From the NCBI GenBank assembly GCA_043228905.1, contig JBHGNT010000018.1, positions 11,718,001-11,782,000 on the forward strand: a stretch of 64,000 nucleotides of DNA. Direction: 5' to 3'. The stretch is from Azolla caroliniana. Its lineage: Eukaryota; Plantae; Polypodiophyta. Below are positions 1-64,000 of the stretch, piece after piece. The position numbers and the translations under genes are program-made. Every line of letters begins with the position of its first letter. Within the stretch, counting starts at the first letter, position 1. The notes under the pieces are model-generated. The model did not search any database, was not told where the DNA came from, and was given only the letters and a program-made list of their open reading frames with translations.

Positions 1-3000
1 AGGAAGAGAGAAAGATGTATAGGTTTTGTTGATTTTTTATAAGGTTTGATTAATATAAAATATTCGTGGGATTTACGATTTTGCCATCTATTTCTCTCTT
101 ACAATCTAAGTATCAATTAATACATTATACTCGTGGGATTCACGAGTTTCATATCTTCATGTAGCAATCTATTCATAACTTACCTTATCTCATATTCTTC
201 TTTCTCCTAGTCCAAAACCCCAGTGGTTCCCACTCGACTCACGCAAACGATCCGGAACAAAAGGCCCGACACAATGCTGATCCCGATGTGAAAATGGGTG
301 GCAAGGAGATGGAAAATCAACAAGAGGCTAACAACATGATGGCGATGTTCGGGCAGATGCTACAATAACAACGCGCAATGTCGGAGATTGCGGTGGCAGT
401 AGAGCGGCTCGTGTAATGTAATGGACAATTCAACAGGAAGGATGTGTCGCGATATTTGCAGGATTACAAAGCAGAATATCGGAAGGATTGTAGGTGACAT
501 CCTTCAATCGGGTGGCTACAGACGGGCTTCAAGGGAGTATCCATGGGATTTGACAACAAAATCTGACGTGGGAAGCATTTGAAGAAGCGCTAAAGACCAC
601 GTTTGCCATCAAGGTCTCCTCCAAGGCAACGCGGAGGGGATTTGAAGATTGGGTGGAAATGCCAGACAAAGGGCTGAAGGTCCTCGATGTGTTTTCGGCA
701 TTCCAAAGTCGGTTCGGGAAGTTGTCCATGAGAGATCAAGCTATCCTCGCCTTGGACAAAGTGATCATGTTCTTAGGAGCCATGGATGTCAAGGACCGGA
801 AAGATCTTGGAATGCTTCTAGAGGACACCACTATTGAGAGTGGCCTCACCAATACATGGGAAAATGTGCGGAACATCGTCGCGCGATACACAAACAGGGG
901 GCAATGGCTTGGTAGTGAAGAAAAGAGAGTTTCAAAACCAATTCCGAAACCAAGATCCAAATTGGAAGACCATTAATCATGGGCTCAGGAGACTACGACC
1001 GAGAAGGGAATCGATGCAACCACGGTGGAGCAGTTGCTGAAGGAGATGGAGAATCTGAAAATCATGATGGTGAAGAAGTCAGATGAACGTCCCACAAGTT
1101 CCAAGTATATGAACCGTCGATGCATATGGTGCGATAGCACCGAACATGATCGGAGGGATTGCGATGAGCACAAGGAGGCGCTACGATGGGATCTTATCTA
1201 CTACAAGGGAAATCGGATTCATTCGATGGACTCTCGGAAGCCACTCCGACCGAACTTTCGAAAAGGCAGCATGAAGTAGGTCCTAGAAGAGGAAATAGTG
1301 GCAAAAAGCAATTATGCGACAACCGTGGGGATACCTGTGGGTGAGTCCTCTAAAGCAAAGGCGTCTTTTTGGCTGGAAGTGCTAGAAAACCCCGAGAAAA
1401 CTGACTCTAATGAGATCCGAAGCACCGTGGAAGGCATCCAAGAAGCTACGGGATGGGAGTGCCCCGTCGATAAAAATAGCGTGTACGCCCTATGCCAATT
1501 ACATGAAGTGTACGAAGATGAGAAACGATGGCGCACGGATGATGCGGCCGGACCATCAAAGACGCCGAAGAGGTGGAACTCCGAAGGGAAGGGGAAAGGA
1601 AAAACAATTCCCGCATTCAAACTAGCTTCAAACATCGAGCAACGGATGGACTTAAAAAAAGTGTTCGAGGAGAGAATCCTCGATAGCCGGGTAGATTTTT
1701 CGCTTCGGGGATTACTCAAAATAGTGAAGGAGTTCCACAATCTGCTTGTGGATCTCGTGAAGAGAAAAAGACAAAATGCAGAGGAAAATGCTCCAAGGGT
1801 GAATGCAAATACCATTTTAATGAATGATACCAAAGTGGAGGATGAAATTCCGAACTCTCACTACACAAGGCCACACTAGGCACACGCAACTACGGAGACT
1901 CCGGTCCAAATCGGAACTATCAAAGAGCCCGTACTAGCATTGATTGATCACGAATCGGAGATCAATTTGATCAATTTGATGTCCATGGGGAAGTGGCCTA
2001 TTAACACTAAACATGGATGGAAGATCCGGGCAGCCACTAAAGCAATGGAAGATTTATTTGCGGTTTGTCCAGATGTGACGGTGAAGATCAGAGATGTGGA
2101 GATTGACCAAAATTTCTTCGTGCAAGATGAGGTCTCACACTCTATGATCCTCAAGAAACCCTTTATCACAGCTTCACAGATGGAGACAAAGGTGCTCGAT
2201 AGTGGAACGACTTTTGCACGAATTCGGAGCCAAAGCAGGGGGGCAAACTGTCCAATTGCTAATCGTGCCATCAAATCACGAAAGGAACAAGAGAGAGCTC
2301 TTGTTCCAAACAAAAATGGCTTTTTAAAGCGGATTATTGTGGAGTGGGGAAGTAATAGTCTGAGAAGCCCTGATACCCCACACAGGAAGAAAACCCTCGG
2401 ACCAAAACAAGTACGAATTGGGATCGGATGGGTTATCAATCAAGCCGATTCGGATGGTTCACGATATCTGATCTAATTCAGAGCAAAGGTTCTTAACGAA
2501 AGGCAACGCGGATATGCACAAGTTAAAAGAGAATTATGGGGAGTCATGTCGACAATAAAAGCAGATCGAGATTATTTGATCGGAGCCGAAGTAGTGATCG
2601 AAACGGATTTTCTTCTGATACTCGGGATGATGCGGTGTTGCACAATACCGGATGTGGCTATGCTAAGATGGATTGCATATGTAAAGTCGCTTAATCCGGA
2701 GATACGACACTTCTCTGGAAAAGAAAATGCGGTAGCGGATATGCTATCAAAGGCACGGTTCAGAGACGACATAGCCGAATCCGATAATGAAGAAGTTTCC
2801 GACAACTACCTTACTTCAGAGCACACATGCCAGGTGAACGTAATCCGAGAATTCCGGGAAGAAGAATATGAGGGAGAAAGCTTGCTGATCGGGAAAGTGC
2901 TACAATAAATCAAGGAATCATCGGACAATAAAGAAAAGAGAACCGAGATCCGAAGTAAGAAGCGGCAAGTTCAGAAGTTTTTCGTGAACAACGGATTAAT

Positions 3001-4936
3001 CTGGAGGGAGCCGAAAAGACCGGATGGCATACCACTACGGGTAGTTGGAACAAAAGAGCAACGAAACCGGATAATGTCTGAAATTCACAAATCTGATTGG
3101 GCTGGACATCGGGGAACATGGGCAACATTTGTGAAGATCAAACAAAAATATTGGTGGAAGAATATGTACAAAGATGTAGCGGAGTTCACAGAAAGCTGCG
3201 AGAAATGTCAAATCTACTCCGGAGTTCGACACCAAGATGAATTACATCCGACATTCTCACCGACAATCAACTTGTGGATGGTCGACATTGTGGCCATGCC
3301 AACCGGGATTGAACAAAAGAAGTACTTGGTGTTAGCCCAGGAAGATCTGACAAACCAAGTAGAAGGACGGGCACTACGGAGGAAAACATGTTCCGCAGTA
3401 TGTCAATTTCTCTTGGAAGAAGTGTTCTACAAGTATGGGTGCGTAGGACAAATGATTGTGGATCAGGGAGAACTTGACTCTGATAAAGCTAGGGAATTCT
3501 TCGTTAGACATGGAGTACGGTTAACACTAACCACAACATACAATCCGGAAGCCAACGGGAAGATCGAACGAGGACATAGTCCAATCGTCAAAGCACTTGC
3601 AAAAGCATGTGACGGAAGGGTGAAGGATTGGCTGCAGATGCTTCCATATGCACTAAGGGTGAAGGATTGCACAACGCATAGTTCCGTGGCCGGTTATATA
3701 CCAGACAAGCACCGGTAATGCGGACGGAAACCGCAATTGCAACATGGACAGTGCTACCATGGAAGGAAGAAATGAGCTAGGAAGAACTACTAGTATTCCG
3801 GATATGACAACTAGAGGGAAGACCGGAAGACATAGCGGAAGCAACACGCTGACAACAGGAAACGCGATTCCGGAACAAAAGTCGATTCGACACAAAGCAT
3901 CAACTACGACCACGGAAGATTGAAGAAGGAGATTCGGTGATAGTCTATGACAGTAGTTTGGATCATCAACATATAACGATAGGAAGTTCGCTAAAAGGTG
4001 GTTTGGGCCATACGACGTTCGGAAAGTTTTCGACAATGGAACTTACCGACTATGCGAATTGGATGGAACATTACTACAAGTGCCTATAGCGAGGAAACAG
4101 GTGAAGATTTTCAAGAAGCGGACTGACGACGAACCTTATGTTAGCTTAGACAAGACTGACAATGAGGAGCAATCGGACAAAGATCGCGGTGATGCAGAAA
4201 GCGAAGAAAGTGGACTACAATTGATAATCAACATAAGGGGAGAATCGGAGAGTGCTACGGATGAAGGCGAATAACAAGCATCAGAAACTTTGGCACATAC
4301 CAGAGGATGTGCAGGTTCGGAGGGGGTGAGTGTCGTGGTGTACTTTGTACACTACGTAAAATATGTGTGGAGTACCCGATCGACTAAGTATAAAGAAATA
4401 GGAGAAATACTACAATAAATATGTTACATGCATAGGGCAGGATTTGAACCCTCTACCTCCATGTTAGTTACGATTTTAAGCCTTACCACTGTACTAGCAT
4501 ATTATGAGTTTTAAAGTTATACTAAACTTTATCCCATGTAAATATTCTAGATAAGCATGATAGAAAAAGTTATTCATGCATACACACTCGAGTTAAAAGA
4601 AAAGATGTGATGGAAAGCTAATCATGCACATGTAGTGTGCATGAAAACTAAAGTTAGAAAAAGCATGATGTTTGCATGTGATAAACTTAAGAGTCTAAGT
4701 TTTTTTAATAAGGTTTGATTAATATAAAATATTCGTGGGATTCACGATTTTGCCATCTATTTCTCTCTTACAATCTAAGTATCAATTAATACACTATACT
4801 CGTGGGATTCACGAGTTTCATATCTTCATCTTGCAGTCTATTTATAGCTAACCTTATCTCATATTCTTCTTTCTCCTAGTCCAAAACCCCAACAGTTCCC
4901 ACCCGACTCATGCAAACGATCCAGAGCAAAAGGCCT
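1..4936 (+). mobile_element. Degenerate Ty3/gypsy LTR retrotransposon, same family as 57806-64000; 5' LTR end at 271, decayed PBS about 275-292, broken gag-PR, RT deleted, RNase H and integrase fragments, 3' LTR
   Basis: ORF fragments 653-976, 1025-1279 (CIWCDSTEHDRRDC zinc knuckle), 1298-1879, 1940-2476, 2546-2908 and 2984-3718 (integrase GHRG/CEKCQ/NPEANGKIER) are colinear with the intact copy. Most of 1-264 recurs in 4700-4935. Confidence 0.95.
4331..4936 (+). repeat. 3' LTR of the degenerate gypsy; the last few bases were lost by a deletion fusing it to copia sequence
   Basis: Starts TGTCGTG right after the purine tract GGAGGGGGTGAG and matches the 5' LTR end up to AAAAGGCC. It then runs into copia sequence just upstream of the protease. 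Confidence 0.85.
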
Positions 4937-7240
4937 TCGTGATGAAGCACAAGGCTAACTCGATGAAGAAGACTACTGCCAAATCGGAGGAAGTATGGTA
5001 CATTAATTCTGGAACATCCAACCACATGACAAGCCATGAAGAGTGCTTCTCTTTTTTGGAGAAGCCGAAACAACCGGGGATTGTCGAAACCGGAGACGAC
5101 ACCCCTAACCCGATTGTGCATGTCGAAGAAGTCCCTTTAAGCCATGTCGGACAAAACGGAAAGCTGATGAAGGTATTACACATTCCGACTATCACAAAGA
5201 ACCTGGTATCGGTCGGACAAATCGTCGACCGGGGAATACAGGTGCAATTTACGCACCTCAGGTGCTTCATCGAGGAAGAAGGCCGGATAATTGCATAAGG
5301 GCGCATAGAAGGGAGGATGTTCGTCCTCAACACTAGTGACGTCAACACCGCCATGTTTGCCAAAGGACTGAAGATTGAATCGGACATCGATCTCTGGCAC
5401 AAGTGGATCGGCCACGTCAATTACCGGAGGCTTTAGGACCTGCAATCAAAATAGGTAGTGTTCGGTTTGCCAAAATTCAATGCTCGGAAGGCCCAAGTTT
5501 GTGAAGCCTGCCAACTCAGGAAGCAACACCGGCTTCTATTCCCCACCGAATGAAACCGAAGCCATAACAAGCTCGATCTAATCCATTCGGATGTATGGGG
5601 ACCGGCACAAAACGTTTGTCTTGGCGGGAGTCGGTATTTCGTCTTCTTCATCAACAACTACAGCCGACACACGTGGATCTACCTCATTGTGAAGAAAAGC
5701 GAAGTCTTCGACTATTTCCGGAACCTTCAAAGTTTACTCGAAAAGGAAATGGAAAGGAAGATCAAGTGTCTGTGGTTGGATGGCGGAAAAGAATACTCTT
5801 CCGGCCAATTCAACAGTTATCTACAGCAGAACGGAATTCGGAGAGAATTCAATTGCCGATACACACCAGAACAAAATAGTGTTACCAAGAGAAAGAACCG
5901 GTCGATTGTCGACGTGGCAAGGGCAATGTTGGAGAAGAAGAGCATGCCCCAATTCTACTGGGCTGAGGCGGTTCAGACGGTTGTCTACATCCAAAACCAG
6001 ATAGGAGACAAGGTGTCAGCACATGAGCTGTATTTCAGGCGGAAGCCGAATTTGAGGAACCTTCGGATATTCGGTAGCATAGCATATGTGCATGTACCGG
6101 ATGAGAAGCGGAAGAAGCTAGATCCGAAGTTGGAGAACGACATCTTAGTCGGTTACTCGCATGAGCAAAAGGGGTATAAGTGCTATAACCCCCGGACTAA
6201 GCAAGTCCGAGTAAGCCAAGATGTCGAGTTTGATGAGACGGCATCATAGTACTCCTTACCGACTCCAACTCCCGACGAAGACCCGATTCCGAAAGATGAG
6301 GCTAGTGAGCCCGAGGAGGTCTAGGTAGAAGATGAAGATTTCGGCACTTTAGAAGAGAGTCCGATCTCATTCCGGCTAAGTGGGCCAAATGAGCAGCTGA
6401 GTTAGGATAGTTTGTGTGGTCCTGGCGGTTGATGCGGCAAGGGGATGGCATCTTCACCAAATGGATGTGAAGAATGTGTTTCTTCAAGGTGACCTTGAAG
6501 AACGGGTCTATATGATCCAACCCCCCGGTTTCCAATCAGAGATGAACAAGTCGGTAGTGTGCCGACTCAAAAAGTCACTTTACGGTCTGAAGCAAGCCCC
6601 TCGAGCTTGGAATGCGAAGATCACGCACCGGTTGCGTAAGATGGGGTTTGCGGCCTCAAAGTCCGACTCTTCATTGTTCATCCGGAATAGTCTGGACGGT
6701 TCGGTTTGCATTTTGATTTATGTAGATGATTTAGTCATCACCAAACCCGGACTCGTTGAAATTGGCTGAGTGAAGTCCCAGCTGTCGGACGCATTTGAAA
6801 CGAAGGACCTGGGGAACCTTCATTATTTTCTTGGGATCGAGGTGATCCGAACCCCCAATGGCATATTTCTCTCACAAAGACACTATGTGCTGAATATGCT
6901 GTACTAGAACCTCAAGGTACTTCCCGACTCCGGACTGGCCTACGATGAGAAACAGTTCTGACAAATTGTCGGAAGCCTTATCTGCTTGACAATCACCCGA
7001 CCTGATGTTACCGGCCGGCAAGAAGTCCAAAATACGGAGTGAAGGAATTAATTAAGTATGGTTGTAAATAAGCATAGTATGGACGGACGGACTGGAAACC
7101 TATTTAAAGGCCCGGAGCCCATTGTAATCGGAGCGGATAATTAATAGAGCGTATGGTGTTTATACTTCTGTGTTGATTTCCGTTCTGTAATTACTGTTAT
7201 ATCTTACGCGTGTAATCAACAAGCGGAAACCAGAAGACGG

Positions 7241-8038
7241 TTGGAAGAGGCGAAGAAGGTTCGGACAGAGCTCCTCAGGCAACAGCAGGCGGAAAGAGAA
7301 AGAGCGGCGGAGGTACTGCAGAGGCTGCAGACAACATATCAAGGGCAGCTGACGCGCTACAGAGAGCAGGCGGAGGATACGGCTAATCTCATCAAGCAGT
7401 TGAAGGAGGAACGACAAGTTGTGGAAAGTAGAGCGCAAATGGGAGCAAGTCGCATCCAGGATATCATGCGGGCCTGGTTGAACCAGACCAAGAGCTTGAT
7501 TGACAACGGTTCCGTCAAATGGTGGACCAAGTGGGCCCCGAACGCGGCGGAACTCCAGTTGCTCCGGGCCGACGTAGAGAACCGGCGGAAGGAGGGAGAT
7601 GATTGCTATATGCTGACTTCCGAAGACTTCACCGGCATAAGAGATGAGCTGGCCGAAGACTTTCAAGCCTTGGCAGAGGACCAACTAGGGCAAGTCCGGC
7701 AACTTGTAGCTCAGCTGGACGACGACAGGCTGGAGGCGCAGATCCAGTTTGAAAGCTACGAGAGGTCCCGGATCCGGGAAGAGAAAGCACGAGAACCAGT
7801 AACGGTCAACCTCAGTGATGAGGAACCGTTACTGGAAGGAGACCGGACCGGAAGCAGTCAAACGGGGATGCCGGAGTCAGAGAAACAAACGGAGCAGCCG
7901 CCTATAGAGCAGCCGGAGCAGTCTCAGTCCCAACCGCAATCACAGCAGCAGCAGCAAGCACAGCCGCAACAACCACAACCGGAAGAACAATTGGAAACTC
8001 TGGAACAAAGTATTTTGGACAATTTGGGTGAACAATGA
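7241..8038 (+). CDS. 5'-truncated extra ORF of the LTR element; predicted coiled-coil with a Q/P/E-rich tail; function unknown
   Basis: 265 codons without a stop, E/Q/R/L-rich. The frame stays open back to the deletion junction. No Gag or Pol motif recognised. Confidence 0.7.
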   Translation: MEEAKKVRTELLRQQQAERERAAEVLQRLQTTYQGQLTRYREQAEDTANLIKQLKEERQVVESRAQMGASRIQDIMRAWLNQTKSLIDNGSVKWWTKWAPNAAELQLLRADVENRRKEGDDCYMLTSEDFTGIRDELAEDFQALAEDQLGQVRQLVAQLDDDRLEAQIQFESYERSRIREEKAREPVTVNLSDEEPLLEGDRTGSSQTGMPESEKQTEQPPIEQPEQSQSQPQSQQQQQAQPQQPQPEEQLETLEQSILDNLGEQ

Positions 8039-8072
8039 AGGGGCCGAGAAGGGTTCGACGTACAAGGTACTA

Positions 8073-8088
8073 TCCCACGGGCGTGCCA
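8073..8088 (-). promoter_or_regulatory. Primer-binding site complementary to the tRNA-Arg 3' end
   Basis: Minus strand reads TGGCACGCCCGTGGGA, 2 nt from the LTR's CA. This resembles the recalled plant tRNA-Arg(UCU) 3' end (UCCCACCGGGCGUGCCA, one base missing) and the Tat/Ogre-type PBS. Confidence 0.7.
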
Positions 8089-10137
8089 TGTGTTACGGCC
8101 GGCAAGAAGTCCAAAATATGGAGTGAAGGAATTAATTAAGTATGGTTGTAAATAAGCATAGTATGGACGGACGGACTGGAAACCTATTTAAAGGCCCGGA
8201 GCCCATTGTAATCGGAGCGGATAATTAATAGAGCGTATGGTGTTTATACTTCTGTGTTGATTTCCGTTCTGTAATTACTGTTATATCTTACGCGTGTAAT
8301 TAACAAAAAGCGCTCTAATCGTGTAACCTACATAAGTCGGTGTAATCGTTGAGTCATAATCCTATGCCGTAATCACCCTTTGGTGAAGTGTCTTCGCGAC
8401 ACCTTGTGTTAGGCCTTGTCCGGTCAGAGAACAACACCTGACATCACTTACCCGGTCGGAGTGATCATCCAGTTCATGCAGAAGCCAACTGTAGAGCACC
8501 TATAGTGTGCACACCGGATAGTCTGGTATGTTAGCGGCACGACGGACTGGGGACTATTATACCGACATGGTATAGCTGGGAAACTAATCAGATATATCGA
8601 TGCCGACTAGGCTGGTGATGCATCAGCTCACCAATTCACCTCCGGTTACATGTTTTCTCTTGTTAGCGCAGTTGTTGCATGGAGAAGCAAAAAGCAGCGA
8701 ACAGTGGCTCTGTCGAGCACTGAGGCTAGCTAAGTACTGGGGTGCTACCATTGCCACCTATGAAGCCATCTCGCTTCGGCGACTGTTGCGTGACCTCCAG
8801 ATCGAGGTGCTGACCCCGATCCCGATCCACTGTGACAACATGAGCAACATACAAGTCGCCAAGAACGCAGTGTTCCATGCTCGGACAAAGCACATAGAAG
8901 TGCATTATCACTTTGTTCGTGAGCGAGTCTTGAGCGGTAAAGTTGAACTTCGGTATGTTCACACGGATTGGCAGGTTGCCAACATCTTCACCAAGCCGCT
9001 CGGGTTGGACAAGTTGCAGTACTTTTCGTAGACGCTCAGCCTCCAGCATCTCGATGTGCTGCACTTTAGGGGGAGAACGGGAACGGGAACGGATGGCACC
9101 GGACAAGGAGCCGGAGAGGAAGAAAGAACCAAAGGGGGAGATAAGTAGAAAAAGAAAGCCGAGCCGACTGAAGGAGTCGGCACATCCGAACAAGTCAGAG
9201 CAAACAGCAGTGGCAGCAGAGTCAAGAAGGACAGAGCCAACCGGAAGAAGACCAAGACCCGGACGAGGTCTGATGTGGTGAAGGGCCTAAAAATGGAAGA
9301 AGAGTTGGAGACTACTCGTTGGACAAGAGCTGGAACGAATCGGATGAAGCCGATTCGGTTCAAGATTTGGAGAAGCCGGATCAACTAAAGGCCAAGCGGA
9401 TGAGAAGGCAGCGGAAGTCGATACCGACACAGAGGAACTAATGGATTGACAAGCGTCGGAGTCATAACAACGAAGGAGCTGAAATGGGCCTGTTGAGTAG
9501 ACAAGCTGACCAAGGAGGTTGAAGTGTGTAGCACCAGACGGGTTGCGGGAAGCGGAACCGGACCGAAGAGGAGCGCGAGCAAGCCAGAACAACGCCAGAA
9601 CGATCCAGTGAAAGGACCAGCTGCCATAGACACTAACACCATGATCCAACCTCAAGTTGAGCTTGAGGGGGGGGAGTATTGAGCGGCAAGCTCAACCGGA
9701 TCCGAATTGGCATCCGGAACCAAGAGCTAGATCGGTATCCGGATGGTATCCGGAAACAACCAACCGGATCGGGGAGACGGATCGGAGAGCCGGATTCGAG
9801 CACGAACCGGAAGCCTAGTAGTAGCCTAGACTAGTAGGTAATCATTGTCTCGTAGTTAGTGTCAATCGCACGTAGGAACATTGAAGTACATTGTACTTCT
9901 GTCAGTCCTTTTCAGGACTTGTATAAATAGTGTTGTTGTAGCACATTGTATGGACAAAGTTTACAAAGTGTTATTTTGATTTGAGTTTATGTTCTGCTCT
10001 CTCTATCTCTCCCATATATATTTCCTGTGTGAAGCTTTTCCACAAAACCTTCTCTTATTCTTTGTTGCTACCCGGCTGAGCCAGTTTGTCTAACGTTTCT
10101 GCACGTTTACTTTCACACCCAATAATTTTATTAAGTA

Positions 10138-10765
10138 TGTAGAAAGAAAGAGTGCGAAAGGATTACTTAGACAGACACAGAGTACGCAATTGGTTATTCA
10201 AAGATACAATAGTTAGGTATACACAGAGATGAGGTGAGAGAGAGACTGAGCGGAGCAACCAACAGTAAACTTCTTTTACTAAATGATCCTTAGTACATAC
10301 GAATGTGCTCAGAGAGCACTTTACATACAAGCCTGACGAGTGGGCTGACAAGTACTTGAATGCTCATTGAATGAGCATCTGACACTAACAACCTATAATA
10401 TTCCTATTTACTAAATAGGAATATAAGGTCCCTAATGGCTGTCAGATTCCATTTGACTCAGCCACCCGATTCGGCTTTTGGCTTATTCAGACGATTCAGG
10501 CCTAACATATTGGTCTTCATTCGATCCGGTTCTCAAGCTTATTCGGCCGATTTTGCCAATGTTGAGCTTGCCACTCAACACTCCTCAAGCTAAACTTGAG
10601 GTCATGATGTGTCAGCTCCAGCTGGTTCTATCCTCTGGTTTCTCCTGACACCTTCACGCCTTCCTCGCGCTCCTCGTCCGGTTCAACACATAGTCGAGAT
10701 TTGTCGTAACTTGTCTAGGCTGAAAGGTTTGGTGAAAATATCGGCAACTTGTCGATCCGTCGATT
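10138..10765 (-). mobile_element. Copia 3' LTR (10138-10580) with deleted remnant of the tail and RNase H end
   Basis: TGTAGAAAG..CTCAACA termini as in the other copia LTRs, followed by a decayed PPT and fragments matching the 'RQVADIFTK' region. Confidence 0.75.
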
Positions 10766-13700
10766 ATTGAAAAACCAAGGGTATCATAAATGAAATCTAA
10801 GGATTGTAGATGCATAACATAAAAGTCAAGCTTCTCCATATAGGTGTCTATATGAATTAGCAATTGGCAAACAACACCATTGATGCATTGTGTCAACGCC
10901 GTAGCCAAAGACAAGTTTAAAATGAAGAAGAGAATAAGAAGTGGAAAATAAGAGAGGAATGAGAGAGAAATAAGAAGATGTTGACAATGTATTAGCAATG
11001 AGAACAAGGGTTATAAGAGTAAGACTGGCGTTGAACCGGAATGGTTCATCAATACTTAAAGTACATGTTTATATACCATATTTGGATATATGCATGCTCG
11101 CCACCTCATAGGCATGCATGATCGCCACTTGACATTCATGCATTAGCCTATGCGGTGACAACATTTCATAACATTATATATGTTCTTATCGATCTAATCT
11201 AAGATATATACTTAATATATGTAATATAATGTATCCTAGTGGTTGAAGTTGCACATCCTCTTTGAGGAGGTCATGGGTTTGTATCTTTATTACGAGTCTT
11301 GGAGTTTTGGTATATGTTCATAACATTATCCCTTTCTTTTGATGACAAATTCCACAAGTCGCAATGCACGAACTAGAACTTGGCTTATTTGGATATCATT
11401 GATGAATTTCAGCTACAAGTTCTTTGGTATTATTGAGATTTTCAATTGGCTCCCATGTTCGATCTGCAAGTGTATAACCCAACCAATCAATGAAATAATA
11501 CAATTTGTTGTTCACAACTTTGGAGTCCAATATGGATTTCACTTCATAGTCGAGGCCTTCATCAAGCTCAATTGGACGTGGAGTTGGAACAACACGACCT
11601 AGAACAGAATTTGAAGCATAAGGTTCCAAGAGTGAGACATGGAACACTGGATGAAGACGCATATGAGGAAGGAGATCGAGATGAAAAGCAACTTCATTGA
11701 TCTATTTAGTGATTAAACTTGTTACATACAAGTCCTAGTGGTCTTCTCATTACGTCGTAAGAGTCATACACGATTTCCAGCTTGAAATTTGGTTCGTTCT
11801 AGTGATTAGTCAAGTCAATGGCAATCTACAAATTTCTTATGGGTGGCTTGAGCATTGTGTAAATGATGAGAAAGAGCAATATGAATTTCCTGGATTCAAC
11901 GTAGTCGATCCTCTACAACAGGGTTTTTCAAGATTTTTGGGTGGTCAAGCATTGTCCAAGGGGATAAACACCCGTGTTAGCAAAGAAGGGAGTAAGTTTG
12001 GTAGAAGAATGAACTAAATTATTGTAAGAAAAGTCCACAAAATGAAAATAGTCCACCCAATCATCCTGTTGATAATTGATGAAGCAACGAAGGTTTGATT
12101 GGTACGTTCGGTTTAACCATCAATCTTTGGATGATAGCTTGAAGAGAGTTTACAATCAATTTGGAGGAGACCAAGCAAGTGTTTCCAAAATGTCGAGATA
12201 AATTGTGGGCCTCAATCACTAATGATATCATTAGGTAGACCATGATGCCCAAACACTTCACGCATAACCAAATCTGCCAGGTCTCTTGACTATTAATAGT
12301 CTTTGTGCATGATAGAAAATGTGTCATCTTAGGGAACCGATCTACAACATTAAGGATGAAATCAAAATCTTTGGATGATGGAAGAAATGAAATCCATAGA
12401 TACAGACTTCCAAGGACCATCAATAACTTGTAAGTGTTGGAGTAAACCATATGGTTGATACTGAGGACACTTGGACCGACAACATGCATCACAACTATGA
12501 ATGTCGTCCTCAACATAATTACAAAGATGTGGACACCAATAATTTCTAGAAACTAATTCCAAAGTTTTGTGAACTCCAAAATGTCCAGCCATTGGCATCT
12601 TATGGCAGTGTTGTAAAATAAGGAGTTGAGAATGACCATCAGGGACATAAAGTAAATTATTTCGAAAAAGTAAATTACCATGCCAACTGAACTTATTATA
12701 ATCTTTACGACAATTCATGAGCCTTGAACAAGAAGCACGAACTAGAATGATATGATTCAAGACATCTTGTGCAAATTCATCTGCTTCAAGATCAGTACGA
12801 ATCATACTAATAAGTATTGAGTTCGTGAGTGTCTTAAAAGCCTTAATGGCCATCACTTGTAAATGATCAAGACCAAGGAGGATTTGCTTTTGATGATCAC
12901 TTGGCATTGAACTAGAATGGTTCAACAATACTTAGTTACATGTTTATATAGCATGCTTTGGATATATGCATGCTCGCCACCTCATAGGCACGCATGATCG
13001 CCACTTGGCATTCATGCATTAGCCTATGCAGTGGTGACATTTCATAATATTATATATGTTCTTATTGATCTAATCTAAGAATTTATAATTAATATATGTA
13101 ATCTGTGAAATGTTACATGCAGAAGCTATATAAAACACAGAATACCAACAGGGAAAAACAGGTTTAATAGAGAGCTTTAGACAGGATGTACACGAGAGAG
13201 ACATAGAGGGAATTAACACACAGAAAAACTAAATTCGAATAATGTGTAAACTCTGTACATAGATGTGCTCAGAGAGCACTTTTATACAAGTCCAAACGGA
13301 CTGACAGAAGTACTGACACGCACTTCAATGCTCATAACTGAGCTCCTACACTAACTCCCAAGTATATTCCCTCGTAGAATATCTGTTCAACGGCCTCCTG
13401 GTTTCCGCACCGATCCGGCCTCTTGTTCCACACCAGTTTGTGCATTGATTTACGCACTGATCCGTCAATGTTGAGCTTGTATCTCAACAATCCCCCTCAA
13501 GCTCAACTTGAGGCTCTTCTATTCCTTCGCTCCGGTTTCTCTTGACTTCACACCTCGCTCACGCTCCTCGACTCGTTCGATTCCGCACACCTCGACCCTT
13601 ACGGTCAACTTGTCTGCTCGTGCGCCCTTTTCCAGCTCCCTTGTTGTCACGGTGTTGGAGCCTCTTCTGCTTCCCTTTCTTCCGCTTGGCCTTCAGTCGA

Positions 13701-14713
13701 TTTGGCGTCTCCAAATGAAACATCCGAGCCGAATCGGCTGCTTCCGATTCATCTACACTTTTGTCCGAATTGGTTGTCTCCAATTCGTCCTCAATCTTGG
13801 CCTTCTCGCCCTTGTTGGCTTCATTTCCCCCATGCTTGGCTAGCTTAGGCTCTTTCTTTCGGTTGCTGCCCTCTCGTCCGCTTCTGGACTCTTCCGCAGA
13901 TCCGCCTTCGGCTTCTTCAGCCGACACTAAATCGAATTCATCATCCGTTTTGGTGTCGCGGCCACTTCCGCTCCTTTCCCACTCCTTTCCATGGTCATGC
14001 GGGACTTTTCTCCCCCTCAAGTTCGGCATGTCGGGTTCCACAACCCAAGCGCACCCGAGAATTGTTGCAACTTGTCTAGACCAAGGGGCTTGGTGAAGAT
14101 GTCGGCGTTCTGCCGATCCATCAAAACATACTAAAGTTCGACTTCACCATAGAGGACACACTCGCGGACAAAGTGGTAGTGCAACTCAATGTGCTTAGTC
14201 CCGGCGTGGCAGACAAGTTCTTCGCAAGTTGGATGTTGCTGAGGTTGTCGCAATAGATCGTTGTCGGACCAGACACCTCCACCTGTAGATCCTTAAGTAG
14301 CTGCTTCAGCCATATGGCTTCGCATGTTGCGACAGCCGCTCCTAGATACTCAGCCTCTGTGCTCGATAGTGCAACTGTCGACTACTTCTTGCTACTCCAC
14401 GCGATCGCGGCGCTCCCAAGGGAGAACGCAAATCCGGATGTGGATCGGCGATCGTCGGCGTTTCCGGCCCAGTCGGCATCCGTATAGCCAACTAGTTGTG
14501 CGGCAATACCGGTCCTTAGTGCCACTGACGTAGCTGAGTACGCATTGTGCGCACTGAAGGTGCTCCTCAGTTGGCCACACCATGTACTGACTAATCAAGT
14601 CGTCCGGGTAACTGAGGTTTGGACGGGTGATAGTCAAGTATATGAGGTTTTTGACAATCTATCAGAACCTTTTCGGGTTGCAGACCTTTCCGGAGTCGGG
14701 CGAAGCTTCACGG

Positions 14714-16170
14714 TGTTGTGTGATTCTTCACACACTATGTAAAAAAATAATGAAATAATTATTTTAGATTAGATTAGTGGCTTGATATGGAAAGATAGAT
14801 GTCTTCAAGAGCTTCATAATGCATTTTACTACACATGAAACGGATAAATAAGTATTAAGTTATGTGAATATGAAGTTGAAAGGATAAGGAAAATAGAATT
14901 GTGAAATATCCCACATAGATAAGAAACTTTAGGATCCATCTATATAAGCAAATTGAGAACTACTAGTTTTCATCTAAGTGTTGAGAGCACAAAAGGAATG
15001 GTTGGACTTGGACCAATTTGTCTACATGGACAAATGTGGCTAAGGAAATCGGAAATTAGAAACTGGATGCAGCCGGCAACCAGATAGAACCGACAACAAA
15101 ACTGGGAATCAAAAACTAGATGAAGTCGGCAACGGGACACCAGAAATTGGAAACCAGATGGAGCCGATGACGAAATTGGGCAATCGGCAACTGGACAGAA
15201 CTAGCAACTGGACGGCAACGGACTGGAAACCGGACGATGCTCGCAACGAAGTTGAGAATCGGAACCGGCGACCGGCGACCAATCGGATGGAGCCGGCAAC
15301 TGGCAACCAGCAAACGGACGGCGACGGACTGGAAACCGGACGAAGCCGACGACGAAGTTGGGAACCGAAACCGGATGACGACGGAATCGGCAACCGGCGG
15401 CAATCGGATGGAGCCAGCAATCGGCAACCGATGGTGACAGAATGGAAACCAGACACGGACCGAACGGATCGAATGGGCGATGGTCGAGATGCACGGATGA
15501 TAGGATCATGCGGCGAATTAATGTAAAATAAAGTAAAGGTCATGTGAAAGGCATGCAAAGAAAAGAGGGAGGCCATGCATGAAGTAAAGGTCATGTGGAA
15601 GGCATGCAACTAAAGGTAAAGGCCATGCAACTAAAAGTAAAGGCGAACCAACTAAAAAAGAAGGCCATGCAACTAAAAGTAAAGGCGAAGCAACTAAAAC
15701 AGGAGGCCATGCAACTAAAAATAAAGGCTAAGCAACTAAAAATGGAGGCCATGCAACAAATAGGGGACGCATGCAAAGGAACATGGGAGGCGATGATCAA
15801 GAGGGAACTCGATATATGTACCACTTTTTTTCTCTAGTTTCTTCTTCTTCTTTTTGGCCCATTCTCTTCTTCTCTCTCCCATTCCTTGGTGAAGAATAAT
15901 CTCTCATATTCATATCGGACCACTCCTTACATGGTTGTTGGCTCCTTTCTTCCAAGAGTGATCTCTCATTTTCATATCCAATCTGTTGTAACATGATTCT
16001 AGAATTATAAAGACTCTATTTTCTTTTGCAATAAACAAACATTTTCTCCCTCCTACTTGGCTTATGTTCAAATATTGCTTGTGTTGTAGAGGTGTGCACT
16101 AATTCCTTCTAGACCATAACCCCGGCGGTTCCGCCTGACGATCCGCTCATAGTGATAGATTATCACGACA
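14714..16170. mobile_element. Solo LTR (1457 bp) inserted in copia A RT
   Basis: Termini TGTTGTG..CACGACA with 4-bp TSD ACGG (14710-14713 and 16171-16174). Removing it restores RT sequence as seen in the other copies. Confidence 0.8.
15599..15760. repeat. About 8 x 21-bp tandem repeat inside the solo LTR
   Basis: Units such as AAGGCCATGCAACTAAAAGTA alternate with AAGGCGAAGCAACTAAAACAG. Confidence 0.9.
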
Positions 16171-19100
16171 ACGGTTCTGTCTAGAGGAGTTGAGACGGAC
16201 TTACAGTCTGCCATCCCGAACTTGAAGAGCATACTCAACACGTAATGCCATTGGCTTATCAGTATGCCTTCGGGGGTTCGGATCACTTCAATCCCGAGAA
16301 AGTAATGAAGGTCCCCCAGGTCCTTCATATCAAATGATGTCGCAAGCTAGAGCTTTACGCAGTCAATTTCACCTAAGTCGATGCCGGCGATGACCAAGTC
16401 ATCAACATAAAGTAAAATACTAACCAGCCCAAGTCGACCTTGCCGGACGAACAATGAAGAGTCCGATTTGGACGTCGCAAATCCCATCCGACACAATCGA
16501 TGTGTGATCTTCGCATTCGAGGCACGCGGGGCTTGCTTTAGTCCGTAAAGGGACTTCTTCAACCGGCATACCGCCGAAGTGTTCGTTCCGGAGTGAAATC
16601 CGAGGGTTTGTACCATGTACGCATTCTTTACATCCGTCAGATGTAAGTACCACCCCTTCGCTGCAGCTACCGCAAGCAAAACACGGATTGTCGTCATCTT
16701 TGTGACCGGCGCAAACGTCTCATCGTAATCGATGTCGTGTTGCTGCGCGTAGCCTTTTGCTATTAATCGGGCCTTGTATCGGTTGACCGAGTTGTCGGTG
16801 TTGTACTTGACCTTGTGCACCCACCTACATCCAATCGGCTTTACACCCTTGGGAGCGTCAACTAGGTCCCAGTTTTCATTCTCCGCAAATACGTTCATCT
16901 CTTCCTCCATGGCTGCACGCCAATTTGCGTCCTTTGCCACTTCTACGTAGCTCTCCAGCTCACGCACTTCCACTACATGTGTCATGTACGCATAGTGATG
17001 CGCCATGTACTCGTTGTATCCGAACCGCATAACAGGGTTCTTCTGGCGGGTAGATCGGCATATTTGCTCATTAGCCGATGTTGAGGCCGTTCTGGCCGAC
17101 GCGGGCTTCGCTCTTGAAGGCCCATCATCTCTCTTCTCAAAGTCGGATTCGCATCGATCCGACTCGTCCCTATCCATGCCATACTCTGGCATCTTCTTCT
17201 TTCCCTTTCCTTGCGCATAAGCCGTCTCTTCGGCTTCCTGCGCGGGGAATGCACGGCCGAGTCTCCACTACTCGTCGACTCTTCATCTAACTGGTCAACC
17301 CGACTCAGTCGCTCATTTGTTCCACTTAGCCGTAATGAGATCGCACTCTCTTCAAGAGTTTCGACTTCGCGCTCATCAAGGGGCATCTCAGCCTCGTTGA
17401 CCTCATCTTCAGAACTCGGATTGGAGTTGAGGTCCAGAGTCGGAGGCAAATACCAAGACGTGGACTCATCGAGCACAACATTGCGATTTACGCGAGCTTG
17501 TTTGGTTCGGGGGTTATTACACTTATAACCCTTCTGTTCGTCCAAATAGCTGACCAAGATACAATTCTCGGCTTTCGCGTCCAGCTTCCTCCGCTTCTCC
17601 TTCGGCACATGCACATATGCGATGCTATCGAAAACCCTCATGTGTCATAGATTCGGCCTCCTTCCGAAATATAGCTCATGTGCCGACACTTTTTCTCCGA
17701 TCCGATTCTGGATGTAGATTGCGGTTCGGACTGCTTCGGCCCAATAGAACTTGGGCATGCTCTTTTCTTCCAGCATTTCCCGCACCGCTTCCACAACCAA
17801 CCGACTCTTCCTTTCGGCTACGTCGTTTTGCTCCGGCATATACCTGCAACGGAATTCGCGCCGAATTCCCATTTGTTGCAAATAACTGTTGAATGGGCCA
17901 GAAAAGAACTCTTTCCTACCATTCAACCATGGGCACTTGATCTTCCTCCCTGTTTCCCTTTCGACAAGATTTTTGAGGTTCCGGAAACAGTCGAAAACTT
18001 CACTCTTCTTTTCAATGAGGTAGATCCATGTGTGTCGGGTGTAGTCATCGATGAAGGAGACAAAATATCGACTCCCGCCAAGACTCGCGTTCTGTGTCGG
18101 TCCCCATACATCTGAATGTATCAAGTCGAGCTTATTTCGGCTCTGATTACGCTCATTGGGGAAAGGAAGTCGGTGTTGCTTCCCTTGCTGGCAGGCTTCA
18201 CAAATTTGGGCCTTTCAACCACTCAATTTCGGCAATCTGAACACAACTTGTTTCGATTGCAGGTCCTGAAGCCTTTGGTAGTTGACATGGCCTATCCGCT
18301 TATGCCAGAAGTCGATATCCGACTCGACTTTTTATCCTTTCGTGAACATGGCGGTGCCTACGTCATTGGTGTCGAGGATGAACATCCTCCCATCTCTGAG
18401 CCCTTGCGCAATAACTTGGCCTTCTTCCTCAATGAAGCACCCGAGATGTGCGAACCGAACTTGCATCCCCTGGTCAATGATCTGTCCAGCCAACACCAGA
18501 TTCTTCGTAATTGTTGGGACGTGTAACACGTTCATTAGCTTCCCTTTTTGCCCAACGTGGCTGAGGGGAACTTCACCAACATGTACAATCGGATGCGGAG
18601 TGTTGTCTCCTGTTGCGATTACTCCTTGTTCCGGTTTTTCCAGATATGAGAACCACTCTTTATGGCTCGTCATATGGTTTGACGCTCCGGAGTCAACGTA
18701 CCACACTTCGTCTGATTTCGGGGTGGTCTTCTTCATCGAGTTCGCTTCGTGTCTTGTCACGAAGGTTGCACCCTTTCCGACTTTTTCAGATCCTTCGGTG
18801 TAGTGCGACCGCTACCGATTTCCTTATTCGGTCCATCCGAATCCGGATTCGGTTTTCTCCGAATCGGTGTGCTTCTTCCAGCACTCGCTCTCCTTGTGAC
18901 CTTTCTTGCCACAATACCAACATTCCGCGATGTGTTTCCCTTGTCGGTTCTCGTCGCCTTCTCGACTCCCCCTGCTTCCGGAGGGTCCAGAATTGTTGTC
19001 ATCATCACCACGATGCCTTCTTCCTTGCACTCCGACTCACCTCGTCCTCCACGACCATGGGGCCTACCTCCCTCCCTGTATAGCATCATGTTGTCGGCGT

Positions 19101-19759
19101 CGTACTCATCGACGCACCCGCGTGATTCTCCTCTACAAGGAGCATCGACTACAAGTCAAAAAACGACGGTGTATTCTCCCTTGTAAAAATAGCAGTTCGG
19201 AATGCTCCGAACTTCAACTCCAATCCTCTGAGGCAGATCTTCACCATTTCGCCCTCCTCAATGTTCACATCGATGGAGGCGAGGGAGTTGTAGATATCCT
19301 TTATCTTGGAGGTGTAGTCAACCACCGTCATATCGCGCTGACGCACATTGCTCAACTACTATCGGAGTTGGAGCTTCCTGGTTGTGGTGCTTGCGGCGAA
19401 AATCTTTTTCAGATTTCCCCAAGCATCCTTCAGCATTCTTGCATCTCGAATGTAGTTCAAGAGTTGTTCGTTCACACAGGACACGAAGGAGTAGAGAACT
19501 CTGCTCGTCGACTATTCCCAGGCTAGGAAGTCTCTGTGTGTCGATTCGGGTGATGCATCATTCACTCCATCGACATAGCTCCAGTATCCATGTCCAAGCA
19601 GGTACTAGTGCATCTTGTACGACCAAGATGCGTAGTTACTTCTGTCGAGCTTCTCAGTTGGAAGTGAACTAGCCATACCTCTATCCATTTTTTCCTTTTT
19701 CTTCTTCACCAAAATTAGTTTTTTTTTTGTTTCCAGCTGAAGTCGACTGCAGAGGTTCT

Positions 19760-22700
19760 TGAAAAGAATGGCGTGTGGAAGCAATATAGGAAACCGAACA
19801 ACAGAAAACACAGGTTTAATGGAAGGCTTAGGTTTGCACATTACGCACTAGAGAGACAGAGAGAGAGAACACACAAGAAGTTCAATTCAAAAAATACTAA
19901 CTCTCTATTTTTACATCGTGCTCAATGAGCACCTTTTATACAAGCCCTGACAATGGGCTGACACAAGTACTGACAGTACTTGACTGCTCATAAATGAGCC
20001 TCGACACTTACTCCCAAAACTATTCCTTACTAGGAATATCTCTCTAACGGCCTTTCAGTTTACGCACCGATACGGCCACTCGTTACGCACCGGTTTGCAT
20101 ATCCGTTTTACGCACCGGTCTACGTATCCGTTTTACGCACCGGTCCAGCCTAACCGATTGGTCCCAACCAATCCGGTCCCCGGCTTGTTCAGCCGATCCG
20201 GCCGATGTTGAGCTTGTCTCTCAACACTCCCCCTAGAGCTCAACTTGAGCCTCTTTGGGATCTTTCGGATCACCGCTCCGGTACCTCCTGGCTCCACGCC
20301 TTGCTTGCACTCCTCGGCCTGTTCGATTCCGCGCGCTTTGACCCTTCCGGTCAGCTTGTCTGCTCCCACGTCCCTTCACAGCTCCCTTGTTGTCGTGGTG
20401 TTGGCGCTTCTCTTGCTGCCTTCTTTTCCACTTGGCCCTCGGTTGATTTAGTGTATTTGAATTAAACATCCGAACCGACTCGGCTACCTCCGATCGGTTT
20501 TCGCTCTCGTCCGAGTTGGTTGTCTCCAACTCGTCTTCGGTCTTCTCGCCCTTGACGGCGTCATCTCCCCCATGCTTGGTTGGCTTCGGCTCTTTCTTTC
20601 GGCTGCTCCCCTTATGTCCGCTTTTGGACTCTTCTGTGGATCCGCCCTCGGCTTCTTCAGCCGATCCGAAGTCGAATTCGTCATCCGACTCGGTGTCGCG
20701 TCCTCTTCCACTCCCTTCCTGCTCCCTTGCTCGGTCTTTCGAGACTTTTCTCCCCCTCAAGTTTGGCACGTCGAGGTGACGCAACCCAAGCATACTCGAG
20801 AATTGTTGCAACTTGTCCAGACCAAGGGGCTTGGTGAAGATGTCGGCAGTTAGTCGATCCGTTGGAACATACTGAAGTTCGACTTCACCAGAAAGGACAC
20901 GCTCACAAAAAAAATGGTAGTGCACCTCAATGTGCTTGGTCCGTGCGTGGAAAACAGGGTTCTTCGCAAGCTGGATGCTGCTGAGGTAGTCGCAGTAGAT
21001 CGTCGTCGGATCGGACACCTCCTCTTGCAAGTCCTTAAGTAGCCGCTTCAACCATATGGCTTCGCATGTCGCGACAGCCGCTCCTCGGTACTCAGCTTCG
21101 GTGCTCGACAGTGCAACTGTCGGCTGCTTCTTACTGCTCCACGCTATCGCGGCACTCCCAAGAGAGAACGCGTATCCGGACGTGGATCAGCGATCGGCGG
21201 TGTTGTGAGCCCAATCAACATCGGTGTAGCCGACCAACTACAAGGTTGTATCGGTCCGATATAGCAGTCCCCGGTCCTTAGTGCCACTTACATACTGTAG
21301 TACGCGTTGCGCACACTGAAGGTGCTCCTCGGTAGGTCGCGCCATGAACTGACTAATCACCCCGATCGGATAACTGAGATCGGGTCGGGTGATTGTCAAG
21401 TAGATAAGGCTTCCGACAATTTGTCGGAACCTCGTCGGGTCGCATACCTTTTCGGAATTGGGGCGAAGCTTGATGGTTCTATCCAGAGGAGTCAAGATGG
21501 ACTTAAAGTCGGCAATCCCGAATTTGAAGAGCATACTCAGCACATAATGGCGTTGGCTGATCAATATGCCTTCGGGGGTACGGATCACTTCGCTCCCGAG
21601 GAAGTAATGAAGATCCCCCAGGTCCTTCATCTCGAACGATGCTGCAAGCTAGAGCTTCACGCGGTCGATTTCACCTAGGTCGGCGCCGGTGATGACCAAG
21701 TCATCACTGACCGAACCGAGTCGACCTTTCCGGATGAACAGGGAAGAGTCTAATTTTTTCGTTGCAAAGCCCATCTGACGCAATTGCTACGTGATCTTTG
21801 TGTTCCAAGCACCCGGGGCTTGCTTTAGTCCGTAAAGGGACTTCTTCAATTGGCACACTGCCGACGTGTTCGTTCGGGAGTGAAATCCAGGGGGTTGTAC
21901 CATGTACACCTGTTTTTTAAGCTCACCTTGCAGGAACGCATTCTTTACATCCATCTGATGTAAGTGCCACCCCTTTGCCGCAGCTACTGCGAGCAAAACA
22001 CGGACGGTCATCATCTTCGCGACTGGTGCAAACGTCTCATCGTAGTCGATGTCGTGTTTCTACGGATAGCCTTTTGCCACTAACCAGGCCTTGTATCAGT
22101 TGACCGAGCCGTCGGTGCTGTACTTGACCTTGTACATCCACCTACATCCGATCGGCTTCAAACCGTTCGGTGCGTCAACCAAGTCCTAGGTCTCGTTTTC
22201 CGCCAATGCGTGCATCTCTTACTCCATCGCGGCACGCCAATTCGCATCCTTAGCCGCTTCTGCGTAGCTCTCCAGCTCACGCACTTCCGCTACACGGGTC
22301 ATGTACGCATAATGATGCGCCATGTACTCGTTGTATCCGAACCGCACAACTGGGTTCTTCTGGCGGGTAGATCGGCGTATTCGGTCATTAGCCGATGTCG
22401 AGGTCTTCTCGGCCGATGCGGACTTCGCCCTTGAAGACCCGTCACCGCTTCCCTCGGACTCGGACTCGCATCGGTCGGACTCGCGTCGGTCGGACTCGTG
22501 TCGGTCTGACTCGTTCCTATCCGTGCCGGAATCCGACACCTTCTTCTTCCCTTTCTCTTTGTGTGTAGGCTGTCTCCTCGGCTTCCTGCGCGGGGAATGC
22601 ACGGCCAAGTCTCCACTACTCGCCGGCTCTTCATCAGACTGGTCGAACTGACTCACTCGTCCATTCGGTCCACTTAACCGAAACGAAATCGGACTCTCTT

Positions 22701-25593
22701 CGCGGGTTCCGATTTCAGGCTCATTCGGAGGCATCTCAATCTCGCTGACCTCATCGTCAGAGCTTGGATTGGAGTTGAGATCCGTAGTCAGAGGCATGTA
22801 CCAAAACGCGGACTCATCAAACACAACGTCGCGGCTCGCGCACGCTTGTTTGGTGCGCGGGTTATAACACTTATAACCCTTCTGCTCATCCGAGTAACTG
22901 ACCAAGATACATTTCTCGGCCTTTGCATCCAGCTTCCTCCGTTTCTCCTTCGGCACATGCACATACGCAATGCTACCGAAAACTTGTAAGTGTTGCAAGT
23001 TCGGCTTCGTTTCGAAATATAGCTCGTGCACCGACACTTTGTCTCCGCCGTCCTTACCGCCTCGGCCCAGTAGAACTTGGGCAAGCTCTTCTCCTCCAGC
23101 ATTGCCCGTGCCGCTTCCACAACTGACCGATTTTTCCTCTCGGCCACGCCGTTTTGCTCCGGCGTGTATCTACAACTGAATTCACGTCGAATTCCCGTCT
23201 GTTGTAGATAATCGTTGAATTGACCGGAAAAGTATTCTTTTCCGCCATCCGACCGCAGGCACCTAATCTTTCTTCCTATTTCCGTTTCCACGAACCCTTT
23301 GAGGTCCCGAAAACAGTCGAAGACTTCGCTCTTCCTCTCAATGAGGTAGATCCACGTGTGCCGCATGCGTGTAGTCGTCGATGAAGGAGACGAAATATCG
23401 GCTCCCGCCAAGACTAACGTTTTGTGTCGGCCCCCGCACATCGGAGTGTATCAAGTTGAGCTTGTTCCGGCTCCGGTTACGCTAGTTGGGGAAGGGAAGT
23501 CATTGTTGCTTCCCAAGCTGGCAGGCTTCACAAATTTGTGCCTTCCGGCCACTAAATTTGGGCAATCCGAACACCACTTGTTTCGATTGCAAGTCTTGAA
23601 GCCGCTAGTAGTTGACGTGGCCTATCCGCTTGTGCCATAAGTCGATGTCCGACTCGACTTTTTGTGCCTTCGTGAACATTGCGGTGCCACCGTCAGTAGA
23701 GTCGAGGATGAACATCCTCCCATCTCTACGCCCTTGCGCAATAACACGGCCTTCTTCCTCAATGAAGCACCCGCGGTGTGTAAACCGGACCTCCATCCCT
23801 TGGTCGACGATCTGGCCGACCGACACCAAGTTCTTCGTGATTATCGGAACGTGTAGTAGCACGTTCATGAGTTTCCCTTTCTGCCCGACATGGCTCAGGG
23901 GAACTTCTCCGACATTCGCGATCAGATGCGGAGTGTCGTCTCCGGTTGTGACTACTCCCGGTTGCATCGGTTTTTCTAGGTACAAGAACCACTTCTTATG
24001 GCTCGTCATGTGATTTGACGCGCCGGAGTCGACATACCACACCTCATCCGATTTCGGGGTGGTCTGCTTCATTGCTTCATTGAGTTTGCTTCGTGTCTCG
24101 TCACGAAGGCAGACCCTTTTCCGGCTTTTCCGGATCCTTCGGCGTAGTGCAATAGCTGCCGGTTTCCTTTGTCGGTATGTCCGGAACCGGTCCTCTCCGA
24201 CTCGACGTGCTTTTTCCAGCACTTGCTCTCCTTGTGGCCTTTCTTGCCACAGTACCAACATTCTGTGGCGGGTTTCCCTTGCTGGTTCTCATCGCCTCGA
24301 TTCCCCCTGTTTCCGGAGGGTCCGGAATTGTTGTCGGCATCATTTTGGTGCCTCCTTCCTTGATCTCGTTGGACGCCTCCATTGCGCACCGACTCGCCTC
24401 GTCCTCCACGTCCACGGGGCCTATCTCCCTCCGTGTACAGCATCTTGTTGTCAGTGTGTGTGCTCGTTGACGCACCCGCGTGGTTCTCCTCTACCAGGAG
24501 CATCGACTGTAAGTCGAAAAAGGACAATGTATTCTCCCGGGTACACACTGCAGTTCGGAACGCCTCTAACTTCAACGCCAAACCCCCGAGACAGATCTGG
24601 ACCATCTCGCTTTCCTCGATGTTCACATCGATGGAAGGTAAGGAGTCATATGTGTCCTTGATCTTCGAGGTATAGTCAGCCACTGGCAAATCGTGTTGTC
24701 GTAGGTTGCTCAACTCCTATCAGAGCTGAAGCTTCCTGGCTGTGGTGCTCGCGATGAAGATCTTCTTTAGATTTTCCCACGCACCCTTCGGCGTTTTTGC
24801 ATCCCGAACGTAGCTTAATAGTTGTTCGCCCACACAAGACGCGAAACAGTACAGCACTCTGCTCGCCGATTGTTCCCACGCCGGGAAGTCTTTGTGTGTT
24901 GATTCGGGTGCCGCGTCATTCGCTCCTTCGACATAGCTCTAGTAATCGTGCCCAAGCAGGTACTGGTGCATCTTGTAGGACCAAGATGCGTAGTTGGTTC
25001 TGTCGAGCTTCTCCGTCGGAAGCGAACTAGCCATTCCTCTGTCCATCGGTTTACTTGTTCTTCTTCGTTGGTTTTTACTTCAAGCAAAGTCAACTATAGA
25101 GGTTCTCAACCCTCACGCTCTGATACCATGAAAAGAATGGCGTGCAGAAGCAATACAGGAAACCAAACAACAGAAAACGCAGGTTTAATGGAAGGCTTAG
25201 GTTTGCACGGTATGCACTAGAGAGACAAAGAGAGAACACACAAGAAGTTCAATTCAAAAAATACTAACTCTCTATTTTTACATCGTGCTCAATGAGCACC
25301 TTTTATACAAGCCCTGACAATGGGCTGACACAAGTACTGACAGTACTTGACTGCTCATAAATGAGCCTCGACACTTACTCCCAAAACTATTCCTTACTAG
25401 GAATATCTCTCTAACGGCCTTTCGGTTTAAGCACCGATACGACCACTCATTACACACCGGTTTGCGTATCCGTTTTACGCACCGGTCTGCGTATCCGTTT
25501 TACGCACCAGTCCGGCCTAACCGATTGGTCCCAACCGATCTGGTCCTCGGCTTGTTCAACCGATCTGGCCGATGTTGAGCTTGTCTCTCAAAA
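19760..25593 (-). mobile_element. Copia element B (LTRs 19760-20226 and 25129-25593) nested in copia A
   Basis: TSD GTTCT (19755-19759 and 25594-25598). PBS TGGTATCAGAGC at 25128-25117. Full domain set with stops and indels. Confidence 0.93.
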
Positions 25594-26581
25594 GTTCTCA
25601 ACCCTTGCGCTCTAATACCATGTGAAATGTTACGTGCGGAAGCTATATGAAACACAGAATACCAACAGGGAAAAATAGGTTTAATGGAGAGCTTAAGACA
25701 CGATGTACGCGGGAGAGACAGATAGGGAATTAACACATAGAAAAACTAAATTCGAATAATGTGTAAACTTTGTACATAGGATGTGCTCACAGAGCACTTT
25801 TATACAAGTCCATACGGACTGACAGAAGTACTGACACATACTTCAATACTCATAACTGAGCTCCTACACTAACTCCCAAATATATTCCCTCACGGAATAT
25901 CTGTTCAACAGCCTCCCAGTTTCCGCACCGATCCGGCCTCTTGTTGCGCACCGGTTTGCACACCGGTTTACGCATCGATCCAGCCAATGTTGAGCTTGTA
26001 TCTCAACATAATCCTAGTGGTTAAAGTTACATATCTTCTTTATGTTCATAACACATTGGACGCCTCTATTATGAACTTCATAGATATGATCACTTGCATT
26101 TATGTAGAGTTGCATTTCTTGCACCAAATGATCATTAAGAAAATTATGATAACTATCAAAATCAAACAAGAAAATTGTTCTATTCCATTAATATACCTAA
26201 ATGTTTGATGCAAATCATTAGGTTCAAGTAAATGTGAAGGAAAAATGCATTCACATGAACTTAAGTAGTTGGTATGAACATCAAGAACATCAAAAGACTC
26301 ACTTGTGTGCGGCATAGATTTGTCTTGAGGGGGGGGGAGTATACATTGACTTCTTCTCAAGACAACAAGAAGTGTCTTTTTGTGTAGCCCCTCTTCCTAC
26401 AATATGCTCAAAAGAGGTTTGGTTTCTTTATGTTACTTTCAAGATTATCACTGGATTGTTTAAGTTTCCCAATCAACTTGACGTCCAGAGTTTTGACAAA
26501 GTCAGGTTTATTGTGGTCTTTCTTGGAAGTCCTATGGTGTCAATATACAATGTTGATAGCTTCCTCGAAAGTTATGGTGTT

Positions 26582-29500
26582 TGTAGAAAGTAACGCGCGG
26601 AAGCAAGTATGAAGACCGAACAGAAGGAAGGAAACTCAAGTTCAATGGAGAGCTTGAGCTTACACGGTATACGTGGGAGAGACAGAGAGAGTGAGAGAGA
26701 AGACACAAAAAATATAAAGAAGTACACAATCTCTATTCACCACACTCTATACATATGTGTGTTCCATGAACACTTTTTATACAAGTCCTCGAAGGATTGA
26801 CCGAAGTATTGACCGTACTTCAATGCTCTTTAAGAACTCCTACACTAACTCCCAAATATATTCCTCACGGAATATCTTTCCTAACAGCCTCCCGGTTTAC
26901 GCACTCGGCCTAACCGATCGGTCCCAACCGATCCAGTCCTCGGCTTCTTCAGCTGATCCGGCCGATGTTGAGCTTGTCTCTCAACACTCCCCCTCAAGCT
27001 CAACTCGAGGCTCTTCGGGATCCTCGGGCTCACGGCTCCGGTTCCTCCTGGCTTCACACCTCACTCGCGCTCCTCGACCTGTTCGACTCCGTGTGCTTCG
27101 ACCCTTCCAGTCGGCTTGTCTGCTCATGCGGCCCTTATCAGCTCTTCTGTTGTTGCGGTGTTGACGCTTCTCCTGCTGCCTTTTTTTTCGCTTGGGCCTC
27201 TGTTGATTCAGCGTATCTGAATCAAACATCCGAACCGACTCGGCTACCTCCAATCGGTTTTTGCTCTTGTCCGAGTTGGCTGTCTCCAACTCATCTTCGG
27301 TCTTCTCACCCTTGGTGGCGTCATCTTCCCCATGCGTGGTTGGCTTCGGCTCTCTCCTTCGGCTGCTCCCCTTCTGTCCGCTTTCGGACTTTTCCGCGGG
27401 TCCGCCCTCGGCTTCTTCAGCCGATCCGAAGTCGAACTCGTCAACCGAGTCAACACTTGAGTCAACCGACTCGGTGTCGCGGTCTCCGCTCCTTTCTTGC
27501 TGCTTTGCTTGGTCGTTCGGGACTGTTCTCCCCCTCAAGTTCGGCACGTCAAGGTGACGCAATCCAAGCGCACCTAAGAATTGCCGCAACTTGTCCAGAC
27601 CAAGAGGCTTGGTGAAGATGTCGGCAGCCTGCCGATCCGTCGGAACGTACTGAAGTTCGACTTCACCAAGAGGACACGCTCACGGACGAAATGGTAGTGC
27701 ACCTCAATGTGCTTGGTCCATGCGTGGAAAACGGGGTTTTTCGCGAGTTGGATGCTGCTGAGGTTGTCGCAGTAGATCATTGTTGGATCGGACACCTCCT
27801 CTTGCAGGTCCTTAAGTAGCCGCTTCAACCATATGGCTTCGCATGTCGCGACAGCCGCTCCTCGGTACTCAGCTTCGGTGCTCGACAATGCAACTGTCGG
27901 CTGCTTCTTACTGCTCCACGCGATCGCGGCACTCCCGAGGGAGAACGCGTATCCGGACGTGGATCAACGATCGGCGATGTTGCCAGCCCAATCAGCATCG
28001 GTGTAGCCGACTAACTGCGTGGCTGCACCGGTCCGATATAGCAGTCTGCGGTCCTTAGTGCCGCTTACGTACCGCAGTACGCGTTGCGCACACTGAAGGT
28101 GCTCCTCGGTAGGTCGCGCCATGAACTGACTGATCACCCCGACCGGATAACTGAGGTCGGGTCGGGTGATGGTCAGGTATATGAGGCTTCCGACAATTTT
28201 TCGAAACCTCGTCGGGTCGCATACCTTTCCCATATTGGGACGAAGCTTGACGGGTCTGTCCAGAGGAATCGAGACTGACTTACAGTCGGCCATCCCAAAT
28301 TTGAAGAGCATACTCAACACGTAGTGACGTTGGTTGATCAATATGCCTTCGGGGGTACGGATCACTTCGATCCCGAGGAAGTAATGAAGGTCCCCCAGAT
28401 CCTTCATGTCGAACAATGCCGCAAGTTGGAGCTTCACACGGTCGATTTCACCGAGGTCGGTGCCGGTGATGACCAAGTCATCAACATATAGTAAAATACT
28501 AACCGGTCCGAGTCGACCTTTCCGGATGAACAGGGAAGAGTCCGATTTTGACGTGACGAAGCCCATCCGACGCAGTTGTTGCGTGATCTTCGCGTTCCAG
28601 GCAAGCGGGGCTTGCTTCAGTCCGTAAAGGGACTTCTTCAGTCGGCATACTGCCGAGGAGTTCGTTCCGGAGTGAAATCCGGGGGGTTGTACCATGTACA
28701 CCTGTTCCTCAAGGTCACCTTGCAGGAACGCATTCTTTACATCCATTTGATGTAGGTGCCACCCCTTCACCGCAGCTACTACGAGCAAAACACGGACGGT
28801 CGTCATTTTCGCAACCGGCGCAAACGTCTCATCGTAGTCGATGTCGTGTTTCTGCGCGTAGCCTTTTGCCACTAGCCGAGCCTTGTACCGGTTGACCGAG
28901 CCATCTGTGTTGTACTTGACCTTGTACACCCACCTACACCCGATCGGCTTCACACCCTTCGGTGCGTCAACCAGGTCCCAGGTCTCGTTCTCCGCCAATG
29001 CGTGCATCTCTTCCTCCATCGCGGCACGCCAATTCGCGTCTTTAGCCACTTCTGCGTAGCTCTCCGGCTCACTCACTTCTGCTACATGGGTCATGTACGC
29101 ATAATGATGCGCCATGTACTCGTTGTATCCGAACCACAAAACAGGATTCTTCTGGCGGGTAGATCGGCGTAATCTCACATTAGCCGATGTCGAGGCCTTC
29201 TCGGTCGACGCGGTCTTCACCTTTAAAGACCCGTCACCGGTTCCCTCGGAGTCGGACTCGCGTCAGTCTGACTCGTTCCTATCCGTGCCGGAATCCGACA
29301 CCTTCTTCTTCCCTTTCTCTTTGCGCGTAAGCCGTCTCCTCGGCTTCCTGCGCGGGGAATGCACGGCCGAGTCTCCACTACTCGACGGCTCTTCATCGGA
29401 CTGGTCGTACCGACTCAGTCGTCCAATCGGTCCACTTAACCGTAGTGAAATCGGACTCTCTTCGTGGGTCTCGATTTCGGGCTCATCCGGAGGCATCTCG

Positions 29501-32152
29501 GCCTCGCTGACCTCATCGTTAGAGCTCGGATTGGAGTCGGGCTTTGAAGTCGGGGGCTGGTACCAGGACGCGGACTCGTCAAACACAACGTCGCGGCTGA
29601 CACGCGCTTGTTTGGTGCGAGGGTTATAGCACTTATAACCCTTCTGCTTGTCCGAGTAACCGACCAAGATGCATTTCTCGGCTTTTGCGTCCAGCTTCCT
29701 CCTTTTCTCCTTCAGTACATGCACATACACAATGCTACCGAACACCCTCAAGTGTCGCAAGTTCGGCTTCGTTCCGAAATACAGCTCGTGCGCCGACACT
29801 TTGTCTCCGATCCGGTTCTGGATGTATACTGCGGTCCTTACTGCCTTGGCCCAGTAGAACTTGGGCAAGCTCTTCTCCTCCAGCATTGCCCGTGCCGCTT
29901 CCACAACTGACCGATTCTTCCTTTCGGCCACGCCGTTCTGCTCTGGCGTGTATCTACAACTGAATTCGCGCCGAATTCCCATTTGTTGTAGATAACCGTT
30001 GAATTGACCAGAAAAGTACTCTTTCCCACCATCCGACCACAGGCACTTGATCTTTCGTCCCGTTTCCGTTTCCACGAACCCTTTGAGGTCCCGGAAACAG
30101 TCGAAGACTTCGCTCTTCCTCTCAATGAGGTAGATCCACATGTGCCGCGTGTGGTCGTCGATGAAGGAGACGAAATATCGGCTCCCACCAAGACTAACGT
30201 TTTGTGCCGGCCCCCATACATCGGAGTGTATAAGGTTGAGCTTATTCCAGCTCCGATTTTGCTCGTTGGGGAAAGGAAGTCGGTGTTGCTTCCCGAGCTG
30301 GCAGGCTTCACAAATTTGTGCCTTTCGGCCACTAAATTTGGGCAATCCGAACACTACCTGTTTCGATTGCACCCGAGGCCTTCTTCCTCAATGAAGCACC
30401 CGAGGTGTGTAAACCGAACCTCCATCCCTTGGTCGACGATCTGTCTGACCGAGACCAAGTTCTTTGTGATTGTCGGAACGTGCAGCACGTTCATGAGCTT
30501 CCCTTTCTGCCTGACATGGCTAAGGGGAACTTCTCCGACATTCGCGATCGGATGCAGAGTGTCGTCTCCAGTTGTGACTACTCCAAGTTGTATCGGTTTT
30601 TCAAGGTACGAGAACCACTCCTTATGGCTCTTCATGTGGTTTGACGTGCCGGAGTCTACGTACCACAGCTCGTCCGATCTCGGGGTGGTCCGTTTCATTG
30701 AGTTTGCTTCGTGTCTCGTCACGAAGACAGACCCTTCTCCGGCTCTCCCGGAGTCTTCGGTGTAGTGCGATCGCTGCCGATTTCCTTTGTTGGTATGTCC
30801 GGAGCCGTTTCCAGAACCGGTTCTCTCCGAATCGGCGCGCTTCTTCCAGCACTCACTTTCCCTGTGGCCTTTCTTGCCACAGTACCAACACTCGGCGATG
30901 GCCTTCCCTTGCCGGTTCTCATCGCTTCGACTCGCCCTGTTTCCGGAGGGTTCGGAGTTGCTGTCGGCATCACTTCGGTGCCTTCTTCCTTGATCTCGTC
31001 GGCCGACTCCATTGCGCACCGACTCGCCTCGTCCTCCACGTCCACGGGGCCTATCTCCCTCCGTGTACAGCATTCTGTTGTCGGTGTGCGTGCTTGTAGA
31101 CGCACCCGCGTGGTTCTCCTCTACCAGGAGCATTGACTGTAAGTCGAAAAAGGACGGCATATTCTCCCGGGTACACACAGCCGTTCGGAACGCTCCGAAC
31201 TTCGACGCCAAACCTCCGAGACAGATCTGGACCATCTCGCTCTCCTCGATGTTCACCTCTATGGAGGTGAGGGAGTCGCAGATATCCTTGATCTTTGAGG
31301 TATAGTCCGCCACCGACAAGTCGCGTTATCGTAGGTTGCTCAACTCCTATCGGAGCTGAAGCTTCCTGGCTGTGGTGCTCGCGGCGAAAATCTTCTTCAG
31401 ATTTTCCCACGCACCCTTCGGCGTCTTTGCATCCCGAACATAGCTCAATAGTTGTTCGCCCACACACGACGCGAAGCAGTATAATACCCTGCTCGCCGAC
31501 TGCTCCCACGACGAGAAGTCTCTGTGTGTCGATTCGGGTGCCGCGTCATTAGCTCCTTCGACATAACTCCAGTAGCCGTGCCCGAGCAGGTACTGGTGCA
31601 TCTTGTAGGACCAAGACGCGTAGTTGGTTCTGTCGAGCTTCTCTGTTGGAAGCGAGCTCGTCATGCCTCTATCCATCGTTCTTCTTGTTCTTCTTCGTCA
31701 AGCTGTGTCGGCTGCAGAGAGGTTCTCAACCCTCGCGCTCTGATACCATGTAGAAAGTAACGTGCGGAAGCAAGTATGAAGACCGAACAGAAGGAAGGAA
31801 ACTCAGGTTCAATGGAGAGCTTGAGCTTACACGGTATACGCAGGAGAGACAGAGAGAGTGAGAGAGAAGACACAAAAAATATAAAGAAGTACACAATCTC
31901 TATTCACCACACTCTATACATATGTGTGTTCCATGAACACTTTTATACAAGTCCTCGAAGGACTGACCGAAGTACTGACCGTACTTCAATGCTCTTTAAG
32001 AGCTCTTACACTAACTCCCAAATATATTCCTCACGGAATATCTTTCCTAACGGCCTCCCGGTTTACGCACTCGGCCTAACCGATCGGTCCCAACCGATCC
32101 AGTCCTCGACTTCTTCAGCCGATCCGGCCGATGTTGAGCTTGTCTCTCAACA
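26582..32152 (-). mobile_element. Copia element C (LTRs 26582-26986 and 31749-32152), nearly complete but disabled
   Basis: TSD GTGTT and tRNA-Met(i) PBS at 31748-31737. Long ORFs: gag/PR 30354-31319, IN 29263-30372, RT 27964-29220. The LTRs differ by about 11 transitions and 1 indel by my count. Confidence 0.96.
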
Positions 32153-35100
32153 GTGTTCCGATTGGAAATGTCATTCACAAAAAAAGGGAAAAACAACTTC
32201 TCACCCCCAAGTTCTGATTTTTGGATTTGGGTCTAAGCGTGATGCATGTAATCCTCGAGAGGGATAAATGGCCTACTCAACAATGTGAACAAGTGTTGTG
32301 CTTGTTTAGTCTGAGAAGGTGACTGCAAGAATTGTTTCTTGAAAACGTCATTGAAACCTTTCCAAGTTATGGGTAAGTTCTTTGCTCTCCTTAGCACCAA
32401 GCAACAACTTATGGCCACCCAACTCTAGCTTGGGATGGAGCTCAAACTAAGACTCCCTACAATTAAGCCAAGTGTTAATGACCTCGTCTATTCTTTCTTC
32501 TTATATCCCTTGAATGACATGACTATGAAAGAAGGTTCGCCTTCTTTCGTTGAATCAATAGTCAAGTCTTGGGAAAAAAATTCAAAGTCATAATACTTTA
32601 TTGCACTTTGGCCAACTAATTCAAGGTGGTAGTGAGCATTGCTCAATAGTGGTTTTCTCTTGAGTGCGGGATGTTGATTGGAGTGGAGAGTTCTTGGTCA
32701 AAGAAATCGCCCCGACAGTGTTCAAGAGTTGTTCCATGATGCTACTTGTGTATATGCAATGGAAATAAGGAGATTTAGAAAATATGCAAACAAGATGAAT
32801 GCTTGAACTTTTGATTGGAATCTAACATTATGCAAGAAAGCATCTCGTGTATGTACCCCTGTAGGCATATGAGATGTGATTTGAGATCTTGTAACTATGG
32901 TAATACAACAATGTTTTAACAATGTTGTCCTATATTAAATGCCAAACTAACATCCGTTGGTCTAGTCGAGACAGTAATGTATTAAGTGCAAAAACAAGTG
33001 AGCTCACAAGTAGTATCACAGCCGTGCAAGTAACTAGAAAACGTTGTATAAACAACAAAGGGAAAAAAATAGGTCATTATCCATACGAGATGAGAAGTGA
33101 CAAAACTAAGTTTCAAAAACCGTTTGTTGCCTACCAAAAGGAATAATGGAAAATAAATGGAGGGTGTGATCTATTCACATATCAAATTCATGTTAAAAAC
33201 ATGATAGGTACACTCATGTGTGTTGAATCGAGTCCTAAAGGCTTGATTAACTTTAGTGTGCATATAGATGATAATTCGAAACAAGTGCTCAAAAGGTGTC
33301 TGCATCACCTGCACTTTATTCCTAGCCCCAATTTTCTTAAGAATGAGTCTACATGGTAGCTTTACATCGATAGGTAAACTCATGTTTATAATGTAGGGTT
33401 AAACATGACAATCAACGGTAAAAAATAGAGTGAATTGTGGGTAGGCAGACTAGCAATCACAATAAAAATCATAAAAAAGTGGGAAGACACACCTTGTAAT
33501 CAGAAAATGAAAAAAATAGGTGTGTGTGAAACAACCATACCCTAAAGAGAGAAGCTCTACTTCCCCAATAGGTGGCTCAATAGAGGTAAGGGTGGTACAC
33601 GACGCTATATGCAATAAGGCCATGAGTTGAGTGCATACAATTAGTGCAACTATGCTCGACCTCCTGCTCAATAGTTATTAATTTTGCACAACATAAAACA
33701 TGGGATGTAAGCATAAAGAAAAAAGAAAGAGGAGGAACCGTAATACAAACTTTCTTTCAATAAAAAATACAAAATAATAGAAAAGGAGAGAACGAAAAAG
33801 AAAAACATTAGCTTTGAAGTGTTTTTTGAACCTACGAGTGGCGCAACGAGTCATGGTAGATATCCATCACTTGCACAAAAACAACACAAAAAAATGTTAA
33901 TAAACGCTCTTGATACCATTGTTAAGAATCTCTTACTAATCAAAAGACCAAATTAAGGTGAGAGGAAGGTGAATAGATTGGATAGAAGAAAGACTATTGG
34001 TTGTTAAAATCATGTTACTACATGCACCTATCAATCCCTCTGTCCAATCACATTAGTCTCTTTCCAACATTAGCAAAAATACACTTCATTTATATATTGC
34101 AAATACTATTGACCTACCTTCAACTACGTTATACATGCCTAACAAAGACGCAAAGAAAACATGAGATATCATCATGCGAAGGGATCAAGCGATTACCAAA
34201 GCATGAAAGGAATGCGGAGACAAGAGTGTGTTAAAATTTATACAAACTCTTTATCAAATCTATCAAAAGATGTTATTCCAAGCAACTCTTCAAAGGTAAC
34301 GTAGCTTCCTTGCTGTAGATCCTTGACAACAATGCAAGATTTCAGTAGTTTGCATTTAATAACAGAATGCATTTTACTCAAATTGGAGGCAATAGTTTTT
34401 TCTTTCAGAAACCAGTCCATCTAGAAAAGGTGTAGGTGGCAAGGTCAACATTATAGATGTGAATGTGGATTTGGTCACATCCAAAACTTAATTGTGGCAA
34501 GATAAAGGTTAGAATGGGAAGGAAATAAATTTGAGGTGCAAGTGGTTTTGAATGTTAGTTTTCTTTGGTTAATGTACGCCAAGAATTCTAGTGTCTTTTT
34601 GACATCAAGCCTGTTCTGAGATGATCCGCAAATGGTCAGTGATTCCATGAATCTGTTGCATGATTTTGCAATTGTGAAATTTTACTAAGAAGAAAGAGTT
34701 TCTGTTTTTTGAATTCCTCTTTGTTCTGAATGGCATGAATAGTAGTAGAAAATGGCTGGTAGGCATTCTAGAAATCCCACAAGGTTGAGGGGAAACTTAG
34801 TTTCCCTTTTATGCTTCGTTGGAAGATTACCTATGCGTTTACCAGCTTATGATGATTTCGTGATTAGGAGCTCTTGATATTCTTCATCTAAATTAAACAA
34901 ACATACTGCTTTTGAAATTTATGCATATATATCATGCATATGTACTCTGATGTTTTCCGGTTGGAAGGGGATCTGGATTCATAATTATTATTTTGGGATT
35001 AGGATCAGAGTAACAGAAATCAACTCATGTAGTACTTACTACTTAACTTCTGGAGGGGAAAGATCTCTAGTTCATATTGAAGTGGTGGCACTCACATCTT

Positions 35101-35441
35101 GTAATAATAATAAAGAGTCAATATTGCTATGCTCATGTGTCATCGTCCTTAACAACCATGGAGCAAGGCCTCCCAGAGATAATGTAATCAATCTTTAAAA
35201 ACAAATGTGTTTCGTCTAGTCTTGATCACAATTACTTACTAGTACAAGACCTCCAGACCGAAGTAAACACGACATCGCAATGCGAATGCCAGCACTATAC
35301 AATGAATCTATCTATAGGTGAGCACTCGATACAAATATATATGCTTAAGCAAAGCAATGGATAGCACAAAATTCATGATATGAAGAGTCTTTGTCGAAAC
35401 AAACCAACTTGTGGGGCCCTCCTGTATGTTATCCTTTTCTT

Positions 35442-35843
35442 CTAGGGTTTCCAAGGGGCTGGAGGAGGTGGGGCATTGGGATAAAGAGGAGGAACGGCAG
35501 AGAAGATTGTGTTGGGATCGACTCCTTTACCATCACCTCCTGCGAGAGCGACAAGAGCAGCGACAAGGCATGCATTCCCGGCTATGGTCGGCTCTGTGTA
35601 GTTATAATTGGACCTTATATCTGAGAACTTATCATGGTTGTTGGGACCGGCCACCATTGCCCCTACCAAAACATGTGGATTTGGAGACTTGGAATCCCTG
35701 TAGTGGTAAGCCGTGGTACAACCCCTGGACGATTTACCTTGCGGGATGGATGCACCCCGATGATGCACTCGAGTTGGATAGTGCTTCCCGAATCCCACAA
35801 CGTAGCTCATCTTCTCAGGATTGTTTCCCAGAATGTAATCGAT
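35442..35843 (-). CDS. KOR1: KORRIGAN-like endoglucanase, exon 6 (catalytic Glu, Pro-rich end)
   Basis: [44 protein letters not shown]. The six exons sum to 1833 nt, i.e. 610 aa plus stop. Confidence 0.95.
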
Positions 35844-36028
35844 CTGCGCATTCAAAAAAAGGAAACATGAGATCCACGTCTAAAATAATCCAATACGCTC
35901 ATCTTACTTTACAAGAGGAATTAGTAAGATGATATGTGGAACTGGAAACATATGAAAAGACGGACCGACCGACCGGCCAGCTATATATGCTCTACATTCA
36001 AGCGAGCTAGCCATTCCATTCCATTCAC

Positions 36029-36201
36029 CTGAGATCTTGCAAAGTTCCTGAGTGTTTTCTTGGCCATAAAGTTGGGGCCACAATTCCAGCCAGGCACATC
36101 AGCAACAGTCATATAATCCGCATACACTGCAGCTAAGAAGGAAGCGCTGGCAACATATTGAAGTGGCTGGGGATTACCATAATTAAACTGCATCATTCCA
36201 C
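36029..36201 (-). CDS. KOR1: KORRIGAN-like endoglucanase, exon 5
   Basis: GGMMQFNYGNPQPLQYV..PGWNCGPNF..LRNFARSQ. AG/GT borders. Confidence 0.93.
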
Positions 36202-36333
36202 CTGCCAAACGAAGCACATCCATCAATGGAAAAATCAATATTCATTCAACACATACATATATATATATAATAGGGGGGGGGGGGGGGGGGGGGGAAGGGA
36301 ACATCCGCAAATATATGAGAGTACTGAACTGAC

Positions 36334-36469
36334 CCGGCGTTACATTGAAGGTTTTGAATTGTGGCAAGTAAGAGCACATGATGAGGTTGGTCTGATTATA
36401 GTACTGCTTGAGAACATCCTCGTAAGGGTATCCTGGGTTCATCATCATTCTAAATCGCGTAAGGACAAC
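36334..36469 (-). CDS. KOR1: KORRIGAN-like endoglucanase, exon 4
   Basis: VVLTRFRMMMNPGYPYED..MCSYLP..FNVTP. AG/GT borders. Confidence 0.93.
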
Positions 36470-36606
36470 CTGCAATGGACAAAGCAATAATAAGTTAACT
36501 TTCTCCTGGCCTTCTTCTACAAATTGGTGGAATTCTTTTTCCACATAAATAAATCCCTATTGTTTCCTGAATTGAATGAAAGGAAACCCAGCGCGCTAAC
36601 ACATAC

Positions 36607-37065
36607 CTGAGCACCTGTGAGCTTGTTATCCCAATCAAAGACACCATAGTATTTCCAGCCTCCAGCAGCTCCTGCATGGTTTGCAAGGGTCTGTTTCGTA
36701 ACGAGATCAAGATATGATGTGTTACCAGTCGCATAATACATCCATGCTCCACCCCATATGAACTCATCCCAATATCCGGTCGAGTTATAAAAGTTCTCGG
36801 CATCGGGAACAGACTTCACATATCTGCCCCTATTTCGCCGAGCAAAATCATATAGAACTCTGGCTCCTTGTACGAGCTTCAGAGAGTAGGCACGATTGTC
36901 TTTGAACACAATGGAAGCAGCTGCCATTGCAGCTGCCATCTCAGCACCAAGGTCAGAGCAAGAGCCACATTGATAAGCCTGCCGTTCGTAATCCATGTCC
37001 TCTGGTCTCTCCCAGCAATAGTGGTCATTGGGAGAGGCATCATCCTTGCTTCCCCCAGTCCCAAC
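36607..37065 (-). CDS. KOR1: KORRIGAN-like endoglucanase, exon 3
   Basis: [48 protein letters not shown] borders. Confidence 0.95.
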
Positions 37066-37427
37066 CTATGACAAAGCAAGCCCACACAACACAGTAGTTC
37101 ACTTGTCTGTCTACCTTCCTTCTCCATTAGCTAGCAAATATTGTCAGACCAGTTCCACATTTCTATGCAAATGGGATCAAAACATCAAGAGAACGCAACA
37201 AATTACTTCTCGCCTAAAATCTCCTCCTGCTTCTAAAAGCGGCTGTCCACATCTCTTCTTTTCAAACAATTAAATACAAAACTCCAGATTACTAGAATTA
37301 CAAAATGGTGAGGTCGAATCCAACCCAACGAGCAAGCACACACCAACTCTTTTAGCCCATCCATTTCACACAAAATGGTAACAGCAAAGAACAATACACA
37401 TAAATGAAGGTTTCTAGGGTTAGTTAC

Positions 37428-37726
37428 CTGAGCCCACAGGACATCGATGCTAGGGGCAGAAGCATTGAAGGTCTTGAGCATGTAGTCGGTGCCCCATTTG
37501 ATGATATCCTTGACATGGTCAAGCTCCCCCATTGCCTCATACTTCGCACTATATTCAATCACACTCCAGCTCAACACAGTGATGGTGAATGCACCTGGGA
37601 ACCCGAACTTTATGTTGTCCCCGGCGTCATAGAAGCCACCAGACAAGTCCACACTTTGTCCGGATCCATCCTCGAGACCAGAATTCCCCCTCCATGAAAT
37701 GTTGTTATGCTTTGGAAGCTTTCCGG
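37428..37726 (-). CDS. KOR1: KORRIGAN-like endoglucanase, exon 2
   Basis: [46 protein letters not shown] borders, phase consistent. Confidence 0.95.
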
Positions 37727-38631
37727 CTGCACAGACACATGAACGGTTTCAACTTCTCTGGTCTAATACAGTAGAGGGGTGGGGGTGGGGGTGGTGGTAA
37801 TTAAGTGAGTGAAAACGAGAGCACTACACTAGATGAACTAGCAGGTTGATTTTCATTTGTGAAAGCATTGCCTTTTGCGTCGTATGTGTTCACATTAACT
37901 GGTGTATGGATAGCGATTTTAAAGTTGTTTGGATGTTGGAGACGGTGACTTCTTGACATGAGAGCGGAAGTATCATTTAACAAGGCAGAGAGACAGACAG
38001 AGGAGAAGGCATGTGAATGCTCCACAACTGAGATAGAAGAAGTCCTAGAATAAGACGACTAAATGGAGGATAAATGACAGAGACAGGGTTGGGGTGAGGT
38101 GTGGTGTGGTGTGGTGTGGTGTGGTGTGGGTGGTTGCCGAAGAAGCGATTGTGCGAGTTGAGTGTGTAGAAGAAGTTACGTTTGGAATGAACATTTTGTT
38201 TGGGTGGAGTGATTTAGGTAGTGTGTGGAGCAATGGCGCTAACTAACAAACTGACTGACTGACTGACTGACTAGTGGCTGGCTGTGACCAGCCAAGCAAG
38301 ACGAGAGAGGACGAAACGAAGAAACCTAGAGGCAGTGGCCAATCCAATCGATGTTATGAAATGTGTTCGTTCATTGGTGGTTTGTTCCAGCGGAAAGTGT
38401 GAAGAGCTCCCCACCCCCCCAACCCTAATCCATGTGTAAAAGAAGGAAAGAAAGAAAGATGACAACAAGAAGGACATGGCCAGTCAGTAACCGTTGAGGC
38501 CCAAATGTGAAGCCAGACAAACAAGCGATTAATTGATTAGCTCCGAGAGTCAGAGAAATACAGGAGTTGGATGTTGTGGCTACTAAGATTTCATTGCGCG
38601 AATCTAGCGGCAACCAGGGAAGGACGGACGA

Positions 38632-38674
38632 TGTGACGGTGACGGTGACGGTGACGGTGACGGTGACGGTGACG
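38632..38674. repeat. (GTGACG)n microsatellite in intron 1
   Basis: About 7 tandem hexamers. Confidence 0.9.
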
Positions 38675-38833
38675 TCGCAAGTTCGGAGCTCCTCGTTGCT
38701 TTGCCGTGGGTGGGAGCAGAGAGTAGTTGAGGCGACTCGAACAAGAAATGGAAGGAGCGGCACAGAGACACAGACAGACAGAATTGTGTTTGTGTTTGTG
38801 TTTGTGTTTGGGATGGGATGGGATGGGACTTAC

Positions 38834-39197
38834 ATTTCTGGGCGTTGAAGAAGAGGAGGGCCTTGTGGAGGGCGATGGTGTAGTTATCCTCCGGCGGCGG
38901 TGGCGAGTGGTGACGTGGCACGGTCTTGACGATGAGGGTCACGAGGCCAGCAATGAAGAGGGCGGCAACAAAGCCTGCCAGGATGTAGCAGAAGAGCTTG
39001 CGGCTGCAGACCATGCATCCAAGGTCCACGTACTTCTTCTTTTTCTTCTCGGCAGGGCCCAGGAGCCAGCTCTGCTGAGTCTCTTCCAGCCTCTGAAGTG
39101 CCGCCCGATCCATGTCCAGGTTGCGGCTGCGATCGTCGTCCGTGGCCGAGTCCATGGCCACATCGAAAGACCCTCCCCACGCATTGTGCGCATGCAT
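38834..39197 (-). CDS. KOR1: KORRIGAN-like GH9A endo-1,4-beta-glucanase, exon 1 (cytosolic tail, transmembrane anchor)
   Basis: MHAHNAWGGSF..DDDRSRNLD..ETQQSWLL..KKKKYVDLGC..hydrophobic TM..DNYTIALHKALLFFNAQK. GT donor at 38833-38832. Confidence 0.93.
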
Positions 39198-39728
39198 CGT
39201 GTGTTGTGCCTGTGTCTGTGTATCTTTCCTCTTCGATGTCACTCAATACCGATCTGTTCGATCTTATACCAATCTCCACCTAATTAATGCTCATTGGCTG
39301 CTGCTGCTAACTTGGTAGCTCCTCTGATGTGAAATTCAGAAATATCAGATCTAGCTGTATCTAAGCTAGACTATTTTGTTATTTTGTTTGATCAGATCTA
39401 GACGGTGCTAATGTGCTAACATTAATTAAGAGATGAGTTTATTTGGCCACTAGATCTGAGCTTAATGCGCGTTAACTTGAAATGCCAGAGAAAGAGTAAA
39501 GGTGCTGTCTGTGCTGCTGCAGCTCTAGCGTCTTCTCTTCTCTTCTCTTCTCTTCTTCTTTTCTCTTCTTTTCTCTCCCTCCCTTCCTCCGCTTCAGGCT
39601 ATACTATGTAAGACGATGTGTGTGTATGTGTGACAGAGAGAGAGAGAGGGAGTGTGTGTGTGTGTGGTGGGTCGAGAGAAGCAAATAAGGGGAGAGAGCA
39701 GCTGGCATGTAAAAAAGCAATCGAACGC

Positions 39729-39812
<84 letters not shown>
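39729..39812. repeat. Compound (GA)n(GT)n microsatellite upstream of the gene
   Basis: Direct reading. Further GA/CT tracts lie at 39530-39590 and 40095-40135. Confidence 0.95.
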
Positions 39813-39816
<4 letters not shown>

Positions 39817-42800
39817 GTTTATGTGCGCGCAAATGAACAGTGAACACGCATCCTGATATGAAGAGAGAGATTTAATTAAGTGGTATGTATAGATGAGCAA
39901 GAGAGTAAAACGCTGAACTGGAGAGAGTGAGAGAAAGAGAATAGAGGCTACACACTACTACACTACATTATGAAGGGGATGAGATTTAGCGTGCATTGAA
40001 CTGTTATTAATATTAATAAATAAAGGAAGTTCTGTAATATGAAAATATAGTGAATGAACTTGACTGACAGGTGAGAAGAGCTGATGAAATCGAGGGGGAG
40101 AGAGAGAAAGAGAGAGAGAGAGAGGGGGGGGGGGAGGTGGGATCAGTGAATACGACAAATTGCTTTGCTAGCTTGCAAGCACATGTATATGTATGTATAT
40201 ATACATATATGGAGAGGTAGAGAGAGAATATAAATAAATAAAGTGCCAAACGACATACATATACATGCTTGCATGCATGCATGCACATACATAATCATCA
40301 TAATCCATGGACCATGAGTAATAAGTAGTGGGCGTAAGTGAGGACGCGTTTGGGGGTTATAAACTACAAAGAAAAGTTCTCTCTTCTCGAATTTCTACCC
40401 CGCCCCACCACCCCTTTCCTTTTATGTTTCATTGTTATTCTTTTCCTCGCTTTTTGTCTTTTGATGCCCTTAGTCCACATGGGGGGGGTGGACCTTCACG
40501 ATGGTGATGGCCACCGACACCCGTGTCCTTGTCCTCCTCCATCACCTTTGCTTGCTACAAAGAGGCTCTTGTTTGGAAATCCACATTATTTTTCATGTTA
40601 CAAGCCATACTCTTGGGGGCCCTCTTAAGTCTCGATTTTATTTGTTCTATAGACGGTGATCAAGTGACACACTGGCATAAGGAATATTTGGCTATTTGCA
40701 ACAACACTAACCATTCATATGGAAAGGGCACTTTGAGTTGAAATAATGTTAGAATAGATGTTCACGCAATCAAGACAACACATAAGTTACCACCATTTGT
40801 GACTCCGCTTATTTATGCTCTAGCATTTCTATCTAGATCATTTCCCTTGCGCTCTCGCTTTGTCCAAACTCCGTTCCTATTTTTTCCCATCAATTGTAAC
40901 CTCCCCAGGAATACTCTCCACCTATCGCCAAAAGTACATGTTGCCATGTAAATCTCTCGCAAGATTCGTGCACTTAATATGAACCTCGCACAATGGGGGA
41001 GTACAAGACTTTGTTGGCATATGAGCTCTGACACATTGTGCATGCAGGTAATGTTTGGATTTTACAATGCTTTAAATATTAATGAATAGAATTAGTCCAA
41101 AATTGTAGCTTCACTAACCATATGATGCTCCATTTTTAACCACATGGGCTTTAGGTAGTGAACACATTTGTTAGCATTTTCTAATAGGTGCAATCGTTCA
41201 ATCTTAGAATCCTAGTCCAACATTGTGTTTGTTCAAGTCGATAAAGTAGGGGGAAACACACTCTTCTGTCAACATCTCCTTAGGTAGCATTGCCTTTTAA
41301 AAGAAAATGTTGTAGAGAAAATGTCAATGTCAATGTCAATTTTGTAAAGCCATTTTCAAGAAGCCATTAGTTAGGATGTGTTATGTCAAACCAATTGCAC
41401 ATTGTGTTTTAGCGGGTAATGTGTCACTCTTCACATAGCTTCCTACATTGTTAACATGTTTTTCCAATCCACCAACCATTCAAGTAGCAAGATGTTGAAA
41501 TTTCATTTTTTTCCTTTTACTTGTCTTACCTTTTACTTGTCTTACTCAAAACAAGCTTGTCTTACCTTTTACTCATTGAGTGATTGCTTTTGTTTAGAAA
41601 TTAGATCAAAATTAAATGATCTTTTGTAGGCTTTCTTCACTCAATATGATGTTTTGGATCCAATCAATGCCTCTATGTGTTTTGGTAACTCGCCATCTAA
41701 TTGAGTCCGCTTAGCATCCAAGAAATTAGATTGTCTATTTGAATTTTGGATATTGTCTCAGTGCTTTTCTGAATAAAAAATGGAGGATATCAAATTGAGG
41801 AAGGGAATGCCACTAGCAACATAGTGATGGAAAATGAAGCATAAAGCATTTAAGAAACAAGTTCTACAAGAGTTATGCTTAGGATATGGCTTAGGCCATA
41901 ATTTTAATTTGGTGCAAGCCATATATATGATTTGGGGATAAATTTTTATAGAGAATATAATTCACGTCTACAAGGGGAATAATGATAGGCATAAAGACAA
42001 AAGAAATAGCAAAAGTGAAGAAAAAAAATCAATGATAAGATAACGTAAGAAAACAATACTAAGGGTGGAGAATGTTTTTTCAACTCTTTTTGCGTTATTT
42101 TTGAAGGATGAGTAAGTCTATAGAAGGGGGGGTTGTGTTCTATAATAGGGAGGAAGAAAATGAGCCATCACACACATGTTTTGGATGTTGGACAAGGCTA
42201 CAATGTGGTTGACGAAGTAGAGGTACCACTGTCTATTGAAGGCATCACATACCATGAAAAAGTGATTGTTTGTAATTATATGCTCCAACAATGTATTCTC
42301 CATATGAGGCAAAACGTAGTCAGAATCAAGTGAGTTCTACATAAATTTTATTTCTTTCCTATTTGAGGCAAATAATGTGTGAATTGGGTGTTGTATGCTA
42401 GATTAAGCAAGAACCCTTTATAAAATAGGGTATAAAGTTGTTTGAATGATAGACTACAACAGTGATAACTAAGAGTTAACCACTAACATAAAATAGGGAA
42501 AAGCGAAGGTAAGGGAGGGTTGAAGCTTTCGGTGGTGGTGAGAGGAGTGGGCTACCGACAACGACCACTTTGGATAGCTATGATGCCTCGATTTGGAGTA
42601 GTCTTCTCAGCCACTCCATCCTCCTTTCGAACGGTTAGTAAGCAAGCTGGTTGAACCCCTCCTTGATGCCGCCACACATAACAAGCTTGATGATGTTGGA
42701 GACCACGATTGTGGTGCCCCGAAACAAGGCCAACTCAAAACTAGCCCCAAAGTGAGTCATGAAGGAACGAAGGAGCCCCAAAATGATTTGGCACAGTCCC

Positions 42801-43416
42801 AATCGGAGTTGGCACGAGCATGACCCAAGCAAGGTTTGGGTTGGGATAGTCCCATGCTGCCACCAGTCCCAACCTAAATGGGCACCCTTGAAGGGACATA
42901 GTCCTAGTCCCAATCCCAATCCCAATGCCATCTTGGATTGAGATAGCCCAATCCCAATAGGCAGTTCCACTTGGGACTCCTCCACAACTAGTCCAACGGC
43001 TAGCCCAATGGCTAGCCTCAACGTTCATTCTTTGCCCCAACACCAAGGAAGCCCAATAGCTACCTCTTGGCATAACGACTTGGGAAACCCAACAACCACC
43101 TCTTGGCATAACCCAACAACCACCCCTTAACCTATATATGGAGCTTCTCCTCATTTTGATCATTCATGTTGTGACTTGAGAGCAAGAGAGAGACAATCGA
43201 AGAACGATGATGATAGAAGGTAGAGAGAGAAAGAAACGGGTAGGAGTTTATATTATAAGAGAACAAGGGTCACAAAGAGTAGGCTAAGGGGTTGAAGACA
43301 AGTGTTGGACCGGATGAGTCATCGAATGAGTCTTGATGAATGAGTAGACACCTATTTATAGGTGTAAATAATCTCGTGTGTAATTATGTAGTACGAAAAT
43401 AGATTAGAGATTTGTG

Positions 43417-45483
43417 TGTTATGTGTGTATATAAGAGAAGAGAGAAGAGAGACACGATATAGGAAAAACAGAATCCAAATTGTATATTCACAAGAACAAG
43501 AATGACAACCAACAATTACAAAAGGAGAGATGAGGGTGCTTATAAGTTCACCCTCTCTCTACATTATCTCACTAGAATGCCCTCTCGGGAAGGGGGAGAA
43601 CTTAACTAACTCATTAACTATGTGTCATAGGAGTTACATTCTATGACACATTAGTTATTGTTACACAATGGTGGTGTGTTCACACACTTGCATATTCTTA
43701 AGGTGTGTGTTCACACCCTAGAGCAAGTTGAGTTTGATTCTCAACACACCCCTTCAAGCTCAACTTTTGGTGTAAGTCAGCTTTCGGTGTTGGCTTCGGC
43801 TTTAATGTCCGGCTTTCGAATCCGCTAGTGTCCAACTTCCGTCCGCTTTCAGCTCCACTAGTATCTGACTTCTTTCATCCTTCGCTCCCCCTCAAGCTTG
43901 GCAATTTGGAAGTTGAAAGACCAAGCTCCGACAAGAATTGCCGAAACTTGTCAACTCCTAGGGCTTTCGTAAATATGTCGGCCATCTGAAGATTCATGTT
44001 GATATGTTGAAGGTTGACATCCCTCGCAAGGACACATTCTCTCATTAACTATGTGTCATAGGAGTTACATTCTATGACACATTAGTTATTGTTACACAAT
44101 GGTGGTGTGTTCACACACTTGCATATTCTTAAGGTGTGTGTTCACACCCTAGAGTAAGTTGAGTTTGATTCTCAACACACCCCTTCAAGCTCAACTTTTG
44201 GTGTAAGTCAGCTTTCGGTGTTGGCTTCGGCTTTGATGTCCAGCTTTCGAATCCGCTAGTGTCCAACTTCCGTCCGCTTTCAACTCCACTAGTATCTGAC
44301 TTCTTTCATCCTTCGCTCCCCCTCAAGCTTGGCAATTTGGAAGTTGAAAGACCAAGCTCCGACAAGAATTTTCGAAACTTGTAAACTCCTAGGGCTTTCG
44401 TAAATATGTCGGCCATCTGAAGATTCATGCTGATATGTTGAAGGTTGACATCCCTCGCAAGGACACATTCTCTCATTAACTATGTGTCATAGGAGTTACA
44501 TTCTATGACACATTAGTTATTGTTACACAGTGGTGGTGTGTTCACACACTTGCATATTCTTAAGGTGTGTGTTCACACCCTAGAGTAAGTTGAGTTTGAT
44601 TCTCAACACACCCCTTCAAGCTCAACTTTTGGTGTAAGTCAACTTTCGGTGTTGGCTTCGGCTTTGATGTCCAGCTTTCGAATCCGCTAGTGTCCAACTT
44701 CCGTCCGCTTTCAGCTCCACTAGTATCTGACTTCTTTCATCCTTTGCTCCCCCCCAAGCTCGGCAATTTGGAAGTTGAAAGACCAAGCTCCGACAAGAAT
44801 TGCCGAAACTTGTAAACTCCTAGGGCTTTCGTAAATATGTCGGCCATCTGAAGATTCATGTTGATATGTTGAAGGTTGACATCCCTCGCAAGGACACATT
44901 CTCTCATTAACTATGTGTCATAGGAGTTACATTCTATGACACATTAGTTATTGTTACACAGTGGTGGTGTGTTCACACACTTGCATATTCTTAAGGTGTG
45001 TGTTCACACCCTAGAGTAAGTTGAGTTTGATTCTCAACACACCCCTTCAAGCTCAACTTTTGGTGTAAGTCAACTTTCGGTGTTGGCTTCGGCTTTGATG
45101 TCCAACTTTCGAATCCGCTAGTGTCCAACTTCCGTCCGCTTTCAACTCCACTAGTATCTGATTTCTTTCATCCTTCGCTCCCCCCCAAGCTCGGCAATTT
45201 GGAAGTTGAAAGACCAAGCTCCGACAAGAATTTTCGAAACTTGTCAACTCCTAGGGCTTTCGTAAATATGTCGGTCGTCTGAAGATTCATGCTAATATGT
45301 TGAAGGTCGACATCTCTTGCAAGGACACATTCTCATATGATGTGGTAGTGCACCTCGATGTGCTTTGTTCAAGCATGGAAGACAGGGTTCCGAGCAAGAT
45401 GGATATTGTTGAGATTGTCGCAGTAGATCAAGATTGGGTCGTTGATGGAGACGTCCAGGTCTTTCAAAACCCTCTTAAGCCAT
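43417..45483 (-). mobile_element. 3' end of a copia element (LTR about 43417-43746, PPT, RNase H) with internal tandem amplification; left boundary approximate
   Basis: RNase H motifs on the minus strand (YCDNLNNIHLARNPVFHA*TKHIEVHYH, ADIFTKALG). PPT GAAGGGGTG precedes TGTTGAGA. Confidence 0.8.
43610..45336. repeat. Tandem array, 4 x 431 bp
   Basis: Unit starts CTCATTAACTATG at 43610, 44041, 44472 and 44903. Confidence 0.97.
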
Positions 45484-47103
45484 TGTTGGGCTAAAAGGTC
45501 CACTCTACCCACTTGTATCATAATGTGAATACGTCCTCACAATTAGGGCCAAGTTACCCTAACTATATAAGTGAGAGACTAAGCATTGTAAATAGGAGTT
45601 CGGAGGTTAATGCAATATAGTCTTCTTTTGAGCACATAGTCATCTCTCTTTCTCCACACAATCATCTTGTCTATCTGCTACTCTTCTTGTTTGTCTGAGT
45701 AACTAACCAACAGGTCTGCAACTTCCACATCATCAACTGGTATCAGAGCAACTTGCAGTTCGGGAACAATAAGAACACAAATTTGAGAAGAAAAGAAACG
45801 GCTGAAAGAAAGGACCAGGTCATCAAATCTCACTTCTTGTAGAACATGGCTTCAGCATCCAGCACAAGAGTAGAAATTCGAAAGTTCGATGGTAAAAGCT
45901 TTGCCCTATGGAAGATGATGCAAGATGTATTGATCATATGGCGTCAAATTGAGGCAATATGACACAACACCAAGCTAGGCTCGATGACAGCAAACGAATG
46001 ACGCTCCCCGGACGAAATAGCCAAATCGACCATCCGAATGCATCTGGCCAAGAATGTCTACTTCAGCATGGCCAAAGAGACGTTTGCATTTGCCTCGTGG
46101 GAGAAGTTCCAAGTGTTACCTATAGGAGTTATACGGGTGTATGTGTAATATATATGAGAGTGTGAGGATGAATATGTGTATGAACACATGCAAAATTATG
46201 TGCATTTGTGTAATGGTCTTTTTTGTAATAGTCATATTATGTAACCGTTACATTTGATGTACTATATAAACCCCTTATGGGGCATGTAATGCAATATAGA
46301 TTTTTCCCTCTCACTTTTGGTGTCATTCTTTATTTCTCTTTCCCTCTCCCTCTCTCTCTCTCTCTCCCTCATACGTAACCCCCCTTGGGAGGGGGTTGGA
46401 GCCATTCTTGGTTTCACCCCCCACCCATTAACACTGGCACCTATGACCGACCCTCCCTTGAGAAGAAGTCTCTCTCTCTTTCTCCCTATTTATGTGTGTG
46501 TGTGTGTGTGTGTGTTTGCTTCCTTATCTCTAGGTTGTAGAAAGAAGACGTCTCTTTCCATGATGAGATGGAAGAACACCTCATCAACCGTTTATGAAAA
46601 GAAGTCCTCCTCATCGAAGCTTATATTGATCTAACAACTATTCAATATGAAGATGAGAGAGACGGATCCAACGACCTCTCACATCAACACCTTCAGCCGG
46701 GTGTTGTCTAAAATCTCCTCCCAAAGGATTAACTTCGAAGAAGAAGTTAAAACCCTTGCCCTCCTTTCGAGCTTGCCAACGAGTTGGGAGGTGTTCTGTA
46801 TGGCTTCTGCCAATGGTTTTCTGAATTTAAATTTAGATGGGACGATCGGACAAGTCCTCTTGGAGGACATTTGACGAAAATCGATGGGACTAACCATCGA
46901 CGAGTCAGTAGAATCCTGCCATTCGACCGAGTCTATCAACCGATCCAATCGATCTAGAGATCAAGAAGGAAGAACCGGTCGACACACCAATCGACCAAGA
47001 AAGAGGGAGGACCGACAATAGTTGAAGTCGATCAATAGCCGACCAGGTGATTTTTGCACCCATTGTAGAAAAGCCGATCACAATGTTTTTTTTTGTAGTC
47101 AAC
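45484..47103 (+). mobile_element. 5' part of a second copia family (LTR 45484-45735, PBS 45738-45749, decayed gag)
   Basis: TGTTGG..CATCA LTR and TGGTATCAGAGC PBS. Gag start MASASSTRVEIRKFDGKSFALWK, LLSSLPTSWE, and knuckle CTHCRKADH. Confidence 0.82.
46114..46583. mobile_element. Probable solo LTR inserted in gag
   Basis: TG..CA segment with a TATA-like CTATATAAAC and CT/GT tracts interrupting WEKFQ/VYEKKS. The TSD is imperfect. Confidence 0.55.
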
Positions 47104-47714
47104 TGTTACGAGCATGACCATATAATATCCCGTGGTAAGATTGTACCGTAGTATTCTATACACGTGGATAAAGTGTGAGGGTTAAACAAGAGTGTAAAGA
47201 AGGGAAGGATTACTTTTACTACTTGGGATTGAGACAACCCATAGACCAAGTGTGATTGTTAGAGCTAGGTACTAATGTAAGCATGAGATAAGGATATAAA
47301 ATATAAATAGATAAGAAAGGAGAGAGAGAAAGAAGGGTGCTGATCCACTAGACCACCCCCAAGCGAAGGGATCAAGATGGACTCGAGCCTCGATCGGTGT
47401 CCCATACCACCGTTGTGGCGTCGAGTCGTACCGGGTATTGGGCGGTCATGACAAGAGTTGATCAACCACAAGGTCAGAGTCTCGACGTAGTCAAGATATG
47501 ATCAAATGAAGGTAGTTAGGCCTCATATTTATAGCCAAACCTAAGCCCCCCCCATGCAAGTTCACACTTGGGCTAATGGGTTGTCTCAATCCCAAGGATT
47601 AAAAGTAATCCTTCCCTTCTTTACACTCTAGTTTAACCCTGACACTTTATCCACGTGTATAGAATACTACGGTACAATCTTACCACGGGATATTATATGG
47701 TCATGCCTGTAACA
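47104..47714 (-). repeat. 3' LTR with ~150-bp terminal inverted arms (47104-47255 and 47562-47714)
   Basis: The arms are reverse complements with a 65-bp perfect stretch. TG..CA ends, 3 nt from the PPT. Confidence 0.88.
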
Positions 47715-48901
47715 TACTCCCCCCCCTCTTTAAAACATTGCACTCTTGCAATGGAAAGTTACGGAAGTTAGTTCTAAGAGTATTTTCATGTTCCCATGTG
47801 GCATCTTTGATAGACTTATCCATCCATTTACTTTTAAATTCTCATATTATTTTAGAACGTAAATGTTTTGTTTTAACATAGAGAATTCTTTCTAGTACAT
47901 GTGGTTTAGAAGATAATTCTTTAGAAGTAACCGGAGTTTCAGTTGTAACTGTATTGTCGCCAGAACCAAGAAGTTCTTTTCGATGACTTACATGAAAAAC
48001 TAGATGGATTTCAATGCCATCAGGAAGAGCGAGACGATAGGCTGATGAACCAATGCATTTGAGGACTGTAAAAGGTCCACAAAACTGTGGGGCTAACTTA
48101 GCGCACTTACCCGTAGACAAATGTCTTAGAATTGTGAGGTACATGTAAAAATATCTTCTGTCCAAGGTTGAATACATGAGGTTGCCTATTATGATCGGCA
48201 TAAAAACGTGCTCTATCTTGAGCTGTTTTTAAATTATCTCGTGCAATATGCAAAATATCTTGCATATCCTGAAGAATGTTTTGCGTACTTCGCAACTCAT
48301 CATGATGTATATTAACATCAATTGCGGCTCGTGGCTAAAAAGCATACATCAACATAAAAGGACTATATCTCGTTGATGTATGCTTGGAGCTGTTATAAGC
48401 AATCTCCAAAATGGGGAGATAACGTTCCCATTTTGTTGGTTTTGCACCAACGTATGCTCGAAGCATGTCCTCAATAATTTGATTTACTTGTTCTATCTAT
48501 CCATCGGATTGAGGATGATCCGTGGAGCTCATGCTCAATGTAGTTTCTAACTTCTTAAAGACTTGTGTCCAAAAGTCGCTAGTAAACGTTGGATCTCGAT
48601 CACTCACGATATCCGTCGGTAACCCATAGAAACGAAATAACTCGTCAACGAATTGGTAAGCCAATTCAGGAGTTGTTATCGTGGTTTTAGTAGCAATAAA
48701 TTTTGCCATTTTAGTTAGTCTATCAACCACAACCTAGATGGCATCATGGCCTTTTTGAGTGCGAGGAAGGCTAACAATAAAATCCATGGATATACTTTAC
48801 CACTTATTGTTGGGAATTTCCAAGGGATGTAAAAGTTATGCGGCTTTAAGTTGCTCGGCTTTGTTAACTTGGCATTGGTGGCATTTATTCATATAGCTAT
48901 G

Positions 48902-51900
48902 TGTTGAACGACAAGCTCAACCGGATCCGGATCGACTAAATAAGCCTGAGCCAGATCGGTGAGCCAGTAACCAAGTGAGCCGGTTAGCCGGATCCAGCAG
49001 TAACCGGAAGCCTAGTAGCAGCCTAGACTACTAGGTACTTAATGTCTCGTAGTTAGTGTTAGGCGCTCGTGTGAGCATTGAAGTACACCGTACTTCTGTC
49101 AGTCATCTTAGGACTTGTATAAATAGTGTTGTTGAGCATGTTTATGGACAGAGAATTTTATAGAGTTGTTGATAATAGATTTAAGTTGTTTTGCTCTTTC
49201 TCTGTCTCTCCTGCGTACCTTTTGTGTGTTAATCTCTCTCTCTCTCTCTCTCTCTCTGTTGCTATCCGGCTAAGCCGGTTGTCTAATGCTTCCGCACTTT
49301 CGTTTTTACATGGTATCAAAGCGCGAGGGTTGAGAACCTCTACAGTCGACATCAGCATCTGAAGACAAACCCTAAGACCCGATAAGAATAGAAAGAGAAG
49401 TGATGGATAGAGGAATGGCTAGCTTGCTCTCGGTGGAGAAGCTCGACAGATCCAACTACGCATCTTGGTCATACAAGATGCACCAGTACTTACTTGGGCA
49501 TGGTTATTGGAGCTATGTCGACGGAGCTAACGACACAACACCTGATGCGGCACACAAGGACTTCCTAGTGTGGGAACAAGCAACAAGCAGAGTGATGTAC
49601 TGCTTTGTGTCCAGTGTCGGAGACCAGTTGCTGAGCCATGTCCGAGATGCCAAGACGCCAAAAGAAGCTTGGGGAAACCTGAAGAAGGTTTTCGCAGCAA
49701 GCACTACGGCCCAGAAGCTGCAACTCTGACAGGAGTTGAGCAATGTCTGACAGAAGGACATGTCGGTAGCCGATTACACAGCTCGAATCAAAGAGATCTG
49801 TGACTACCTCTATCAACGTCACTGTAGAGGAAGATGAGATGGTGAAGATCTGTCTTGGGGGCCTAACGTCTAAGTTTAGAGCGTTCCGAACGGCGGTATG
49901 TACAAGGGAGAATACGCCGTCATTTTTTGACTTACAATCGATGCTCCTTGTAGAGGAGAATCACGCCGGTGCGTCAGCAAGTGCACCCACCGACAACCGG
50001 ATGTTGTACACGGAGGCGGATCAGCCCTGTGGGCATGGTGGACGAGGCGAGTTGGCTCGCAATGGTAGCGGCCGGCAAGAGCAGGACTGAAGGCACAAAG
50101 AATGTGCCGATAGCAGTTCTGGACCCTCCACAAGCAGGGGGAGTCAAGGTGGCATCGGAGGCCGACACAGAATGTTGGTACTATGGTAAAAAGGGCCACA
50201 GAGAAAGAAAGTGTTGGAAGAAGCGCGCCGATTCAGACAGATCCGGATCCGGCAAGGCTGACAGAGAGAACTGACAATACTCGCACTACGCAAAAGGATC
50301 GGGAGGATCCAAAACCGGAAAAGCCGGTAAAGGGTCAGCCTTGGTGATGAAACACGAGGCTAACTCGATGAAGAAGACCACTTCCAAATCGGAGGAAGTG
50401 TGGTATGTTGATTCCGGTGCGTCGAATCACATGATGAGCCACAAAGAGTGGTTCTCTTTCTTGGAGAAACCGGCACAATCGGGAGTCATCGAAACCGGAG
50501 ATGACACTCCTCACCCAATCGTGCATATTAGAGAAGTCCCTTTGAGCCATGTCGGACAAAGGGGGAAACTCATGAACATGTTACACGTCCCGACAATCAC
50601 GAAGAATCTGGTGTCGGTCGGGCAGATCATCAATCAGGGGATGTAGGTGCGGTTTATGCACCTTGGGTGCTTCATCGAGGAAGAGGGCCAGATTATTGCG
50701 CAAGGGCGCAGAGATGGGAGGATGTTCATCCTCGACACTAATGACGTCGGCACCGCTTTGTTCACCAAAGGACAGAAGATTGAATCGGATATTGATCTCT
50801 GCCACGAGCGGATTGGCCACATCAATTACCGGAGGTTTCAAGACCTACAAACGAAACAAGTTGTTTTCGGTTTGCCAAAGTCCAGTGGCCGGAAGGTCCA
50901 AATATGTGAAGCTTGCCAACTCGGGAAGCAACACAGGCTTCCATTCCCCACTGAACGAAATCGTAGCCGTAACAAGCTCGACCTTATTCATTCGGATGTA
51001 TGGGGACCGACACAGAATGTTAGTCTTGGTGGGAGTCGATACTTCGTCTCCTTCATTGATGACTACAACCGGCACACATGGATCTACCTCATTGAGCGGA
51101 AGAGGGAAGTCTTCAAGTGTTTCCGGAACCTGCAAAGCCTGGTTGAACGGGAAACAGAGAGGAAGATCAAGTGCTTGCGGTTGGATGGCAGAAAAGAATA
51201 ATTTTCCGGCCAATTCAACAGTTATCTACAGCAAAAAGGAATTCGGAGAGAGTTCAACTGCAGATACACACTGGAGCAAAACGGTGTGGCCGAGAGGAAG
51301 AACCAGTCGATTATTGAAGCGGCAAGGGCGATGTTGGAAGAGAAGAGCATGCCCAAATTCTACTGGGCTGAGGCGGTCCAGACGGCCGTCTATATCCAAA
51401 ACCGGATTGGTGACAAGGTGTCCATGCATGAGCTATATTTCGGGCACAAGCCGAATTTGAGACACCTTCGGATATTTGGAAGTATTGCATATGTGCATGT
51501 GCCAGATGAGAAGCGGAGGAAGTTGGATGCAAAGTCGGAGAAATGCATCCTAATTGGTTACTCGCATGACCAAAAGCGGTATAAGTGCTATAAACCCCGG
51601 ACGAAGCAGGTCCGAGTAAGCCGAGATGTTGAGTTTGATGAGACGGCATCATGGTATGCCTTACCGGCTCCGACTTCCGACCCCGACCCGATACTGGAGG
51701 ATGAGACTAGTGAGCCTGAACCGGTCTTGTTAGAAGATGAAGGGTTTGAGACTCTAGATGTGAGTCCAGAATCGTTTCGGTTGAGCGGGCCGAACGAGCG
51801 ACTGGGTTAGACAGACCAGTCGGAAGCTGAACCGGTGAGTAGTGGAGACTCTGCCATGTTCCCCCCGCGCCCGGAACCGAGAAGACGGTTCATGCGCAAG

Positions 51901-54560
51901 GAAAAGGGGAAGAACAAGATGCTGGAGCACGAGATCGGCAATGGTGAGTCGGATCAGATCAGATTCGACTTTGAAAAAGAAGGTGGATCTTCGGCAACAA
52001 AGACCGAACCGGCCAAGAAGGGCCTCACGATAAGTTACGCCAGTCTTCCCGCTAGAAGAACCCCATGAAGCGGTACAAGTACAATGAGTACATGGCGCAT
52101 CACTATGCGTACATGACCAAGGTGGCGGAAGTGCATGAGCCGGAGAGCTACGCAGAAGCGGCAAAGGATGCAAATTGGCATGCCGCTATGGAGGAAGAAA
52201 TGTGGGCACTTGATGCCAACGATACATGGGACCTAGTTGACCCTCCCCGACATTGTAAACCGATCGGATGTAAATGGGTGTACAAGGTAAAGTACAATGC
52301 CGAGGTTCGGTTAACCGGTACAAGGCCCGGTTAGTGGCGAAGGGATACGCACAGATCCACGGAATCGACTACGACGAGACCTTCGTTCCGGTAGCGAAGA
52401 TGATGACGGTTGTTGTGGCAAGGGGGTGGCATCTTCACCAGATGGACATGAAGAATGCATTTCTTCAAGGCGATCTTGAAGAAGAGGTCTTTATGACCCA
52501 ACCCCCCAGTTTCTAGCCGGCTTAAGAAGTCACTTTATGGCTTGAAGCAAGCCCCCCGAGCTTGGAATGTGAAGATCACGCACCGGTTGTGTAAGATGGG
52601 GTTTGCGGCCTCCAAGTCCGACTCTTCGTTGTTCATCTGGCAAGGTCTAGACGGTCCGGTTTGCATCTTGCTGTATGTTGATGATCTAGTCATCCCCGGA
52701 CCCAGACTCGATGAAATCAGTCGAGTCAAGTCCTAGCTGTCGGACGCATTTGAGATGAAGGACCTGGGGGACCTTCACTATTTCCTTGGGATCAAGGTGA
52801 TCCGAACCCTCGACGACATATTGCTCTCACAAAGACACTATGCGTTGAATATGTTGTGCAAGTTCGGCATGACGGAATGCCGACCGATCTCCACACCCCT
52901 GGACTGGAACTAGAAGCTCCGTCCCGACTCTGGACCGGCCTGCAATGAGAAGCGGTTTCGACAAATCGTCGGAAGCCTTATATATTTGACAATCACCCGA
53001 CCCGACGTGATCAACCAATATATGCAGAAGCCGACCATGGCGCACCTTCTGTGCGCGCATCGAATTTTGCGATATGAGAGCGGCACGAAGGACCGGGGAC
53101 TGTTATACCGGCATGGTATAACCGAAGAGCTAGTCGGCTACACCGATGCCGACTAGGCCGACAATGCATTGGATCGTCGATCCACCTCCGGCTATATGTT
53201 TTCCCTAGGTAGCGCGATTGTTGCGTGGAGCAGCAAAAAGCAACCAACAGTGGCCCTTTCAAGCACTGAGGCTGAATACCAGGGTGCTACCGTTTCCACC
53301 TATGAAGCCATTTGGCTTCGGCGACTGTTGCAAGACCTGCGGATCGAGGTGCCGACCCCGATCTTGATCCACTGCTACCGTTTCCATGCTCGCACAAAGC
53401 ACATAGAAGTGCACTACCACTTCGTGCGTGAGCGTGTCCTGAGTGGTGAAGTTGAACTTCGGTATGTTCATATGGATCGGCAAGTTGCCGACATCTTCAC
53501 CAAACTGCTCGGATCGAACAAGTTGCTTGGTGTTCAGCATCTCAATGTGCCACACTTGAGGGGGAGAACGGGCAAAGACACCGGAACGAGCAAAGGCAAA
53601 GAAATTGCCGATTGCGTCGGTGAGGGAAGAACCGACAAAGGGAGAGACAAGAAGAAGAAAGGAGCCAAGTTGACAAAGGAAGTTGACACATCCGAACAAG
53701 TCGGAACAAGTGGCAACGGCGACAGAGTCAAGAAGGACAGAGCCGACCGGAAGAAGAAGGCCAAGACCCGAACATGGTCCGATGTGGTGAAGGGCCTGAA
53801 ACCGGAAGACGAATCGGGAGCGACCGATTCGGACAAGAGCTGGAACGAATCGGAGACAGCCAATTCGGTTCAACAGACGGATTCGGAAGAACTGGATCAA
53901 TTCAAGGCCAAGAGGACGAGAAGGCCGCGAAAGTCGACGCCAACACGAAGGAATCGGCGAATCGGCAAGCGCCAAAGTCACAACAGCGAGGGAGCTGAAT
54001 TGGGCCTGTTGAGCAGACAAGCCGACCGAGGAGGTCGAGGTGCACAGAATCAGAAGGGTCGCGGCAAATGGGATTGGACCAGACAAGGAGCGCAAGCGAG
54101 GCGGAGTGACACCAAAAGGAACCGGGTGGAAGGACTGACTGCCATGGAGACTGACACTACGATCCGACCTCAAGTTGAGCTTGAGGGGGAGTGTTGAGCA
54201 GCAAGCTCAACCGGATCCGGATTGGCTGAATAAGCTTGAGCCGGATCGGCATTCGGAAGGATGAGCCGGATCGGTGAACCGGTAAGCAAGTGAGCTGGGG
54301 AGCTGGGGAGCCGGTTAGCCGGATCTAGTAGTAACCGTAAGCCTAGTAGCAGCCTAGACTACTAGGTAGCTAATGTCTCGTAGTTAGTGTCAGATGCTTC
54401 TGTGACCATTGAAGTACCCCATAGTTCTGTCAGTCCTCTTAGGACTTGTATAATAGTGTTGTTGAGCACGTTGTATGTACAAAGAATTTTATAGAGTTGT
54501 TGATAATAGATTTAAGTTGTTTTGCTCTTTCTCTGTCTCTCCTGCGTACCTTTTGTGTGT

Positions 54561-54597
<37 letters not shown>

Positions 54598-54647
54598 GCT
54601 ATTTGGCTAAGCCGGTTGTCTAACGCTTCCGCACCTTCGTTTTTACA
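48902..54647 (+). mobile_element. Copia element E (LTRs 48902-49310 and 54192-54647), degenerate
   Basis: TSD CTATG and PBS TGGTATCAAAGC at 49311-49322. gag-PR-IN-RT-RH fragments. Confidence 0.95.
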
Positions 54648-57020
54648 CTATGTATGTCAGGACACATCTTAGGCCAGTAAAATTTAGTGGAGATAAGAAC
54701 TAGTGTGCGATGTATTCCAAGGTGCCTTGCTGAGGGTGCATCATGGCATTAAAAAGAATTCTTTTTTTGACCTCAAGAAAATCTGGAACACAAACCTTCC
54801 CATTACGATAGAGCAATTTGTGAGAAATGTGGAAGGATTCCTTCGAGGTTGTGGTGATGTCTGTTCTAGACTCAACTCTTGTCCAATATTTTACAAAATA
54901 ACTATCATCACGATACTTTCCTCGAAGGTGATTATAAAGATATGATGTTATTTCAATGAAGCTAAGCATGTTAACTTCACGGATGCGACTCAGTGCATCA
55001 GCGACAGTGTTCATGGAACCTTTACGGTATCATATGGAAAAATCAAAGTCCTAGATGAGATCAGCCCATTGTGCCTTACGACATTTGAGGTCTTATTGGT
55101 CAAAAAAATATTTCAAGGACTCGTGGTCCGTAGTTACCACAAAACGATTTCCATAAAGATAATGGCACCATGACTTTAGCGCATAAATAACTACAAATAA
55201 TTGCTTTTCTTGCACGGTATACCGACACTGAGTAGAATCAAGTTTCTTACTCTCAAATGCTATTGGTTTACCATCTTGATATAGGACGACACCTATAGCA
55301 TAATCACTTGTGTCGGTTTCAACCTGAAAAGGTTTTGAGGGATCTGGTAAAAGAAGCAAAGGAGCCTTGCATACTAGGTCCTTGAGTTCCTTAAAGGCGA
55401 GGTCTAGTGTAGAATTCCATACAATAGGTTTTGTAGACTTATGCATTTGACCTTTTAGAAGATCAGTAAACGATGTCGTCAATTGGGAATAATTGCAAAG
55501 AGATTTTTGTAAAAACCGGATAAACCCAAGGAATGATCGAACTTCTCAAATATTCTGAAGAGTGGATCAAAGTTTGACTTTCGCGATGCGAGAAGGATCA
55601 ATTTCAACTCCTCATTCAGTTATGAGATGTCAGAGATAAGTAATTGATTTCTTGAAGAACTCTCATTTTGAGATCTTCGTGTAAAACTGTTTGTCACGCA
55701 ATGTTTGTAAAATAAAGCATACATGTTTAGAATGTCCTTCTAATGTACAACTATAAACTAGAATATCATCCAAGGAAATAACGACAAATTTTCCAAGTTG
55801 TTCTTGGAAGATGTCATTCATTTCTTGTTGAAATGTGGCCAGAGCATTGGTCAAACTGAAAGGCATGACCAAAAACTCGTAATGGCCATAGCGCGTACAA
55901 AATACCGTTTTAGGAACATCTTCGTCACTTATACGAATTTGATGGTAGCTTGTACGGAGATCAAGTTTTGTAAAATATCGAGCTCCTCGGAGACGGTCAA
56001 TTAGATCGTCAGCCCGGGACAGTGGATATGAATTCTTGATCGTCACTTTATTCAAGCGTCGATAATTAATACACATACGCCATGTGCCATCTTTCTTTTT
56101 TACCAAGAGAACATTTGCACTCCATGGAGATTTACTATAACGTATATAACCCATTTGTAAATAGTTCTTGAGTTGCTTAGATACCTCATCCTCTTCGGAT
56201 CGACTTAAGCGATACAGAGGTATACTTATTGGTGGAACACCAGGTACAATGTCTATATGATGGTCTATATTACGTTTCGGAGGTAACCCATGTGGTAGTT
56301 CACTCGGGAAAACATCACAAAAATCATTTAAGATTTCATCGAGTTGGTGTTGTTCAAAATATGATAAATGACCCGAAACACTATCAATATTATAAACATG
56401 AATGTTCAGATCAAGTACACAATAAAATAAAGAAGAACAAGACAACTCGGATATTGATGGAGAGGAAACAATCAAAAGAGATTGTTTTTTTACACATTGA
56501 ATAAAATGAGTACAATTGTTCACTACAAAGGTAATAGAATGGTGAACCCAATCAATAGATAAAGAAGAGTTTTTATTATAAAACCAGGGATAACCCACCC
56601 AATATTAATCAATGGTATAAAGATTCATTACATGGAAGTCTACTTCCTCTATATAAGTATCAATAGAAATTCCTAATGAATGAATCGCCCCGTTTATGTA
56701 TTGTACTCTTCCATCAGCCAACTGCACCTTATAGGTGTGATCACTTACGGTGGGTTGGATTCCCCATATTTGAACCAAACGATCATTCACAAAGTTGTGT
56801 GAGCTTCCTGAATCAAATAAAAATTGTACGGGAGATCCATTGATATATCCGTTTGAAAGTAGTAAATAACTAGGTCCCAATACATAGTGAAGGAAATGAC
56901 ATTTATAATTACTTAAATGATGTGTATAGACCTCAAGGCCATCAGAAATTTGACCTTTATGGCCTGCAATTTTGGTTTTGTTGTCATGCTCTTTCCGTTG
57001 GAGCTTTCGACATTGCTCTT

Positions 57021-57805
57021 TGTTAGAAATATTGAGAATAGATTAGATACGTATATAGAATTACAATTACAGAGATGGATATATAAAAACAAAACTTCTA
57101 TTACATATGAGAGTAGCTCACAATGGTAGTTTACCCATGCGCTCACACCTTAGAGCTTAGATAGGATATGGACCAGCTCATTACAAAATTAGTGGGGACT
57201 GATGATCAATCCAACCATTGCGTAAGAAAGTGGATTATATTCTATGTTTGGTCTAAGTATAACATTAAATGTGCAAGTCAGTTGATAGTAGTGGAGATAT
57301 TCCTTTTCTATCAACTAACTTGGCATTTAATATGACCTAGTTCCCTAGATATAGGCCAGTGCTAGATAGTACTTATCTTGAAGTCAATGGCATATACTTA
57401 AGACTAAGTACATCGTAACTTGCCCACAAAATGTTCTAGTTGACTTGATTAGCCAATCCTATTACCTATTTCGCTCTTTCCTAAATACATTGTGTCCTAC
57501 ACATCTACGGTTTCCTAGATTAACACCTTATCAACCCATATGGTCGAGTTGCACACTAGCCACTCCTCATTTGGGGCACTATCACAAAATGTGCACTCTA
57601 AGAGCACATATGGGGATAGATTTACAACTTCAGGTTGATCATTGCTTATATCTAACACACCCCCCTCAATGATCAAGCCATTGAGTTCACTTGGTATTGG
57701 GCCAACTCCTAGTCGTCGAAGGTGTTGTTGTAGTTGTTCTGCTCCAAGCGCCTTGATGTCGGACAATGCTCAAGCTCCACAATCTTCTGATTTATTAGCT
57801 CCCGC
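57021..57805 (-). mobile_element. 3' LTR (57021-57657) and RNase H end of another copia element
   Basis: TGTTAG..CTAACA termini, PPT TTGAGGGGGTG, and RELINQKIVELEHCPT..KALG on the minus strand. Confidence 0.7.
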
Positions 57806-57889
57806 TGTCGTAGTGTAGGTTGCACACTATGTGGAAATTATATTTTTGTCCCTCCGGATAGAGAATGGAGTGCTCGGTGAGAACCGGAA

Positions 57890-57983
57890 GAAAACGGCAT
57901 ACCGACAAGGAGGAAAACGGCATACCGGCAAGGAGGAAAAACGGCATACCGGCAAGGAAGAAAACGGCATACCGGCAAGGAAG
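57890..57983. repeat. About 4 x 23-bp tandem repeat in the LTR
   Basis: Units GAAAACGGCATACCGGCAAGGAG. Confidence 0.9.
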
Positions 57984-58636
57984 AGCCGGATAAAGAGACA
58001 TAAATGTAAAAAGAAAGGAAATACTCACTACTGCGCAAGGCGTGATTTGAACTCTGCACCTCCACGTTGACAAACCCCAACCTTACCATTACATTAAATT
58101 ATCTTAAGTGTTTTAAATATAGATTTAATATGTATAAGACCTTTATTTATGCATACCTTTATTAAAAGGTAAATCGTGTATTTTTTTAATATATGAAAAA
58201 GACGAGACACTAAAAATAACTCATGCACATCTAGCGTGCATGAGCCCTATACTTAGGAAATAAAAAAGCATCACATGCACATTTAGTGGACATGAACACT
58301 TTTTGTAAAAATAAAAAAGCATGAAGCCATGCTTAGCTCTTCCTTCCTTATATAAGGAGGAGAGAAATATGTAAAGGGTTGTTGATTATTTGGATTAAGT
58401 ATTAATCAATACAAAAATTATTCGTGGGATTCACGATTTATACATCTACTTCTCTCTTAACACCCTAAGTACCAATTAATATAGTATACTCGTGTGATTC
58501 ACGAGTTTCTTATCTTTCTCTTCGCTATTTATTCATAATTAATCTCTATCTCACGAACTTCTTTCTCCTAGTCCAAGACCTCTGTGGTTCCCACCCGACT
58601 CACGCAACGATCCGGAGCCGAAAGGCACGACACAGT

Positions 58637-58654
58637 TGGTGAACCCGACGTGAA
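58637..58654 (+). promoter_or_regulatory. Primer-binding site for tRNA-Trp
   Basis: TGGTGAACCCGACGTGAA is the complement of the recalled plant cytosolic tRNA-Trp 3' end (UUCACGUCGGGUUCACCA), 4 nt after the LTR. Confidence 0.85.
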
Positions 58655-58670
58655 GACGGGTGGCAAGGAG

Positions 58671-60710
58671 ATGGAGGCTCAACAAGCTAACAATATGATG
58701 GCGATGTTCGAACGGATGCTTCAAGAACAACGCACGATGTCGGAGATTTCGGCATCAGTAGAGCGGCTCGTGCAACGCAACGGGCAATTTAATGGTAAGG
58801 ATGTGTCGCGATATTTGCAGGACTACAAGGCGGAGATGCTCCGGTGCCGGGCTTCGGAAGGACTGCAAGTGACATCCTTTAACCGGGTGGCGACCGACGG
58901 GCTTCAAGGGAGTATCCACGGGTTGCAACAACAAAATCCGACGTGGGAAGCATTCGAAGAGGCGTTAAAGACCACGTTTGCCATCGAGGACTCCTCCAAG
59001 GCAACGCGGAGGGGATTCGAGGATTGGGTGGAAACGTCAGGTAAGGGGCTGAAGGTCCTCGAAGTGTTTTCGACATTCGAAAGTCGGTTCGGGAGGTTGT
59101 CCGCGAGAGATCAAACTATTCTTGCACCGGACAAAGTCATCATGTTTTTGCGAGCTGTGGACGTCCGGGACCGGAAAGATCTCGGAGTGCTTCTTGAGGA
59201 CACGACCACCGAAAGCGGCCTCACCGAAACATGGGAAAGCGTGCGGGATATCGTCGCGCGGTACACGAAGAGGGGGCAATGGCTTGCCAACGAAGAAAAG
59301 AGGGTTTCGGAACCGATTCCGAAACCGAGAACGGGACTGGAAGACCATCAACCGAGGGCTCGGGAGATTACGGCCGAGAAGGGAGTCGACGCGTCTACGG
59401 TGGAGCAGCTGCTGAAGGAGATGGAGAATCTAAAGATCGCGATGGTGAAGAAGTCGGATGACCGCCCCACAAGCTCCAAATATACGGATCGACGGTGCAT
59501 ATGGTGCGATAGCGCCGAACACGATCGGAGGGATTGCGACGACCATAAGGAGGCGCTACGACGGGATCTCATCTACTACGAGGGAAACCGGATTCATTCG
59601 ATGGACTCTCGGAAGCCACTCCGACCGAACTTCCGGAAAGGCGGCATGAAGAAGGTGCTCGAGGAGGAGTTAGCGGCAAGAAGCAACTATGCGACAACCG
59701 CGGGAATATGTGTCGGGGAGTCATCGGGAGCGAAGGCGTCTTTCTGGCCGGAGGTGCTAGGAAACACCGAGAAAACCGACTCCAACGATATCCGAAACAC
59801 CGCGGAAGGCGTCCGGGAAGCTACGGGATGGGAGTGCCCTGTCGACAAGAATAGCATATACGCCCTGTGTCAATTACATGAGGTGTATGTGGACGAGAAA
59901 CGACGGCGCACGGAGGATGCGGCCGGACCATCGAAGATACCGGAAAGCTGGAACTCCGGAGGTAAGGGAAAAGAAAAGGCGACTCCGGCATTCAAGCTCG
60001 CCTCGGACATAGAACAACAAACCGACTTGAAAAGAGTGTTCGAGGAAAGAATCTTGGATAGCCGGGTAGATTTTTCGCTGCGGGAACTACTCGGAATAGC
60101 GAAGAAGGAGTTTCACGATCTTCTCGTGGATCTCGTGAAAAGGAAGAGACAAAGTACGGAGGAAAATGCTCCAAGGGTGAATGCAAATACCGTTTCAATG
60201 AACGACACCGAAGTGGAAGGCGAAATTCCGAACTCCCACTATACAAGGCCACACTGGGCACGTGCGACTACGGAGACTCCGGTCCGAATCGGCAACATCA
60301 AAGAACCCGTGCTAGCATTGATTGATCACGGATCGGAGATCAACTTGATGTCCAAGGAGTTCTACCGAAAGGGGAAGTGGCCTATAAACACCAACCATGG
60401 ATGGAAGATTCGGGCAGCCACAAAAACGACAGAAGACCTATTTGCGGCTTGTCCGGATGTGACGGTAAAGATCGGGGATGTCGAAATTGACCAAAATTTC
60501 TTTGTGCAGGATGAGGTTTCACATTCTGTCATCCTCGGCCAACCCTTTATCACGGCTTCACGGATGGAGACGAAGGTGCTCGATAGTGGTGCGGCTTTTG
60601 CGCGAATTCGGAGCCAAAACGGAGGGAAATCCGTCCAATTCCTAACGGTACCGGCAAATCACGAAAGGAACAAGAGGGAACTCTTGTCCCAAGTGAGAAT
60701 GGATTTTTAA
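58671..60710 (+). CDS. gag: Gag-protease polyprotein (first ATG 58671)
   Basis: CX2CX4HX4C knuckle (CIWCDSAEHDRRDC) and aspartic protease ALIDHGSEINLM..VILGQPF. No stops. Confidence 0.93.
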   Translation: MEAQQANNMMAMFERMLQEQRTMSEISASVERLVQRNGQFNGKDVSRYLQDYKAEMLRCRASEGLQVTSFNRVATDGLQGSIHGLQQQNPTWEAFEEALKTTFAIEDSSKATRRGFEDWVETSGKGLKVLEVFSTFESRFGRLSARDQTILAPDKVIMFLRAVDVRDRKDLGVLLEDTTTESGLTETWESVRDIVARYTKRGQWLANEEKRVSEPIPKPRTGLEDHQPRAREITAEKGVDASTVEQLLKEMENLKIAMVKKSDDRPTSSKYTDRRCIWCDSAEHDRRDCDDHKEALRRDLIYYEGNRIHSMDSRKPLRPNFRKGGMKKVLEEELAARSNYATTAGICVGESSGAKASFWPEVLGNTEKTDSNDIRNTAEGVREATGWECPVDKNSIYALCQLHEVYVDEKRRRTEDAAGPSKIPESWNSGGKGKEKATPAFKLASDIEQQTDLKRVFEERILDSRVDFSLRELLGIAKKEFHDLLVDLVKRKRQSTEENAPRVNANTVSMNDTEVEGEIPNSHYTRPHWARATTETPVRIGNIKEPVLALIDHGSEINLMSKEFYRKGKWPINTNHGWKIRAATKTTEDLFAACPDVTVKIGDVEIDQNFFVQDEVSHSVILGQPFITASRMETKVLDSGAAFARIRSQNGGKSVQFLTVPANHERNKRELLSQVRMDF

Positions 60711-60764
60711 AGCGGACTGTTGCGGAGTGGGGAAGTGATAGTCCGAGAAGCCCTGATACCCCAC
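60701..60764 (+). other. Candidate -1 ribosomal frameshift signal (G_GAU_UUU plus pseudoknot)
   Basis: Heptamer 60701-60707, 5-nt spacer, stem 1 60713-60723 with 60735-60745, stem 2 60727-60732 with 60759-60764. Confidence 0.85.
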
Positions 60765-63700
60765 ACAGGAAGAAAACTCTCGAAGCAAAACAAGTACGAA
60801 TCGGCCCGGATGGGGCATCTACGTACACGGCCGTAACCGGAGGAATGAAGAAACAATACCGACAAGTGGAGGATAAGTTACGGTCGGCATCAATAATAAA
60901 AGAAGACGAAGAAATCGTGGGAGTGATCGAGGAAGTGTTCTATGGGAATACACTACAACGGCTTGAAGAGCTTGCGGAAGATAAAAGCCAAGGGAACCGG
61001 GTAGTCCCGGTGGAATCGGTCGAGATGTACGAGATCGTTGCGAAAATGGGGCCGGATGCGCTCCGCAAAGAAGAAGCAATGGTAAGTACGAAATACAAGA
61101 CCGTGGAGAAGAAGGTAAAACCGGCCGCGGGACCACTACCCGCCGATAGCGAACAAAAGAAGAAAGAAGTCTCGGGAGATCCGACACTTCGGAAGTCCGT
61201 GGATATCGGACATGCCTTCACAGATGAGACCCGGAAGAAACTTCGGATCGGTGGAGGTGGGTTCCTCTTACAAGAAGAAGAAAAACGGTTTCGAGAGATG
61301 TTGGAGCAACACGGCAAAGCATTCGCGTTCACATCGAGGGAGATCGGATGCATTGATCCAAAGATAGTGGAGCCGATGGTGATCTTCACGATTGATCATG
61401 TACCGTGGAACCTGAAGCCGATTCCGGTGCCACGGGCACATATTCCGAAAGTCATCGACTTGCTCAAGGAGAAGGTGGCGATGGGGATTCTAGAGCCATC
61501 AAGTGCTCCGTACTCAAATCGATGGTTTACGGTTCCGAAGAAGAATGGGTCACTCCGATTCATCCAAGACTTGCAACCGGTGAACAAGGTCACGATCCGG
61601 AACTCGGGAGTCGGTCCGATAGTGGACGAATTCGCGGAAGCTTTTGCCGGACGTGCGATATACTCCATCGGGGACCTATACTCGGGGTATGACCAATTCC
61701 AACTAGCCGTGGAGAGCCGAGACATCACTACCATGCGGACACCGATAGGACTAGTTCGAATGTGCACACTACCACAAGGAGCGACAAACTCGGTTGCACA
61801 TATGATGAACGCGATGAACAAGGTGCTTCGAGATTGCATCCCGGAGATAACGATGCCGTTTCTAGATGACATTCCGATGAAAGGATGCGCGGTGGAAGAA
61901 AAAGATGAGACTATGGATGATCGGGGATGCCGAAAGTTCGTGGTCGACCATATTCATGATTGCGAGAAAGTGTTGCGAAAGCTAGAAGATGTGCACCTAA
62001 CACTTTCCGGGGAGAAATCGGCATTCGGGCAAGAAGAAATATTGGTGGTCGGACATCTATGTGGACCCTACGGCCGAAGACCGTCACCAACAAAGATCGA
62101 TGCGATTCAAGCTATGAAGGAAGTATGTGAGTCAACATCGGAAGTCCGAAGGTTTCTGGGTGCGTGTGCATTCTATCACATATGGATTCCGCACTATGCA
62201 CATATAGCGGACCCGCTCTATCACTTGTTGCGGAAAGGTAAGAAATTCGAGTGGAAACCGGAACACACTAAAGCCATGAGGAAGCTCAAGAAGACACTAT
62301 GGAGGGCGGAATCACTTAAGAAGCCATGCTACGAGCGGCCAATCATAGTAACGGTTGATACAAGTCCAACCGGTATCGGGTGGGTCATCAATCAAGCCGA
62401 CTCGGATGGTTCGCGGTATCCGATCCGATTTGGAGCAAAGGTCCTCAACGAAAGGCAACGCGGATATGCACAAGTCAAAAGAGAATTGTGGGGAGTCGTG
62501 TCGGCGATAAAATCGGATCGGGATTATTTGATCGGAGCTGAAGTGGTGATCGAGACGGATTGTCTTCCGATACTCGGGATGATGCGGTGTTGTACGATAC
62601 CGGATGTGGCTATGCTAAGGTGGATTGCATATGTCAAGTCACTTAATCCGGAGGTTCGACACATCTCGGGGAAGGACAACGCGGTAGCGGACATGTTATC
62701 GAGGGCGCGGTTTGAAGATGACATAACCGAATCAGATAATGAAGAAGTTTCCGAAGACTACTTCACGTCAGAACACATATGCCAAGTGAACGTGATCCGA
62801 GAATTCCGGGAAGAAGAATACGAGGGGGAAACCTTGATGATCGGGAAGATGCTACAAGAGGTCGAGGATTCAACCAATGATAAAGAAAGGAGAGCCGAGA
62901 TCCGAAGGAAGAAGAGGCAAGTCCAAAAGTTCTTCTTGGAAAACGGTTTAATATGGAGGACGCCGAAAAGACCGGATGGGATACCACTTCGAGTAGTCGG
63001 GACGAAAGAGCAACGAAACCGGATAATGTCCGAGTTCCACGAATCCGATTGGGCTGGACATCGAGGAACATGGGCAACTTTTGTGAAAATCAAGCAAAGA
63101 TATTGGTGGAAGAACATGTATAAAGATGTCGCGGAGTTCACAGAAAGCTGCGAGAAATGTCAAGTCTACTCCGGGGTCCGACACCGAGATGAGTTGCATC
63201 CGACATTCTCACCGACAATCAACTTCAAGTGGATGGTCGACATTGTAGCTATGCCGACCGGGATTGGACAAAAGAAATACTTGGTGTTAGCTCGAGAAGA
63301 TCTCACAAACCAAGTTGAAGGTCGAGCGCTTCGGAGGAAAACGTGTGCCGCGGTGTGCCAATTTCTTTTGGAAGAAGTGTTTTGTAGGTACGGCTGCGTA
63401 GGACAAGTGATTGCGGACCGGGGAGAACTCGACTCGGACAAAGCTAGGGGATTCTTCGCCAAACATGGAGTTCGGTTAACGTTGACAACGGCCTACAATC
63501 CGGAGGCCAACGGGAAGATCGAACGAGGACATAGTCCGATCGTGAAAGCACTTGCGAAGGCATGCGACGGAAGGGTGAAGGATTGGCCACAAATGCTTCC
63601 GTATGCACTATGGGCGGATCGGACGACGCATAGCTCCGTGACCGGTTACATGCCGGCAGAACTCATGACCGGACAAGCACCGGTAATGCCAACGGAAACC

Positions 63701-64000
63701 GCAATCGCGACATGGACAATACTACCGTGGAAGGAAGAGATGAGCCGGGAAGAACTACTAGCGGTCCGGATACGACAACTGGAGGGAAGACCGAAAGATG
63801 TAGCGAAAGCGTCACGCCGACAACAAGAAGCACGGTTCCGGAACAAAAGCCGGTTCGACACAAAGCACCGACTACGACCGAGGAGGATTGAAGAAGGAGA
63901 TTGGGTGATCGTCTATGATAGTAGCTTGGACCATCAACATACAACGATGCGGAAATTCGCGAAAAGGTGGTTCGGGCCGTACGAGGTTCGGAAGGTCTTC
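60701..64000 (+). CDS. pol: Pol (RT-RNase H-integrase) in the -1 frame; 3' end outside the window, so absent from the ORF track
   Basis: Manual translation shows KYKTVEKKVKP, EPSSAPYSNRWFTVPKKNG, LPQGATNSV, FLDD (61859-61870), VDTSPTGIGW, NAVADMLSR, GHRGTW and YNPEANGKIER. I saw no stop codon. Confidence 0.93.

What the first reader, a model, noticed from the sequence alone, without database searches (positions are those of the whole stretch)
7006..8436. Coiled-coil ORF antisense to, and ending 35 nt from, a tRNA-Arg PBS
Seen: an intact 265-codon + strand frame stops at 8038. It is followed by TCCCACGGGCGTGCCA (a tRNA 3'-end copy, i.e. a minus-strand PBS) and then the LTR, with no purine tract at this junction. 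The LTR has CCTATTTAAAGG, TATA-like on both strands. Inference: either the element carries an antisense extra gene in its 5' leader where gag would be expected, or it is + oriented with a tRNA-complementary site replacing the PPT. Extra ORFs I know in Tat/Ogre/Athila are usually 5' sense or 3'.
Basis: partly seen in the sequence, partly recalled or inferred. Interest (0 to 1): 0.7.

Follow-up and report, generated by a model that had tools for sequence, protein, structure and literature searches.

The report
Retrotransposon swaps PPT for tRNA-end copy
This is a deleted copy of a plant jumping-gene family that has a conserved copy of a tRNA end, not the usual purine-rich signal, beside its right-hand repeat, so a second host tRNA likely starts its second DNA strand; the coiled-coil gene is the tail of a larger same-strand extra gene whose missing front part is predicted to resemble a plant anti-silencing protein.

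Summary
Window 7006-8436 is a TSD-flanked, internally deleted Ty3/gypsy copy nested in a copia RT. In relative L003, gag-pol lies on the same strand, followed by a ~1,000-codon sense extra ORF, the tRNA-end copy and the LTR. Behind the LTR relatives carry a normal forward PBS (tRNA-Arg(UCG)-type). The window ORF is only codons 691-972 of that gene, has no ATG start, and is under purifying selection (dN/dS 0.07-0.2). The 44-nt junction holds a T-arm box, a small hairpin and a tRNA 3' end; 14 of 16 relatives match it at 40 or more of 44 bases while synonymous sites are saturated. No PPT is present. Best mechanism (inferred, 0.55): a second tRNA primes plus-strand DNA. The missing N-terminal domain has VANC21 as its best structural match (Z 6.7, a middling score). 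Host tRNAs could not be checked. The scan reported this dual-site layout three times on other pieces of this genome; my paper searches did not find it.

The parts
7001..7005 (+). Left target-site duplication CCTGA
   Evidence: identical to 8437-8441; the interrupted copia RT frame is continuous across it
7006..7222 (+). Truncated 5' LTR: first 217 nt with the TATA-like box at 7099-7110. U5, forward PBS, gag-pol and about 690 codons of the extra ORF are deleted behind it
   Evidence: 98.6% identical to 8091-8306; junction
7218..7222 (+). AACAA at the deletion joint, likely a microhomology (LTR side seen; ORF side inferred from E690-Q691 of P0021)
   Evidence: inference
7220..8038 (+). C-terminal 272 codons plus stop of the sense 3' extra ORF: long helix/coiled coil, helical hairpin, Q/E/P-rich tail. 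First ATG at 7439
   Evidence: residues 691-972 of P0021; helices 2-123 and 134-191; dN/dS
8051..8059 (+). T-arm-like box GGGTTCGAC (tRNA positions about 51-59); start of the conserved module
   Evidence: (loose ends of 39-52 contigs stop at 8051 in each of three DNA runs)
8060..8072 (+). Inserted small hairpin (GTAC-AAG-GTAC) plus 2 nt, looped out in the predicted tRNA duplex
8073..8088 (+). Copy of a tRNA 3' end with CCA, one base shorter than tRNA geometry, in the PPT position; its complement on minus-strand DNA is the proposed plus-strand primer site
8089..8090 (+). 2-nt spacer TG between CCA and the LTR start
8091..8436 (+). Complete 3' LTR (346 nt, TG...CA); TATA-like box 8183-8194, CATTGTA 8204-8210
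8437..8441 (+). Right target-site duplication CCTGA

Best explanation
The locus is a deleted copy of a + oriented Ty3/gypsy retrotransposon whose family carries a tRNA-end copy instead of a polypurine tract before the 3' LTR, and a second host tRNA likely anneals to the complement of this site on the new minus-strand DNA to prime the plus strand. Shown: family order LTR, forward PBS, gag-PR-RT-RH-INT, sense extra ORF, tRNA-end module, TG, LTR; no PPT; strong conservation of the module; purifying selection on the ORF; this copy's deletion. Inferred steps: (1) a tRNA-Arg(UCG)-type primer starts the minus strand at the forward PBS; (2) RNase H clears the RNA over the module; (3) a tRNA-Arg(UCU)-type molecule pairs by its 3' 17 nt (one base bulged) and its T-arm, with the 13-nt insert looped out; (4) RT extends from CCA, so the DNA end begins 2 nt outside the LTR, the usual integrase overhang; (5) the full-length extra protein (VANC/PMD-like N-terminal domain, linker, long coiled coil) likely binds DNA or chromatin as an anti-silencing or targeting factor (about 0.4, a separate inference). 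This copy lacks the forward PBS, gag-pol and the N-terminal domain and is likely dead.
For: Orientation: L003 has gag, PR, RT-RH, INT, extra ORF, module and LTR on one strand in one contig; L002 joins the end of INT to the extra ORF. Forward PBS: 7 of the 10 relatives listed that run through the LTR end continue with CAGTTTT-TGGCGACCACG; the other 3 continue into unrelated flank. gag follows on the same strand in L016 and L020. The 11 nt are the exact complement of the last 11 nt of zebrafish 3'tRF-Arg(TCG) (PMC4688932, passage). L008, whose LTR matches L017 at 443 of about 452 nt, extends this to an 18-nt tRNA-shaped copy (16 of 18 to that tRF) and then unrelated DNA, as expected when plus strong-stop DNA copies the primer. 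Athila also has a 3-6 bp AT-rich spacer before its PBS (bioRxiv 10.64898/2026.03.20.713144, passages). LTR polarity: TATA, then CATTGTA, then an AATA motif on + in 14 of 20 loci. Conservation: the 44-nt junction matches at 42/44 in 9, 40-41/44 in 5, 36/44 in 1, and is partly deleted in 1 of the 16 of 20 loci that reach it, while synonymous divergence to six of these loci is saturated (pS 0.74-0.81) and the 45 nt upstream match at about 62-76%. Summed contig depth peaks at the module in 3 of 3 DNA runs (164k vs 29k/62k; 215k vs 5.5k/32k; 146k vs 14k/36k) and in 2 of 2 DNA runs on L003, so divergent families share this stretch more than its flanks. For a trans tRNA over a cis hairpin: the window's family has lost part of the RNA stem (not formed in the MFE fold) yet pairs without a gap to the tRNA T-arm. 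RNase H catalytic motifs are present in L003 and close relatives. ORF: dN/dS 0.20 to L001, 0.07-0.10 to three further loci (three more saturated), 0.22-0.41 among relatives. N-terminal domain model pLDDT 91.7; best of 48,161 chains is VANC21-DNA 9LNK, Z 6.7, rmsd 3.8, 171 of 181 aligned, next Z 4.1. Atlas leads: Transposase_32 and ATHILA, 0.84-0.87.
Against: No experiment shows priming. No host tRNA gene was seen: no genome is held, and ARAGORN found 0 tRNAs in the window and in the 20 element loci. The tRNA-Arg(TCT) stand-in is a phage gene found with a pattern built from the element, so its duplex rank (-46.4 kcal/mol, best of 6,394 windows, mean -17.9) is partly circular; the second hit of that scan was not called a tRNA. 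The one viral hit for the forward-PBS pattern was tRNA-Asp. The site lacks one base relative to tRNA geometry, so only 10 nt pair without a gap at the 3' end. None of the 16 junction loci shows the extra base that a copied plus-strand primer would leave. Rfam gave 0 matches at E<=10. Relatives are short metagenome contigs, mostly from one accession series, and those that run LTR-to-gag are probably collapsed over the LTR; only L003 spans gag-pol to the module. The reversed site has the canonical 2-nt spacing and is longer than the forward PBS. The VANC21 Z of 6.7 is below the level (8) that the tool treats as more than a common arrangement; identity is 9%; Foldseek, Pfam and a profile search of PDB sequences gave no VANC or PMD match; Atlas scores under 0.9 are leads only.
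Confidence: 0.55

Rival explanations
1. The genomic RNA's own tRNA-like segment is the plus-strand primer: its hairpin resists RNase H, the ten 3' bases stay on the minus DNA, and RNase H cuts after CCA as it would to remove a tRNA primer (a tRNA-mimic PPT; no second tRNA needed).
For: Same position and 2-nt spacing. In L003 the + RNA folds a 6-7 bp stem around the insert (-21.4 kcal/mol). It needs no match to a host tRNA, so the missing base is no problem. It keeps the ordinary logic of a primer cut from the genome.
Against: The window's family has weakened this stem and the MFE fold does not form it, while T-arm complementarity is kept. A cis primer has no clear need to keep the T-loop letters.
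Confidence: 0.24
2. The module does something other than priming (tRNA capture for packaging or dimerisation, an extended part of the minus-strand primer site, or a decoy for tRNA fragments), and the plus strand starts by another, unseen route.
For: Conservation shows function, not which function. Short purine runs lie 40-50 nt upstream in the window. Bipartite primer sites are known in yeast Ty3 (recalled, not from a call).
Against: The LTR boundary is set by the plus primer's 3' end (established retroviral mechanism), and it lies 2 nt after CCA in 15 of 15 loci listed. The site is tRNA-identical, not complementary, on the genomic strand, and pairs poorly with the forward PBS (-10.6 kcal/mol).
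Confidence: 0.12
3. The packaged genome is the antisense RNA: the reversed site is the true PBS, and gag-pol and the extra ORF are read from a separate sense mRNA.
For: The reversed site has canonical 2-nt spacing and an extended tRNA match; the window's TATA-like box reads on both strands.
Against: No PPT at the other junction on that strand either. L008 shows an 18-nt tRNA-shaped copy at the forward PBS. LTR signals are ordered for + transcription, and the TATA is asymmetric (CTATAAAAAGG) in L006, L018 and L019. A site recopied from tRNA each cycle would be expected to regain the missing base (inference).
Confidence: 0.07
4. The site is a neutral relic or a local rearrangement of this copy.
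For: This copy is rearranged (large internal deletion), and L004 and L018 have decayed modules.
Against: Same junction in 16 of 16 relatives that reach it; 40 or more of 44 identical in 14, against saturated synonymous sites; depth peaks in all DNA runs laid.
Confidence: 0.02

Closest known systems
Plant non-chromovirus Ty3/gypsy without aRH: Athila, Phygy, Selgy and moss Tat-like elements (Neumann 2019, PMC6317226: passages, section 13 and Additional file 5 read; Ustyantsev 2015, PMC4408406: passages)
   Same: gag-PR-RT-RH-INT order, no chromodomain or second RNase H found, tRNA-type forward PBS. Like Athila: 5-bp TSD, AT-rich spacer before the PBS, large 3' extra ORF. RT-RH groups with liverwort, fern and environmental sequences.
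   Different: No PPT; a tRNA-end copy sits there. Phygy has a 4-bp NCGN TSD, tRNA-Trp and no eORF; Selgy 4 bp and tRNA-Ala; Athila mainly tRNA-Asp/Asn and a conserved PPT junction. Moss Tat-like elements were reported to lack eORFs. In the tree the family is apart from the angiosperm and pine groups (no labelled lineage references).
PMD-coiled-coil extra ORFs of Tat lineages IV and V (Ogre and relatives; PMC4408406, passages)
   Same: A compact N-terminal helical domain followed by a long C-terminal coiled coil, in an extra ORF of a Ty3/gypsy element.
   Different: Those are 5' sense (lineage IV) or 3' antisense (lineage V) in flowering-plant elements with aRH; this one is 3' sense, in an aRH-less element, and has no Pfam PMD match.
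VANC21 (DUF1985) anti-silencing protein of Arabidopsis VANDAL21, and PMD-C proteins (PDB 9LNK; bioRxiv 10.1101/2024.09.27.615353 and PMC8616336, passages)
   Same: Best structural match of the predicted N-terminal domain over 171 of 181 residues. The preprint reports that PMD-C and DUF1985 are structurally similar and that PMD-A proteins are retrotransposon-encoded.
   Different: VANC is carried by a DNA transposon and has shown function. Here the match is Z 6.7 at 9% identity, no target motif or activity was tested, and the domain is absent from the window's copy.
Canonical LTR-element priming (tRNA at PBS, RNase H-resistant PPT), e.g. the copia elements in this window
   Same: Primer 3' end about 2 nt outside the LTR; forward tRNA PBS.
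   Different: The window's copia copies have a Met-type PBS and G-rich PPTs; this family has a second tRNA-shaped site instead.

Membership tests
Ty3/gypsy LTR retrotransposon | gag-PR-RT-RH-INT order between direct LTRs (TG...CA) with a TSD | tested here: met
   Domains in relative L003; LTR ends and 5-bp TSD in the window
Ty3/gypsy LTR retrotransposon | [quoted passage not shown] | tested here: met
   7 of 10 relatives through the LTR end; 11-nt match to a published tRF-Arg(TCG); deleted in the window copy
Ty3/gypsy LTR retrotransposon | [quoted passage not shown] | tested here: not met
   9 of 20 purines in the window; same junction in 16 of 16 relatives
Tat clade (TatI-III, Ogre, Retand) | Additional archaeal-type RNase H (aRH) in pol | tested here: not met
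   L003 RH runs straight into integrase; Pfam finds one RH only; none of the 120 listed RT-RH relatives shows PF13456 or PF00075
Phygy | 4-bp NCGN TSD, tRNA-Trp PBS, no extra ORF | tested here: not met
   5-bp TSD, Arg-type PBS, large extra ORF; definition
Athila | RT-RH clusters with Athila references | tested here: inconclusive
   The family is apart from Coffea, Pyrus and Tanacetum sequences that I take to be Athila from recalled motifs; no labelled references; quick tree, several open forks
Athila | tRNA-Asp/Asn PBS and conserved PPT junction | tested here: not met
PMD / DUF1985 (VANC) / Athila ORF-1 / Transposase_32 extra-ORF domains | Profile match to the Pfam family | tested here: inconclusive
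   0 of 63 aligned members match any of these families at E<=1; Atlas leads 0.84-0.87
PMD / DUF1985 (VANC) / Athila ORF-1 / Transposase_32 extra-ORF domains | Shared fold with VANC21 | tested here: inconclusive
   Z 6.7, rmsd 3.8, 171 of 181 aligned, next hit 4.1; Foldseek gave no match at E<=0.001
VANC-type anti-silencing factor | Sequence-specific binding to its own element and loss of DNA methylation there | not testable with these tools
   needs binding and methylation data
Env-like 3' ORF | Transmembrane segment | tested here: not met
   Highest 19-residue hydropathy 1.15 (P0021) and 1.31 (P0025)

The most novel reading that the evidence does not exclude
A large, recently active clade of LTR retrotransposons in non-seed plants has abandoned the polypurine tract and primes both DNA strands with host tRNAs, using two different tRNA-Arg species at inward-facing sites, and carries a VANC-like anti-silencing protein with a long coiled coil as a sense third gene.
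Probability: 0.5. Interest if true: 0.87.

Novelty: new variant of a known kind. Interest (0 to 1): 0.7.

Why it matters
PPT priming of the plus strand is treated as a near-universal rule of retroviruses and LTR retrotransposons, and annotation tools use it to orient elements. A high-copy family that replaces it with a tRNA-shaped site would be a natural exception. It makes several questions testable with short substrates: how RNase H chooses and removes primers, whether RT can start from tRNA on a DNA template, and whether host 3' tRNA fragments can block both strands. It also predicts that such elements get mis-oriented in repeat libraries. The extra ORF extends the PMD/VANC-like coiled-coil cargo to aRH-less elements of non-seed plants, where a 2015 survey reported none, and gives a candidate retrotransposon anti-silencing factor. 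The window copy itself is only a remnant.

Tried and rejected
No whole genome is held, so no host tRNA list and no full-length genomic copies. Pfam: 0 families for the window ORF and for P0021-P0023, one weak repeat hit for P0024. Viral contigs: no relative of the ORF (262 stretches, 0 confirmed), 0 matches to the junction, 1 distant RT. Prokaryote genomes gave 2 short contaminant-like RT contigs without junctions, and a pattern search in those genomes matched no more than its control (5 vs 8). Rfam: 0 matches. No RNA holder was listed as on record, so expression and strand were not tested; X17 and X19 are RNA only by guess. Foldseek on PDB and BFVD: 0 matches at E<=0.001; second look 0 of 126 chains at Z>=2. 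The profile search of PDB sequences gave only weak ribosomal uS19 hits (best E 0.0075), taken as chance. The C-terminal model matched generic coiled coils only (Z<=8.2 among 1,271 chains at Z>=5). Self-priming by pairing of the 3' module with the forward PBS was rejected. An env-like role was rejected for lack of a hydrophobic segment. Novelty searches (listings only) returned 0, 0, 7 and 1 papers, none about this layout by title or abstract start; some searches were lineage and domain searches; one search returned no useful PBS paper. The library lacks most subscription journals. REXdb Additional files 1 and 3 (per-element PBS table, domain FASTA) were too large to read and could hold members of this clade; bioRxiv supplements were not seen. 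Six of 120 RT-RH hits were dropped from the tree for short coverage. Whether other copies share this deletion joint was not tested.
Full report
1. Observation. The element is window 7006-8436, TG...CA, flanked by CCTGA on both sides and inserted in the RT of a copia element. The right LTR is 8091-8436. The left end is only its first 217 nt, 98.6% identical. The + frame stops at 8038, the 16-mer is at 8073-8088, and TG separates it from the LTR. The 20 nt before the LTR hold 9 purines; three copia PPTs in the window hold 14-15. The frame is not an intact gene: its first ATG is codon 74, and 7220-8035 is residues 691-972 of the 972-aa protein P0021 (92% identical). The joint to the LTR falls on AACAA, likely a microhomology.

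2. Orientation. L003 (9,446 bp) holds gag, protease, RT-RNase H and integrase (Pfam), then a stop-free extra ORF of 994 codons plus a frameshifted tail, the module and the LTR, all on one strand. L002 joins the end of integrase to the extra ORF. Of the 10 loci listed that run through the LTR end, 7 continue with CAGTTTT-TGGCGACCACG and 3 with unrelated flank; gag follows on the same strand in L016 and L020. Contigs of two DNA runs also bridge LTR end, PBS and leader. The 11-nt site is the exact complement of the end of zebrafish 3'tRF-Arg(TCG) (PMC4688932, passage); a wheat small RNA has the same end (PMC6965360, passage); the single viral hit for this end was tRNA-Asp. L008 carries an 18-nt tRNA-shaped extension here and then DNA with no match to the other loci, the window or the fetched proteins. 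TATA, CATTGTA and an AATA motif are ordered for + transcription in 14 of 20 loci. So the ORF is a sense 3' extra gene and the tRNA-end copy is in the PPT position. Caveat: contigs that pass from 3' LTR to gag are probably collapsed over the LTR.

3. The module. It spans 8051-8090: a T-arm-like box, a 13-nt insert with a 4-bp hairpin, and a tRNA 3' end one base short. A phage tRNA-Arg(TCT) (1 of 2 hits of a pattern built from the element) pairs with the minus strand along its 3' end and T-arm with the insert looped out (-46.4 kcal/mol), the best of 6,394 windows (partly circular). Of 20 loci, 16 reach the junction: 9 match 42 of 44 nt, 5 match 40-41, L004 matches 36, and L018 has a deletion. 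Synonymous sites between the window and six of these loci are saturated. Summed contig depth peaks at the module in 3 of 3 DNA runs, and 39-52 contigs per run diverge just left of 8051; one search repeats the peak on L003 in 2 of 2 DNA runs. Depth is no copy number, but the pattern shows that divergent families share this stretch more than its flanks.

4. Mechanism. In LTR elements the plus primer's 3' end fixes the left LTR boundary (established). Here the boundary lies 2 nt after CCA in 15 of 15 loci listed, so the primer most likely ends at CCA. It could be a host tRNA on minus DNA (0.55) or the genome's own tRNA-like remnant (0.24). I favour the first because the window's family has weakened the RNA stem but keeps ungapped T-arm complementarity. 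Against it: no host tRNA was checked, only 10 nt pair without a gap, and no locus shows the extra base. A non-priming role (0.12), an antisense genome (0.07) and a relic (0.02) remain.

5. The extra ORF. It has 439 relatives at E<=0.001 among 50%-identity representatives. dN/dS is 0.20 to L001 and 0.07-0.10 to three more loci; 18 of the 30 listed variants in the ORF are synonymous (the table was cut). The window part folds as two long helices with only generic coiled-coil matches. The N-terminal domain, absent from the window, folds confidently (pLDDT 91.7). Its best match among 48,161 chains is VANC21 bound to DNA (Z 6.7, rmsd 3.8, 171 of 181; next 4.1), and Atlas leads point to Transposase_32 and ATHILA. 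These are middling scores, and Pfam, Foldseek and a profile search found nothing. They agree with published links between PMD and the VANC domain and with known PMD-coiled-coil extra ORFs of Tat elements. An anti-silencing or chromatin role is an inference (about 0.4).

6. Placement. The RT-RH tree (115 rows, 6 dropped, quick method) puts the family among liverwort, fern and environmental sequences, apart from angiosperm and pine groups. No aRH was found, so it is not Tat; TSD, PBS and eORF do not fit Phygy or Selgy; PBS and junction do not fit Athila. The host is probably a non-seed land plant; I did not determine it.

7. Novelty. Four targeted searches found no paper on a tRNA-shaped site replacing the PPT; the library is incomplete and two REXdb files were unreadable. 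Three earlier notes of this scan describe the same layout on other pieces of this genome, and one a similar idea in a fungus. My reading was written before I saw them; they are not independent support. One note reports a VANC-like fold in another genome's retrotransposon, seen after my. What this follow-up contributes: the ORF is a truncated sense gene under selection with a VANC/PMD-like front, the L008 footprint supports + as the genome strand, and stem loss with kept T-arm pairing favours a trans tRNA.

8. Verdict. Observation partly confirmed; interpretation partly supported. New variant of a known kind; interest 0.70.

Noticed in passing
L008:1894-1918: A 3' LTR followed by the spacer and an 18-nt tRNA-shaped copy, then unrelated DNA: a possible footprint of plus strong-stop DNA that copied the tRNA primer. 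One low-coverage contig.
   Followed up: partly
coded run X17, 280-nt record laid on window 8051-8096: A string like the forward-PBS spacer lies about 20 nt before the module and a different LTR follows: possibly a miniature non-autonomous element made of the two sites only.
   Followed up: no
L003:5545-5560, L002:278-292, L006:3966-3982: A conserved TATA-like box about 85-95 nt before the extra ORF's likely ATG suggests an internal sense promoter.
   Followed up: no
L003:9163-9215, L006:7652-7705: After the forward PBS a short TGC...GCA hairpin keeps its stem while its loop varies among families, echoing the hairpin in the 3' module.
   Followed up: no
L003:8707-8712 and 9158-9163: The two bases outside each LTR end (TG left, CA right) extend the terminal inverted repeat to TGTGTT...AACACA.
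   Followed up: no
window 4852-9680: Host copia element with a G-rich PPT at 9663-9676, carrying the studied insertion in its RT; related minus-strand copies at about 13.1-32.2 kb have Met-type PBS and PPT.
   Followed up: partly
window 33-4935 and 58854-64000: A second gypsy family (DUF4100-type gag region) with LTR-like repeats at 33-266 and 4702-4935 whose inner right junction showed no obvious purine tract; boundaries not resolved.
   Followed up: no
window 43610-45334: Four tandem copies of a 431-bp unit, 95-99% identical.
   Followed up: no
window 15585-15794: A 21-bp tandem repeat; similar units occur in L006 near 3050-3200.
   Followed up: no
L025, L026: Short contigs with plant-type gypsy RT inside two bacterial genome assemblies, likely contamination.
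   Followed up: partly
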